Shown: in pieces, positions 1 to 64,000 of the stretch | Position numbering within the stretch: position 1 is the stretch's first letter | How the letters are laid out: each line of letters opens with the position of its first letter | DNA from: Mustelus asterias | Taxonomy: Eukaryota | Reading direction: 5' to 3' | Assembly (NCBI RefSeq): GCF_964213995.1 | Contig: NC_135830.1 | Coordinates: 5,208,001 to 5,272,000, forward strand | DNA length: 64,000 nucleotides | Notes under the pieces: generated by a model | Database searches by the model: none | Told to the model about the DNA's origin: nothing | What the model saw: only the letters and a program-made list of their open reading frames with translations | Program-made: the position numbers and the translations under genes

Positions 1-1029
1 GACCCTCCTGCTTCTGGGAAACAGTTCCTCTCCATTGACACTATCATAAATCGTTTGTCATTTTAAACACCTCTATTAAACCTCCCCATCACGTACCCTG
101 ATCTAAGACAGAAAAGCCCATGTTTTTCCTGCCCTGAAGAATCATATGGACTCAAAATGTTAACTGTTTCTCTCTGACTTGCTGAGTTTTTCTGCTTTTT
201 TCCCTGTTTTTCCTTCTATAATCAATCAGAAACCCTTCATGATGCTGAACATCTCGGTTAAATAGGAACACACAGAGACTGAGAGAGATACAGAGGAGAG
301 ACAGAAAGACAGAAACATTGAGAGAGATTTTAAAAAACAGAAAGATGAGGTGGTCAGAGATAAAAGCTGAGAAACAGAGGAAACAAGCAATACAGAGAGA
401 ATGATATACAATATAAGGGAGCAGGCTATCAGTCCCCAGCTATGGGGAGCAGAGGGAACTCAGTGACTGATCCACAAATACAGCTCGTTATATCCGGGAA
501 TGGAGACTCTGAACAGAAATAACAGACTCATTTGTAAATATCACCGCAATGTGATCCTGTGTGACTCTGATCCTGTCTCTGTGGATGGATATAGGCCGCA
601 CTGATACATGTTCTCACCAGATTGTGGCCCCTGGATTTATTTTTTGCCCAGAAGTGAGATGCGCGGTTTGCAACCGGCAGCAGAGAAACAGGAAGTTGTA
701 TTTCCTGAGAGTGAAACAGGCGACATCAGTTTGAGATGTTATCACCGTGAACGGTCTTCCTGTCTGTGAGGGTGAACTCACTCTGACAGCATCAAGAACA
801 ACCACACAGATTGCTGCCGCTCTCAGCATTACATTCATCTCCATTCCCATGTTAAACAATAAACAAAGATTATTTGGGTTTTTAACAGTCAATGAATTGG
901 GAGATGGACTGAGGGTCATCACTGGGAGAGATGAGGGGAAATTATAGAAAGGAATGAGTTTCCCCCAAAGAGGGTGATCAGAAAATGAGAGTGAGTCAGG
1001 GCCTGTCAGAGGAAGTGGGAGAGAGAAGT

Positions 1030-1389
1030 GGGGAGACAATGGCCTCGTGGTATTATCGCTAGATGTTAATGCAGAAACTCAGCAAATTTTCTGGGGACCC
1101 AGATTCGAATACCGCCATGGCAGATGGTGGAATTTGAATTCAATTCAAAACATCTGGAATTAAGAATCGAGTGATGACCATGAAACCATTGTCAGAAAAA
1201 CCCATCTGGTTCGCTAATGTCCTTTAGGGAAGGAAATCTGCTGTCTTTACCCGGTCTGGTCTACATGTGACTCCAGGGCCACAGCAATGTGGTTGACTCT
1301 CAGCTGCCCTCTGAACAAGGGCAACTAGGGATGGGTAATAAATGCTGGCCAGTCAGCGGCACCTGTGTCCCACATATGAATAAAAAAAA
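1030..1389 (+). mobile_element. tRNA-derived Deu-SINE (SacSINE1-like)
   Basis: tRNA-like head (TGGCCTCGTGG...GATTCGAATACC), shark SINE body (GGTTCGCTAATGTCCTTTAGGGAAGGAAATCTG), A-rich tail; homologous copies at about 20030, 34088 and 58730. Confidence 0.75.
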
Positions 1390-1689
1390 CAGAGAGAGAA
1401 GATTGAGTCTCTGTAAATTCGATGTTGTCTCAGACAGAGAAGAGAGATTGAAGGTGTTTGGTGCTTTTTTAGAGAGAGATAACCAGAGAATAAAAAAATT
1501 AAGTGAGTTTCAGCACTATCTGACATAAAAAAGTTAAATGAATGAGTGTCTGAGAGAAAGATAGAGGTTAAGTGACTGAGACAGTATTTGAGAGAGAGGT
1601 AAGGGAGTGAAAGGAGCGTGTTTAATTGAGTGTAGAGGTGGAAGGTAAGTGAAATGAGTGTCTGAGAGGAGAGCGATGTTAAGTGAGTC

Positions 1690-2105
1690 AGTATCTGACA
1701 GAGAGGAGAGATATTAACTGAGTACCTGACAGAGAGGAGAGATATTGAGTATCTGACAGAGAGGAGAGATATTAAGTGAGTACCTGACAGAGAGGAGAGA
1801 TATTAAGTGAGTATCTGACAGAGAGGAGAGATATTGAGTATCTGACAGAGAGGAGAGATATTAAGTGAGTACCTGACAGAGAGGAGAGATATTAAGTGAG
1901 TATCTGACAGAGAGGAGAGATATTGAGTATCTGACAGAGAGGAGAGATATTGAGTATCTGACAGAGAGGAGAGATATTAAGTGAGTACCTGACAGAGAGG
2001 AGAGATATTGAGTATCTGACAGAGAGGAGAGATATTAAGTGAGTACCTGACAGAGGGGAGAGATATTAAGTGAGTATCTGACAGAGAGGAGAGATATTAA
2101 GTGAG
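1690..2105. repeat. Minisatellite with mixed 27/31-bp units ([AAGT]GAGTAYCTGACAGAGAGGAGAGATATT), about 14 copies
   Basis: Direct tandem repeats read from the sequence. Confidence 0.95.
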
Positions 2106-3036
2106 TGAGAAGAGGTTCACACAACTGAGGATCACTGAGAATAATCCAAAATAAGGAGATCACCCAGAAAACTACCAATAGGAATCTTCAGCTGAACACA
2201 TCATTCATTCTTAAAGGGACAGTTGGGGCTTGATGCTGTTCAGTTTCCAGTTAAAGGGACAGGCACAGCTTCACTCTTCTCTCTATTCTGTTTATAATGG
2301 TTAAAGGTTGATAGGAGTGAGGTTTATTTAAAAGGACAATGTGTGGGAAGCCTCATCAATAAAACTGGGAATTCTTGGACACGCTGTAGCTCCTTTTTAT
2401 CTGGGAATCAAATTGTTGTCCAATTGTCCCAGCAGATAACAGGTTCCTTTGAACTCTCCAGCTGCTACTTTAATGCAGACTTTAACCAATTTATTTTAAA
2501 CTGGTTTCTGTTCAATAAACTGGCACTGACACAAACACATTAAAATATTTTAGACTTTTCTGCATTTTCAGTCTGGAAATCTAATCCTGCCGTTTCACTC
2601 TCAGTCAGGAACAGATCCGAGTTTTGCACCAATCTCTGATTTAGCAGCATCCTACCAGCATTCACTGTTGTTCTTCCTGACTCTAAACACAGTTGTAAAG
2701 GAACTTCTGTTCCTGGTCTAGGAGCGCTGAAACATAGAAGGGAGCGACTGAGGTTCTTGCACATCTCAGGATTAAACCACACGGGTACTTTGCTGTCGTG
2801 AAGAGAGATGAGGAAGAGCAAAGTGCTGTTTGTCCCTCTCTGTGACCCTGAAGGACTGCGTCCTGTTTGCCATATGATCCTCCCCCGATTGTCCTTTCTG
2901 AGCTCCAGCCTGGTGATGTGGGGTCAGGTGGGAAAGACAAAAATCGACAACAATTTTAAAAAACAAAGCTGGTCTATTTCATATTTATTCAGAATATTAA
3001 ACCTCAACGGATGAAGACTGTCAGAGTGAACACGAT

Positions 3037-4017
3037 TCAGTCCTGGATATGATTAACAGCATCATTAAGAGTAGAATCCAAACCTTGCAGTCGTTTGTGA
3101 ACTCGCTGGTGTGTTAGCAGGTGGGATGACTGAATAAATCCCTTTCCACAGACATTACAGGTGAACGGCCTCTCCCCAGTGTGAACTCGCTGGTGTTTCA
3201 GAAGATAAGATAAATGAGAAAATCCCTTCCCACAGACAGAGCAGGTAAATGGCCTCTCCGCACTGTGAACTTTCTGGTGTGTCAGCAGGTTGGATGACTG
3301 ACTGAATCCCTTCCCACACACAGAGCAGGTGAACGGCCTCTCCCCAGTGTGAACTCGCTGGTGATTCAATAAGTTGGATGAACGAGTGAATCCCTTCCCA
3401 CAGTCTGAGCAGGTGAAGGGCCTCTCCCCAGTGTGAATTCTCTGGTGGTTCAATAGGGCAGATGGACGGCTGAATCCCTTCCCACACACACAGCAGGTGA
3501 ATGGCCTCTCCCCAGTGTGAGCATATTGGTGCGTTAGCAGATCCTTTTTATTTTTAAAGCTCTTCTCACAGTGGGAACAATTAAAAAGTTTGTTATCAGA
3601 GTGAACAAGTTGATGTGTCTGCAAGTGGGATGACTGATTGAATCCTTTCCCACACACAGAGCAGGTGAACGGTCTCTCCCCAGTGTGAATTCGTTGGTGT
3701 GTCAGCAGATCCTTTTTGCATTTAAAACTCTTCTCACAGTCAGAACATGTAAACATTCTCTCATCAGTGTGAACAAGTTGGTGTGTCACAATGTGGGATG
3801 AGCGAGTGAATCCCTTCCCACACACAGGGCAGGTGAACGGCCTCTCCCCAGTGTGAACCCGTTGGTGAGTCAGAAGGTTGTATGAATGGGTGAATCCCTT
3901 CCCACAGACGGAGCAGGTGAACGGTCTCTCCCCAGTGTGACTGCGCCGATGAACTTCCAGTTGTGATGGGAAACCGAATCCCTTCCCACAATCCACACAT
4001 TTCCACGGTTTCTCCAT
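3037..4017 (-). CDS. Z1: tandem C2H2 zinc-finger protein, 11 fingers, 326 aa, no effector domain
   Basis: ATG in GCACCATGG context, CxxC-x12-HxxxH repeats with TGERP linkers; upstream acceptor TTTACAG|G with exon starting at 4375. Confidence 0.9.
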
Positions 4018-4999
4018 GGTGCGGGTGTCCTTGTGTTTCTCCAGGTTGGATGATCAGTTCAAGCCTCATCCACACACACAACATACACGTAGTTTCACCC
4101 TGCTGTGAACTGTGATGTTTTTTCAGGCTGTGTAACTGGTTAAAGCTCTTTCCACATTCAGTTCACTGGAACACTCTCACTCGGGTGTGTGTTTGTCTCG
4201 ATGCTTTTCCGGTCACACTGATGTTTAATTTCTTTGCCCACAGGCAGAACAGACAAATATTTCTCTTTCTATATTCAAAGACCAATGATATTCAGCTCCG
4301 AAGGAACTGAATGACTTTGTCAGATGTGATGTCCGGTTTGAATTTTCTGTCTGCCAATCTTTCACTTCCAATATCCTGTAAAAACAGTTTAGAAAAGTCA
4401 TCACTGTCAGAACACGATAGAAACTCTGAACAGACAATTCTAGTTCGTCTGGAACATTTTTTCCTCTCTTGTTCCCCCAAATCTGTAAATCTCCGTCCCA
4501 CACACTCTCCCTCCTCCCTGGGCTGAAATCCAAATCCATCTCACCATTTCTTTCCTCCACTCCCAGTTTTCTCCCTCCCTCTCCTCTGTCTGGGTTCAGT
4601 TCTCCAGCTCCTGTCTGCAGACTGACAATAAAACCAATGGGTCTTATTGGGGGTGTTGGGGCCTCCAGCGGGTGTTTGTGAATCCTCCCCGCCCACCTCC
4701 CAGGGTTTCCTTCCTTCCCAGAGATCAGAACCCTCATTGATCTGAGGCCAAAGTGTAACCTCTTATTTATTGTCCCCCTCCCCCATCCTCTGATGTGAAC
4801 CATCCTCCAGTGGCTGAGCCAGGATGGGGCCGTTAACCTGGGTCTGTTCCCGGGAGGGAGGGAGGGAGAAGCCCCGCAGCTGCAAACCAGGGAGCTGACA
4901 ATGATTCTGAAGGGTTTGCGGATCCACAAAGTGTTTCCAAATCCTCCCAGCCACCGCCTAACGCTGACTCCGCTTCTCCGGGACAAACAAGCGCTAAGG

Positions 5000-5230
5000 A
5001 CAGCAATGACACTGCGCATGCTCCACATCACAATGCCCGGGAGCTGATTGACGCCAGCTCCGGACCAATAGGAAGAGGGGGCGGGACTGGAGGACCGAGC
5101 GGGAGCGGCTGGTCCTCCAACCAATCGGAGTGAATGAGGGGCGGGACCTGAAGCATGCGCAGTGCGGGTAATGGCGGCGGCGGACGGACGGTTTCAACTT
5201 GGAAGCGAGATCAATACAAGGTAGAGGGCG
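5000..5230. promoter_or_regulatory. P1: CpG-rich bidirectional promoter of Z1
   Basis: TGCGCATGC/GCATGCGCA (NRF1-like) at both ends, two CCAAT boxes, two GGGGCGGG boxes, AATGGCGG (YY1-like), donor AG|GTAGAG at 5220/5221. Confidence 0.7.
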
Positions 5231-5263
5231 GCGTGCGGGGAATGATAAATGTGGCGGGTGGGT

Positions 5264-6060
5264 GGCCTTCAAAAAGAATACGGCCCGGCCGTACATCTTA
5301 GAGGCCGCGACAATGGCTGAGGGGCCGACAACCCCAGCCATTGCCTTGACACAGGCCTCGATGGACATGTCGGGGTGGGCGTAGCACTTCACCCCGAGCT
5401 GCCGCGTGAGCAACGAAAAAGGTGGCAGGGCCTTGGGAGCGGCGGGGGCTCTGGCAGCTGCCACGCCCGCATAGGTGGGCCGAGAAGGCTCTGCCACGGC
5501 AGGGCGTATAAGAGGAGGGAAAAATAAGGGAGGGTAGGGTAGGTGGATGGGGATCTAGGTGCTCTCTCCCCGGAGCGAGAGAGGAGGTCGGAGGAGCAGG
5601 AGGGAGGACGAGGGACAAGGCACGGAGGGGGGCCGGTGCCCCAGTCAGGGGGAAAGAGGGGAGGGGGTGCCGGTGTTGGGGGCAGCAGCAGTGGGTGGGG
5701 GACTTTACTCCTCCAGCCCTTTTGGGCGCAAACAGTTCAAGTCCGGGGTGTCTTCGCCCGCCCGCCCGCCGATGGAAAAAACAGTCTGAATTTACTTCAC
5801 CCCCCCATCCCTTTCAGGCACCGACCTTCTGATGATGAGGGCACCAGCCCAACCACTCAGTCCCTCGATGTTGAAACGTGCAGTCCTCCCTCCCAGAGAT
5901 GGAAAGAAAAAAGAAAGAAAGTCACTCCGTGTCCTCTCTCCCTCCAGGGAGAGAGCACCCTCCAGTGGGCGGACGGACGGAAGACAGGCAGGCCAGACGA
6001 CAGGCAGGCAGGCAGGCAACAGCTCACCTTCCTCCCCCTTCCCACTTTCAGATGCTGGAA
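5264..6060 (-). mobile_element. Tx1-clade non-LTR retrotransposon, 5'UTR plus ORF1 N-terminus, 3'-truncated
   Basis: ORF segment LLTRQLGVKC...MSIEACVKAMAGVVGPSAIVAASKMYGRAVFFLK resembles the Tx1 ORF1 N-terminus; preceded by a GC-rich putative 5'UTR whose boundary is inferred. Confidence 0.75.
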
Positions 6061-6072
6061 TTAACAAATTAA

Positions 6073-6145
6073 CATTCCTGCCCGGTTCTGACCCGGGGAC
6101 CTTTTGCGTGTCAGGCAAACGTGACAACCACTTCACTACAGAAAC
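6073..6145 (-). tRNA. tRNA-Val-derived gene with anticodon GAC, probable pseudogene
   Basis: Reverse complement GTTTCTGTAGTGAAGTGGTTGTCACGTTTGCCTGACACGCAAAAGGTCCCCGGGTCAGAACCGGGCAGGAATG matches vertebrate tRNA-Val; all stems pair but the T-loop/B box is mutated (GTCAGAA vs TTCGAAA). Confidence 0.85.
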
Positions 6146-6329
6146 AACCTCTCTGATGTTGGAGACAGGAGGAAGTTTCAGTCTGTCTGAAGCTCAATCT
6201 TCATTCACGCAAAGCCCGCGCTCTGATCAGCTGGAGAACCAGAGTCCTTCCGGTCCTCCAACTCTTCCTATTAATCAACACCTCAGAAGGTCAGGGGGCA
6301 GGATCTGCCCTGCAATTCACAGCTTCCCC

Positions 6330-6610
6330 CTCCCTTGGACCTGCGCAGTCCCGGGCCGGGGGGAGGGGGAGCTCACCGAGCGGCTTCTCGCTCTGGCCGG
6401 AGCCGCCAGTCGGTTGCCTGGAAACCGTGGCTCGATGTGGTGCAGGCGGAGGGGAACAATGGGTGGGGGCGGGGCTCCCGGGTCCGCGCGCCCGGGCCTG
6501 CTCACTGGAACCCGGAGACGTCACCGCGGAGCACAGTGATTCCCATTGGCTGATTCAAGGATGGCTCCACTGTGACGTCACAAAGGGGAAGTTGGCCAAT
6601 GATGATGTAA
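6330..6610 (-). promoter_or_regulatory. CpG-rich promoter and first exon with CRE, CCAAT, GC box and X-box
   Basis: TGACGTCA at 6573-6580, GTTGCCTGGAAAC at 6413-6425, GGGGCGGGG, minus-strand donor GTGAGC at 6376. Confidence 0.55.
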
Positions 6611-7364
6611 TTTAAACAATGCCTTGAGATCACTTCACTTCTTGGTCAGACCCCCTTTTCAGTCCAGTGCTACTTGGAGTTTACCGTCAATTCAACAACT
6701 ATTGGGTTACAAGTCCCTCACAGTTCTGATCACAAATTTATGATAAAATAATTCAAATAATGCATGAGAACGCTTCTTAACTAACTACCTACCACTGTTT
6801 GTTGATTGATCAGACCCCCTTTTTACACATTCAGGAATCTCAGCCACTGAACACCAGCCGGTCCTGGGATAAGTTTAATTCTAACTCATTATGAGTAAAT
6901 ATTCTCACCAGGTCCTCTTTCAGAGCCCTGCTAAGCAGCTTTAATGGTTCATGATTGCAGAAACTGAGCAGTCACAGGAATGTGGTCAAGATAGTCATGT
7001 CCCACAATGCCTCGCATTTAATCTGCAGTCCTTCAGTTATAACAGGATATGTGGCTGTCTGTAGCTGCCTCGGCCACAATCAGCACCAACACTGCCTTCC
7101 TGAACTGCTACAATGCCTGAGGTGTAAGTACACCCACAGTACTGTTAGGGAGGGATTTCCAGCTACACATTCCACACTTCCTCTAGACTGTGGGTGGATA
7201 CGAGATTGATACATTTCATTCAACTGCACCCAAGCTGAGTTATTCAAATCCCTTTATTGTACGGGACAATATATTCATGATTTCTTTAAAACAGAAATTA
7301 AACATTCCCATTTGATTTCAGGTATTAACATATTCTGTTAGTTTGTTCTTTATTGTCAATGTCA

Positions 7365-7660
7365 GGCTGGGGGTTGTTCCTCTTGGAGAAAAGGAGGTTG
7401 AGGGGAGATTTGATAGAGGTGGACAAGATTCTGACAGGTTTAGATAAGGTGGACAAAGAAAAGCTGTTCCCATTAGCTGACGGACAAGGACGAGGGGGAC
7501 ACAGATTTATGGTTTTGGGTCAGAGATGCAGGAGGGATGTGAGGAAGAATATTTTGATGCAGCGAATGGTAATGACCTGGAACTCGCTGCCTACGAGGGT
7601 GGAGGAAGTGGAGACAATAAACAATTACAAAGGAAATTGGATGGGCATTGGGAGGTTTCA
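7365..7660 (+). mobile_element. CR1 LINE 3' fragment inside the duplicated ZNF 3' flank
   Basis: LEKRRLRGDLIEV motif; homologous copies at about 43570-43860, 46990-47275 and 55200-55500. Confidence 0.85.
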
Positions 7661-7907
7661 AACAGAAATAGTGACTCTGAACTTCCTAACACCCTGTCAC
7701 TCTGTGATCCGTGTGAAATCTGAAACCAGGTATTCGCAACAAGACTCAAAGAGCATCAGCCCACTGGAGACAAAGTCATGAGACCGGCCAGTCCAGCAGA
7801 AAGAAACCCTCTGACCCTCCCCATTGACCAACTGTGAGAATGAACAAAATGCAGTCCTGGATGTAATTGAGAGCAGAAACAATAACAGCAGAATCCAACC
7901 CCTGGAA

Positions 7908-8414
7908 TCACTCGTGAACTTTTTGGTGTCTCAGCAGCTGGGATAAAAGACTGAATATCTTCTCACACACAGAGCAGGAGAACGGTCTCTCCCCAGTGTG
8001 AACTCGCTGGTGTCTCAGCAGCCGGGATGAAACTTTGAATCCCTTCCCACACTGAGAGCAGGTGAACGGCCTCTCCCCAGTGTGAACTCGCTGGTGTATC
8101 TGCAGGTCAGATAATTGACTGAACCCCTTCCCACACTGAGAGCAGGTGAACGGCCTCTCCCCAGTGTGAACTCGCTGGTGTCTACGCAGGGTGGATAAAT
8201 TAGTGAATCCCTTCCCACACTGAGAGCAGGTGAACAGTCTCTCCCCAGTGTGAACTCGCTGGTGTCTCTGCAGGTTGGATAACTGACTGAATCCCTTCTC
8301 ACACTGAGAGCAGGTGAATGGCTTCTCCCCAGTGTGGCTGCGCCGATGAACTTCCAGCTCTGAAGGGGCTCCGTATCCCTTCCCACAGTCCGCACATTTC
8401 CATGGTTTCTCCAT
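7908..8414 (-). CDS. Z2: C2H2 zinc-finger protein, 6 fingers, 168 aa
   Basis: ATG (MEKPWKC) at 8414, six canonical fingers, exon acceptor at 8765. Confidence 0.88.
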
Positions 8415-9468
8415 GGTGCAGGTGTCCTTGCCTCTCTCTTGGGTGGACAATCAGTTGAAGCCTCGTCCACACACAGAACACGTGTCCAGTCTCTCCCCGC
8501 TGTGAATGGTGTGATATTTATTCAGGCTATGTAACTGGTTAAAGCTCTTGAGTCTGTGAACTGGAAGACTCTCACTCGAGTGTGGCCGTGTGTTGGTGCT
8601 TTTCCAGTCACACTAATGTTTGAAATCTTTTCAAACTGACAGACCAGACAACAATTTCTCCTTCAAGATACAAAGGCCGATGATATTCAGGTCCCAAGGA
8701 ATATGACTCTGTCAGATCTAGATGTGACGTTTGAGATTTCAGCCTGTGATTCCTCTTTCAATATCCTGTAAAACAAGTTTACAGAAGTCATCAGTGTCAG
8801 TGCAGGATAGAAATTCAGAACACACAATTCTAGTTTCTATGGAACATTCTTTCCTCTCTCCAGACTCAGAACATTGGCTCTATTCTCTCTCTATCTGGTG
8901 GATAGCGTGGGAAATGATGCTGCGGTAGATCAGCCAATTCTCAATGAATGGTTGAGGCAGTTCAATGGGCTGAATGGCCAACTGCAGCTCCTATTATGAT
9001 TTCTGAGTCGTGGACAGGAAGCAGTGAGCATGGATCTGTCAATCAGCCTCAATCAGCACCTTCAGGAGAATTGGGAGGGTGAATATTAGATACAGCAGAG
9101 TGAGAATGGAGGGAGAGTGTGTGGGATGGAGATTTACAGCTTTTGGGAATGAGAGGGGAAAAAATGTTCATGAGAATCATAGAATTAATACATCTTATCA
9201 ACTGTCCCTGAGCCTTCACAATGAATCTCTCTTCTCAGGACACTCTTATCTCTGACTTGTCTGTGCTGCTCGCAGTCTCACAAAGCAGCTGCCTGTGTGT
9301 TGATACGAGGGGCCCTGCGAGGCAAGTTTAATGCTCCATGACTGTGTCTTTAATGACTGAATAACTATAGGAATATGGTCAAGTCAGCTAAATCACATGA
9401 TGCTTTATATTTCGGTTAGTAACTGCCCATTTTGTTAACATAGCACATTTGGATATATAAATATATAT

Positions 9469-9650
9469 AAAAGCAAAATATTGCGGATGCTGGAATCTGA
9501 AACAAAAACAGAAAATGCTGGAAAATGTCAGCAGGTCTGACAGCATCTGTGGAGAGAGAATAGAGCCAACGTTTAAAGTCTGGATGACCCTTCATCAGAG
9601 TTCTGACAAAGGGTCATCCAGACTCGAAATGTTAGTCTATTCTCACTCTA
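9469..9650. mobile_element. Penelope-like short repeat with inverted arm and degenerate hammerhead cores
   Basis: Inverted arms 9553-9600 and 9601-9648; CTGAnGA-GGGTC-ATCCA-GACTC-GAAAC-GTT motif; copies at about 133-210, 38160-38270, 45035-45210, 48075-48255 and 53850-54030. Confidence 0.7.
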
Positions 9651-10289
9651 TAAATATATATACGACAGCTGCCTCAGCCTTGGCCCACTCTAACACATGC
9701 ACGAAGCAGTGCTGACTATGTGGAAATGCTCAGATTAAAGTTTCCTGCCTTCTCTTTAACAGCGAGTGAAAATGTTTATCGGCTTGCAGACCTTCAAAGG
9801 AGTCAGTGTCTGCTATTTCAGCATGAACAGGCTAATCTTCACCTACGTAGGCCCCAGAACATTCTGCTTTTCGGCCTTCACCAGAGGGTGAGCAAGACCA
9901 GATTTCTCCATAACAAATACCAAAGGCGAGATATGGGGATATGCTATGCAAATAAAAGATTAGCAGAAGTCAATTTTGAACGCGAAAGGGCGAAAAGCTA
10001 GGATTTAATTGGCGAATATGTCCGTCAATGAAGGATTAGAAACATTCCTGGTTTCTGATTTGCTGTAATTGACTATTATTGCCAAGTTATTTTTCTGTAA
10101 CATCAGAACCACTTGCGGGACAGCTGCACAGGGTTTCTCCTTGTGCACAAGTTATTAAAGGGCCCACATTGGATTATGCCTGGTGTCCAGTGCTGTTTGT
10201 ACTCAAGTTGACTAAGAATGCTTAAAGTTGCTGGTACCCAGGATCTCTGACAACTCTCCCTAACCAGACCTTGATTACCCAAAGGTTGG

Positions 10290-10502
10290 CCAAATCCTCT
10301 CCAGTAACTTACCCGCCACTGTTGTCAGGTTCACCGGCCTGTAATTACCAGGCTTCTCTTTGCAACCCTTCTCCAACAATGGAATAACATTAGCCACACT
10401 CTAGTCTTCCAGAACTTCACCAGTGGAAAGGGATGAAGCAAATATTTCTGCAAGAGCCTCTGCAATTTCTTCCCCAAACTCCCACAAGATCAGAGGATGC
10501 AC
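10290..10502 (-). mobile_element. CR1 ORF2 fragment
   Basis: Minus-strand translation VANVIPLLEKGCKEKPGNYRPVNLT. Confidence 0.8.
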
Positions 10503-10900
10503 TTGATTTGATTTATTATTGTCACATGTACTAGTATACAGTGAAAAGAATTGTTTCTTGCACACTATCAAGACAAGGCATACAGTTCATAGAGAAGGAA
10601 AGGAGAGAGTGCAGGATGTAGTGTTACAGTCATAGCTAAGGTGGACAGAAAGATCAACTTAGTGCGGGGTAGGTCCATTCAAAAGTCTGATGGCAACAGG
10701 GAAGAAGCTGTTCTTGAGTTGGTTGGTACGTGAGCTCAGACTTTTGTTTCATTTCCCAAAGGAAATAGGTGGAAGCGTGAATGTCCGGGGTGCGAGGGTT
10801 GATTATGCTGGCTGCTTTTCCGAGGCACCCGGATGTGTACACAGAGTCAATGGATGGGAGGCAGGTTTGGGTGATGGACTGGGCTTCATTCACAATCCTT
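10503..10900 (-). mobile_element. Rex1/Babar-like LINE 3' end
   Basis: Nearly identical to the 3' end of the 18158-19712 element; (TCAAA)n-type tail. Confidence 0.7.
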
Positions 10901-13025
10901 TGAGGAATCCTTTGTTGAGAAAAGCATGGATGTTAGGGAACTTGAGGAAATAAATAGTGATGTCTTCAGGAGTGCACATGTAACAGAGAAGGAGGTGCTG
11001 GAAGTCTTAAAGTGCATCAAGGTAGATAAATCCCCGGGACCTGATGAAGTGGATCCCAGGACATTGTGGGAGGCTAGGGAGGAAATTGTGGGTCCCCTAG
11101 CAGAGATATTTGAATCATCGATAGTCACAGGTGAGGTGCCTGAAGATTGGACGGTGGCAAATGTTGTGCCTTTGTTTGAGAAGGGCTGCAGGGAAAAGCC
11201 TGGGAACTACAGGCCGGTGGGTGAGCCTCACATCTGTAGTGGCTGAGTTGCTTGAAGGAATTTTGAGAGACAGGATCTACAGGCATTTAGAGACGCAAGG
11301 ACTGATTAGGGACAGCATGGCTTTGTGAGTGGAAAATCATGTCTCACAAATTTGATTGAGTTTTTTAGAACTTAGAACATAGAAAAAAATACAGCACAAA
11401 CAGGCCCTTCGGCCCACAAGTTGCGCCGGTCATGTCCCTACCTACCTAGGCTTATATATAGGCTTACCTATAACCCTCAATCCTATTAAGTCCCATGTAC
11501 TCATCCAGAAGTCTCTTAAAAGACCCTATCGAGTTTGCCTCCACCACCCTGACGGCAGCCGATTCCACTACCCATCACCCTCTGAGTGAAGAACTTACCC
11601 CTGACATCTCCTCTGTAGCTACTCCCCAGGACCTTAAACCTGTATCCTCTCATAGCAGCCATTTCAGCCCTGGGAAAAAGCCTCCGAGAATCCACTCGAT
11701 CTATACCTCTCAACATCTTGTACACCTCGATCAGGTCACCTCTCATCCTTCGACTCTCCAAGGAGAAAAGACCGAGCTCCCTCAACCTATCCTCATAAGG
11801 CATGCCAACCAATCCAGGCAACATCCTTGTAAATCTTCTCTGCACCCTTGCAATCATTTACACATCCCTCCTGTAATGAGGTGACCAGAACTGAGCACAG
11901 TCCTCCAAGTGGGGTCTGACGAGGGTCTTATGAAGCTGCATCATTATCTCCCAACTCCTAAACTCAATCCCTCGATTGATGAAGGCCAGCACACCATACG
12001 CCTTCTTAACCACCTCCTCTACCTGCGAGGCCGATTTAAGAGTCCTATGGACCCGGACCCCAAGGTCCTTCTGATCCTCTACACTGCTAAGAGTCTTACC
12101 CTTGATATTATATTTTTGAAGGGGTAACCAAGAAGGTAGATGAGGGCAGTGCAGTTGATGTTGTCTACATGGACTTTAGCAAGGCCTTTGACAAGGTACC
12201 ACATGGTAGGTTGTCGCAGAAGGTTAAATCTCACAGGAGCCAGGGTACGGTAGCCAAATGGATACAAAATGGGCTTGATGACAGAAGATAGAGGGTGGTT
12301 GTGGAGGGTTGTTTTTCAAACTGGAGGCTTGTGACCAGCAGTGTGCCTCACGGATCGGTGCTGGGTCCTCTGTTATTTGCCATTTATATTCATGATTTGG
12401 ATGGGAATATAGGAGGCATTGTTATTAATTTTGCAGATGACACCAAGATTGGTGGCATATTGGACAGTGAAGGTTATCTAGGATTGCAACAGGATCCTGG
12501 TCAATTGGGCCAGTGGGCTGATGAATGGTAGATGGAGTTAAATTTAGATAAATGCAAGGTGATGCATTTTGGTGGATCGAACCAGGGCAGGACTTACTCA
12601 GTTAATGGTGGGACTTGAAGAGAGCTATAGAATAAAGAGATCCAGGAGTACAGGTTCATAGCTCCTTGAAAACGGAGTCACAGGTGGACAGAATGGTGAA
12701 GAAGGCATTCAGCATGCTTGGTTTCATTGGTCAGAACATTGAATACAGGAGTTGGGACGTCTTGTTGAAGTTGTAAAAGACATTGGTAAGGCCACACTTG
12801 GAATACTGTGTCCAGTTCTGGTCACCCTATTGTAGAAAGGATATTATTAAACAAGAAAACGTGCAGAAAAGATTTACTAGGATGCTACCGGGACTTGATG
12901 GTTTGAGTTATAAGGCTGGATAGACTGCGACTTTTTTCTCTGGAGCGTAGGAGGCTTTGTAGTGACCTTATAGAGGTCTATAAAATAATGAGGGGCATAG
13001 ATCAGCGAGATAGTCAATATCTTTT
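10900..13025 (+). mobile_element. Degenerate CR1 LINE ORF2 (RT domain), interrupted by a nested opposite-strand CR1
   Basis: KSPGPD, VANVVPLF, GNYRPV, GSVLGPLLF and FADDTK motifs. Confidence 0.9.
11368..12110 (-). mobile_element. CR1 LINE 3' fragment nested in an older CR1
   Basis: [13 protein letters not shown]...RRMRGDLIEVYK; the host sequence GAGTTTTTT|GAAGGGGTAACC is split around it. Confidence 0.88.
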
Positions 13026-13213
13026 CCCATTCCATTGTGACCTCACACTCCGACCCATTCCATTGTGACGTCACACTCCCACCCATTCCATTGTGACGTC
13101 ACACTCTCACCCATTCCATTGTGACGTCACACTCTCACCCATTCCATTGTGATGTCACACTCTCACCCATTCCATTGTGATGTCACACCCTCACCCATTC
13201 CATTGTGACGTCA
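13026..13213. repeat. 28-bp minisatellite x7 containing CRE palindromes (CCCATTCCATTGTGACGTCACACTCTCA)
   Basis: Seven tandem units; four have an intact TGACGTCA. Confidence 0.95.
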
Positions 13214-13239
13214 GGGCTTCACTCTCCGGTCACAATCCC

Positions 13240-13830
13240 TGCCGGTCTCCCACATGCAGCCTCAATGGCGGCAGTCAGCCCGGGTCTAACACTACAAGCT
13301 GCCGCTCCATTTGGTACAAAGGGGGGGAACCGGGAAGTTCATTTCCGGGGTTTGGGTTTGAACAACATGTTTACAAAGTCTCTCCACCCACCCGCCACAT
13401 TTATCATTCCCCGCACGCCGCCCTCTACCTCGTATTGATCTCGGTTCCGAGTCAAAACCATCCATCCGTCGCCATTACCGGCACTGCGCATGCTTCAGGT
13501 CGCGCCCCCCATTCACTCCGATTGGTTGGAGGACCAGCCGCTCCCGCTCGGTCCTCCAGCCCCGCCCCCTCTTCCTATTGGTCCGAGCTGCCGTCAATCA
13601 GTCCCCGGGCATTGTGATGTGGAGCATGCGCAGTGTCATTGCTGTCCTTGGCGCTTGTTTGTCCCGGAGAAGCGGAGTCAGCGTTAGGCGGTGGCTGGGA
13701 GGATTTGGAAACACTTTGTGGATCCGCAAACCCTTCAGAATCATTGTCAGCTCCCTGGTTTGCAGCTGCGGGGCTTCTCCCTCCCTCCCTCCCGGGAACA
13801 GGCCCAGGTTAACGGCCCCATCCTGGCTCA
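13240..13830. promoter_or_regulatory. P3: bidirectional promoter between head-to-head Z2 (-) and Z3 (+)
   Basis: Inverted copy of P1; minus-strand first exon ends AG|GTAGAG at 13429/13428. Confidence 0.7.
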
Positions 13831-14631
13831 GCCACTGGAGGATGGTTCACATCAGAGGATGGGGGAGGGGGACAATAAATAAGAGGTTACACTTTGGCCT
13901 CAAATCAATGAGGACTCTGATCTCTGGGAAGGAAGGAAACCCTGGGAGGTGGGCGGGGAGGATTCACAAACACCCGCTGGAGGCCCCAACACCCCCAATA
14001 AGACCCATTGGTTTTATTGTCAGTCTGCAGACAGGAGCTGGAGAACTGAACCCAGACAGAGGAGAGGGAGGGAGAAAACTGGGAGTGGAGGAAAGAGATG
14101 GTGAGATGGGTTTGGATTTCAGCCCAGGGAGGAGGGAGAGAGAGTGGGTGGGACGGGGATTTACAGATTTGGGGGAACAAGAGAGGAAAAAATGTTCCTG
14201 ACAAACTAGAATTGTCTGTTCAGAGTTTCTATCCTGTTCTGACAGTGATGACTTTTCTGAACTGTTTTTACAGGATATTGGAAGTGAAAGAATGGCAGAC
14301 AGAAAACTCAAACCGAACATCATAACTGGCAAAGTCATTCAGTTCCTTCAGAGCTGAATATCATCGGTCTTTGAATTTGGAAAGAGAAATATTTGTCTGT
14401 TCTGCCTGTGGGCAAAGAAATTAAACATCACTGTGACTGGAAAAGCATCGAGACAAACACACACCCGAGTGAGAGTGTTCCAGTGAACTGCATGTGGATA
14501 GATCTTTAACCAGTTACACAGCCTGAAAAAACATCACAGTTCACAGCAGGGTGAAACTACGTGTATGTTGTGTGTGTGGATGAGGCTTGAACTGATCATC
14601 CAACCTGGAGAAACACAAGGGCACCAGCACC

Positions 14632-15444
14632 ATGGAGAAACCGTGGAAATGTGTGGAGTGCGGGAAAGGAATCAGTTTCCCATCACAACTGGAAGTTCAT
14701 CGGCGCAGTCACACTGGAGAGAGACCGTTCACCTGCTCTGTTTGTGGGAAGGGATTCACCCATTCATACAACCTTCTGACTCACCAACGGGTTCACACTG
14801 GGGAGAGGCCGTTCACCTGCCCTGTCTGTGGGAAAGGATTCACTCGCTCATACCACATTGTGACACACCAAGTTGTTCACACTGATGAGAGACTGTCTCC
14901 ATGTTCTGACTGTGAGAAGAGTTTTAAATGCAAAAAAGATCTGCTGACGCACCAATATACTCACACTGGGGAGAGGCCATTCACCTGCTGTGTGTGTGGG
15001 AAGGGATTCAGCCGCCCATCTGGCCTACTGAACCACCAGAGAATTCACACTGGGGAGAGGCCCTTCACCTGCTCAGACTGTGGGAAGGGATTCATTAATT
15101 CATCCAATCTTCTGATACACCAGCAGCTCCATACAGGGGATAGACCGTTCACCTGCTCTGGATGTGGGAAGAAATTCACCCGTTCATACAACCTTCTGAC
15201 ACACCAGCAGGTTCACAGTGAGGAGAGGCCATTCACTTGCTCCGTGTGTGGGAAGGGATTCACTCGTTCATCCAATCTATTGAATCACCAGCGAGTTCAC
15301 ACTGGGGAGAGGCCATTCACCTGTAACGTCTGTGGAAAGGGATTTATTCAGTCATCCCACCTGCTAACACACCAGCGAGTTCACAAGGGACTGCAAGGTT
15401 TGGATTCTACACTTATTGATGCTGTTAATCATATCCAGGTCTGA
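14632..15444 (+). CDS. Z3: C2H2 zinc-finger protein, 9 fingers, 270 aa, inverted paralog of Z1
   Basis: Intact ORF, exon acceptor at 14274, same N- and C-termini as Z1. Confidence 0.9.
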
Positions 15445-15844
15445 ATCATGTTCACTCTGACTTTTTTCTTCTGTTGAGGTTTGATATTCTGAATAAATGT
15501 GAAATAGACATTTGATTGAATCATTGTTGTCAATTTTTGTCTTTTCCATTTAAGTGTTTAACGTCACCAGGCTGGAGCTCAGAAAGGGAAATCTGAGGGA
15601 GGATCATACAGTAGGAACAGAACTTCATTCTTGACCCAGTCCTTCAGGGTCACGCTGAGAGGGACAAACAGCACTTTGTTCTTTTTCGTCACTTTTCACT
15701 GACAACAAAGTCCCCGTGTGGGTGAATCTTGAGGAGTGTAAGAAATGTGTCCCAGTCGTTCTTTTCCATGGTTCAGAGCTCCTAGACACGGAACAGAAGC
15801 TCCTTCACAACTGTGTTTAGAGTCAGGAAGAACAATGGTGAATG

Positions 15845-15947
15845 CACCCAGAGGAAACACACATAGACACAGGGAGAACGTGCAAACTCCACACAGATAG
15901 TGACCCAAGCTGGGAATTGAACCCGGGTCCCAGGCGCTGTGAAACAA
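15845..15947 (-). mobile_element. HE1-type V-SINE fragment
   Basis: GTGTGGAGTTTGCACGTTCTCCC core on the minus strand. Confidence 0.75.
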
Positions 15948-16166
15948 CTGCCCCTCAATGTTGGTCTTGGAAATAGGGCAGTGCTGACCCAGTCAGTTCT
16001 GGAATGTAAGTGGTCAGTTATCCTATTTACAGCAGCACAGCCACACCAGAAAGAGACCATTCAGGTATGTTGTGTGTGTAAATGGATTTATTCATTTTCC
16101 CCTTCTGTTAACATATTTAAAAGTTCAAAGGATTTGATCAACCATGAGTTCATTCTTATTTTCAAG

Positions 16167-16169
<3 letters not shown>

Positions 16170-16216
<47 letters not shown>
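16170..16216. repeat. (GT)n microsatellite
   Basis: Direct observation. Confidence 0.98.
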
Positions 16217-16217
<1 letters not shown>

Positions 16218-16439
16218 AGAGGGGGTGGATGGTAAATCAATCAGTTTGTTACACCAGCTGACACTCCAAGGAGTTCATCTTCAGATGTAGACGTTTGTTC
16301 CGCTATTAATTAAACTCAGGACAGAGCTGTGGTGCCTGTTGACATTAGCTGCTGTATTAGTTATTTGCATTTTATACCTTGGTGCTTTGGCTTCAGTTGT
16401 AATTGAATCACAAAACATAATTTTTTAATATGCAATAAC

Positions 16440-16830
16440 ATACTTCAATGGTGGCTATCTTACCCAGCATTCACAGTGAATCAGAATATGATCTATCCTT
16501 ACAACAGACTTTGCGCACGCGCATTGTAGATCCAAAGTGCATGCGCAGTGGATGTTGCTGCCGCAGTAGCAGCAGGGCGGTTATATCGGCTCCGGGTTTC
16601 CAGGGAAACGGCTTATTCTGGAGGGTAATGCAGGCGGTGGGGTGGGTGGGTGGGTGGGTGGGGCTTCATAAGCACCCAGTGGAGACAGGAGAACCCGAAT
16701 AATAACTGCTCAGTGCCGCGTTCCAACCATTCGGGGCCGCGACCGCAGATGCCGAGTTGGAGGCCCCGAGTTGACGGAGACCATCTTTCTCGGAGCGATG
16801 GGCAATAGCGCGCATGCGCGCTGCTCCCTG
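16440..16830 (+). promoter_or_regulatory. P4: CpG-rich promoter, probably for Z4
   Basis: Several GCGCATGCGC-like sites, TACCCAGCATTC (ZNF143-like), GTTTCCAGGGAAAC X-box-like palindrome; homologous to P5. Confidence 0.6.
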
Positions 16831-17235
16831 TCAGCAGGAGGAGAGAATGTTGTGAATTTCTCTCCTGGACTGACAGGGATGGACTTTGGAAACTCCTTTT
16901 ACAGGGAGTTAGAAGGGGAGGATTTACACACAGAAAACTCAACCCAAGAGAAATGTTTCTCACTTAATTTCTATTCTTGACTGACAGTGATGATCTTTTT
17001 TTACAGGAAATTTGACGACAAAATTTGAAGGGAAACTCAAACCAGACATCAGATCAAAACCTGCCAGAGTCACTCCATTCATCAGAACCTGATTGTAAGT
17101 GTGTCTGTAGAAAAAGATTCAAACATCTGTGTGACTGGAAATACGGAACAATAATGTCATGGAAGGATTTGCAAAAAAAGATGCAATGTTTTAAATTGAG
17201 TTGTTTAACTGGGAGCCTGTGTGGGTCAGTGTTTT

Positions 17236-17480
17236 AAACTTTATTTATTAGTGTCACAAGTAGGCTTAGCCTATATTAACACTGCAAGTTCCTGTAAAAT
17301 TCCTCTAGTTGTCACACTCCGGCACTTGTTCGGGTCAATGCACCTAACCAGCAAGCCTTCCTGACTGTGGGAGGAAACCCATGCAGACATGGGAAGAATG
17401 TGCAGACTCCACACACACAGTCACCCAAGCCATGAATTGAACCCACTGTGAGGCAGCAGTGCTAACCACTGCAGCCCCAT
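17236..17480 (-). mobile_element. HE1-type V-SINE
   Basis: tRNA-like head, V-domain and AATAAATAAAGTTT-type tail. Confidence 0.85.
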
Positions 17481-18157
17481 GGTGAGGACATGGTGATGGG
17501 TGAGTGTGTGGGACTTGATGCAGAGGACAGGGGTTTATATACAGCAACGTTTTTCATGGGTTAAATGAGGGACACTGACAGTCAAGTCTAAAGAAAATAA
17601 AGGAATGAATGAAAGTTCTAGAAACCTCAGCTGAGACAGGGATTTAGCGAAACTCAAGTTGGTAATGAATAGATGAGGCTGTCCAGTCAAGTCAGGAGGG
17701 AATGCATGAAATTTTCAGAAACAACACTAAGACAGGGCCAGGGTGAGCCATGTTAGGGGGATATGTTATCTACAGGAGGGGCGGAAGGTAACTTATTCCA
17801 CATTGATTTCTCATCTCACATCTGTCTGTGACCAGAAAGATGTTTTTGATTTGATTCGTCCTTTATAAGCAGTGGCATACGACCCAATACTTCAAGGCTT
17901 ACTCCTGCTCGTAATTCATACATCCGTATGTATGTTCACTAATGTCCTTTAGGGAAGGAAATGGGTACGATGGCTATAGAGGGATATGGGCCAAATGCGG
18001 GCAATTGGGACTAGCTTAGGGGTTTAAAAAAAGGGGTGGCATGGACAAGTTGGGCCGAAGGGCCTGTTTCCATGCTGTAAACCTCTATGACTCTAAGTGA
18101 GAATTAACTTTAGTTTACTCACAGACACTCCAAATGTGGTAACTCAATGTTGCACCA

Positions 18158-19712
18158 TTTGATTTGATTTATTATTGTCACACAAAGTTTATTTATTAGT
18201 CACAAGTAGGCTTACATTCAGACTGCGATGAAGGTCCTGTAAAAATCCCCTCGTCGCCACACTCTGGCACCTGTTCAGAGGGAGAATTTTAGCACGGCCA
18301 ATTAACCTCACCTGCACATCTTTGGACTGTGGGAGGAAACCAGAGCTTCCGGAAGAAACCCATGCAGACACAGGGAGAATATGCAAACTCCACACAGACA
18401 GTGAGCCAAGCCGGGAATCGAATCTGGGTCCCCAGTGCTGTGAGGCAGCAGTGCTAACCACTGTGCCACCATGTATTAGTATGAAGTGAAAAGTATTGTT
18501 TCTTGCATACCATAGATAGAGGAAGAAAGGAGAGAGTGCAGAATGTTGTGTTACAGTCATAGCTAGGGTGTAGAGAAAGATCAACTTAATGTAAGGTAAG
18601 TCCATTCAAAAGTCTGACAGCAGCAGGGAAGAAGCTGTTATTGAGTCGATTGGTACGGGACCTCAGACTTTTGTATCTTTTTCCCGATGGAAGAAGTTGG
18701 AAGAGAGAATGTCCGGGGTGTGTGGGGTCATTGATTATACTGGCTGCTTTTCTGAGGTTGCGGTAAGTGTAGACAGAGTCAATGGTTGGGAGGCTGGTTT
18801 GCGTGATGGACTAGGCTTCGGTCATGACCCATTGTAGTTTCTTGCGTTCTTGGACAGAGCAGGAACCACGCCAAGCTGTGATACAACCAGAAAGAATGCT
18901 TTCTATGGTGTATCTATAAAAGTTGTTGAAAGTCATAACGGACATGCCAAATTTCCTTAGCTTCCTGAGAAAGCAGAGACATTGGTGGGCTTTCGTAATT
19001 GTAGCATTGGCTGGAGGGACCAGGACAGTTTGTTGGTATCTGGTCACCTAGAAACTCAGCTCTCGACCATTTCCACTTCATCTCTGTTGATGTAGACAGG
19101 GGCATGTTCTCCTTTACGATTCCTGAAGTCGATGACTATCTCCTTCATTTTGTTGACATTGAGGGAGAGATTATTGTCACCAGTTCACCAGATTCTCTGT
19201 CTCATTCCTGTCTCTGTCTCATCATTGTTTGAGAAATGACTCACTGCGGTGGTGTCATCAGCAAACATGAAAATCAAGTTGCGGGGGAATTTGGCCACAC
19301 AGTCATAGGTGTATAAGGAGTATAGTAACGGGCTGAGGACACAGCCTTGTTGGGCACCGGTGTTGAGGATGATTGTGGAGGAGGTGTTGTTGCTTATTCT
19401 TACTGATTGCAGTCTGTGTGTTCGGAAGTCTTGGATCCAGTCGTAGAGAGAGGAGCTAAGCCCCAGGCCACGGAATTTGGAGATGTGTTTCGTAGGAATA
19501 ATGGTGTTGAAGGCTGAGCTGTAGTCAATACATAGGAGTCTGAAATAGGTGCTTTGTTATCCAGGTGGTTCCAGGGTTGAGTGCAGGGCCAGGGAGGTGG
19601 TGTCTGCTGTGGACCTGTTGTGGCAGTAGTGAACTGTAGTGGATCCAGGCAGTCTGGGAGGCCGGACTGATTTGTGCCATGACTAACCTTTCGAAGCACT
19701 TCATAATGATGG
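18158..19712 (-). mobile_element. Rex1/Babar-like LINE (RT plus 3' end) with a nested V-SINE
   Basis: Translations [20 protein letters not shown] and LRKLRKFGMS...TIESILSGCITAW. Confidence 0.8.
18184..18470 (-). mobile_element. HE1-type V-SINE inserted in the Rex1 3'UTR
   Basis: Full head-to-tail SINE splitting the host sequence ATTGTCAC|ATGTATTAGT. Confidence 0.88.
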
Positions 19713-20029
19713 ATGCATTCATACATAGAAGATGGACAGAGAAAGGAAAGATTTACAGTGCAGAGATCACAGAGAACAATTGTGTTTCACATGATCCAGA
19801 ATCAAAATGTCGCTTTTGGGAGAATGAGGTGTGAGTTTCTTTGTGTCTCCCAGATTGCTCCATTTGTTCAGGGGTCAGAGACACTCACAGATTCAGCTAT
19901 TTCTCCCATTTTAATAATTTTAGAAATAGCTATGAGGATATCAATACATGTTTTCAAAGAAGTATGCAGTGTGAGGTCCCAGCCCCCTCACCGATGGAAA
20001 CCCATTCTTGGAGATGGGACAGGTGTGTG

Positions 20030-20420
20030 GTTGGAAGGGCATCGAGGGGGTGAGACCCAGGGTAATGTTCTGGGAACCGAGGTTCAAATCCTGCCACGGC
20101 AGGTGGTGGAATTTACATTTAATAAAAGTTTAAATTTGAAAAGCTAATGATGAGCAAAAAACCATTATTGATTATCATTAAAGCCCATTGGGTTCACTAG
20201 TGCTGTTTAGGGAAAAACAAATCTGCCATCTTCACCTGGTCTGGCCTACATGTATCTCCAGATCTGCAATGTGGTTGAATCTTAAATTCCCTCTGATATG
20301 ACACAGCAAGCCACTCAGTTATACCCAACTGGTACAAAGTTACTAAAAAGGTATGGAAATGGGCAGACCAGGCATAGGCCTTGGCACGGGAAACAGCCTT
20401 GTCGACCCTGCAAAGTCAGA
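20030..20420 (+). mobile_element. Deu-SINE (SacSINE1-like)
   Basis: Homology to 1030-1389. Confidence 0.7.
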
Positions 20421-21109
20421 CTTAGAAAATAAATATTTGAACCTGGTTGTAAACAGCCTGCTTCAGCATCAGAGTGGGATGGTGTCAGTGTCCACGGGGT
20501 GGAGTTTGTAGCACGGACTGAAGACAATTGTTTCATGTTTCTCACTCTTTAAATGGAGGAAACTTCTCCTAATCCAGGACAGGATCTCAGTCCAGTCGCG
20601 ATGCTGTGTGACTTTGAGGTGATGATGTTCACATTCACCTGTGAACCTGGTCTTTCTAAATGGTGGAGGTTGAGGGTTTGGGAGTTTCTGTCTGGTTGTA
20701 GATGTATCCACTCCTTCACCTCTTCTCCTCCCACATCTCTTAATCCCGCCCATCCGCTGCCTCTTCACATTGAAGCTCTGGTCTTGTATAGGTTCAGACT
20801 GGCTCAAAGGTTCCCTTCCCTGAAGGACATTAGTGAACCAGTTGGGTTTTTGTGACAATCCATCAGTTTTCTTGGTCTCTTTTTCCCAGTGCCGGCCCCA
20901 CAAATTACCAGATTCATTCAGCTCAATTTCACAACCTGCCTTTGTGTTTTTGTGGGTTCTCTCTCACTCTCTTTTTTTCTTTTTTAAATCAATTTCACAG
21001 CATATTCAAAGGTGAGGATTTGCAGTCGGAAAACTGAAACCAAACATCACATCAGGATCAGACAGAGTCGCCCAATTTATCGTAATATGCGTATCATTGG
21101 ATTTTGAAC

Positions 21110-21955
21110 ATGGAAGGAAAAAGCACCGCTCACAGTGAGGAGAAACTGTACACGTGTTCCGTGTGTGGACGAGGATTCAGCCGTTTATCTGCCCTGTCAA
21201 AACATAAATGCAGTCACAACGGAGAGAAATTGTGGAAATGTGAGTATTGTGGCAAGGGATTCAGTTCCCCATCAGAGCTGGAAATTCATCGACGGTGTCA
21301 CACTGGGGAGAGACCGTTCACCTGCTCCGAGTGTGGGAAGGGATTCACTCAGTTGTCCCACCTGGTGAGACACCAGCGAATTCACACTGGGGAGAGACCG
21401 TTCACCTGCTCTGTGTGCAAGGTGGGATTCACTCAGTCAGCCCACCTGGTGTCACACCAGCGAGTTCACACTGGGGAGAGACCATTCACCTGCTCCGAGT
21501 GCAAAATGGGATTCACTCAGTCAACCCACCTGGTGACACACCAGCGAGTTCACACTGGGGAGAGACCATTCACCTGCTCCGAGTGTGGGAAGAAATTCAG
21601 CCGGTCGTTTCACCTTCTGATTCACCAGCGAATTCACTCTGGAGAGAGACCATTCACCTGCTCTGAGTGTGAGAAGGCATTCATTACATCAACAGAACTG
21701 TTGACACACCAGCGGATTCACACTGAGGATAACCCGTTCACCTGCTCCAAATGTGGGAAGAAATTCGCTAACTCTTCGAACCTGATCTGCCATCAACGGA
21801 TTCACACTGACGAGAGACCTTTTAAATGCCCAGACTGTGGAAAGTGCTTTAAAAGTTTTGGGAACTTGATGACCCATCAACGGGTTCACACTCGAGTCCG
21901 TTCGGATGCTTTCACCGTGGGACTGAGTTCAGACAATCATCTCCTCTCACTGTAA
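21110..21955 (+). CDS. Z4: C2H2 zinc-finger protein, 9 fingers, C-terminally frameshifted
   Basis: ATG (MEGKST) at 21110, exon acceptor at 21001; two further finger remnants out of frame at about 21898-22045. Confidence 0.85.
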
Positions 21956-23669
21956 ACCAGCGAGTTCACACTGGGGAGAAACCATTCATCTGCTTCAAGT
22001 GTGGGAAAGGATTCAATCAGTCATCCAACGTGTTGACACACCAGCCAGATTGGAGTTTGCTGTTAATCACATCCAGAACTGAACTATATTTATTGGGGTC
22101 TGTTGTTAACAATATCCAGTGCAGATTTAGATATTAGTATTCTGGATTTAAAAAATTTTAAAAATCAACTTTGTTTTAATTTTTGAATGACTGCATCTTC
22201 ATTTGGGAGGCTGGGATTATCCCTGTTTCGAGGGAACTAAGGAATAGACCATAAGCCGTAGGAGCAGCATTCGGCCATTCAGCCTTCATTATAACAATGA
22301 TCCCATTGTGATTCCTGCTGGTTGGGAAATGTGCGATATTGATGCCAGTCTGTCTTTCTTTAATTATCTTCAATCCCAGTCCTCTGGTTACTGACCCGCA
22401 TCAGTGGAACAGTTTCTCCCGACCTGCTCCATCAAACCACCCGTCCCCACCCCGATAATCTTGAACAGATCCATGAAATCTCCATTTCAGCTTCTTTGTT
22501 CCAAAGGGAACAAATTTGGGGGAGGCGATGCCTAATGGTATTATCGATAGACTATTAATCCAGAATCCCAGCTAATGTTCTGGGGACCCGGATTCGAATC
22601 CACATTTTGAAAAAGATGAACAGTGTCTGTGGTACCTGCTGGATGTGGTGCAGCAGGTACCACAGACACTGATGACAGAGTCAAAACAACATTATATTCT
22701 TTATGCTTGAAACCTGTCTTAGAATTCTCTTCATTAACTGGACCATCAATGTGAGGGGAATTAGCATCTTCTGTAATTCCAGAACCAAGAGACACTGATT
22801 ACCCAGGGATGTTGTTCTGTAATTTACACTATCCCCCAGCAGGGCTCTTCACCCAGGCTGACAAGAGGCAGCTCAGTGTTCGTGATTTGTCATTGCTGCT
22901 GTTCCAGATGTTGTTCAACGTAGACTCAAGTTTAGAGAAAGGAGTGGAAATGGGTAATCAGAACTCTCACAGTCCCTGGAGGGTAATGGTTACTTGAATT
23001 TCTCAAACATTGTGGTTTGTAAAGACACTGTTATTTCATCTCCAGTATTAGTCAGAATGGGCTGTATTCTCCACGTGATAGGGCTGGAATTATCTGTGTG
23101 GGTGTGTGTCTATGAATGAAGGTGTCTGTCTGGGTGTGGGTGTGTGTCTATGAATGAAGATGTCTGTCTGGGTGTGGGTGTGTCTCTATGTTTGCCCATT
23201 TCTGTGTAAGAGACGGGGAGAGAGAGTGTGTTTGGATCTCTGTGTTTGGATATCTTTATGTGCTGCTCCTTCTTAGGTGGTTTGTCTCAAAGGTTCCTCT
23301 CTGGGTGATTTGAACAGAATCATTCAGAGATTCTTCATCCTGGGTGAATCCACAGGCTGACCATGTGCTGTGTAAAACCTGACATCCACACCTCCAGACC
23401 CCACTTTTCCTGGAACAACATCAAGTGTTTGCTGCTTTCCTGATCCTTCCTTTTCCCTCCCTTTTCAATGATATCACTTCTCATTGTTGTGAATTTCAGA
23501 GAGGACAGACTCATCCCACTGAATGTCCTCCAAGGACAACCGCCTCATCTCAGGAATCAATCCAGTGAAATTTAGTTGCACAAAGACAGTGAGCAGATAG
23601 AACAAAGACCAAAAGAGGGAAATAGAGACACAGACAGAGACTGTTAGAGTGAAAGAGACTGAGCGAGAT

Positions 23670-24340
23670 TTACAGTCATAGTCATACAGTGCAGAAAACA
23701 CCCTTCGACCCATCGAGTCTGCACCAACAATAGCTACCACTAACTCCCATGCTAATCCCATTTTCCAGCACCTGTCCCAGATCCTTATCTGAATGCTATA
23801 ATATTTCAAGTGCTCATCCAAATACTTTTTAACGGTTGTTACGTTTCCAGCCTCCACTACCTTCCCAGGCAGTTTATTACAGATTCCCACCACCCTCTGA
23901 TTTTTTTTTTCTCAACTTCCCTCTGAATCTCTTGCCTGGCACCCTAAAACTATGTCCCCTCATGATTGACCTCTCAACCAAGGGTTCTACTCACCCGATC
24001 CATATCCTTCATAATCTTATTCACCACAGTCATGTCCCCCTCAGCCTTCTCTGCTCTAAACACTCTAAACCTATCCAGTCTCCTTATAGCTCAAATGTTC
24101 CATCCCAGGCAACATCCTGGTGAATCTCCTCTGTACCCCCTCCAGTGCAATCACATCCTTCCTATAGTGAGGTGACAAGAACTGCACACAATACTCCAGC
24201 TGTGGACTAACTAACATTCTGTACAGCTCCAACATTATCTCTTTGTTCTTATACTGTATGCCACGACTGATAAAAGCAAGTGTCTCATATGCCTTCTTAT
24301 CTATTCTATTCAGCTGCTCTGTTACCTTAAGTGAATAAGT
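23670..24340 (-). mobile_element. CR1 LINE 3' fragment
   Basis: VVGIxNKLPGKVVEA motif and (CTATGA)n tail. Confidence 0.8.
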
Positions 24341-24879
24341 ACCCCAAGATCCCCATCTGCTCCTCTGATTTTACCTCGTGTCCTTCCATTCATTCATTAT
24401 TTCTTTGTCTTGTTACTTATTCCAAAGTGCATTACTTCGCACTTATCAAGATTAAATACCATATTTTTTTTATTAATTTGTGGGACATGGGCGTCGCTCA
24501 CTGGCCATCCCTAGTTGCCCTTGAGAAGGTGGTGGTGAGCTACCTTCTTGAATCGCTGCAGTATATGTGCTGTGGGTTTACCTACAATGCGGTTCGGGAG
24601 GGAATTCCAGGATTTTGACCCAGTGACTGTGAAGGAATGGTGATATATTTCGAAGTCTATCACTGTTCTGCCCATGTGACCAACCCAACTATGTCGTGCT
24701 GCAACCTACAACAGAGTGGGGTAGACTCTAAAAGGACCCTGGGTCTCTGGAATACTCGTCCAGTAATAATCCCACCATGCACATTGGTAGATGTATCAAT
24801 TTATTTAATAATTTTATATATTAACGCTGTAGTTCTGATCGTAATTGGATGACAAAGCACAATTTTGTGTTGAACATTA

Positions 24880-25170
24880 TCTCCTTCCTATGGCGGTCCT
24901 CTTACCCAGCATTCGCAGCGAGAGAGAATGTGCCGTATTGTCACAATAGCAGCCGCTTGCGCAGGCGCAGTACCTGATTCTGAGTGGAGCATGCGCTGTG
25001 CGGATTCGGACTGGCCCATGCGCAGTGTGGGTGCTGGAGCTGCAGGGAGGCGGGGAAGTGGGTGCAGAGGCTTCAGAAACAGCCAGTGGAGGAGGCCTCA
25101 AAACCCAGAATAAAGAACCCCCGGGCCCGAGTTTGCACCGACCCGGGGGGTAATTGCAGCAGCTCTAAAA
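24880..25170 (+). promoter_or_regulatory. P5: CpG-rich promoter of Z5
   Basis: TGCGCAGGCGCA, GCATGCGC and CATGCGCA motifs, TTACCCAGCATTC, GGGAGGCGGGGAAG. Confidence 0.6.
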
Positions 25171-25816
25171 TCGGGGAGGTGGTGGTAATATCAGTGACAC
25201 AGCCTCATGTTCTGGGGATGGGTTCAAGTCCCATCATGGAGCTGGGGGGGTTTAAATAGAATTCACAAAACGCTGGAAAATCTGGAATATAATTTCACTT
25301 GAGTAACCATTACAGCTGTGAACAATTTTAAAAACCCATCCTGTTTATTCATGGGAATCTGCTGTCTCTCCATAGATTTGTCAACATGCGATTCAGTCTC
25401 TAACTGCCCTCCTCAGGGGCAGGAAATAAATGCTGGTCTTGGCAATAAAACCCACATCACATGAAATAGTGAAGGAGAAACACTGATAGACTTGGGTTAA
25501 TGGCTGTCATCTTTCTCGGGGGCAGGACACAGGCACGGTTATCACTGTCCCTGTGACAAAATGTTGTGAATTTCTATCCTGGACTGACATTGACGGATTT
25601 TGGAGTCTCCTTTTCCGGAGGGTGAGAAGGGGAGGATTTACACACAGTAAACTCAAACCAAGAGAAATATTTGCTTCAATTTTTAACTTTGGACTTTTTT
25701 TTTACAGGATATTAGAAGTGCAGGAGTGGAAGGGAGAAAACTCAAACCAAACGTCGCATCAGGATCTGACGCTATCGCCTAAATTATTGTAATCTGAATA
25801 TCATTGGGTTTCAAAC

Positions 25817-26854
25817 ATGGAAGGGGAAAGCACGGTTAACAGTGGAGAGAAACCGTACACCTGTTCTGTGTGTGGACGAACATTCAGCCGATCATCTGGC
25901 CTGTTGAAACATAAATGCAGTCACAACAAGGAGAAACAATGGAAATGTGGAGACTGTGGGAAGAGATTCAGATTTCCATCTGAACTGAAAACTCATCGAC
26001 ACAATCACACTGGAGAGAGACCATTCACCTGCTCTGAGTGTGGGAAGGGATTCACTACCTCATCCATCTTGTTGACACACCGGCGAGTTCACACTGGGGA
26101 GAGACCGTTCACCTGCTCCAAGTGTGGGATGGGATTCATTTGTTCATCCCATCTGCTGAAACACCGGTGGGTTCACACTGGGGAGAGGCCATTCAACTGT
26201 CATGAGTGTGGGAAGGGATTTGCTACCTCATCAATCCTGCTGACACACCAGAGAGTTCACACTAGAGAGAGACCATTCAGATGCTCTGATTGTGGGAAGG
26301 GATTCCCTACCTCTTCTATCCTGCTGAAACACCAGCGAGTTCACACTGGAGAGAGGCCATTCACCTGCTCTGATTGTGGGAAGGGATTCACTGATTCATC
26401 CGACCTGCTGAAACACCAGAGAATTCATAACGGGGAGAGGCCATTTATCTGCTCCGAGTGTGGGAAGAGATTCACTCAATCATTCAACCTCCTAAAACAC
26501 CAGCGAGGTCACACCGGCGAGAGGCCGTTCACCTGCTCTGAGTGTGGGAAGGGCTTCAGTCAGTCATTCATCTTGTTGAAACACCAGCGAGTTCACACTG
26601 GGGAGAGGCCATTCACTTGCTCCAGTTGTGGGAAGGGATTTATTGATTCATCCACCCTGCAGAGACACCAGCGAGTTCACACCGGGGAGAGACCATTCAC
26701 CTGCTCTGATTGTGGTAAGAGATTCAGTCAATCATCCAACCTGGTAAAGCACCAGCGAATTCACACTGGGGACAGGCCATTCACCTGCTCCGTGTGTGGG
26801 AAGGGATTCACTCAGTCACCTCACCTGCTGAAACACCAGCGTGTTCACGAGTGA
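25817..26854 (+). CDS. Z5: C2H2 zinc-finger protein, 12 fingers, 345 aa
   Basis: Intact ORF, exon acceptor at 25708. Confidence 0.92.
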
Positions 26855-27301
26855 CTGCAAGGACTGGAGTTTGCTCTTAATCACATCAAGGTCCTGACTA
26901 TTTTCATTGGTGTCTGTTTCTGCTGATAAATCCTAGCCCAGTTGGAAGGTTTATATTTTGGGTGGAACTCAAATACACAAGCTTTATGTTCAACACAGTG
27001 TGATGGATGCTTTTAATACCTCAAACATGTTAGTTCCATTTGAAGGGCTTCCCCCTCTCCCGTCTCCTCCATCCTCACCTCCAACAAGTGTGAGGAGCTC
27101 ATGGAGCTTCTTTGTCACCAAGATTGAGACAATCTGATCAGCTGCCTCTGCTCCTTCCCTCTCTTCCATTCGCCCACCGGGCCAAACTGTCTTTAAATTT
27201 CCTTCTGGCCTAACTCTTGAACTCATAAATACAAACAGGAAGTGCTGTAAAAACACCGAGTCTGACAGCACCTCTGGCGAGAGAAACAGATTTAATGTTT
27301 T

Positions 27302-27490
27302 GGGAGGCACGGTAGCACAGTGGTTAGCACTGCTGCTTCACAGCGCCAGGGACCCAGATTTGATTGCCGGCTTGGGTCACTGTCTGTGTGGAGTTTGCAC
27401 ATTCTCCCCGTGTCTGCGTGGGTTTCCTCCGGGTGCTCCGGTTTCCTCCCACATTCTGAAAGACGTGCTGGTTAGGCACATTGACCCGAA
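27302..27490 (+). mobile_element. HE1-type V-SINE, 3'-truncated
   Basis: GGCACGGTAGCACAGTGGTTAGCACTGCTG head plus V-domain. Confidence 0.88.
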
Positions 27491-27823
27491 CAGCTTGTCT
27501 GGACTTGCAGAATCTCACTGGCTGTCCTGTCTGGAGACAATATACATCTCTTTAACGTGTGCTTAATGCTCCCTCCATTCACATTGTTTGTACCTTTAAG
27601 ACTTGATGATCTGTAAAGACTGCATTCCAATCATTATTCTGTAAATTGAGTTTGTGTCTCTGTATGCCCTGTTTGTGAGCATTTCTCCACTCCACCTGAC
27701 GAAGGGGCAGCGCTCCAAAAGCTAGTGGCATTTGCGACCAAATAAACCTGTTGGACTTTAACCTGGTGTTGTTAAACTTCTTACTGTCTTTACCCCAGTC
27801 AACGCCGGCATCTCCACATCATG
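27491..27823 (+). mobile_element. Penelope-like element 3' end (pseudo-LTR) with a hammerhead-like motif
   Basis: CCAC-CTGACGA-A-GGGGC-AGC-GCTCC-AAAA-GCTA-GTGG at 27692-27728 followed by AATAAA; fragments at 30018-30102 (-) and 32272-32345 (+). Confidence 0.7.
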
Positions 27824-28800
27824 GATTCAGTTCTCCAGCTGCTGTCTGCCATCTGACAATAAAACCAATGGCTCTTATTGGGGGTGTTGGGGCCTCCAGC
27901 GGGTGTTTGTGAATCCTCCCCGCCCACCTCCCAGGGTTTCCTTCCTTCCCAGAGATCAGAGTCCTCATTGATTTGAGGCCAAAGTGTAACCTCTTATTTA
28001 TTGTCCCCCTCCCCCATCCTCTGATGTGAACCATCCTCCAGTGGCTGAGCCAGGATGGGGCCGTTAACCTGGGCCTGTTCCCGGGAGGGAGGGAGGGAGA
28101 AGCCCCGCAGCTGCAAACCAGGGAGCTGACAATGATTCTGAAGGGTTTGCGGATCCACAAAGTGTTTCCAAATCCTCCCAGCCACCGCCTAACGCTGACT
28201 CCGCTTCTCCGGGACAAACAAGCGCCAAGGACAGCAATGACACTGCGCATGCTCCATATCACAATGCCCGGGGATTGATTGACGGCAGCTCCGGACCAAT
28301 AGAAAGAGGGGGCGGGGCTGGTCCCCCAACCAATCGGAGTGAATGAGGGGCGGGACTGGAGGACCGAGCGGGAGCGGCTGGTCCTCCAGCCAATCGCACT
28401 GAATGAGGGTCCGGACCAATAGGAAGAGTTCCCTATTCTTTGCATGGGAGAGATGCACATGCGCAGTAAGCAACGGCGTTCGCAGTGCGGGTGACAGCAA
28501 TTGGAGAGAAGTTCCTGTGTCTCATCAGCAGCCGGTAAGGATGCAGAAATATAGAGGGAGCAATGGAAGCGGCGGATGGACGTAGAAGGTTTCTAAATAT
28601 CTGGTGAAGGCCTCAAACCTCGAATATGAGCCCGTAGGTCCCGTGTTTGCAGCTTCAGGTCTTTGTCCCGAGACGAAGCTCAGGTTAACGGCCGCCATCT
28701 TGATTCAGCGGGGAGCAGAGCGCACGCGTTGGTGTCTTGGTGACGCAACTGTGAGTGGGCGGGTCTTTGTGTTTCTGCTCCCACCGGGTCCTAATGCACC
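27824..28800. promoter_or_regulatory. P6: third copy of the P1/P3 promoter and leader (-), fused to a different + strand half; likely promoter of Z6
   Basis: 27824-28420 is nearly identical to 4595-5150; four CCAAT boxes; GGCCGCCATCTT; donors GTAAGG at about 28535 and GTGAGT at 28751. Confidence 0.65.
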
Positions 28801-28969
28801 CATCGGGTCCTAATGCATACCAACAATGAACAACAGATTTTCAAACAGCTTCACCCACTCCCAGGCTGCACCTGACGTTTGCAGCCGAGAGAAGTTTATG
28901 GGTCATGTACATATTCAGTGTGAGAGGTTGCATCCCTGTGTACTTAGATGAAGCGGTTACACGGCTTTT

Positions 28970-29370
28970 GTACTCGTTGGAGTTTAGAAGGTTGAGGAAG
29001 AATTTATTGAAACTTACAGGATACGGCGAGGCCTGGACAGAGTGGATGTGGCGAGGATGCTTCCACGAGTAGGAAAACCTGGAACCAGAGGGCACAACCT
29101 CAGACTAAAGGGATGATCCTTTAAAACAGAGATGAGGAGGAATTTCTTCAGCCAGAGAGTGGTCAATCTGTGGAACTCTGCTGCAGAAGGCTGTGGAGGC
29201 CAGGTCATTGAGTGTCTTTAAGATAGAGATAGATAGGTTGTTGATTAATAAGCAGATCAGGGGTTATGGGGAAAAGGCAGGAGAATGGGGATGAGAAAAA
29301 TATCAGCCATGATTGAATGGTGGAGCAGACTCAGTGGGCCGAGTGGCCCAATTCTGCTCCGATGTCTTAT
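28970..29370 (+). mobile_element. CR1 LINE 3' end
   Basis: LEFRRLR...EMRRNFFSQRVVNLWNS motifs. Confidence 0.85.
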
Positions 29371-29709
29371 AGCCTTTTCGTTACGCTTCAGCCCCAGGCT
29401 CCTCATGTTTACATAGAAGCGGAAGTAGACCATTCAGCTCTTTGGGCATTCCCTGCCATTCATTATAGTCATGGCTGATCCTCAAATTCAATACCCTAAT
29501 CCCACCCCCACCCCATAATATCCCTTTAGCCCCAAGAGATATATCTAATTGAAATCAGGCTCTACTTCCACTTTTGAGGAACGGAGATCCAAAGAGTCAC
29601 AACCCACTGAGAGAAAAACATCTCATCTCTGTCTCTATGGGCAGCACTGTTTTTTAAATAGTGACCGCAAGATTCTCCCATAAGAGTAAACAACAGTTCT
29701 AACAAGTTT

Positions 29710-31150
29710 TTAGAAGGTATTTTGAGAGACAGGATCTACAGGCATTTAGAGACACAAGGACTGATTAGAGACAGTCATGTGAGTGGCATTTAGAGACAGC
29801 ATGGCTTTGGAGTGGAAAATCATATCTCACAAATTTGATTGAGTTTTTTGAAGGAGTAACCAAGAAGGTAGATGAGGGCAGTGCAGTTGATGTTCTCTAC
29901 ATGACCTTTAGCAAGGCCTTTGACAAGATACCACATGGTAAGTTGTTGCATAAGGTTAAATCTCTCGGGATCCAGGGTGAGGTGGCCAAATAGGTACAAA
30001 ATTGGCCTGATGACAGAAAAAGTCTCACAACACCAGGTTAAAGTCCAACAGGTTTATTTGGTAGCACAAGCCACAAGCTTTCAGAACACTGCCCCTTCAT
30101 GAAAGAAGACAGAGGATGGTTGTAGAGGATTGTTTTTCAAACTGGAGGCCTGTGACCAGCAGTGTGCCTCAGGGATTGGTGTTGCGTCCACTGTTATTTA
30201 TCATTTATATTAATGATGTGGATGAGAATTTAGGAGGCATGGTTAGCAAGTTTGCAGACGCCAGGATTGTGGCATAGTGGACAGTGAAGAAGATTATCTC
30301 TGATTGCAACGGAATCTTGATCAATTGGGCCAGTGGGCTGACGAATGCCAGATGGAGTTTAATTTAGATAAATGCGAAGTGATGCATTTTGGTAGATTGA
30401 ACCAGGGCAGGACTTACTCAGTTAATAGTAGGGCATTGGGGAGAGTACTAGAACAAAGAGATCTGGGGGAACAGATTCATAGCTCCTTGAAAGTGGAGTC
30501 ACAGGTGGACAGAGTGGTGTAGAAGGCATTCGGCATGCTTGGTTTCATTGGTCAGAACATTGAATACAGGAGTTGGTACGTCTTGTTGAAGTTGTACAAA
30601 ACATTGGTAAGGCCACACTTGGAATACTGTGTGCAGTTCTGGTCACCCTATTATAGAAAGGATGGTATTAAACGAGAAAGAGTGCAGAAAAGATTTACTA
30701 GGATGCTACCGGGACTTGATGGTTATAAGGCGAGACTGGATAGACTGGGACTTTTTTTTCTGGAGCGCAGGAGGCTGAGGGGTGATCTTATAGCGGTCTA
30801 TAAAATAATGAGGGACATAGATCAGCTAGATAGTCAATATCTTTTACCAAAGGTAGGGGAGTCTAAAACTAGAGGTCATAGGTTTAAGGGGAGAGATAAA
30901 AAGAGTCGAGAGGGGCAATATTTTCATACAGAGGGTGGTGAGTGTCTTGAGCAAACTGCCAGAGGCAGTAGTAGAGGTGGGTACAATTTTGTCTTTTGAA
31001 AAGCGTTTAGACAGTTACACGGGTATGATGGGTATAGAGGGATATGGGCCAAATGCGGGCAATTGGGACTAGCTTCGGGGTTAAAAAAAGGGGCGGCATG
31101 GACAAGTTGGGCTGAAGGGCCTGTTTCCATGCTGTAAACCTCTATAACTC
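29710..31150 (+). mobile_element. CR1 LINE ORF2 C-terminal half plus tail
   Basis: [19 protein letters not shown]...RRLRGDLI; same subfamily as 10900-13025. Confidence 0.92.
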
Positions 31151-32091
31151 CTCTCCACATCCAAGACCTTTCAGGATGTGAAAGGTTTAAATTAAGTTGC
31201 CTCTTACTCTTTTAAACTCGAGCAGAAGCTAAACTCGAGCAGAGACTGTCTCACTGCTCCTCATCAGACAATCCACCTATTCCAGGTGTTAGTCGACTAA
31301 ACCTTCTATGAACTTCTTCTAATGCACTTATATTTTTCCTTAAATAAGGAAATCGATAATGTACACATTGCTCCAGATACAGACTCACCGTGTGCAACTG
31401 AAACATAACTTCCCTGCTTTTACTCCATTCCCCTCATAACAAATAATAGCTTTCTGAATTACTTGTCCCTGGATTTTCTATCGTGATGGATTTTGAACAC
31501 TTTTTTGTTACAGGGGGTTAGAAAGGGAGGATTTACACACAACAAGCTCAAACCATACGGGCTTTCTGAATGGGATAAGTAGGTAGATGTGAATGGAATG
31601 TTTCCACTTGTTGGTTCTTCCATTACTGGGAACCATGAACAGACAACAAATAAATCAAACAGGAAAATAGGAGATGTTTCTTTCTTCAGACAGTTGTTAG
31701 AATTTGGAACTCACTGCGACTGGAAGTGGTTGACACAAATACTTTAGATGCTTTCAAAAGGAAAATATATGAGCCTATGAGAGAAAAGGGATTGGAAAAA
31801 TCAAGTGAAAAGCTGAGATGTGGTGATCAGAATGAGAGGAGACTCATGTGGAGTATAAACTCCAGTACAGACTCGATAAACTGAATGGCCTGTTTGTGTA
31901 TTGTCACAGACAGAACAAACAATTCTCCTTCCCTGTTCAAAGACAATAACAATCAGCTCCTAATGATCCGAGTGACTGTCAGATCTCAACGTGATGTTTG
32001 GTTTGTGTTTTCTTGCTGTAAATCCTCCTTTCCATTATCCTGTAAAGGGAGTTTACAAAAGTCATCACTGTCAGTCCAGGATAGATATATT

Positions 32092-32440
32092 CATAGAATT
32101 CCACAGTTCGGAAGGAGGCTATTTGGCCCATCAAGTCAACTCTCCGACAGAGCATCCCACCAAGGCCCCAACAACATAACCCAGCTTATTTACCCCACTA
32201 ATCTCCCCAACCTACACGTCCTGGGGGAAAAATGGATAATTTAGCATGGCCAATCCACCTAACCTTTGGACTGAAAGCTAGTGGCGTTTGCTACCAAATA
32301 AACCTGTTGGACTTTAACCTGGTGTTGTTAGACTCCTTACTGTGTAAACTCCACACAGACAGGTAACCAAGGCCGGAATCGAACCCAGGTCCCTGGCGCT
32401 GTGAGGCAGGAGGACTAACCACTGTGCCACCGTGCCAGCC
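32092..32440 (-). mobile_element. HE1-type V-SINE with its interior replaced by a Penelope-like fragment
   Basis: SINE head at about 32345-32440, tail at about 32092-32271, inserted fragment at 32272-32345. Confidence 0.75.
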
Positions 32441-32652
32441 ACGTAATTCTTTGTAAACTTATTTTACAGGAAATAGAAGAGGAGGATTTGCAGTCTGGAC
32501 AAACAAATCTCACGTCAGACAGAGTCAATCAATTCATTGGGATTTGAAGGTTTGTACATCTGAAGGGATTTAATTGACCATCTCAGTTGGAAACTGGTGA
32601 GAATCTGTTTCCTTGCTCCTCCTGTGGGGAGGGATTGATACAGCTGGAAAAC

Positions 32653-34025
32653 ATGCTGACACGACAGCGAGCTCGCAACAGTGAGAGTTCATTCACCTGC
32701 TCCGTGTGTGGGAAGAAATTCATGTGTTCGTCCAACCTGCTGGCTCACCAACTCGACCACATTATTCAGAAGCCTCTTCAAAGCTCTGACTCTGGGCAAA
32801 GCATTGAAACCTCTGAGGAACAGGCCCAACACCAGCTCCTTCACACTGACAAGAGACCGTTCAGCTGCTCCCACTGCGGGAAGAGGTTCAGCCAGTCCTC
32901 CCGCCTTGCAGAGCACCAGCTCCTTCACACACACGAGAGACCGTTCAGCTGCTCCCACTGCGGGAAGAGGTTCAGCCAGTCCTCCCGCCTTGCAGAGCAC
33001 CAGCTCCTTCACACACACGAGAGACCGTTCAGCTGCTCCCACTGCGGGAAGAGGTTCAGCCAGTCCTCCCGCCTTGCAGAGCACCAGCTCCTTCACACAC
33101 ACGAGAGACCGTTCAGCTGCTCTCACTGTGGGGAGTCGTTTAGCAACTCAGTGCATCTCACTGAGCACCAACAGGTTCACACCAAGGACAGGCCATTCAG
33201 CTGCTCCCAGTGTGGGAAGAGATTCACTCAGTCCTCCCACTGCACCGTTCACCAACAGATTCATTTTCAGAAGAGACATTTTAAATGCTTCAAATGTGAG
33301 AAGACCTTCAAAAGAAGGATTAGTCTGCTGAGACACCAGGGCACTCACACTGGGGAGAGGCCATATGTTTGCCCTGTGTGCGGGAAAGCATTTACTTGTT
33401 TGCAGCATCTGCTGAGTCACCGGCGTATTCACACCGGGGAGAAGGCATTCATCTGCTCCGTGTGTGGGAAGGCTTTCACGGAGTCACCCACCTCCGGAGA
33501 CACCGGCGCATTCACACAGGGGAGAGGCCGTTCTCCTGCTCCATTTGTGGCAAAAGATTTGCTCAGTTTTCCTCCTGCAATCAACACCAACACATTCACT
33601 CTGATCAGAGACCTTTTCAATGCTCAGAATGCAATAAGACCTTTAAAAGAAGTGATGATCTGCTGAAACACAAACGCATTCACACCGGGGAGAGGCCGTT
33701 CCTGTGCTCTGTGTGTGGAAAGGGATTCGCTCAGTCGTCTGGCCTGCTGAGACACCAACGCATTCACACTGGGGAGAAGCCGTTCACCTGCTCTGTGTGT
33801 GGGAAGGGATTCACTGATTCATCCTATATGCTGAAACACCAGCGAGCTCACACTGCGACAGAACCGTTCACCTGCTCCCTGTGTGGGAAGGGATTCACTG
33901 ATCCATCCCGCCTGCAGAGACACCAGCGAGTTCACACTGGGGCAAAACCTTTCAACTGCTCCATGTGTGGGAAGGGATTTAATCAGTATTACAGCCTGCT
34001 GAAACATAGACGACTTCATGTGTGA
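32653..34025 (+). CDS. Z6: C2H2 zinc-finger gene, about 15 intact fingers if a 1-nt frameshift near 33487 is corrected
   Basis: Two overlapping ORFs (32587-33666 and 33369-34025) join into one array; exon acceptor at 32470; start codon uncertain (first in-frame ATG at 32653). Confidence 0.75.
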
Positions 34026-34087
34026 CCGGCACAGTTGGATTCTGTTGTTTCTGCGCCCTGAGATAAACAATAACAATTGGATGAATA

Positions 34088-34440
34088 GGGGAGGCAGCGG
34101 CACAGTGGAATTATCACTGGACTCAGGGTAAGGCTCTGGGGACCCAGGTTCGAATCCCACCACAGGCAATGGTGAAATTTGTATTCAATTAAAATCTTCA
34201 ATTAAAAGTCTAATGACAAACCTCAACCTTTAATCAATTGTCGTAAAAACCCATTTGGTTCAGTAACGTCCTTTAGAAAAGGAAACCTGCCGTCCTTACC
34301 TGGTCAGGCCTACATGTGACTCCAGACCAGCAATGTGGTTGACTCTCAAATGCCCTCTGAAATGGAGGGCAGTTAGAGATGGGCAAGAAATGCTGGCCCA
34401 GCCAGTGACGCCTACATTCCGTAAAAATGAACTTAAAAAA
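34088..34440 (+). mobile_element. Deu-SINE (SacSINE1-like)
   Basis: tRNA-like head GGTTCGAATCCC and homology to 1030-1389. Confidence 0.8.
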
Positions 34441-35964
34441 GTTCCTCAGTATCTCAGTAACCTCCTCCAGCCCCACAACACTCTGTGTAAACACAAGTTG
34501 TTGATGATTATGCCCTGAGATAGAAAATGTGAACCCGATTCCCCTCGTCCGCCAACTCGGCAACTTCTTCACAAAAAGTAAAGCACATGGGATTGGGGCT
34601 GTTGTACTGAGATGGGTAGAAAACTGATTGGCAGACAAGAAACAAAGAGTAGGATTAAACGGGTCTTTTTCCAACTGGCAGGCAGTGACTATTTGGGTAA
34701 CGCAGGATCAGTGCTGGGGCCTCGGTTACTCACCTGCCATGGGTCTTGTTTTTTTTCCCTTGTTTATTATACATCATTTTTAAATTGTTGCTTCCTAAGA
34801 ATCTAATTTAAAACCATGGATAAGCTCAAACCACTTTTGGAAAATCTGTGACTCTCTGATCAAGAATCTTACTGACCACTGCACACCATTCTGGTCACCG
34901 TATTATTAAAAAATATCCAGGCACTGGAGAGGGCGCAGAGAAGATTTTAATGATGAGATTTTAATGTAGAAGGCAGCTCACCACCACCTTCTCTGGATTA
35001 GCCATAAATGCTGGCCAAGCCAGCAATGCCCACATCCCATAAATGAATTTCAAAATGTGTGTTTTTTTTTATCAGGAAAGGATTGACAGGCTAGTTCTTC
35101 TTTCTTGAGAAATGAAGGCTGAGGGGTAACCTGAGCAGAGGTCTTCAAAATTATAAAATGTTTAGATACAAAAATAGTGTTTCCTCTTGAGGGGAAAAGC
35201 AAAAAGTAAAGTTTATTTATTAGTCACAAGTCGGCTTAGATTAACACTGCAATGAAGTTACTGGGACTGGAGACAATCAATATAAAACAGTCACTAAGAA
35301 ATCCAATCGGAAATCCAGGATAAATTTCTCTACACAAAGAGTGGCGAGAATATGGAAATCACAACTACAGGGAGTGAAATGAACAGTGTCGATGCCTTTC
35401 AGGGGAATCTCAACAAGTACTTATGAATGATTTTATAGTTCATTCAGGATTTATTTCAAAAAGACTAAAAACAATAAAGTGACAGGAGATAATTTGCAGG
35501 GTGTGAGACTCTGTGTGTGTGAGGGTGTCTGTGAGTCCGTGTGTTGCTTTTCATTGGTGTCACAGAAACCTTCCTCTTTCTGAGCAGACAATCTGGCCCC
35601 TGAATGATGTGAATTGTACAACTCAGAGATTCTCCATTCAGAATGACCATGTGCTGTGTAAAACCTGACATCTCCACAACCAGACGCCACTTCTCCTGGA
35701 ACACCGTGAAGTGACTACAATTTTCGAGATTGATTTCTTTGCTCTCACATATTTTCTCAGTTCATAAATTCCATCACGACCTTTAAACACACCGATGGTC
35801 TCCACTTTAAATACTTCCCTCAGTCTTACCAACATATAGCAATTGGATTGCTGCTATTACAGGAATCCATTCTGAAATTCTGTAAATCTGATTCCCACCA
35901 AACACCAACCCATATCCCCATCTGAGTTCCAGATTTTAATGAGATTTCTTAAAACACAGGCAGC

Positions 35965-38040
35965 CTGGCAGCACAGTGGTCAGCATTGCTGCCTCACAGC
36001 GCCAGGAACCCGGGTTCAATTCGTGCCTCAGCTGACTGTGTGGAGTCTGCACATTTTCCCTGTGCCTCTTTTAGGGCAAACCAAATAAACAAACTCAAAT
36101 TAACTCAGGGACAAAGTAAAAGGGGCAGCTCCCCAAAAGGAGGGGGAACAGCCCGAACAGAAACAAAGTGCAAAGGAAACTTAAAACATCAAATCAAAAT
36201 GTGATTATCGGGGTCTATAATGCACCCCAGCTCCTGCGGTGCCCAATGGCCGCGGAAGGCGTCAACTGCGCCCGTGGACACCGCATGCTCCCTCTCCAGG
36301 GACATCCGGCCACGAACGTACCCGCGGTAGAGGGGCAGACAGTCAGGATGGACGGCCCCCTCGATCGCCTGCTGCCTGGACCTGTTAATGGCGCCTTTCA
36401 CCAGGCCCAGGAGCAGGTTCACGAAGAGGTCGCCATCCCGACCCTCCCCTCTCCGCACCGGGTGTCCGTAGATCAGGAACATGGGACTGAAGTGCAAACA
36501 AAACATAAATAAAAGATTCTTCAGGAAAACAAAAAGGGAGTGCAGCCTAAGACACAAAACGTAGACGTGGTCCACGGACTCCACAAGGCCACAGAAAGGG
36601 CAAACTTGAGAGCCCGTGAAACGTACGGTTGTGTGGAACTGCTGCATGCATCACCCTCCATCCCAGGTCCCCAAGATAATTGAGGGAGATCCCTCCGTAG
36701 AGGTCCCTCCACTGGGGATCTTGGCCGCCCGGCGGCAAGGCCCGCCAAGGTGTATCCGGGCGACAGGCGAGGAGGCGGTAGTGGAAGGTGTGCAGCAGCA
36801 GCCCGCACAGGAAACGCCTCCGCGCAGTGGAAAAAGGCACGGAGGACATTTCCGTGATGCAGCACATCCTGTTCCGGGAGGGGGGGCATAGGCTTTGGGC
36901 CAATGTGGAATTCTGTCTGAACAGGGGAATGCTCAGGCGGGATCCCACCGCACGCCTGCGCCGCCTCGAGACCATGTGCACATTCGGGGCCGAGCACAAC
37001 CGTCCTAAGATCTTGGATGGCTTTGGCCGTGTGCCAAACGGGCACCCCCGCACACTCAGCCAGCATGTGGGGGTTCATCCAGCCTGCTCCTCTGCCATCC
37101 AGCACATCCCCGATCCTGGTCCCTCCGGCGTCCACAGCCCTCCTCTCCGCCAGCCACCTGAAGTTATACAGCTGGAGGAGCGGATTCCTGAGCAGCGGCT
37201 CTCGCACGACAGCCGCTACTCCTGACGGGGGAGAGCTGCGTCACGAGGCAAGCGTGTTCCAGACAGTGAGGAGGTCCTAGTAAAAGACAGGCAACTCCTG
37301 CAGGGCGGTCGAAACGTCCCAGATTTATATGCAGGAGCTGCACGTCATAATTCAGGCCGTGCAACTGATGGAAGAAATACGTCGCCATGGCACACCATCG
37401 TGAAGAAGACTCAACGTAAAGGTACCTCTGCAGGGTCTGAAGGCGGAAGGTCGCCACCTGTGTGACTGCCCTCCGCAAGCGGGAGATGCAGAACTGCGGC
37501 AGAGATCCAGTGCAGTCGGTTGTCCCAGAAGAACCGCAGGAGGGTTTTCTGGAGATTGGTGACAAAGCCAGGGGGAGGGGTCAAAGGGACCAGCCGGTAT
37601 CACAGCATGGAGGCGAGCAACTGGTTTATGACGAGAACTCGCGCCCCGGAGGACAGCACTCGGAGCAGTCCTGTCCAGCGATTCAGGTGGGCGGAGACCT
37701 TGGCCTCCAGCTCCCGCCAGTTCATCGGCCAGGATTCTTTGGCGGGGCAGAGATGGGCCCCCAAGCAGAGGCGGTTGGTCCTGCTACAGGTGAAAGGCCT
37801 GAGCTCCTCCGGAAGGGGGTCCATCTCCCATGGACCGACCTACATTCTCCCTGTATCTGTGTGGGTTACCTCCAGGTACTCTTGTTTCCTCCCACACTCC
37901 AAAAATGTGCAGATTAGATTGATTGGCCATGCTAAATTGGCCCTTAGTGTCGGGGATTAGCAGGATATCTACATGGGTGGACTGGGTGGGATCACTGTTG
38001 GTATAAACTCAATGGCCTCCTGCACTGTAGGGATTCTAAA
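35965..38040 (+). mobile_element. HE1-type V-SINE split by a Tx1 insertion (halves 35965-36065 and 37842-38040)
   Basis: SINE sequence resumes collinearly after the insertion. Confidence 0.82.
36066..37841 (-). mobile_element. Tx1-clade retrotransposon, 5'-truncated ORF2 C-terminus plus 3'UTR
   Basis: RVLVINQLLASML, TFRLQTLQRYLY, GDLGWRVMHAAV and CPFCGLVESVDHVYVLC (L1/Tx1 zinc knuckle); about 15-bp TSD. Confidence 0.9.
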
Positions 38041-38268
38041 CCGTCTGTACTATCATTACATTAGATCCAATACTGTATTCACTAACACACTGCAGCTTGA
38101 CTCTTATTATTGGAACAAACACTGTGTTTGTCACACTCAGAGTCAGTCAATCCAAAGTAAATCAAGCCAATCCATGACAAAGGGTCATCCAGACTTGAAG
38201 AGTTGTCTGGAATCCCTCTCCACAGTTGCTGTCAGACCTGCTGAGGTTTTGCAGCATTTTCTGATTTG

Positions 38269-38615
38269 AAGTCAGTGCTTTGCTGTGTTGTCTCTGTGCT
38301 CCATCTCCACTCTGATTGTATTGGAGCCTGTGTGTGTCATTGTCACACTCAGAGTAAGTCAGTGCTTTGCTGTGTTGTCTCTGTGCTCCATCCCCACTCT
38401 GATTGTATTGGAGCCTGTGTGTGTCATTGTTACACTCAGAGTAAGTCAGTGCTTTGCTGTGTTGTCTCTGTGCTCCATCCCCACTCTGATTGTATTGGAG
38501 CCTGTGTGTGTCATTGTTACACTCAGAGTAAGTCAGTGCTTTGCTGTGTTGTCTCTGTGCTCCATCCCCACTCTGATTGTATTGGAGTCTGTGTGTGTCA
38601 TTGTTACACTGAGAC
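38269..38615. repeat. 87-bp minisatellite x4
   Basis: Near-perfect tandem units; explains the 29-aa repeat ORFs in the track. Confidence 0.95.
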
Positions 38616-38639
38616 TCTGTCACTGTGATTATTGGACAA

Positions 38640-39060
38640 ACAGCAAGTCACCGTCACAATGCCCGGCTGATTGACGGCAGCGCGGACCAATGGGAAGAGG
38701 GGGCAGTGCTGGAGGACCGATCTGGAGCGGTCGGTCCTCCAACCAATAGGAGCGAACGAGGGGCGGGGCCAACTTTAACTCGAGCATGCGCAGTGTGAGT
38801 AATGGCGATGGAAAACGGCGTTTGTTTTGGGCTCGGAAATCTGTTAGAGGTGATTGGCGGTACGGAGAGAGCAATGGATCGCCCGGGTGGGTGGAAACGC
38901 TGCGTAAGCATGTTGTGTAAGCCGCAAACCGCGGAAGAGAACTTCCCGGACCCAGTTTGTACCGAGCAGGGCTGCAGCTCCTCATGTTCGTCCGGGGTTA
39001 ACGTTTGCCATCTTTATTGGGGGCAATATGCAGCAGTGCGCATGTGCAAGTTTGTGGAGG
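38640..39060 (+). promoter_or_regulatory. P7: diverged copy of the CCAAT/palindrome/NRF1 promoter, probably for Z7
   Basis: CACAATGCCCGG-CTGATTGACG-GGACCAAT-palindrome-CCAAT-GGGGCGGGG-GCATGCGCAGTG-AATGGCG, same order as in P1. Confidence 0.7.
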
Positions 39061-39246
39061 GCAATGTTGTCAATGAGTGGGAGGAGCTTGTTCCCCAGTG
39101 TTCAGAATAGAGACAACTTGTCCATCAAACTGCATCAACCCTTTGAGTCCCAATGTCTTATTGATGAGACAGAGCGGTGACAGAGAAGGAAAAAGAAAGG
39201 GAAATAAAAACAGAAAATGCTGGAAAATCTCTGCAGATCTGATAGC

Positions 39247-39625
39247 ATAGAACATTACAGCGCAGTACAGGCCCTTCAGCCCTCAATGTTGCGCTGACCT
39301 GTGAAACCAATCCAAAGCCCATCTAACCTACACTATTCCAATATCATCCATATGTTTATCCAATGACCATTTAAATGCCCTTAATGTTGGTGAGTCCACT
39401 ACTGCTGAAGGCAGGGCATTCCACGCCCTTACTACTCTCTGAGTGAAGAACCTACCTCTGACATCTGTCCTATATCTATCACCCCTCAACTTAAAGCTAT
39501 GACCCCTCGTGCTAGATATCACCATCCGAGGAAAAAGGCTCTCACTGTCCACCCTATCTAATCCTCTGATCATCTTGTACGCTTCTATTAAGTCACCTCT
39601 TAACCTTCTTCTCTCTAACGAAAAA
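39247..39625 (-). mobile_element. CR1 LINE 3' end
   Basis: LERRRLRGDLIEAYKMIRGLDRVD motif. Confidence 0.9.
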
Positions 39626-39759
39626 TTACACTGTAGATAAGTAAGCCCCACCAACTTTCCCAGAAGACTAAGGAAATTTGGCATGTCCGCTATGACTCTC
39701 ACCAACCTTTACGGCTCCCGGGTCAAGGTCAGGGTAGGAGGATAAACATTCTCTCCACC

Positions 39760-40497
39760 TCCGTGTCTTTTTCTACCGCGCGGAGGCGTCTCCTGTGCGG
39801 GCTGCTGCTGCACACCTTCCACTACCGCCTCCTCGCCTGTCGCCCAGATACACCTTGGCGGGCCTTGTTTCCGTAGAGGTCCTCTACGGAGGGATTGCCC
39901 CAATTACATCGGGGACCTGGGGTGAAGGGTGATGCATGCAGCAGTTCCGCACAACCGTAGGATTCACTGGTTCACGGGCTATGAAGCTTGCCCCTTCTGT
40001 GGCCTTGTGGAGTCCGTGGACCATGTCTATGTTTTGTGTCTTAGGTTGCACTCTCTTTTTGTTGGGGTCGGGATGGCGACCTCCTCGTGAACCTGCTCCT
40101 GGGATTGGCGAAACGCGCCATTTACATGTCCAGGCACCGGGCGATCGAGGGGGCCGTCCATCCTGACTGTTTTCCCCTCTACTGCAGCTACGTTCGCGGC
40201 CGGGTGCCCCTGGAGAGGGAGCATGCGGTGTCCACGGGCGCGATTGACGCCTTCCGTGCCCGTTGGGCACTGCAGGGGTTGGGGTGCGTTATTGACCCTA
40301 ATAATCACATTTTAATTTGATGTTTTTAAGTTTCCTTTGTACTTTGACCCTAATAATCACATTTTAATTTGATGTTTTTAAGTTTCCTTTGTACTTTGAT
40401 TTTTGTTCGGGCTGTTCCTCCTCCTTTTGGGGAGCTGCCCCTTTTACTTTGTCCTGATTTAACTTGAGTTTGTTTATTTGTTTTGACCTAAAAGAGG
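39760..40497 (+). mobile_element. Tx1-clade 3' fragment with internal deletions and a roughly 52-bp tandem duplication
   Basis: Homologous to 36066-36850; same CCTAAAAGAG terminus. Confidence 0.85.
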
Positions 40498-40669
40498 GCA
40501 ACATCTGTGAGTAAAACACTTTCTTTTCTCCCCCTTTCCATTTCTTTTCTCATTCTGGGGGAAATTGGGGACTTGCAGCAACTGAAGGGAAAGGAAGTGA
40601 ATCCAGGGAGGCTGCAGACTCTGGAAAGGTTGGCCCAGGTCTCTCTCTCTCTCTCTTGAAGACATTGAT

Positions 40670-41160
40670 ATAGAAACATAGAAGGTAGAAGCAGGAGGAG
40701 GCCATTTGGCCCTTCGAGCCTGCTCCGCCATTCATTACAACCATGGCTGATCATCCAACTCAATAGCCTAATCCTGCTTTTTCCCCATAACCTGTGATCC
40801 CATTTGCCCCAAGTGCTATATCCAGCCACCTCTTGAATACATTCAATGTTTTGGCATCAACTACTTCCTGTGGTAATAAATTCCACAGGGTGACCTCTCT
40901 TTGGGTGAAGAAATGTCTCCTCACCTCCGTCCTAAATGGTCTGCCCTGAATCCTCAGACTGTGACCCCCGGTTCTGGACTCCATCGGGAACATCCTCCCT
41001 GCATCTATCCTGTCTCGACCTGTTAGAATTTTATAAGTCTCTATGAGATTCCCCCTCATTCATATGAACTCCAACAAAAACAATCCGAACCTCGTCAATC
41101 TCTCCTCATACATCAGTCCCGCGATTCCCTGAATCAGCCTGGTGAACATCCTTTGCTCCC
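40670..41160 (-). mobile_element. CR1 LINE 3' end
   Basis: MRGNLIETYKILTG...FFTQREVTLWN motif. Confidence 0.88.
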
Positions 41161-42809
41161 TCAGCTTGACACATTTATTTGTCTGGCGAAAAGGATGGTC
41201 TTTTTCATCATGTTCATAATTAAAGGGCAGCTTTCCCCAGGAGATGGCTGACATTTAAGTGGTACAGTACATTAATATAGGACAGAGATATGTCTACCCA
41301 GATTAGATATATTATTTATGTTTCTGTAAAAAAATACATTCATTATTATTTCTTGCATTGTAATATAAGGCTGTAGCGATGTTATACATTTCCAGTCATA
41401 AAATGATTACAGCACAGAAGGAATCCATTTGGCAACTCGAGTCCATGCTGACTCTCTGTATAACATTCCAGTCCCATTCCCACTCGATATCCCCGTTCTC
41501 CTGAAAGTTTATTTCCTTCAAGTGCCCATCCACTTTCATTTGTAAATAGAATCCATAGATATGGATGGAGATTTACAACTTTTTGGGAATGAAATATGAA
41601 AGAATGTTCCAGAGAAACTAGAAATGTCTGCTCTGAATTTCTATCCTATACTGACTGTGATGACTTTTGCAAACTCATTTCACAGGATATTGAACGAGGA
41701 ATCGCAGGCAAAAATCTCAACCGTCACATCTAGACAGAGTCATATTTGTTGGGATCTGAATATCTTGTAATATGGAACTGTAGCTACGTTATATATTTCC
41801 AGACATCCCTTCCCTCAGAGGGTTGTGAGGTTTTGGATTTCTCTTCCACAGGGACCAGTGGAGGCTGAGGATCATTGAATATATTCCAGTTAGACAGATC
41901 TTTGACTGACAAGGGTGTCAAGAGTTATGGGGAACAGACAAGAAGATGGAGCAAAAGCTAAGATGTGAGGGGATTTCTTCACTCAAGGATGTGGTGAAGA
42001 TTTGGAATTCTCAACCCCTGAGGACAGTGAAGCCTCAGTCATCAACTATTTTCAAGAGAGAGATTGATTGGTTTCTGGATATTGAGGAGATCAAGGGATA
42101 TGGGTTTAGTGTGGGGAGAATGATGCTGAGGTAGATGAACGAATTATCTCATTGAATAGTTTAAAAGGCTCGATGAGCCAAATGGCCGACTGCAGCTCCT
42201 ATTTGTTATGGTCTCAGTGTCCAGGACAGGAAGCAGTGAGCACGGATCTGTCAATCAGCCTCAATCAGCACCTTCAGGAGAATTGGGAGGGTGAATATTA
42301 GATACAGCAGAGTGAGAATGGAGGGAGAGTGTGTGGGATGGAGATTTACAGCTTTTTGGGACTGAAATAGGAAAGAATGTTCCATAGAAACTAGAATTGT
42401 CTGTTCTGAATTTCTATCCTGTACTGACAGTGATGACTTTTATAAACTTGTTTTACAGGATATTGAAAGAGGAATCACAGGCCGAAATCTCAAACGTCAC
42501 GTCTAGACGTGACAGAGTCATATTCCATGGGAGCTGAATATCATCGGACTTTGAATCTCGAAGGAGAAATGATTGTCCGGTCTGTTGAATTGAAAAGATT
42601 TCAAACATCAGTGTGACTGGAAAAGCACCAACACACTGCCACACTCGAGTGAGAGTGTTCCAGTGCACTGACTAAAGAGCTTTAACCAGTCACACAGCCT
42701 GAATAAATATCACACCATTCACAGCAGGGAGAGTCTGTACACGTGTTCTGTGTGTGGACGAGGCGTCAACTGATTGTCCACCCAAGGGAGAGGCAAGGAC
42801 ACCTGCACC

Positions 42810-43316
42810 ATGGAGAAACCATGGAAATGTGGGGACTGTGGGAAGAGATACAGAGCCCCCTCTCTGCTGGAAGCTCATCGGCGCAGCCACACTGGGGAGA
42901 GGCCATTCACCTGCTCTCAGTGTGGGGAGGGATTCACTCACTCATCCAACATGAAGAGACACCAGCGAGTTCACACTGGGGAGAGACCATTCACCTGCTC
43001 TCAGTGTGGGAAGGGATTCGCTTGTTCATCCACCCTGCGGAAACACCAACGAGTTCACACTGGGGAGAGGCCCTTTACCTGCTCTCGATGTGGGGAGGGA
43101 TTCACTCAGTCATCCCACCTGCAGAGACACCAGCGATTTCATACTGGGGAGAGGCCATTCACCTGCTCTCAGTGTAGGAAGGGATTCTGTGATTCATCCA
43201 GCCTGCTGACACACCAGCGAATTCACATTGGGGAGAGGCCGTTCACGTGCTCTGTGTGTGAGAAGAGATTCAGTCTTTTATCCCAGCTGCTGAGACACCA
43301 ACGGGTTCACGAGTGA
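42810..43316 (+). CDS. Z7: C2H2 zinc-finger protein, 6 fingers, 168 aa, paralog of Z2 and Z9
   Basis: MEKPWKC start, exon acceptor at 42459. Confidence 0.88.
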
Positions 43317-44351
43317 TTCCAGGGGTTGGATTCTGCTGTTATTGTTTCTGCTCTCAGTTACATCCAGGACTGCATTTTGTTCATTCTCACAGTTGGTCAA
43401 TGGGGAGGGTCAGAGGGTTTCTTTCTGCTGGACTGGCCGGTCTCACAACATTGCCTCCTGTGGGCTGATGCTCTTTGAGTCTTGTTGCGAATACATGGTT
43501 TCAAATTTCACAAGGATCACAGAGTGACAGGGTGTTAGGAAGTTAAGAGTCACTATTTCTGTTTGAAACCCCCCAGATGCCCATCCAATTCCCTTTGTAA
43601 TTGTTTATTGACTCCACTTCCTCCACCCTCATAGGCAGCGAGTTCCAGGTCATTACCATTCGCTGCATCAAAATATTCTTCCTCACTTCCCCCCCTGCAT
43701 CTCTGACCCAAAACCATAAATCTGTGTCCCCCTCATCCTTGTCCCGTCGGCTAATGGGAACAGCTTTTCTTTGTCCACCTTGTCTAAACCTGTCAGAATC
43801 TTGTCCACCTCTATCAAATCTCCCTTCAACCTCCTTTGCTCCAAGAGGAACAACTCCAGCCTGACATCGACAATAAAGAACAAACTAACAGAATATGTTA
43901 ATACCTGAAATCAAATGGGAATGTTTAATTTCTGTTTTAAGTTATTGTGAATATATTGTCCTGGACAATAAAGGAATTGGAAAAACTCAACTTGGGTGTG
44001 GGTGAATGGAATATATCAATCTGATATCCACCTACAGTCTCGTGAAAGACTGGAATGTGTAGCTGGAAATCCCTCCCTAACAGCACTGTGGGTGTACCTA
44101 CACCTCAGGCATTGTAGCAGTTCAGGAAGGCAGTGTTGGGGTTGACCACGGCCGAGGCAGCTACATACAGCCACATATTCTGTTATAATTGAAGGACTGT
44201 AGATTGAATGTAAGGCATTATGGGACTGGATTATCTTGACCACATTCCTGTGACTGCTCAGTTTCTGCAATCACGGACCATTAAAGCTGCTTAGCAGGGC
44301 CCCAACAGAGGACCTGGTGAGAATATTTACTCAGAATGAGTTAAAATTAAC

Positions 44352-44665
44352 TGGGGCAGCACGGTGGCACAGTGGTTACCAGTGCTGCATCACAGCGCCA
44401 GGGGCCCGGGTTCGATTTCCAGCTTAGATCACTGTGTGGAGTTTGCACGTTCTCCCCATGTCTGTGTAGGTTTCCTCCGGGTGCTCCGGTTTCCTCCCAC
44501 AGTCCAAAGAAGTGCAGGTTAAGTGCATTGGGCATGCTAAGTTGCCTCTTAGTGTCAGGGGGACTAGCTGGGGTAAATGCATGGGGTTATGGAGATAGGG
44601 TCGGTGGGATTGTGGTTGGTGCAGACTTGATGGGCCGAATGGCCTACTTCTGCACTATAGAGATT
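44352..44665 (+). mobile_element. HE1-type V-SINE, duplicated with the ZNF unit (inverted copy at 54395-54715)
   Basis: Same insertion site in both duplicates; absent from the copies near 6870 and 47760. Confidence 0.88.
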
Positions 44666-45639
44666 CAATCAGATTATTGCAGGACCGGCTGGTGTTCAGT
44701 GGCTGAGAAACCTGGAATCTGTGAAAAAGGGGTCTGACGAATCAACAAACGGGGGGAGGTTAAGACGTTAAGAAGCGTTTTCAGGTGTGTTTAAATTATT
44801 TTATCATAAATGTGTGATAAGAACTGTGAGGGACTTGTGACCTGATAGTCGGTGAAGTGATGGTACACTCCAAGTAGCACTGGACTGAAAAGCAGATCTC
44901 AGAGAGTAGATTCCAATGATTATAATCTTACCCAAGCATGGCCAGTGACAAATCAGAGCTCAAGTGGGGACCGGACAGGTCTCTTACCTGCCATTTGGAA
45001 ACTAAGAACAAGAAACTTATCGATTAAAATGATTAGAGAATAGAGCCAATCTTTCGAGTCTGGATGACACTTCATAAGAGCTCTTATAAAGGGTCATCCA
45101 GACTCGAAACATTGGCTCTATTCTCTCTCCGCAGATACTGTCAGACCTGCTGAGATTTTCCAGCATTTTCTGTTATTTTTAAGATTCCAGTATCTGCAGT
45201 ATTTTATGATAAAATGATTAGTTCTGATTGGAATCCCCACGACCCTCCCGCAAAACAGAGGGAGTGGTGGCAGAAGGAGAAAAAGGATAAGGATGATAAA
45301 GTCAGGGTTCTGATTCCCGAGCCCATGTCGAATAAACAAAATAGGTGGATCAGTTTATAAAGAACAGAAGTTACCATCCCTGACAAAAACTGATCAAATT
45401 AAAGTAAATAGGTTGAGGAATATAACAAAAAAAATTAATAGATGAAGTTTAAAATCATTTGTTTTGTTTTAAACTTGTGTAAAGTGATGTAATTGTGTGC
45501 CAAGTTTTTGCTGCTCACTTCCCACCCCTTTAGGTTCTGTAGAAAAGTTAACCCTTTCAGCAGACAGTTCATTTGTTTTTAAATCGGAATCATAGAATCT
45601 GAATAATATAATCATAATAATATAATATATCATATAATC

Positions 45640-46450
<811 letters not shown>

Positions 46451-46675
46451 ATATTCGGGGTTGGATTCTGCTGTTATTGTTTCTGCTCTCAATTACATCC
46501 AGGACTGCGCTTTGTTCATTCTCACAGTTGGTCAATGGGGAGGGTCGGAGGGTTTCTTTTTGCTGGACTGGCCGGTCTCATGACTTTGCCTCCAGTGGAC
46601 TGATACCCTCTGAGTCTTGTTGCGAATACCTGGTTTTAAATTTCACACGGGTCACAGAGTGACAGGGTGTTAGGA

Positions 46676-46946
46676 ATCATAGAATCCCGACGGTGCAGAA
46701 GGAGGCCATTTGGCCCATTGACTGCACAGACCACAATCCCACCCAGGCCCTATCCCCATAACCCCATGCATTTACCTTAGCTGGTCCCCCTAACACTAAG
46801 GGGCAATTTATCATGGCCAATCCACCTAACCTGCACATCTTTGGACTGTGGGAGGAAACCAGAGCACCCGGAGGAAACACATGCAGACACGATGAGAATG
46901 TGCAAACTCCACACACAAGTGACCCAAGCCGGGAATCGAGCCCAGG
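46676..46946 (-). mobile_element. HE1-type V-SINE
   Basis: V-domain and CR1-like tail. Confidence 0.85.
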
Positions 46947-48706
46947 CTGGAAGTTAAGAGATATTTAGTCAGCATTTCTGTTTGAAAGCCCCCCAAATGC
47001 TCATCCAATTTCCTTTGTAATTGTTTATTGTCTCCACTTCCTCCACCCTCGTAGGCAGCGAGTTCCAGGTCATTACCATTCGCTGCATCAAAATATTCTT
47101 CCTCACATCCCCCCCTGCATCTCTGAACCAAAATCTGCACCCCCCTCATCCTTGTCCCATCAGCTAATGGGAACAGCTTTTCTTTGTCCACCTTATCTAA
47201 ACCTGTCAGAAACTTGTCCACCTCTATCAAATCTCCCCTCAACCTCCTTTGCTCCAAGGGGAACAACCCCAGCCTGACATTGACAATAAAGAACAAACTA
47301 ACAGAATATGTTAATACCTGAAACCAAATGAGAATGTTTAATTTCTGTTTTAAAGATATTGTGAATATATTGTCTTGGACAATAAAGAAATTTGAATAAC
47401 TCACCTTGGGTGTGGTTGAATGGAATATATCAATCTGGTATCCACCTACAGTCCAGTGAATGTCTGGAATGTGTAGCGAGAAATCCCTCCCTAACAGCAC
47501 TGTGGGTGTACTTACACCTCAGGCATTGTAGCAGTTCAAGAAGGCAGTGTTGGGGTTGACCATGTCCGAGGCAGCTACATACAGCCACATATTCTGTTAG
47601 AATTGAAGGACAGCAGATTGAATGTGAGGCATTGTGGGACTGGACTATCTTGACCACATTCCTGTGACTGCTCAGTTTCTGCAATCACGGACCATTAAAG
47701 CTGCTTAGCAGGGCCCCGCCAGAGGACCTGGTGAGAATATTTACTCAGAATGAGTTAGAATTAAACTTATTCCAGGATCGGCTGGTGTTCAGCGGCTGAG
47801 ATTCCCGAATCTGTAAAAAGTGGGTCTGACCAATCAACACACGGTGATAGGTAGTTGGTGAAGAAGCATTCTCAGGCATTATTTAAATTATTTTATCATA
47901 AATTTGTGACCCGATAATCGGTGAAGTGACGGTATACTCCAAGTAGCACTGGATTGAAAAGTGGACCTCTGAGCATAGCTTCTAATAGTTATAATCCTAC
48001 CCGAGCATGGCCAGTGAAAAACCAGAGCTTACCTGCCATTTGGAAACTAAGAACAAGAAACATATCGATACAATGAGAAGAGAATAGAGCCAACATTGAG
48101 TCTGGATTACACTTCAGAAGATCTCTTATGAAGGGTCATCCAGTCTTGAAACATTGGCTCTATTCTCTCTCCACAGATGCTGTCAGACCTGTTGAGACTT
48201 TCCATCATTTTCTGTTTTTATTCAGATTCCAGTATCCGCAGTATTTTACTTTTATGATAAAATGATTCAGTCTGATTGGAATCCCCACGACCCTCTCGCA
48301 AAACAGAGGGAGTGGTGGCAGAAGGAGAAAAAGGATAAGGATGATAAAGTCTGGGTTCTGATTCTCCGAGCCCATGCAGAATTAACAAAATGAGTGAATC
48401 AGTTTATAAAGAACAGAAGTTACCCATCCCTAACAAAAACTGATCAAATTAAAATAATTAGGTTGAGGAATATAATTAAAAAAAGATGAAGTTTAAAAAA
48501 GTTTGTTGTTACTGAACTGTATTGTTGTCATTTTGTTGTGACCACACTGTATTCACCTCAATGCTTGTGGAATCTGTGTAGCGAGCAGGAATTGTTTAAA
48601 CTAAGAATTTCTTCTTTCATTTTGATCAGCGAGAGGACATTATATTCTGTGAAATCTGCCTCAAGAATAAGGCTGATTGTTCAGTCTGAGTGTGAAAGAA
48701 AGATAC

Positions 48707-49330
48707 AGGGGGCGATCTTACCGGCTTGACTCGCCGCTCGATTAGACCGGTGAGCCAGGAGGATAGCGTGCGAGACTAAAGGATTGCTATCTTCCCGGCC
48801 CGTGTTTTGCCGGCTTCATTCCCAGAAAGTGAGTGAAGGTTATTTGCACAGAGTTGCCTACATTACAATGTGATTGGTGGGTTCAGCATGGCTGCTTCCC
48901 CCCCTCACTGGCGAGACGTCACATCGGCGAGAATCACTACTGGTCTTCACCAGCGGGGACCAGGTGCTTGGGCCACACTGGGGGTGTGGGGGGGGGGGTG
49001 GGATCGGAGGCCATTGAAGCCACCATGGTGGTCAGGGGCAGTGCCCATGGGGCAGTGCCACATTCAGTACCCTCCTGGCACCCTGGCAGTGCCCAGTTGA
49101 GTACCATAAATGTACCATGGGCAGTGCCAAGGGGATGGGTGGGGGTGGGGCTTAGTGGAGGGGTATTTATAATGACTGGAGGCTTATGCAAGGAGGGTGG
49201 ATGCCAAGGGGGGAGCTTTGTATGGGGGGGGAGGGTGATCGGGGGGGACGGCGGGGGGTGAATCTCTGCCAAGGAGGGTGGATGTGCACGGGGGGGCGTT
49301 CAGGAATTGGCCACGGAGGGGGCATCATGG
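48707..49330. mobile_element. GC-rich interspersed repeat, possibly a Harbinger-derived non-autonomous element
   Basis: Abrupt composition change starting GGGGGCGATCTTACCGG; family assignment from resemblance only, second terminal repeat not found. Confidence 0.35.
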
Positions 49331-49468
49331 TGATTGAATAAGCAGTGACCCTTAATTGAGTTACAATTAATGAATCAGTCGTTATAGTAAAAGACTGAGT
49401 TTTTATTTGCTTTTAAAATGTAAAATCTTAATTGTGTATGTAACGAATGTGCAATGAAGATACATTTT

Positions 49469-49760
49469 TAAAGTTTATTTATTTGTGTCACAAGTAGGCT
49501 CACATTAACACTGCAATGAAGTGACTGTGAAAATCCCCTAGTCACCACACTCTGGTGCCTGTTCGGGTTACTCTGAGGGAGAATGTAGCATGGCCAATGC
49601 ACTGAACCAGCCCGTCTTTCAGACTGGGGAAGGAAACAGGAGCAGCTGGAGGAAACCCAGGCAGACACGGGGAGAACATGCAGACACCACATGGACAGTG
49701 ACCCAAGCCGAGAATCGATCCCTGGCGCTGTGAGGCAGCAATGCTAACCACTGTGCCGCA
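49469..49760 (-). mobile_element. HE1-type V-SINE
   Basis: Head, V-domain and AATAAACTTT tail. Confidence 0.85.
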
Positions 49761-50000
49761 GCTGGCATAGTGTACTGGCGAGAGAGATCTTCAAGCTCTG
49801 ATTAGCCTCAACATTTGAAACTGTGTGAATAAGGGTATTGTATAGAATCAGATAAAGGGATAGTATGAACCAGTTCTCTTGTATTCCTGTCTAAGATAAT
49901 AAGAGAAAGTGGTGTCAGTAATTGCGGATCCAATTCAATTAATCTGGAGACCAAATTGACCAATTGTCATGTTACAACAGGCCCAACTCTGACGTGTGGT

Positions 50001-50321
50001 AATCATAGAAACCCGACAGTGCAGAAGGAGGCCATTCGGCCCATCGAGTCTGCACCGACCACAATCCCACCCCACATATTTTACCCACTAATCCCTCTAA
50101 CCTACGCATCCCAGGACTCTAAGGGGCAATTTTTAACCTGGCCAATCAACCTAACCCGCACATCTTTGGACTGTGGGAGGAAACCGGAGCACCCGGAGGA
50201 AACCCACGCAGACATGAGGAGAATGTGCAAACTCCACACAGACAGTGACCCGAGCCGGGAATCGAACCCGGGACCCTGGAGCTGTGAAGCAGCAGTGCTA
50301 ACCACTGTGCTACCGTGCCAC
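50001..50321 (-). mobile_element. HE1-type V-SINE (young, near consensus)
   Basis: Intact A/B boxes (GGTTCGATTCC) and TTCTATGA tail. Confidence 0.92.
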
Positions 50322-50543
50322 CAGTAACGGTCACTTTGGTGATAAAAGTAGAGGTTCTGAAGGTTTTCCTTGTGAACCAAATTCTGAAGCCTCCCAAGGC
50401 CAAGTTCCAAGGAAATTACTGTCAAAGAAGGAGCCAGACTCCCAAAGCTGAATTACACAAGAATTCCTGTCAAAGAAGGAGCCAGAGAGGGTTACTCTTC
50501 TACAGACTGATCACCCGCATGAAGCTGTAAAAGTCAATGTCTT

Positions 50544-50829
50544 AAAGTTTATTTATTAGTCACAAGTCAGCTTACATTCACGCTGCAATGAAGCTACTGT
50601 GAAATTCCCCTAGTTGCCACACTCTGTTCAGGTACACTGAATGAGAATTTAGCATGGCCAATCCACCTAACCTTCACATCATTGGGCTGTGGGAGGAAAC
50701 CGGAGGACGGGGAGGAAACCCATGCAGACATGGGGAGAATGTGCAGACTCCGCACAGACAGTGACCCAAGCCGGGAATTGAACCCGGGTCCCTGGCACTG
50801 TGAGGCAGCAGTAACCACTGTACCACCGT
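50544..50829 (-). mobile_element. HE1-type V-SINE
   Basis: Head, V-domain and tail as in the other copies. Confidence 0.88.
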
Positions 50830-52259
50830 ATTCAGTAAACCTTTTTCATTCAATAAACTTCTTTTTAAATTTACTATCCAGAGAATTCTGCCTTTACCAC
50901 AAAGAGGGCAGGGAACAGGCTACATATGAATTAAAGATAAACCATTTGGGTCCAGAACGTTGTGAACATCCTTTTACTCTGGTTGTCTTTGATCCTCAAG
51001 TCATTTTCTGTTTGTTTTAACCATGTTCTGTTTCATTAATAAACTTTTATCAGTAAAAATATTTGATTTTGCTGGACTTTTCCTGATGAGATTGATGCAC
51101 TTTAGGGAAAGTGGGTGAGAGGGGTTGGCAGGCTCTTTAACAGAAAGTGAGTCCCTCTAAGGTAATTGGCAAAGGAGCCAGAGGGGGAGATGGGATTTTA
51201 TTTTTTGACACAGCGAGTTGTTCAGATCTGCTTGAAAGATTCAATAGTATATTCCCAAAGGGTAAAGACTTGAAAGGGAAGAATTTGCAGGGCTGTGGGG
51301 AAAGAACAGAGCAGTTGGATGAATCAGAGAGTTCTTGCAAAGAGATAGCAGGGACATGACGGGCTGAATGGACTCCTGCAGCCCGTCAATCTCAGCCTCC
51401 TGCTTTTGTGCAGGTTAAAAGGAACAGATTTCAGTGCAGCCTCTTCCCTGTATAGGTATTTAAAGAGACGGGTCTCTCTTTAGTTCTGAATGACTGATAT
51501 AACAATTGGTTGGAGGCCCATTTCCCACTCAGTCCTCCAGCAGCTTCCTGTCTCTCTATTAGTGCGACGCCCATGGCAGTTTCCCAACTGGAGCGCAGGC
51601 CCCGTTATTCTCAGCTAAATTCAGCCCTCAGCTCCGTCGCCTGGCTGTCATTAACACGAGCAATAGAGAGACAGAAAGGTGCCCCAGGCTCAAATGGGAA
51701 GTCGAAACGTGTGGCTTTAAATGAACTGTTCGGTAAACAAATTAAAGATTCACATGACAAAACTTCAAGTTTTCTGATGTTTACTCCAACAAACTGGAGG
51801 CAACAATGACTAAACACTTTTTTATAGGGAACATCGCCCTTAAACTGTACAATTAAACTTTGCCCTTTTACTCTTAACACCATTAAATATCCAACTCAAT
51901 GGATATATTTTACTCTGCCTTGGAATGTTGACATACTTTCTCCAAAAACCAGCCCAAAGTGATTCTTTACTCCTCCTTTTCCAGTCTGGCAACCTTTAAT
52001 CCCAGAACTGTCCTTCACAGAGACGGTTCTCCTGGACATTTTCCCACTAACACAAGCAAGGCGAATCTTCCAGTCTTGTTTCACAATTCTCAGGAATTTG
52101 TGACCAACATTCGACATCGGAGCAGAAGTCGGCCATTTGGCCCTTTGAGTCGGCTCCACCGTTTATTTAGATCATGGCTGATCTGTTTGTGTTGCGTTCT
52201 CGTGTTATACCCGATACTTTTGATGTCCTTATCCAACAAGAATTAGTATAAAGGCAAAA

Positions 52260-52980
52260 TTCTGCCCTTCAGCCCTCCAAGTCTGCACCGACCATGCTGC
52301 CCAACTTAACTAAAACCTCCTACCCTTCCGGGGACCATATATATTCCCATCCTATTCATGTATTTGTCAAGACGCTCCTTAAAAGTCACTACTGTATCCG
52401 CTTCCATTACCTCCCCTGCCAACGAGTTCCAAACACCCGCTATTCTGTAAAAAATCTGCCTCGAACATCTCCTTTAAACCTTCCACCCTGGGAAAAAGCT
52501 TCTGACTATCCACTCCGTCCATGCCTCTCAATCTTGTAGACTTCTATCAGGTCCCCCCTCAACCTCTGTCACTCCAGTGAGAACAAACCAAGCTTCTCCA
52601 ACCTCTCCTCATAGCTAATGCGCTCCATACCAGACAACATCCTGGTAAAACTTTTCTGCACCGTCTCCAAAGCCTCCACATCCTTCTGGTAGTGTGGCGA
52701 CCAGCATTGAACACTATATTCTAAGTGCGGCCTAACTAAGCTTCTATAAAGCTGCAACCTGACTTGCCAATTTTTAAACTCAATACCCCGGCCGATGAAG
52801 GCAAGCATGCCATATGCCTTCTTGACTACCTTCTCCACCTGCATTGCCACTTTCAGTGACCTGTGTACCTGTACACCCAGATCCCTTTGCCTATCAATAC
52901 CCTTAAGGGTTCTGCCATTTACTGTATATTTCCTATCTGTATTAGACCTTCCAAAATGCATTACCTCACATTTGTCCGGA
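52260..52980 (-). mobile_element. CR1 LINE ORF2 C-terminus
   Basis: KCEVMHFG...[15 protein letters not shown] motif. Confidence 0.92.
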
Positions 52981-55748
52981 ATAATAAAGGATAACATTCC
53001 ATTTGTCAGAACTTTGATTTGTTTGAACTAAGATTTATGAGGGTTCTCTTGTTTACAATAACCTCCCTAATCGTAAATCACACCAGGTTCCAGTGACTTA
53101 ACCATGTGGCAAGAAAGAATACTTTAAATGGTGAATTCAGAAAGTTTATTAATCATTAAAAATGTAACAAGTCAGAAAGATAAAAAACAGAGTGTTGATT
53201 AACAGTTAATAGAGAAAGTTTAACTTTAACAATTGAACAGACTTCTCTCCATCCCTCTCAGACCAGGACATGAAGTGACTGCTCCAAAAACATGGATAAC
53301 TTGTAAAACCAACAGCTCTCCACACCTCTCTGTAAACATCTCTCCCTCCACCTCTCTCTACCAAATTGCCTTCTCAAGACCACTTTTTTATACTTAAAAC
53401 ATGTAAAAAGCCCATCTTAGCCAATTCCCATAAATCTTCAATTATGAACTAAAATAGACACGAGTTTTCAAGTGATTTAAAAACAAATGAACTGTCTGCT
53501 GAAAGGGTTAACTTTTCTACAGAACCTAAAGGGATGGGGAGTGAGCAGCAAAAACTTGGCACACAATTACATCACTTTACACAAGATTAAAACAAAACAA
53601 ATGGTTTTAAACTTCATCTATTAATTTTTTTGTTATATTCCTCAACCTATTTAATTTGATCAGTTTTTGTTAGGGATGGGTAACTTCTGTTCTTTATAAA
53701 CTGATTCACTCATTTTGTTCATTCGACATGGGCTCGGAGAATCAGAACCCAGACTTTATCATCCTGATCCTTTTTCTCCCTTTGCCACCACTCCCTCTGT
53801 TTTGCGGGAGGGTTGTGGGGATTCCAATCAGACCGAATCATTTTATCAAAAAAGTAAAATACTGCGGATGCTGGAATCTGAAACAAAAACAGAAAATGCT
53901 GGAAAATCTCAGCAGGTCTGACAGTATCTGTGAAGAGAGAATAGAGCCAATGTTTCGAGTCTGGATGACCCTTTATAAGAGCTCATATGAAGTGTCATCC
54001 AGACTCGAAAGATTGGCTCTATTCTCTCATAATTTTAATCGATAAGTTTCTTGTTCTTAGTTTCCAAATGGCAGGTAAGAGACCTGTCCGGTCCCCACTC
54101 TGATTTTTTCACTGGCCATGCTTGGGTAGGATTATAACCATTAGAATCTACTCTCAGAGGTCTGCTTTTCAGTCCAGTGCTACTTGGAGTATACCGTCAC
54201 TTCACCAACTATCAGGTCACAAGTCCCTCACAGTTCTTATCACAAATTTATGATAAAATAATTTAAACATGCCTGAGAACACTTCTTAACTTCTTAGTCA
54301 GCGACCTACCCCCGTTTGTTGATTAGTCAGACCCCTTTTTTACAGATTCCAGGTTCCTCAGCCGCTGAACACCAGCCGGTCCTGCAATAATCTCATAGAA
54401 TCTCTCCAGTGCAGAAGGAGGCCATTCGGCCCATCAAGTCTGCACCAACCACAATCCCACCGACACTGTCCCCATAACCCCATTCATTTACGCTAGCTAG
54501 TCCCCCTGACACAAAGGGGCAATTTAGCATGGCCAATCCACCTAACCCACACATCTTTGTACTGTGCGAGGAAACCGGAGCACCCGGAGGAAACCTACAC
54601 AGACACTGGAGAATGTGCAAACTCTACACAGACAGTGATCCAAGCTGGGAATCAAACCCGGGTCCCTGGCGCTTTGAGGCAGCAGTGCTAACCACTGTAC
54701 CACCGTGCCGCCCCAGTTTAATTCGAGCTCATTCTGAGTAAATATTCTCACCAGGTCCTCTGTCAGGGCCCTGCTGAGCAGCTTTAATGGTCCGTGATTG
54801 CAGAAACTGAGCAGTCACAGGAATGTGGTCAAGATAGTCCAGTCCTATAATGCCTCACATTCAATCTGCAGTCCTTCAATTATAACAGAATATGTGGCTG
54901 TATGTAGCTGCCTCGGCCACGATCAGCGCCAACACTGCCTTCCTGAACTGCTACAATGCCTGAGGTGTAGGTACACCCACAGTGCTGTTAGGGAGGGATT
55001 TCCAGCTACACATTCCAGACTTTCACTAACTGTTGGTGGGTTCCAGATTGATATATTCCATTCAACACACCCAAGGTGAGTTTTTCCAATTCCTTTATTG
55101 TCCAGGACAATATATTTACAATATCTTTAAAACAGAAATTAAACATTCCCATTTGATTTCAGACAGGAACATATTCTGTTAGTTTGTTCTTTATTGTCGC
55201 TGTCAGGCTGGGGTTGTTCCCCTTGGAGCAAAGGAGGTTGAGGGGAGATTTGATAGAGGTGGACAAGATTCTGACAGGTTTAGATAAGATGGACAAAGAA
55301 AAGCTGTTCCCATTCGCTGATGGGACAAGGATGAGGAGGTCACAGATTTAAGGTTTTGGGTCAGAGATGCAGGGGGGATGTGAGGAAGAATATTTTGATG
55401 CAGCGAATGGTAATGACCTGGAACTCGCTGCCTACGAGGGTGGAGGAAGTGGAGACAATAAACAATTACAAAGGAAATGGGATGGGCGTTTGAGGGGGTT
55501 TCAAACAAATATAGTGACTCTTAACTTCCTCACACCCTGTCACTCTGTGATCCGTGTGAAATTTAAAACCGGGTATTCGCAACAAGACTCAAAGAGCATC
55601 AGCTCACTGGAGGCAGTTGTGAGACCGGCCAGTCCAGCAGAAAGAAACCCCCCGACCCTCCCCATTGACCAACTGTGAGAATGAACAAAATGCAGTCCTG
55701 GATGTAATTGAGAGCAGAAACAATAACAGCAGAATCCAACCCCTGGAA

Positions 55749-56339
55749 TCACTCGTGAACTCGCTGGTGTCTCAACAGGTGGGATGTCCGAGTGAATCCC
55801 TCCCCACACTCAGAGCAGGTGAATGGCCTCTCCCCAGTGTGAACTCGCTGGTGTCTCCGCAGGGCAGATGACTGAGTGAATCTCTCCCCACACTGAGAAC
55901 AGGTGAACGGCCTCTCTCCAGTGTGAACTCGCTGGTGTGTCTGCAGGTGGGATGTCCGAGTGAATCCCTTCCCACATTGAGAGCAGGTGAATGGCCTCTC
56001 TCCAGTGTGAACTCGCTGGTGTGTCTGCAGGTGGGATGACCGAGTGAATCCCTTCCCACATTGAGAGCAGGTGAATGGCCTCTCTCCAGTGTGAACTCGC
56101 TGGTGTGTCTGCAGGTGGGATGACCGAGTGAATCCCTTCTCACACTGAGAGCAGGTGAACGGTCTCTCCCCAGTGTGAACTCGCTGGTGTTTGCGCAGGC
56201 TGGATAAATGAGTGAATCCCTCCCCACACTGAGAACACGTGAATGGTCTCTCCCCAGTGTGGCTGCGCCGATGAGCTTCCAGCTCTGATGGGACTCTGTA
56301 TCTCTTCCCACAGTCCGCACATTTCCATGGTTTCTCCAT
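55749..56339 (-). CDS. Z9: C2H2 zinc-finger protein, 7 fingers, 196 aa
   Basis: MEKPWKC start at 56339, exon acceptor at 56689, three near-identical RS/TSHLQT fingers. Confidence 0.88.
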
Positions 56340-57459
56340 GGTGCAGGTGTCCTTGCCTCTGTCTTGGGTGGACAATCAGTTGAAGCCTCATCCACACACA
56401 GAACAAGGGTACAGTCACTCCCTGCTGTGAATGGTGTGATATTTATTCAGGCTGTGTAACTGGTTAAAGCTCTTTAGTTCGTGCGCTGGAACACACTCAC
56501 TCGAGTGTGGCAGTGTGTTGGTGCTTTTCCAGTCACACTGATGTTTGAAATCTTTTCAAATCAACAGACTGGACAATCATTTCTCCTTCTAGATTCAAAG
56601 TCCGATGATATTCAGCTCCCAAGGGATATGACTCTGTCAGATCTGATGTGACATTTGAGATTTCGGCCTGTGATTCCTCTTTCAATATCCTGTAAAATGA
56701 GTTTACACATATCATCAGTGTCAGTACAGGATAGAAATTCAGAACAGGATTCTATTTAAAAATGAAAGTAGATGGGCACTTCAAGGAAATAAACTTTCAG
56801 GAGAATGGGGATATAGAGTGGGAATGGGACTGGAATGTTATACAGAGAGTCAGCATGGACTCGAGTTACCAAATGGATTCCTTCTGTGCTGTAATGACGT
56901 TATGGCTCGAAATGTATAACATCGCTGCAGCATTATATTATAATGCAAGAAATAATAATAAATGTATTTTATTACAGAAACATAAATAATATATCTAATC
57001 TGGGTACCATATAATAACACGAGACATATCTCTGTCCTATATTAATTTACTGTCCCCTTAAATATCAGCCATCTGCTGCCCTTTAATTGTGAACATTTGG
57101 AAAGAGACCATCCTTTTAGACAGAAAGAAGATTAACGTTTCAGGGTGGGCAGAATGAATTAGAGGGAATAAAAATGTCTCAGATTTTGTTGGTCAATATA
57201 AGCTCAGAAGTGGAAGGGAAATGATCTCCAGTGGAAGAGAAACAATTCCTGAACATTGTAAGACTAAGCTGGTAAATCAGCAGTGAATAGAGTTGTGAAG
57301 TGGTAAAAACATCAAGACATAGCTTGCCAAAATAATAGTTAAAATACACCCTTTGTTAGAGGCAGAGGAAGGTAGACAATGGCAGAGAGCTGATCAGGGA
57401 GGGCAGAGGTGAAACAGAGAAATGGATGGCCGTTAAAATATTCATTCATGGATGTACAA

Positions 57460-58730
57460 GGCATGGTTAGCAAGTTTGCAGATGATACTAAATTAGGAGG
57501 TATCGCTGATAGCGAAGAAGGTTATCAAAAATTATAGGGGGATCTTGATCAGTTGATCGGTTAGGGAAGTGGGTCGATGATTGGCAAATGGATTTTAGTA
57601 CAGATAATACAGAGTACAGAGGCACAACCTCAGGCTAAAGGGACAATCCTTTAAAACAGAGATAAGGAGGAATTTCTTCGGCCAGAGAGTGGTGAATTTG
57701 TGGAACTTTTTGCCGCAGAAGGCTGTGGAGGCCAGGTCATTGAGTGTCTTTAAAACAGAGATATATAGGTTCTTGATTAATAAGAGGATCAGGGGTGATG
57801 GGAAAAAGGCAGAAGAATGGTGATGAGAAAAATATCAGCCATGATTGAATGGTGGAGCAGACTCGATGGGCCAAGTGGCCTAATTCTGCTCCTATGTCTT
57901 ATGGTCTTGAGTGTGAGTGTTGCATTTTGGAAAGTCAAACCAGGGTAGGACTTATACAGTAAATGGTAAGGCCCTGGGGAGTGTTGAGGAACAGAGGAAC
58001 CCAGGAGTACAGAGGGACCCAGGAGCACAAGTACATAGTTCGTTGAAAGTGATGTCACAGGTAGACAGAGTGGTGAAGAAGGCATTTAGCACACTGGCCT
58101 TCATCAGTCAGGGCACTGAGTATAGGAGTTGGGACATTATGTTATAGTTGTATTATTCGTTGGTGAGGCTGCACTTGGAGTATTGTGTACAGTTTTTGTA
58201 ACCCTGTTATAGGAAAGACATTGATAAACTGGAAAAAGTGCAAAGAAGATTTATGAGGATGTTGCTGGGACTAATGGGCCTGAGTGATCACGAGAGGTGG
58301 ACAGGCAAGGGCTTTATTCCTTCGAATGTAGGAGAATGTGGGGTGACTATATTGAGGTGTATTAAATCATGGGGGGCATTGGTAGGATGAACCCACATAG
58401 TCTTTTTGCCAGGGTAGGGGAATTGAAAACTGGAGGGCATAGGTTTAAGATGAGAGGGGAAAGATTAAAAGAGACCTGAGGGGCAACTTCTTCATGCAGA
58501 GGGTGGTGTGTCCATGGAATGAGCTGCCAGAGAAAGTGGTTGAGGCAGGTTTAAACAGCAGGTTTAAACATTTAAAAAGCATTTGGATAAGTACATGAAT
58601 TGGAAAGGATTAGAGGGATATGAGCCAAACATGGGCAATTGGGACTAGCTGGGAGGGCACCATGGTTGGCATGGATCAGTTGGGCCGAAGGGCCTGTTTC
58701 CGTGCTGTATTGCTCTATGACTCTATGTGT
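57460..58730 (+). mobile_element. CR1 LINE with a nested CR1 3' fragment (about 57615-57905)
   Basis: FADDTK and LHFGKSNQGRTY motifs, (CTCTATGA)n tail. Confidence 0.88.
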
Positions 58731-59546
58731 TGGCTGCATCAGCATCTATTGCCTACAACTCATTGCCCTTGAACTGAGTGGCTTGCATTGCTGGGGGAAG
58801 TGGTAATTTCCTTCTTTAAAAGGACATTATTAAATCGGATGGATTTTTACGACAATTGTCATCAATGGACTTCTAATTCTAGATTTGTACTGAATTCAAA
58901 TTTCAACATCTGCCGTTGTGGGATTCGAACCCAGGGTTCACAGTGTGTTGCCTGGATCCCTGTGTTACTAATCCAATAACACTATCACTGCACCATTGCC
59001 TCCCCATCCATGGTAAAGGAGTCATAATAGCCCGAATCCATGGAATCAGAGCATGCTCTAAATTTGAATTAATGCTCACTAACACTCACCTCAAGACAAT
59101 TTCACTGTTTTCAATTTTAAAATCTGCTGCAGCTGAAAAGATCTCAGAGAGATTGGTGTCCGGGAAAAATGTTGCAATCTTCAAATCGTGTCCCTGTAAA
59201 TGAGGAAAGTTATCGGTGTAATTCAAGGTTAGAAATTCAAGACAGTCAAACATTTCTTTTGGTCTGAGTTTGCTGTGAGTAAATCCTCCCCTTCTAACCC
59301 CCTGTAAAAGGAGTTTCCAAAATCCATCAGCATCTGTCCAGAACAGAAATTCAAAACATTCTCTCCTCCTTTAACCTGGCACAGAATTACTTTAGCTGGG
59401 ACAAAATTGCAGTGGAGGCAGTTCAGGGAAGGTCCAGTTGGTTGATTCCTGAAATGAGGAGTTTTATCTTTCAGGTTGAGCAGCTGGGGCCTGTACTCAT
59501 TGGAGTTTAAAAGACTGAGAAGTTATTGAAACATCTGGGAATTTAA

Positions 59547-59848
59547 GGGCGGCATGGTGGTTAGTACTGCTGCCTCACAGTGCCAGGGTCCCAGGTTCAA
59601 TTCCAGCCTTGGGTCACTGTCTGTGTGGAGTTTGCACATTTTCTGTCCATGTCTGTGTGGGTTTCGTCCAGGTGCTCCGGTTTCATCCCACAGTTCAAAG
59701 ATGTGTGGGTCAAGTGGATTGGCCATGCTAAATTGACCCTAGTGTCAAATGCATGGGGTTGTGGGGATGGGGCCTGGGTGGGATTGTGATCGGTACAGAC
59801 TCGATGGGCCGAATGGCCTGCTTCTGCACTGTAGGGATTCTATGATTC
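59547..59848 (+). mobile_element. HE1-type V-SINE inserted in a CR1 fragment (about 59390-60160)
   Basis: Head, V-domain and TTCTATGATTC tail. Confidence 0.85.
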
Positions 59849-60164
59849 ATATGATATAAGGTGCTTGACAAGGTAGATGCTGAGAGGATGTTTCCTCTGG
59901 TGTGGAAATCAAGTAAAAATAAAGGATCTCAAATTTAAGATGAAGATGAAGAGAGATCTTTTCTCTCAGCGGGTTGTTGATCTTTGGAACTCTGTCTTCA
60001 CCAGTGAGGATTGGAGGCAGGTCATTGAATATATTCAAAGCTGAGGTTTTGATCCACAAGAAAGTCAAGGGTATGGACGGGCTGGGGGTAGCAAAGTAGA
60101 CATGATCTTATTGAATGATGCAGCAGGCTCGATGGGCCGAATGACTGGCTCCTGTTCTTGGATA

Positions 60165-60620
60165 GCTGCGCATGCGCCCTGCTACCTATTGTCCCTCTGA
60201 AGATCGAGGTTCTGAACCAGCCCGAAACCACGCCCATTGTGACCCACAACCGACAGCAGCGCATGCGCTCCCCTTCCCCGCTGAAACAAGATGGCGGCCG
60301 ATAACCGGGGCCTGTTCCCGGGATAAACGCCTGGGAGCTGTAAACCCGAGACCTGCAGGATCTTATTCGGGCCGTGCGGCCTACAGCGGATGTTTGTAAA
60401 GCCATAGCTCACTCCCTCCCCCGACTCCCGGTTCCATTTCTCCCGCAGCCCCACCGACTCACTTGGGGATAAAAGCGTCTCCCGCACTCGCAGGACTCCG
60501 GGCAAAGTGACACTGCGCACGCGCGAGACATAGCACCGCGCCTGCGCAATAGGCTCCTGTGGAATGAAGAGGACACTTTCGCACCCGCAAGGGCACCTGG
60601 GAATTAACGGCGTCATTGTC
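60165..60620 (-). promoter_or_regulatory. P8: CpG-rich promoter, probably for Z9
   Basis: Four GCGCATGCGC-like sites, AAGATGGCGGCC (YY1 consensus), TTACAGCTCCCAG (ZNF143-like) on the minus strand. Confidence 0.65.
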
Positions 60621-61519
60621 AAAGACGATAGTACGAAATTATCTTGTTCAATGAAGATCAATTAATTTTTAAAAATGCATTCCTCGGAATTTGTGCGCTG
60701 CCATTCTCTACTTCTAAAATTGATTTAAACCAGTGCTCTCCTGTGGGAATACCCCGAGTTTTAAAAACTTTTCCCACTGGTTTCCCTCTCTCTCTGCTCC
60801 CCTGAAGGTGCTCACACAGGTTGGGTAAATCCCACAGAGATTGGTTTCTTTCATTTTCTTTCTCCTGATGCTGAATGTTTTATGGAATGATACATCACAG
60901 ATGGAAACCATTTGGCTCATCCTGCCCAGTCGGGCTGTCTTTAAGATCTATCCAATTAATCCCACAGCCCTGCTGGCAGAGTGAGAACAATATCTATATA
61001 CTGCAGCAAGATAGGAGATGAATGGAAAATGTTTTCCAGTTGCATACCTCTCAGACACACTCACCCCTGGAAAGATAAACTGGCCTGTGTACTAAGCAGA
61101 TATTAAGGTTCCACTTAAAATTAAAACAGAAGGTGCTGGAAAAATGCAGCAGTCACCAGGGCCGAGTTATGGTCAAAATGATGGTGTTGAGCTGCCGTTA
61201 GAAAATAACCAGCAATCCAACAAGCCACTCAAAATATTGAATCAAACAAAATTGATCAAAGATTGAGCCAAAGTATTCTGTTTTCCAACATGGTGCTATG
61301 ATTTTTTGTGATGGTTTTAATGTTCTCACAATTACCTGGTGTAGTCCGGGTTTATTTTATACTCATTCCAACCCATCGCTGTTCATGAGCACATTACCCC
61401 CACTCTGATTCCCCATCCCATCAGAGACAACTGAGTCACTGACTGGAAATTAGGGCTTTTAATGAGAGCTCTGACAACCGAGAATGCACCGTCAGCAGAA
61501 TCAACCCGAGCGAACAAAC

Positions 61520-62310
61520 CCCAGACAGTGAACATTATCCCCCCCAGACCCAAATATAAAACAGTGAACATTATCCCCCAGACCTGAATATAAAACAGTG
61601 AACATTATCCCCCAGACCCAAATATAAAACAGTGAACATTATGCCCCCCAGACCCGAATATAAAACAGTGAACATTATCCCCCAGACCCGAATATAAAAC
61701 AGTGAACATTATCTCCCAGACCCGAATATAAAACAGTGAACATTATCCCCCAGACCCGAATATAAAACAGTGAACATTATCCCCCAGACCCGAATATAAA
61801 ACAATGAACATTATCCCCCCCAGACCCGAATATAAAACAGTGAACATTATCCCCCAGACCCGAATATAAAACAGTGAACATTATCTCCCAGACCCGAATA
61901 TAAAACAGCGAACATTATCCCCCAGACCCGAATATAAAACAGTGAACATTATCCCCCCCAGACCCGAATATAAAAGTGAACATTATCCCCCCCAGACCCG
62001 AATATAAAACAGTGAACATTAACCCCCCCAGACCCGAATATAAAGCAGTGAACATTATCTCCCAGACCCGAATATAAAACAGTGAACATTCTCCCCCCAG
62101 ACCTGAATATAAAACAGTGAACATTATCTCCCAAACCGAATATAAAACAGTGAACATTATCCCCCAGACCCAAATATAAAACAATGAACATTACCCCCCC
62201 CCCCAAGACCCGAATATAAAACAGTGAACATTATCCCCCAGATCCGAATATAAAGCAGTGAACATTATCCCCCAGAACCAAATAAAGAACAGTGAACATT
62301 ATCCACCCCC
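61520..62310. repeat. 34-37-bp minisatellite (AGACCCGAATATAAAACAGTGAACATTATCCCCC), about 22 copies
   Basis: Direct tandem repeats with a variable C-run. Confidence 0.95.
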
Positions 62311-63691
62311 CCACTTGAATACAAAATTGTCCTGATGGATTCAGACAGCATTATCACAATATTCCAAATGTGTTTTTTCCAGGAATAGATTCAGCGGCTG
62401 TATCACTGGAGGCCAGAGATACTCTCCTCAAACTCGGCTCATGTGAGGAATCCCTCCAATGAGGCTCAGGAATGCTACAACCAGAGTCACGTGACCACCA
62501 AGTGTGTAACTGAACAAACTACCGCAACGTTGAAGATGTGTTTCAGTGTGAAATGATTTGCTTCACCTGTTGCTTCAGATTTGAGAGAGGGTAATTTGAC
62601 CTTGACCCAGGCACTTTTCAGATCTGAAAGTGATGGCCTTTAGCACAATCACAAGGCTGCACAATACAGAGGGAACACTAATCTGTTTCGTTCTGCGACT
62701 ATGTCGTGGTTACACGAGTGATACTTTCCACTAATTAGCTGCCAGCACCAAAAAGGCATTCAGCCTCCCACACAAATGAGCAAGGCTGGGTATGAATATC
62801 TTTGCCAGTGCAGTGCCGGGTACCAGGCTGTACATCCCAGTGAGTGGCTGATAAATCAAGGAACATGCTGTTTGATTCTGTCAGAATAGGTAGTGATTTT
62901 TTCAGCAGGAAACACTCACCAAACCAAAAATACAATGTTTACTGTGAATACAGATTGGGCAGCACTTGCTGAACAATCCTGAGTGTGTCAATAGCTACAC
63001 TCATAATCAACTGAAGATAATCAGTCGAGTTCATAATACGGCTCAGTTGTAGTTGTGAGAAGCAACTTACATTTATACTCAGCGATCCTTTCCCTGCAAA
63101 CAAAAGGAGAATTTTCAAGTCTTGCACCTTTTTTGAATTTCCCAGAAGCTTGAGAAACCTACAGTCTTCTATTGATTTCTCCATGGTGATGCTTCAAGTC
63201 AATGAGAGTCCACCAATTGTGATCATTTGAAATTTGGCATTCTTCTGTTTGTCCTGATGAGTGCATGATGAAGAGATTCAGCAACAGGTCTCTCTTTTCA
63301 GCAATATTCAAGTTCAGTTCTAACAAGTATCTGTGCATTGTTTTATGTTCCTTGATAATTAAATGTGATCGGGGAAGTGTCACTGTGAATAATGTGCAAG
63401 TCAGTAAGAATTGTCAGCATTTTCTAATTGGAAATCTTAAGCAGTGGAACCTTTCAGACACTGAATTGTACAGTTTGCACCAAACATCAATTTAAGATTG
63501 CAGGAAAAGTTCATAAACTTATGAGAAACAAGTTCCTGTTGAGAGTTCCTGAATTTAAAAAAAATCACAGATGGTGCTTTTAAAAAGGGACACAGCAGCC
63601 CTGAAAATCAGTGACATCTCAGAATATTAAACTTCAGCCAGTTGTAGGGATCGTTAATGTCAGCAGAAACAAACCAAATATTGTCAGACTA

Positions 63692-64000
63692 TCAATCCTG
63701 GATGTGATTAACAGCTGCAGTAACTGCAAAATCCAACTCCTGCAGGCAATTGTGAACTTGCAGATGTGTCAGCAAGTGGGATGACCGAGTTTATCCCTTC
63801 CCACACACAGAGCAGGTGAATGGCCTCTCCCCAGTGTGGGTGAGCTCATGTAAATGCAGGCTGCCAGACTGAGTGAATCCCTTCCCACACATGGAGCAAG
63901 TGAATGGTCTCTCCCCAGTGTGAGTGCGTTGATGAGCAGTGAGGATTGATAACTGCCTGAAACTCTTTCCACAGTATGTGCAAATAAATGGCTTCTCCTC
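63692..64000 (-). CDS. Z10: 3' end of a C2H2 zinc-finger gene continuing beyond the window, with a premature TAA in the last finger
   Basis: [13 protein letters not shown]...CSMCGKGF...[20 protein letters not shown]...AVNHIQD*. Confidence 0.8.

What the first reader, a model, noticed from the sequence alone, without database searches (positions are those of the whole stretch)
9553..9648. Palindromic repeat carrying back-to-back hammerhead ribozyme cores on both strands
Seen: the arms fold around a central GAG|CTC. The consensus of copies (9553, 38160, 45036, 48080, 53935) is GAGCT-CTGAYGA-A-GGGTC-ATCCA-GACTC-GAAAC-GTT-GGCTC, that is stem I, CUGAnGA, stem II, GAAA, a palindromic loopless stem III (ACGU), a GUU cleavage triplet and stem I'. 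Every individual copy has at least one core mutation; both arms at 45036 share CTTAT, suggesting copying between arms. Established: Penelope-like elements carry minimal hammerheads with a palindromic stem III that are proposed to work as dimers, and they often have an inverted terminal copy. Inference: an abundant non-autonomous ribozyme-bearing retroelement that has been carried along in the ZNF duplication unit.
Basis: partly seen in the sequence, partly recalled or inferred. Interest (0 to 1): 0.7.

Follow-up and report, generated by a model that had tools for sequence, protein, structure and literature searches.

The report
Head-to-head Penelope retrotransposon stubs, shark-like genome
This palindrome is two back-to-back stubs of the ribozyme-bearing end of an abundant Penelope-type jumping gene, a layout already known; both ribozyme motifs here are mutated and likely dead, and the stub ends suggest the element likely copies the front of its RNA from both sides of one DNA cut.

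Summary
The palindrome is real (fold z about -11) and the minimal hammerhead is real at family level: 1,781 exact core matches genome-wide against 0 control, with compensatory core and stem changes between subfamilies. It is not a separate non-autonomous element. The arms are 5'-truncated pseudo-LTR ends of a Penelope-like retrotransposon with RT, a CxxxxCxxC linker and GIY-YIG (Neptune/Nematis type). The insert spans 9467-9648 between 14-bp target duplications. The five listed copies are three insertions; 38160 is single-armed. The G of 'GAGCT' comes from the inversion. Both cores at 9553 are broken, and the palindrome folds into a long hairpin. Among 93 junction-unbiased insertions, 53 have an inverted partner, 49 of those carry the tail on exactly one arm, and 36 start at -3..+3, 30 nt below a conserved TATA box, not at the cleavage site. 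Best model: twin priming on uncut RNA, run-off at its 5' end, joining at palindromic AGCT. The layout is published. This scan noted the same family and model before on other DNA, in this and other shark-like genomes.

The parts
9456..9469 (+). Target-site duplication, left copy (14 bp, AT-only; last 3 nt overlap the element's tail end)
   Evidence: identical 14-mer at 9649-9662
9467..9602 (-). Long arm: pseudo-LTR positions +1..+136 of a Penelope-like element (hammerhead, body, tail); 96% identical to the family consensus
   Evidence: alignment +3..+136 at 9467-9600; consensus built in script from 60 arms
9467..9501 (-). 35-nt 'tail' (+102..+136), present on this arm only
   Evidence: tail described in PMC8557442 and PMC11167929
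9563..9602 (-). Minimal type I hammerhead of the long arm; G12 mutated to U, predicted dead; would-be cut between 9568 and 9567
   Evidence: G12 intact in 2 of 30 paralogs
9599..9602 (.). Head-to-head junction: palindromic AGCT (here AGTT on +), shared by both arms; 5' strand of stem I and inferred transcription start
9599..9648 (+). Short inverted arm, +1 to about +50; hammerhead with G8>A and stem III C>T (both CpG decay), predicted dead
   Evidence: G8>A in 30 of 30 paralogs
9649..9662 (+). Target-site duplication, right copy
7911..8450 (-). C2H2 zinc-finger exon (6 fingers) of the duplicated unit that carries the 9553 insertion
8859..8891 (+). 33-nt fragment of the same pseudo-LTR (+19..+49)
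38175..38267 (+). Single arm (+6..+98), no tail, no second core; G8 and A15.1 changed
45035..45205 (+). Second head-to-head insertion: short arm 45035-45082 (-), long arm 45079-45205 (+); G5>T on both arms; about 14-bp TSD near 45022-45036 and 45208-45221
48079..48255 (+). Segmental-duplication copy of the 45036 insertion
   Evidence: shared flanks
53850..54028 (-). Segmental-duplication copy of the 45036 insertion (inverted)
   Evidence: shared flanks; block 42888-45585 matches 56177-53474 at 91%

Best explanation
The palindrome is one insertion of two head-to-head, 5'-truncated pseudo-LTR ends of an endonuclease-bearing Penelope-like retrotransposon, likely written when both nicked target strands primed reverse transcription on the element's uncut RNA and the two cDNAs were joined at the palindromic AGCT where the RNA likely starts. 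Shown: parent element, pseudo-LTR identity, TSD, one-sided tail, pile-up of 5' ends at +1, arms sharing subfamily variants, later spread by segmental duplication, CpG decay of both cores. Inferred steps: (1) a TATA box at -30 in the upstream unit's 3' UTR starts the RNA at +1, so the hammerhead is its first 40 nt; (2) the GIY-YIG nuclease nicks both strands 9-16 nt apart; (3) RT starts at about +136 on one strand and at about +100 (here about +50) on the other; (4) both cDNAs cross the uncut GUU site and run off at +1; (5) their self-complementary AGCT ends anneal and repair completes a perfect palindrome. The ribozyme is a functional part of the parent family but has no predicted role in these stubs.
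For: Parent: the sequence upstream of the arm runs through a 3' UTR into GIY-YIG and RT coding sequence. L240 is a partial tandem (3' UTR -177, pLTR, tail, ORF motifs from N-terminus through RT, CX4CxxC and GIY-YIG, then 3' UTR and pLTR). Homologs at 27-55% identity; 13 of 18 carry PF00078. Tail: exactly one tailed arm in 49 of 53 inverted pairs of subfamily A and 12 of 13 of B, and in 41 of 50 perfect palindromes, with 0 of 50 two-tailed. Where internal sequence marks the true direct arm, the inverted arm can have the tail the direct arm lacks (L116, L125, L126, L143). This matches two RT start sites and two-strand cleavage and extension shown in vitro for an anole PLE (PMC11167929). 5' ends: 36 of 93 (A) and 12 of 27 (B) at -3..+3; 9 at -50..-4; 5 at +32..+38. 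TATAAA sits at -30 in both subfamilies although the spacer has diverged; a distant third family shows a TATA-like box about 30 nt above a CCACTC start with no AG (by eye). A non-native G precedes +1 in 663 non-palindromic heads against A in 369, as a copied cap would give. Arms agree at subfamily sites: site 21 in 20 of 25 (p 0.004) and 30 of 40 (p 0.003), site 50 in 26 of 30 (p 1e-4), yet differ by 11-12% elsewhere, so there is no general later homogenisation. TSD of 9-16 bp in 33 of 93 against 0-1 in shuffled pairings.
Against: No RNA 5' end was observed, so the start site is inferred from DNA only. The short arms of both window insertions end at +47..+50, not at the +100 site; 15 of 50 perfect palindromes end at or below +60, which needs a looser second priming site or a different route. 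Both arms of one insertion would also agree under fold-back copying. +1 also lies at a pyrimidine tract plus YAG that looks like a 3' splice site in subfamilies A and B, and in Drosophila Penelope an intron ends at helix I (PMC4209133). The extra-G excess is only about two-fold and other inverted junctions can supply a G. Pfam hits of the decayed parent are below the curated cut-offs (RVT_1 E 0.0015, GIY-YIG E 0.001), and an earlier scan of four shorter pieces gave none. No intact ORF was found among 20 long copies. A small group of ends lies at +38/+39 (7 of 84), near the cut site.
Confidence: 0.68

Rival explanations
1. Same parent element, but the second arm arises by fold-back or self-priming: one cDNA (or an antisense template) primes on itself at the palindromic junction and copies itself until it stops.
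For: Self-priming was proposed for palindromes at inverted PLE junctions (PMC3846280, passages). It explains arm agreement, the shared G5>T at 45036, and the scattered short arms: 21 of 50 end below +85, as the window's own short arms do.
Against: It cannot add a tail that the direct arm lacks (L116, L125, L126, L143). Shorter arms peak at +85..+112 (29 of 50), near where untailed solo copies end. A loopless palindrome cannot form as an intramolecular hairpin without repair.
Confidence: 0.2
2. One reading: a distinct non-autonomous, ribozyme-driven mini-element whose master is itself palindromic and is released by hammerhead cleavage.
For: Short ORF-less copies dominate. 137 sites match an exact 22-nt head-to-head junction, and 518 of 4,573 intact heads (11%) have the perfect-palindrome context.
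Against: Junctions and arm lengths vary continuously, and only 5 of 93 (A) and 5 of 27 (B) have both arms starting at -3..+3 with no gap. Copies grade into the autonomous element. Arms co-vary within insertions rather than having fixed left and right versions. Ends do not map to the cut site. The palindromic RNA is predicted to bury both motifs.
Confidence: 0.05
3. The +1 pile-up marks a splice acceptor or an RT stall rather than the transcription start.
For: A pyrimidine tract plus YAG ends at +2 in A and B. An intron ends at helix I in Drosophila Penelope.
Against: Solo copies share no upstream exon and several abut their TSD directly. The third family piles up at a start with no AG. TATA spacing is fixed at 30 nt.
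Confidence: 0.07

Closest known systems
EN+ Penelope-like element insertion unit, e.g. Pen2a_Av of Adineta vaga (PMC3846280, passages) and the general scheme in PMC8557442 (passages)
   Same: Partial tandem pLTR, head-to-head inverted copy with a palindrome at the junction, 30-40-nt tail on one end, TSD, TATA and Inr-like motif in the pLTR
   Different: Here most insertions are 100-250-nt stubs with no ORF, TSDs are 9-16 bp, and junctions pile up at the first base of the hammerhead
Neptune/Nematis-clade PLEs (PMC8557442, passages)
   Same: [quoted passage not shown]
   Different: Neptune versus Nematis was not resolved by a tree; no microsatellite targeting is apparent in 44 reconstructed sites
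Minimal hammerheads (min-HHR) of metazoan PLEs (PMC4209133, parts 1-2 of 4 read)
   Same: Core, extra base after A9, G10.1-C11.1 pair, loopless palindromic stem III, 4-bp stem I, the U3-A8 core variant, and pairs of motifs on opposite strands
   Different: Published opposite-strand pairs were about 100-700 bp apart, here they overlap at stem I. Density is 14 intact motifs in 400 kb (order 10^5 per genome), against about 4,000 and 9,000 reported for coelacanth and Xenopus
PAc (Poseidon, Anolis) in vitro system (PMC11167929, parts 1-2 of 4 read)
   Same: Two RT start sites that define the tail, both strands cut and extended, uncut RNA as the main template
   Different: That work reports no twin-primed inverted products or run-off at the RNA start in the parts read; its ORF starts inside the hammerhead, here the long ORF starts after the tail
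LINE-1 twin priming (recalled; named only in search listings)
   Same: Both target strands prime, giving a 5' inversion with junction microhomology and a TSD
   Different: L1 primes at poly(A) plus an internal site and inverts different parts of the RNA; here both arms copy the same 5' leader
Non-LTR retrozymes (bioRxiv 10.64898/2026.07.22.740005, part 1 and passages)
   Same: Type I hammerhead, PLE-derived, reported in one chondrichthyan genome
   Different: Retrozymes are head-to-tail tandem units with a ribozyme in each; these copies are dispersed, inverted and truncated

Membership tests
EN+ Penelope-like element (Neptune/Nematis type) | One ORF with RT and C-terminal GIY-YIG in the parent | tested here: met
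   Motifs in order in L240 and others; Pfam hits below cut-off; 13 of 18 homologs carry PF00078; all copies seen are decayed
EN+ Penelope-like element (Neptune/Nematis type) | CX2-5CxxC linker between RT and endonuclease | tested here: met
   L229, L235, L240, L244
EN+ Penelope-like element (Neptune/Nematis type) | Pseudo-LTR formed by partial tandem | tested here: met
   L240 (subfamily A) and L244 (B)
EN+ Penelope-like element (Neptune/Nematis type) | Inverted 5' copy, one-sided 30-40-nt tail, TSD | tested here: met
   9553 copy; 53 of 93 inverted, 49 of 53 one-tailed; TSD 33 of 93 vs 0-1 control
EN+ Penelope-like element (Neptune/Nematis type) | RT phylogeny placing it in the Neptune clade | not tested
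   No named reference proteins were on hand; no tree built
EN+ Penelope-like element (Neptune/Nematis type) | A currently intact, active master copy | tested here: inconclusive
   None among 20 long copies; only the best 150 of 11,130 candidates were scored
Minimal type I hammerhead ribozyme | CUGANGA and GAAA core, NUH triplet, stems I and II, palindromic stem III in the family consensus | tested here: met
   Consensus from anchor-selected arms; 1,781 exact matches vs 0 control; 27 of 81 arms keep all 11 core bases
Minimal type I hammerhead ribozyme | Covariation | tested here: met
   A vs B, both selected on a downstream anchor: C3-G8 to U3-A8, U.G to U-A in stem I, H17 U to C, other changes in the loop; a third family has stem III AGCU and different stems
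Minimal type I hammerhead ribozyme | Intact core in this copy | tested here: not met
   G12>U on one arm, G8>A on the other; 0 descriptor hits in the window
Minimal type I hammerhead ribozyme | Self-cleavage (as dimer or protein-assisted) | not testable with these tools
   Folding gives the catalytic dimer -15.1 kcal/mol against a -24.0 cofold minimum; no assay possible
Non-LTR retrozyme | Head-to-tail tandem units, each with a hammerhead | tested here: not met
   Window copies are dispersed, inverted or single; not surveyed genome-wide
MITE (DNA transposon) | Symmetric terminal inverted repeats, fixed ends and fixed TSD length | tested here: not met
   Asymmetric arms, variable ends, TSD 9-16 bp
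miRNA precursor (mir-5681, mir-3202) | Rfam gathering score | tested here: not met
   31-38 bits against 88-90, and none at 9553

The most novel reading that the evidence does not exclude
Penelope-like elements make their long-unexplained inverted ends by twin priming: a dimeric enzyme primes both nicked strands at two internal sites on an uncut, capped RNA whose first nucleotides are the hammerhead's stem I. Run-off at the cap plus a palindromic AGCT gives perfect back-to-back ribozyme palindromes. The hammerhead then sits between cap and ORF and would act as an off-switch that decaps the mRNA rather than as a tool that prepares the template. Shark-like genomes hold on the order of 10^5 intact motifs as a record of this.
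Probability: 0.5. Interest if true: 0.55.

Novelty: new member of a known kind. Interest (0 to 1): 0.27.

Why it matters
The locus itself is a dead stub and matters little. The family matters as a natural data set: how Penelope-like elements form inverted ends and what their hammerhead is for are both open (PMC8557442, passages). Tens of thousands of short insertions give sharp, testable predictions for the in vitro system that now exists: RNA start at +1, two priming sites on opposite strands, uncut template. For annotation, such palindromes can be mistaken for miRNA hairpins or MITEs.

Tried and rejected
Rfam: no hammerhead family hit at E<=1. Pfam on four short decayed ORF pieces: 0 families. 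RNA evidence: no RNA holder listed. Contigs of four coded runs laid on L240 cannot show starts and were not used. Cleavage-site truncation: rejected as the main end (5 of 84 in A, 0 of 20 in B at +32..+38). A mirror-symmetric TG-N16/17-CA target, a lead from earlier notes, is absent in subfamilies A and B: 1 and 0 of 44 sites, controls 0-4; it may apply to another family. General post-insertion homogenisation of arms: rejected, arm-to-arm difference 0.118 against about 0.134 expected from independent decay; a local conversion at 45036 is not excluded. In-cis dimer from the back-to-back pair: rejected. A covariation count on descriptor-selected motifs was not run because it would be circular. 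Literature: 'Penelope' + 'twin priming' gave 3 papers, none about PLEs by title or abstract; 'Penelope', 'Neptune', 'shark', 'retrotransposon' gave 0; 'Penelope', 'hammerhead', 'shark' gave 4, none on shark elements. Lunse et al. (dimer cleavage) is not held, so only its title was seen. No supplements were read; those of PMC4209133 and the retrozyme preprint may list shark motifs. Rows dropped: 4 duplicate loci and 3 second arms of the 100 listed places in A (93 left), 3 of 30 loci in B (27 left). The samples come from the first 40 Mb (A) and 6 Mb (B) of contig C1 and favour younger copies; L294 and L295 may be paralogs.

Full report
Observation. The window lies in a 3.68-Gb genome (G000:C71:5208001-5272000). 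I read it as a shark by recall of its repeats; among named homologs of the element's protein, two are from a bamboo shark. 9553-9648 is a strong palindrome: -54.1 and -60.3 kcal/mol, z -10.9 and -12.1. It is the symmetric core of a larger insert. The long arm is 9467-9602 (-), the short arm 9599-9648 (+), and a 14-bp duplication flanks them at 9456-9469 and 9649-9662. The centre reads GAG|TTC here; 7 of 30 paralogs keep GAGCTC. 38160 is a single arm. 45036, 48080 and 53935 share flanks and are one insertion.

The hammerhead. Numbering sets +1 at the A of AGCT. The exact core pattern occurs 1,781 times against 0 for the reversed control. A structure descriptor found 14 motifs (all families) in 400 kb of arbitrarily placed genome samples, against 0 in each of 10 shuffles, and none in the window. 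The consensus of arms picked only on a downstream anchor has the full core. 27 of 81 arms keep all 11 core bases, and losses fall mainly on CpG sites: divergence 0.29 against 0.067. A second subfamily (7,998 exact anchor matches; 6,104 for the first) swaps C3-G8 for U3-A8 and U.G for U-A in stem I, and its other changes lie in the loop or at H17. That is real covariation, and the U3-A8 variant is described in PMC4209133. At 9553 one arm has G12>U and the other G8>A. An RNA through the palindrome would hold one sense and one antisense motif and fold as one hairpin. Even for the consensus, the catalytic dimer is not the predicted minimum (-15.1 against -24.0), in line with low or protein-assisted activity in PMC4209133 and PMC11167929.

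The parent. Upstream of +1, longer copies continue into about 350 nt of 3' UTR and then GIY-YIG and RT coding sequence, with variable 5' truncation. L240 is a partial tandem with both pseudo-LTRs and all ORF motifs in order, broken by frameshifts and stops. The CX4CxxC linker marks the Neptune/Nematis type (PMC8557442 passages). Pfam hits are weak, but 13 of 18 homologs carry the RT family PF00078 and one carries GIY-YIG PF01541. No intact ORF turned up among 20 long copies.

Anatomy of insertions. I sampled 93 insertions of subfamily A and 27 of B through an anchor at about +51..+86 that does not touch the junction. 53 and 13 have an inverted partner within 600 nt. 49 of 53 and 12 of 13 pairs have the tail on exactly one arm. 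3' ends are bimodal, near +100 and +135. 5' ends pile up at -3..+3 (36 of 93; 12 of 27), with a cliff upstream (9 at -50..-4 against 39 at +4..+50 in A) and no peak at the cut site (5 and 0 at +32..+38). Only 5 of 93 and 5 of 27 have both arms starting at -3..+3 with no gap. Genome-wide, 518 of 4,573 intact heads have the perfect-palindrome context and 137 sites match an exact 22-nt junction. In 50 of those 137, 41 have one tail, none two and 9 none; the shorter arm ends at +85..+112 in 29, at +61..+84 in 6 and at or below +60 in 15. The window's copies belong to that last minority. TSDs of 9-16 bp were found in 33 of 93 against 0-1 in controls. Arms of one insertion agree at subfamily sites but have otherwise drifted apart by 11-12%.

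Mechanism. TATAAA lies exactly 30 nt above +1 in both subfamilies although the spacer differs. A distant third family shows the same arrangement, with about 16-22 of 43 truncated heads starting near its equivalent position, counted by eye. I infer that the RNA starts at +1. A G rather than an A precedes +1 in 663 against 369 non-palindromic heads, a modest excess that a copied cap would give. With both target strands cut and extended and two RT start sites shown in vitro for an anole PLE (PMC11167929), the simplest model is twin priming on uncut RNA, run-off at +1 and annealing through AGCT. The G5>T shared by both arms at 45036 fits copying from one ribozyme-dead template, though local conversion is not excluded. 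Fold-back, proposed in PMC3846280, explains the very short second arms but not tails on the inverted arm only. A splice-site reading of +1 is possible but has no shared upstream exon behind it. No RNA data bore on the start.

Comparison and novelty. Inverted pLTR, tail, TSD, junction palindrome, TATA/Inr motif and opposite-strand minimal hammerheads are all in print (PMC3846280 and PMC8557442, passages; PMC4209133, parts 1-2 of 4). The Drosophila Penelope promoter is internal and TATA-less (PMC2377424, passages), which differs from what I infer here. My searches found no paper on this shark family or on twin priming in PLEs; the library lacks most subscription papers and Repbase, and I read no supplements. 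Also seen: PMC6155905 and PMC6765202 (passages) and the retrozyme preprint (part 1 and passages). This scan has many earlier notes with the same family and model. I had written the model down before looking, and the notes are not independent support.

Verdict. Real feature, new member of a known kind, dead at this locus. Interest 0.27. The twin-priming and RNA-start reading is about even odds and would be worth about 0.55.

Noticed in passing
L040 (G000:C1:10335741-10338770), about 1000-1490: A processed, poly(A)-tailed mRNA copy lies antisense inside the element's 3' UTR, just above the hammerhead; its reading frame looks like ribosomal protein L37a (name recalled, not checked by a call).
   Followed up: no
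window 27610-27825 (+), 32270-32350 (+), about 29980-30100 (-): Pieces of a different Penelope-type family with its own minimal hammerhead (stem III AGCU, stem I CAC/GUG), a TATA-like box about 30 nt upstream and a one-sided tail.
   Followed up: partly
L048, L080, L144, L150, L294: That second family has inserted several times inside this family's pseudo-LTR near +39..+48, a possible target hot spot.
   Followed up: no
genome-wide; L235-L245, L246-L275: A whole subfamily (7,998 exact anchor matches) has the U3-A8 core variant as its consensus.
   Followed up: partly
L076-L115 (400 kb sample): 14 intact minimal hammerheads in 400 kb against 0 in shuffles, which extrapolates to the order of 10^5 per genome.
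   Followed up: partly
subfamily A sample, positions +38/+39: 7 of 84 5' ends fall at +38/+39, the 3' edge of stem I and 2-3 nt from the cut site; some are due to later insertions, the rest may be RT stalls or cleaved templates.
   Followed up: no
L240 about 2630-2665; L242, L244: After the tail, a branch-point-like motif, a pyrimidine tract and CAG precede the likely start codon, suggesting a 5' UTR intron as in other PLEs.
   Followed up: no
window 6073-6145 (-): tRNA-like sequence, Rfam 50.4 bits; possibly a SINE head or a tRNA pseudogene.
   Followed up: no
window 61525-62326: Tandem repeat array of about 800 bp, copies about 90% alike.
   Followed up: no
window 3040-56375; G000 C71 and many smaller contigs: Nine C2H2 zinc-finger exons in the window; the unit around 9553 recurs at 97-100% in at least 40 places, several on small contigs, a recent gene-cluster expansion or partly redundant assembly.
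   Followed up: partly
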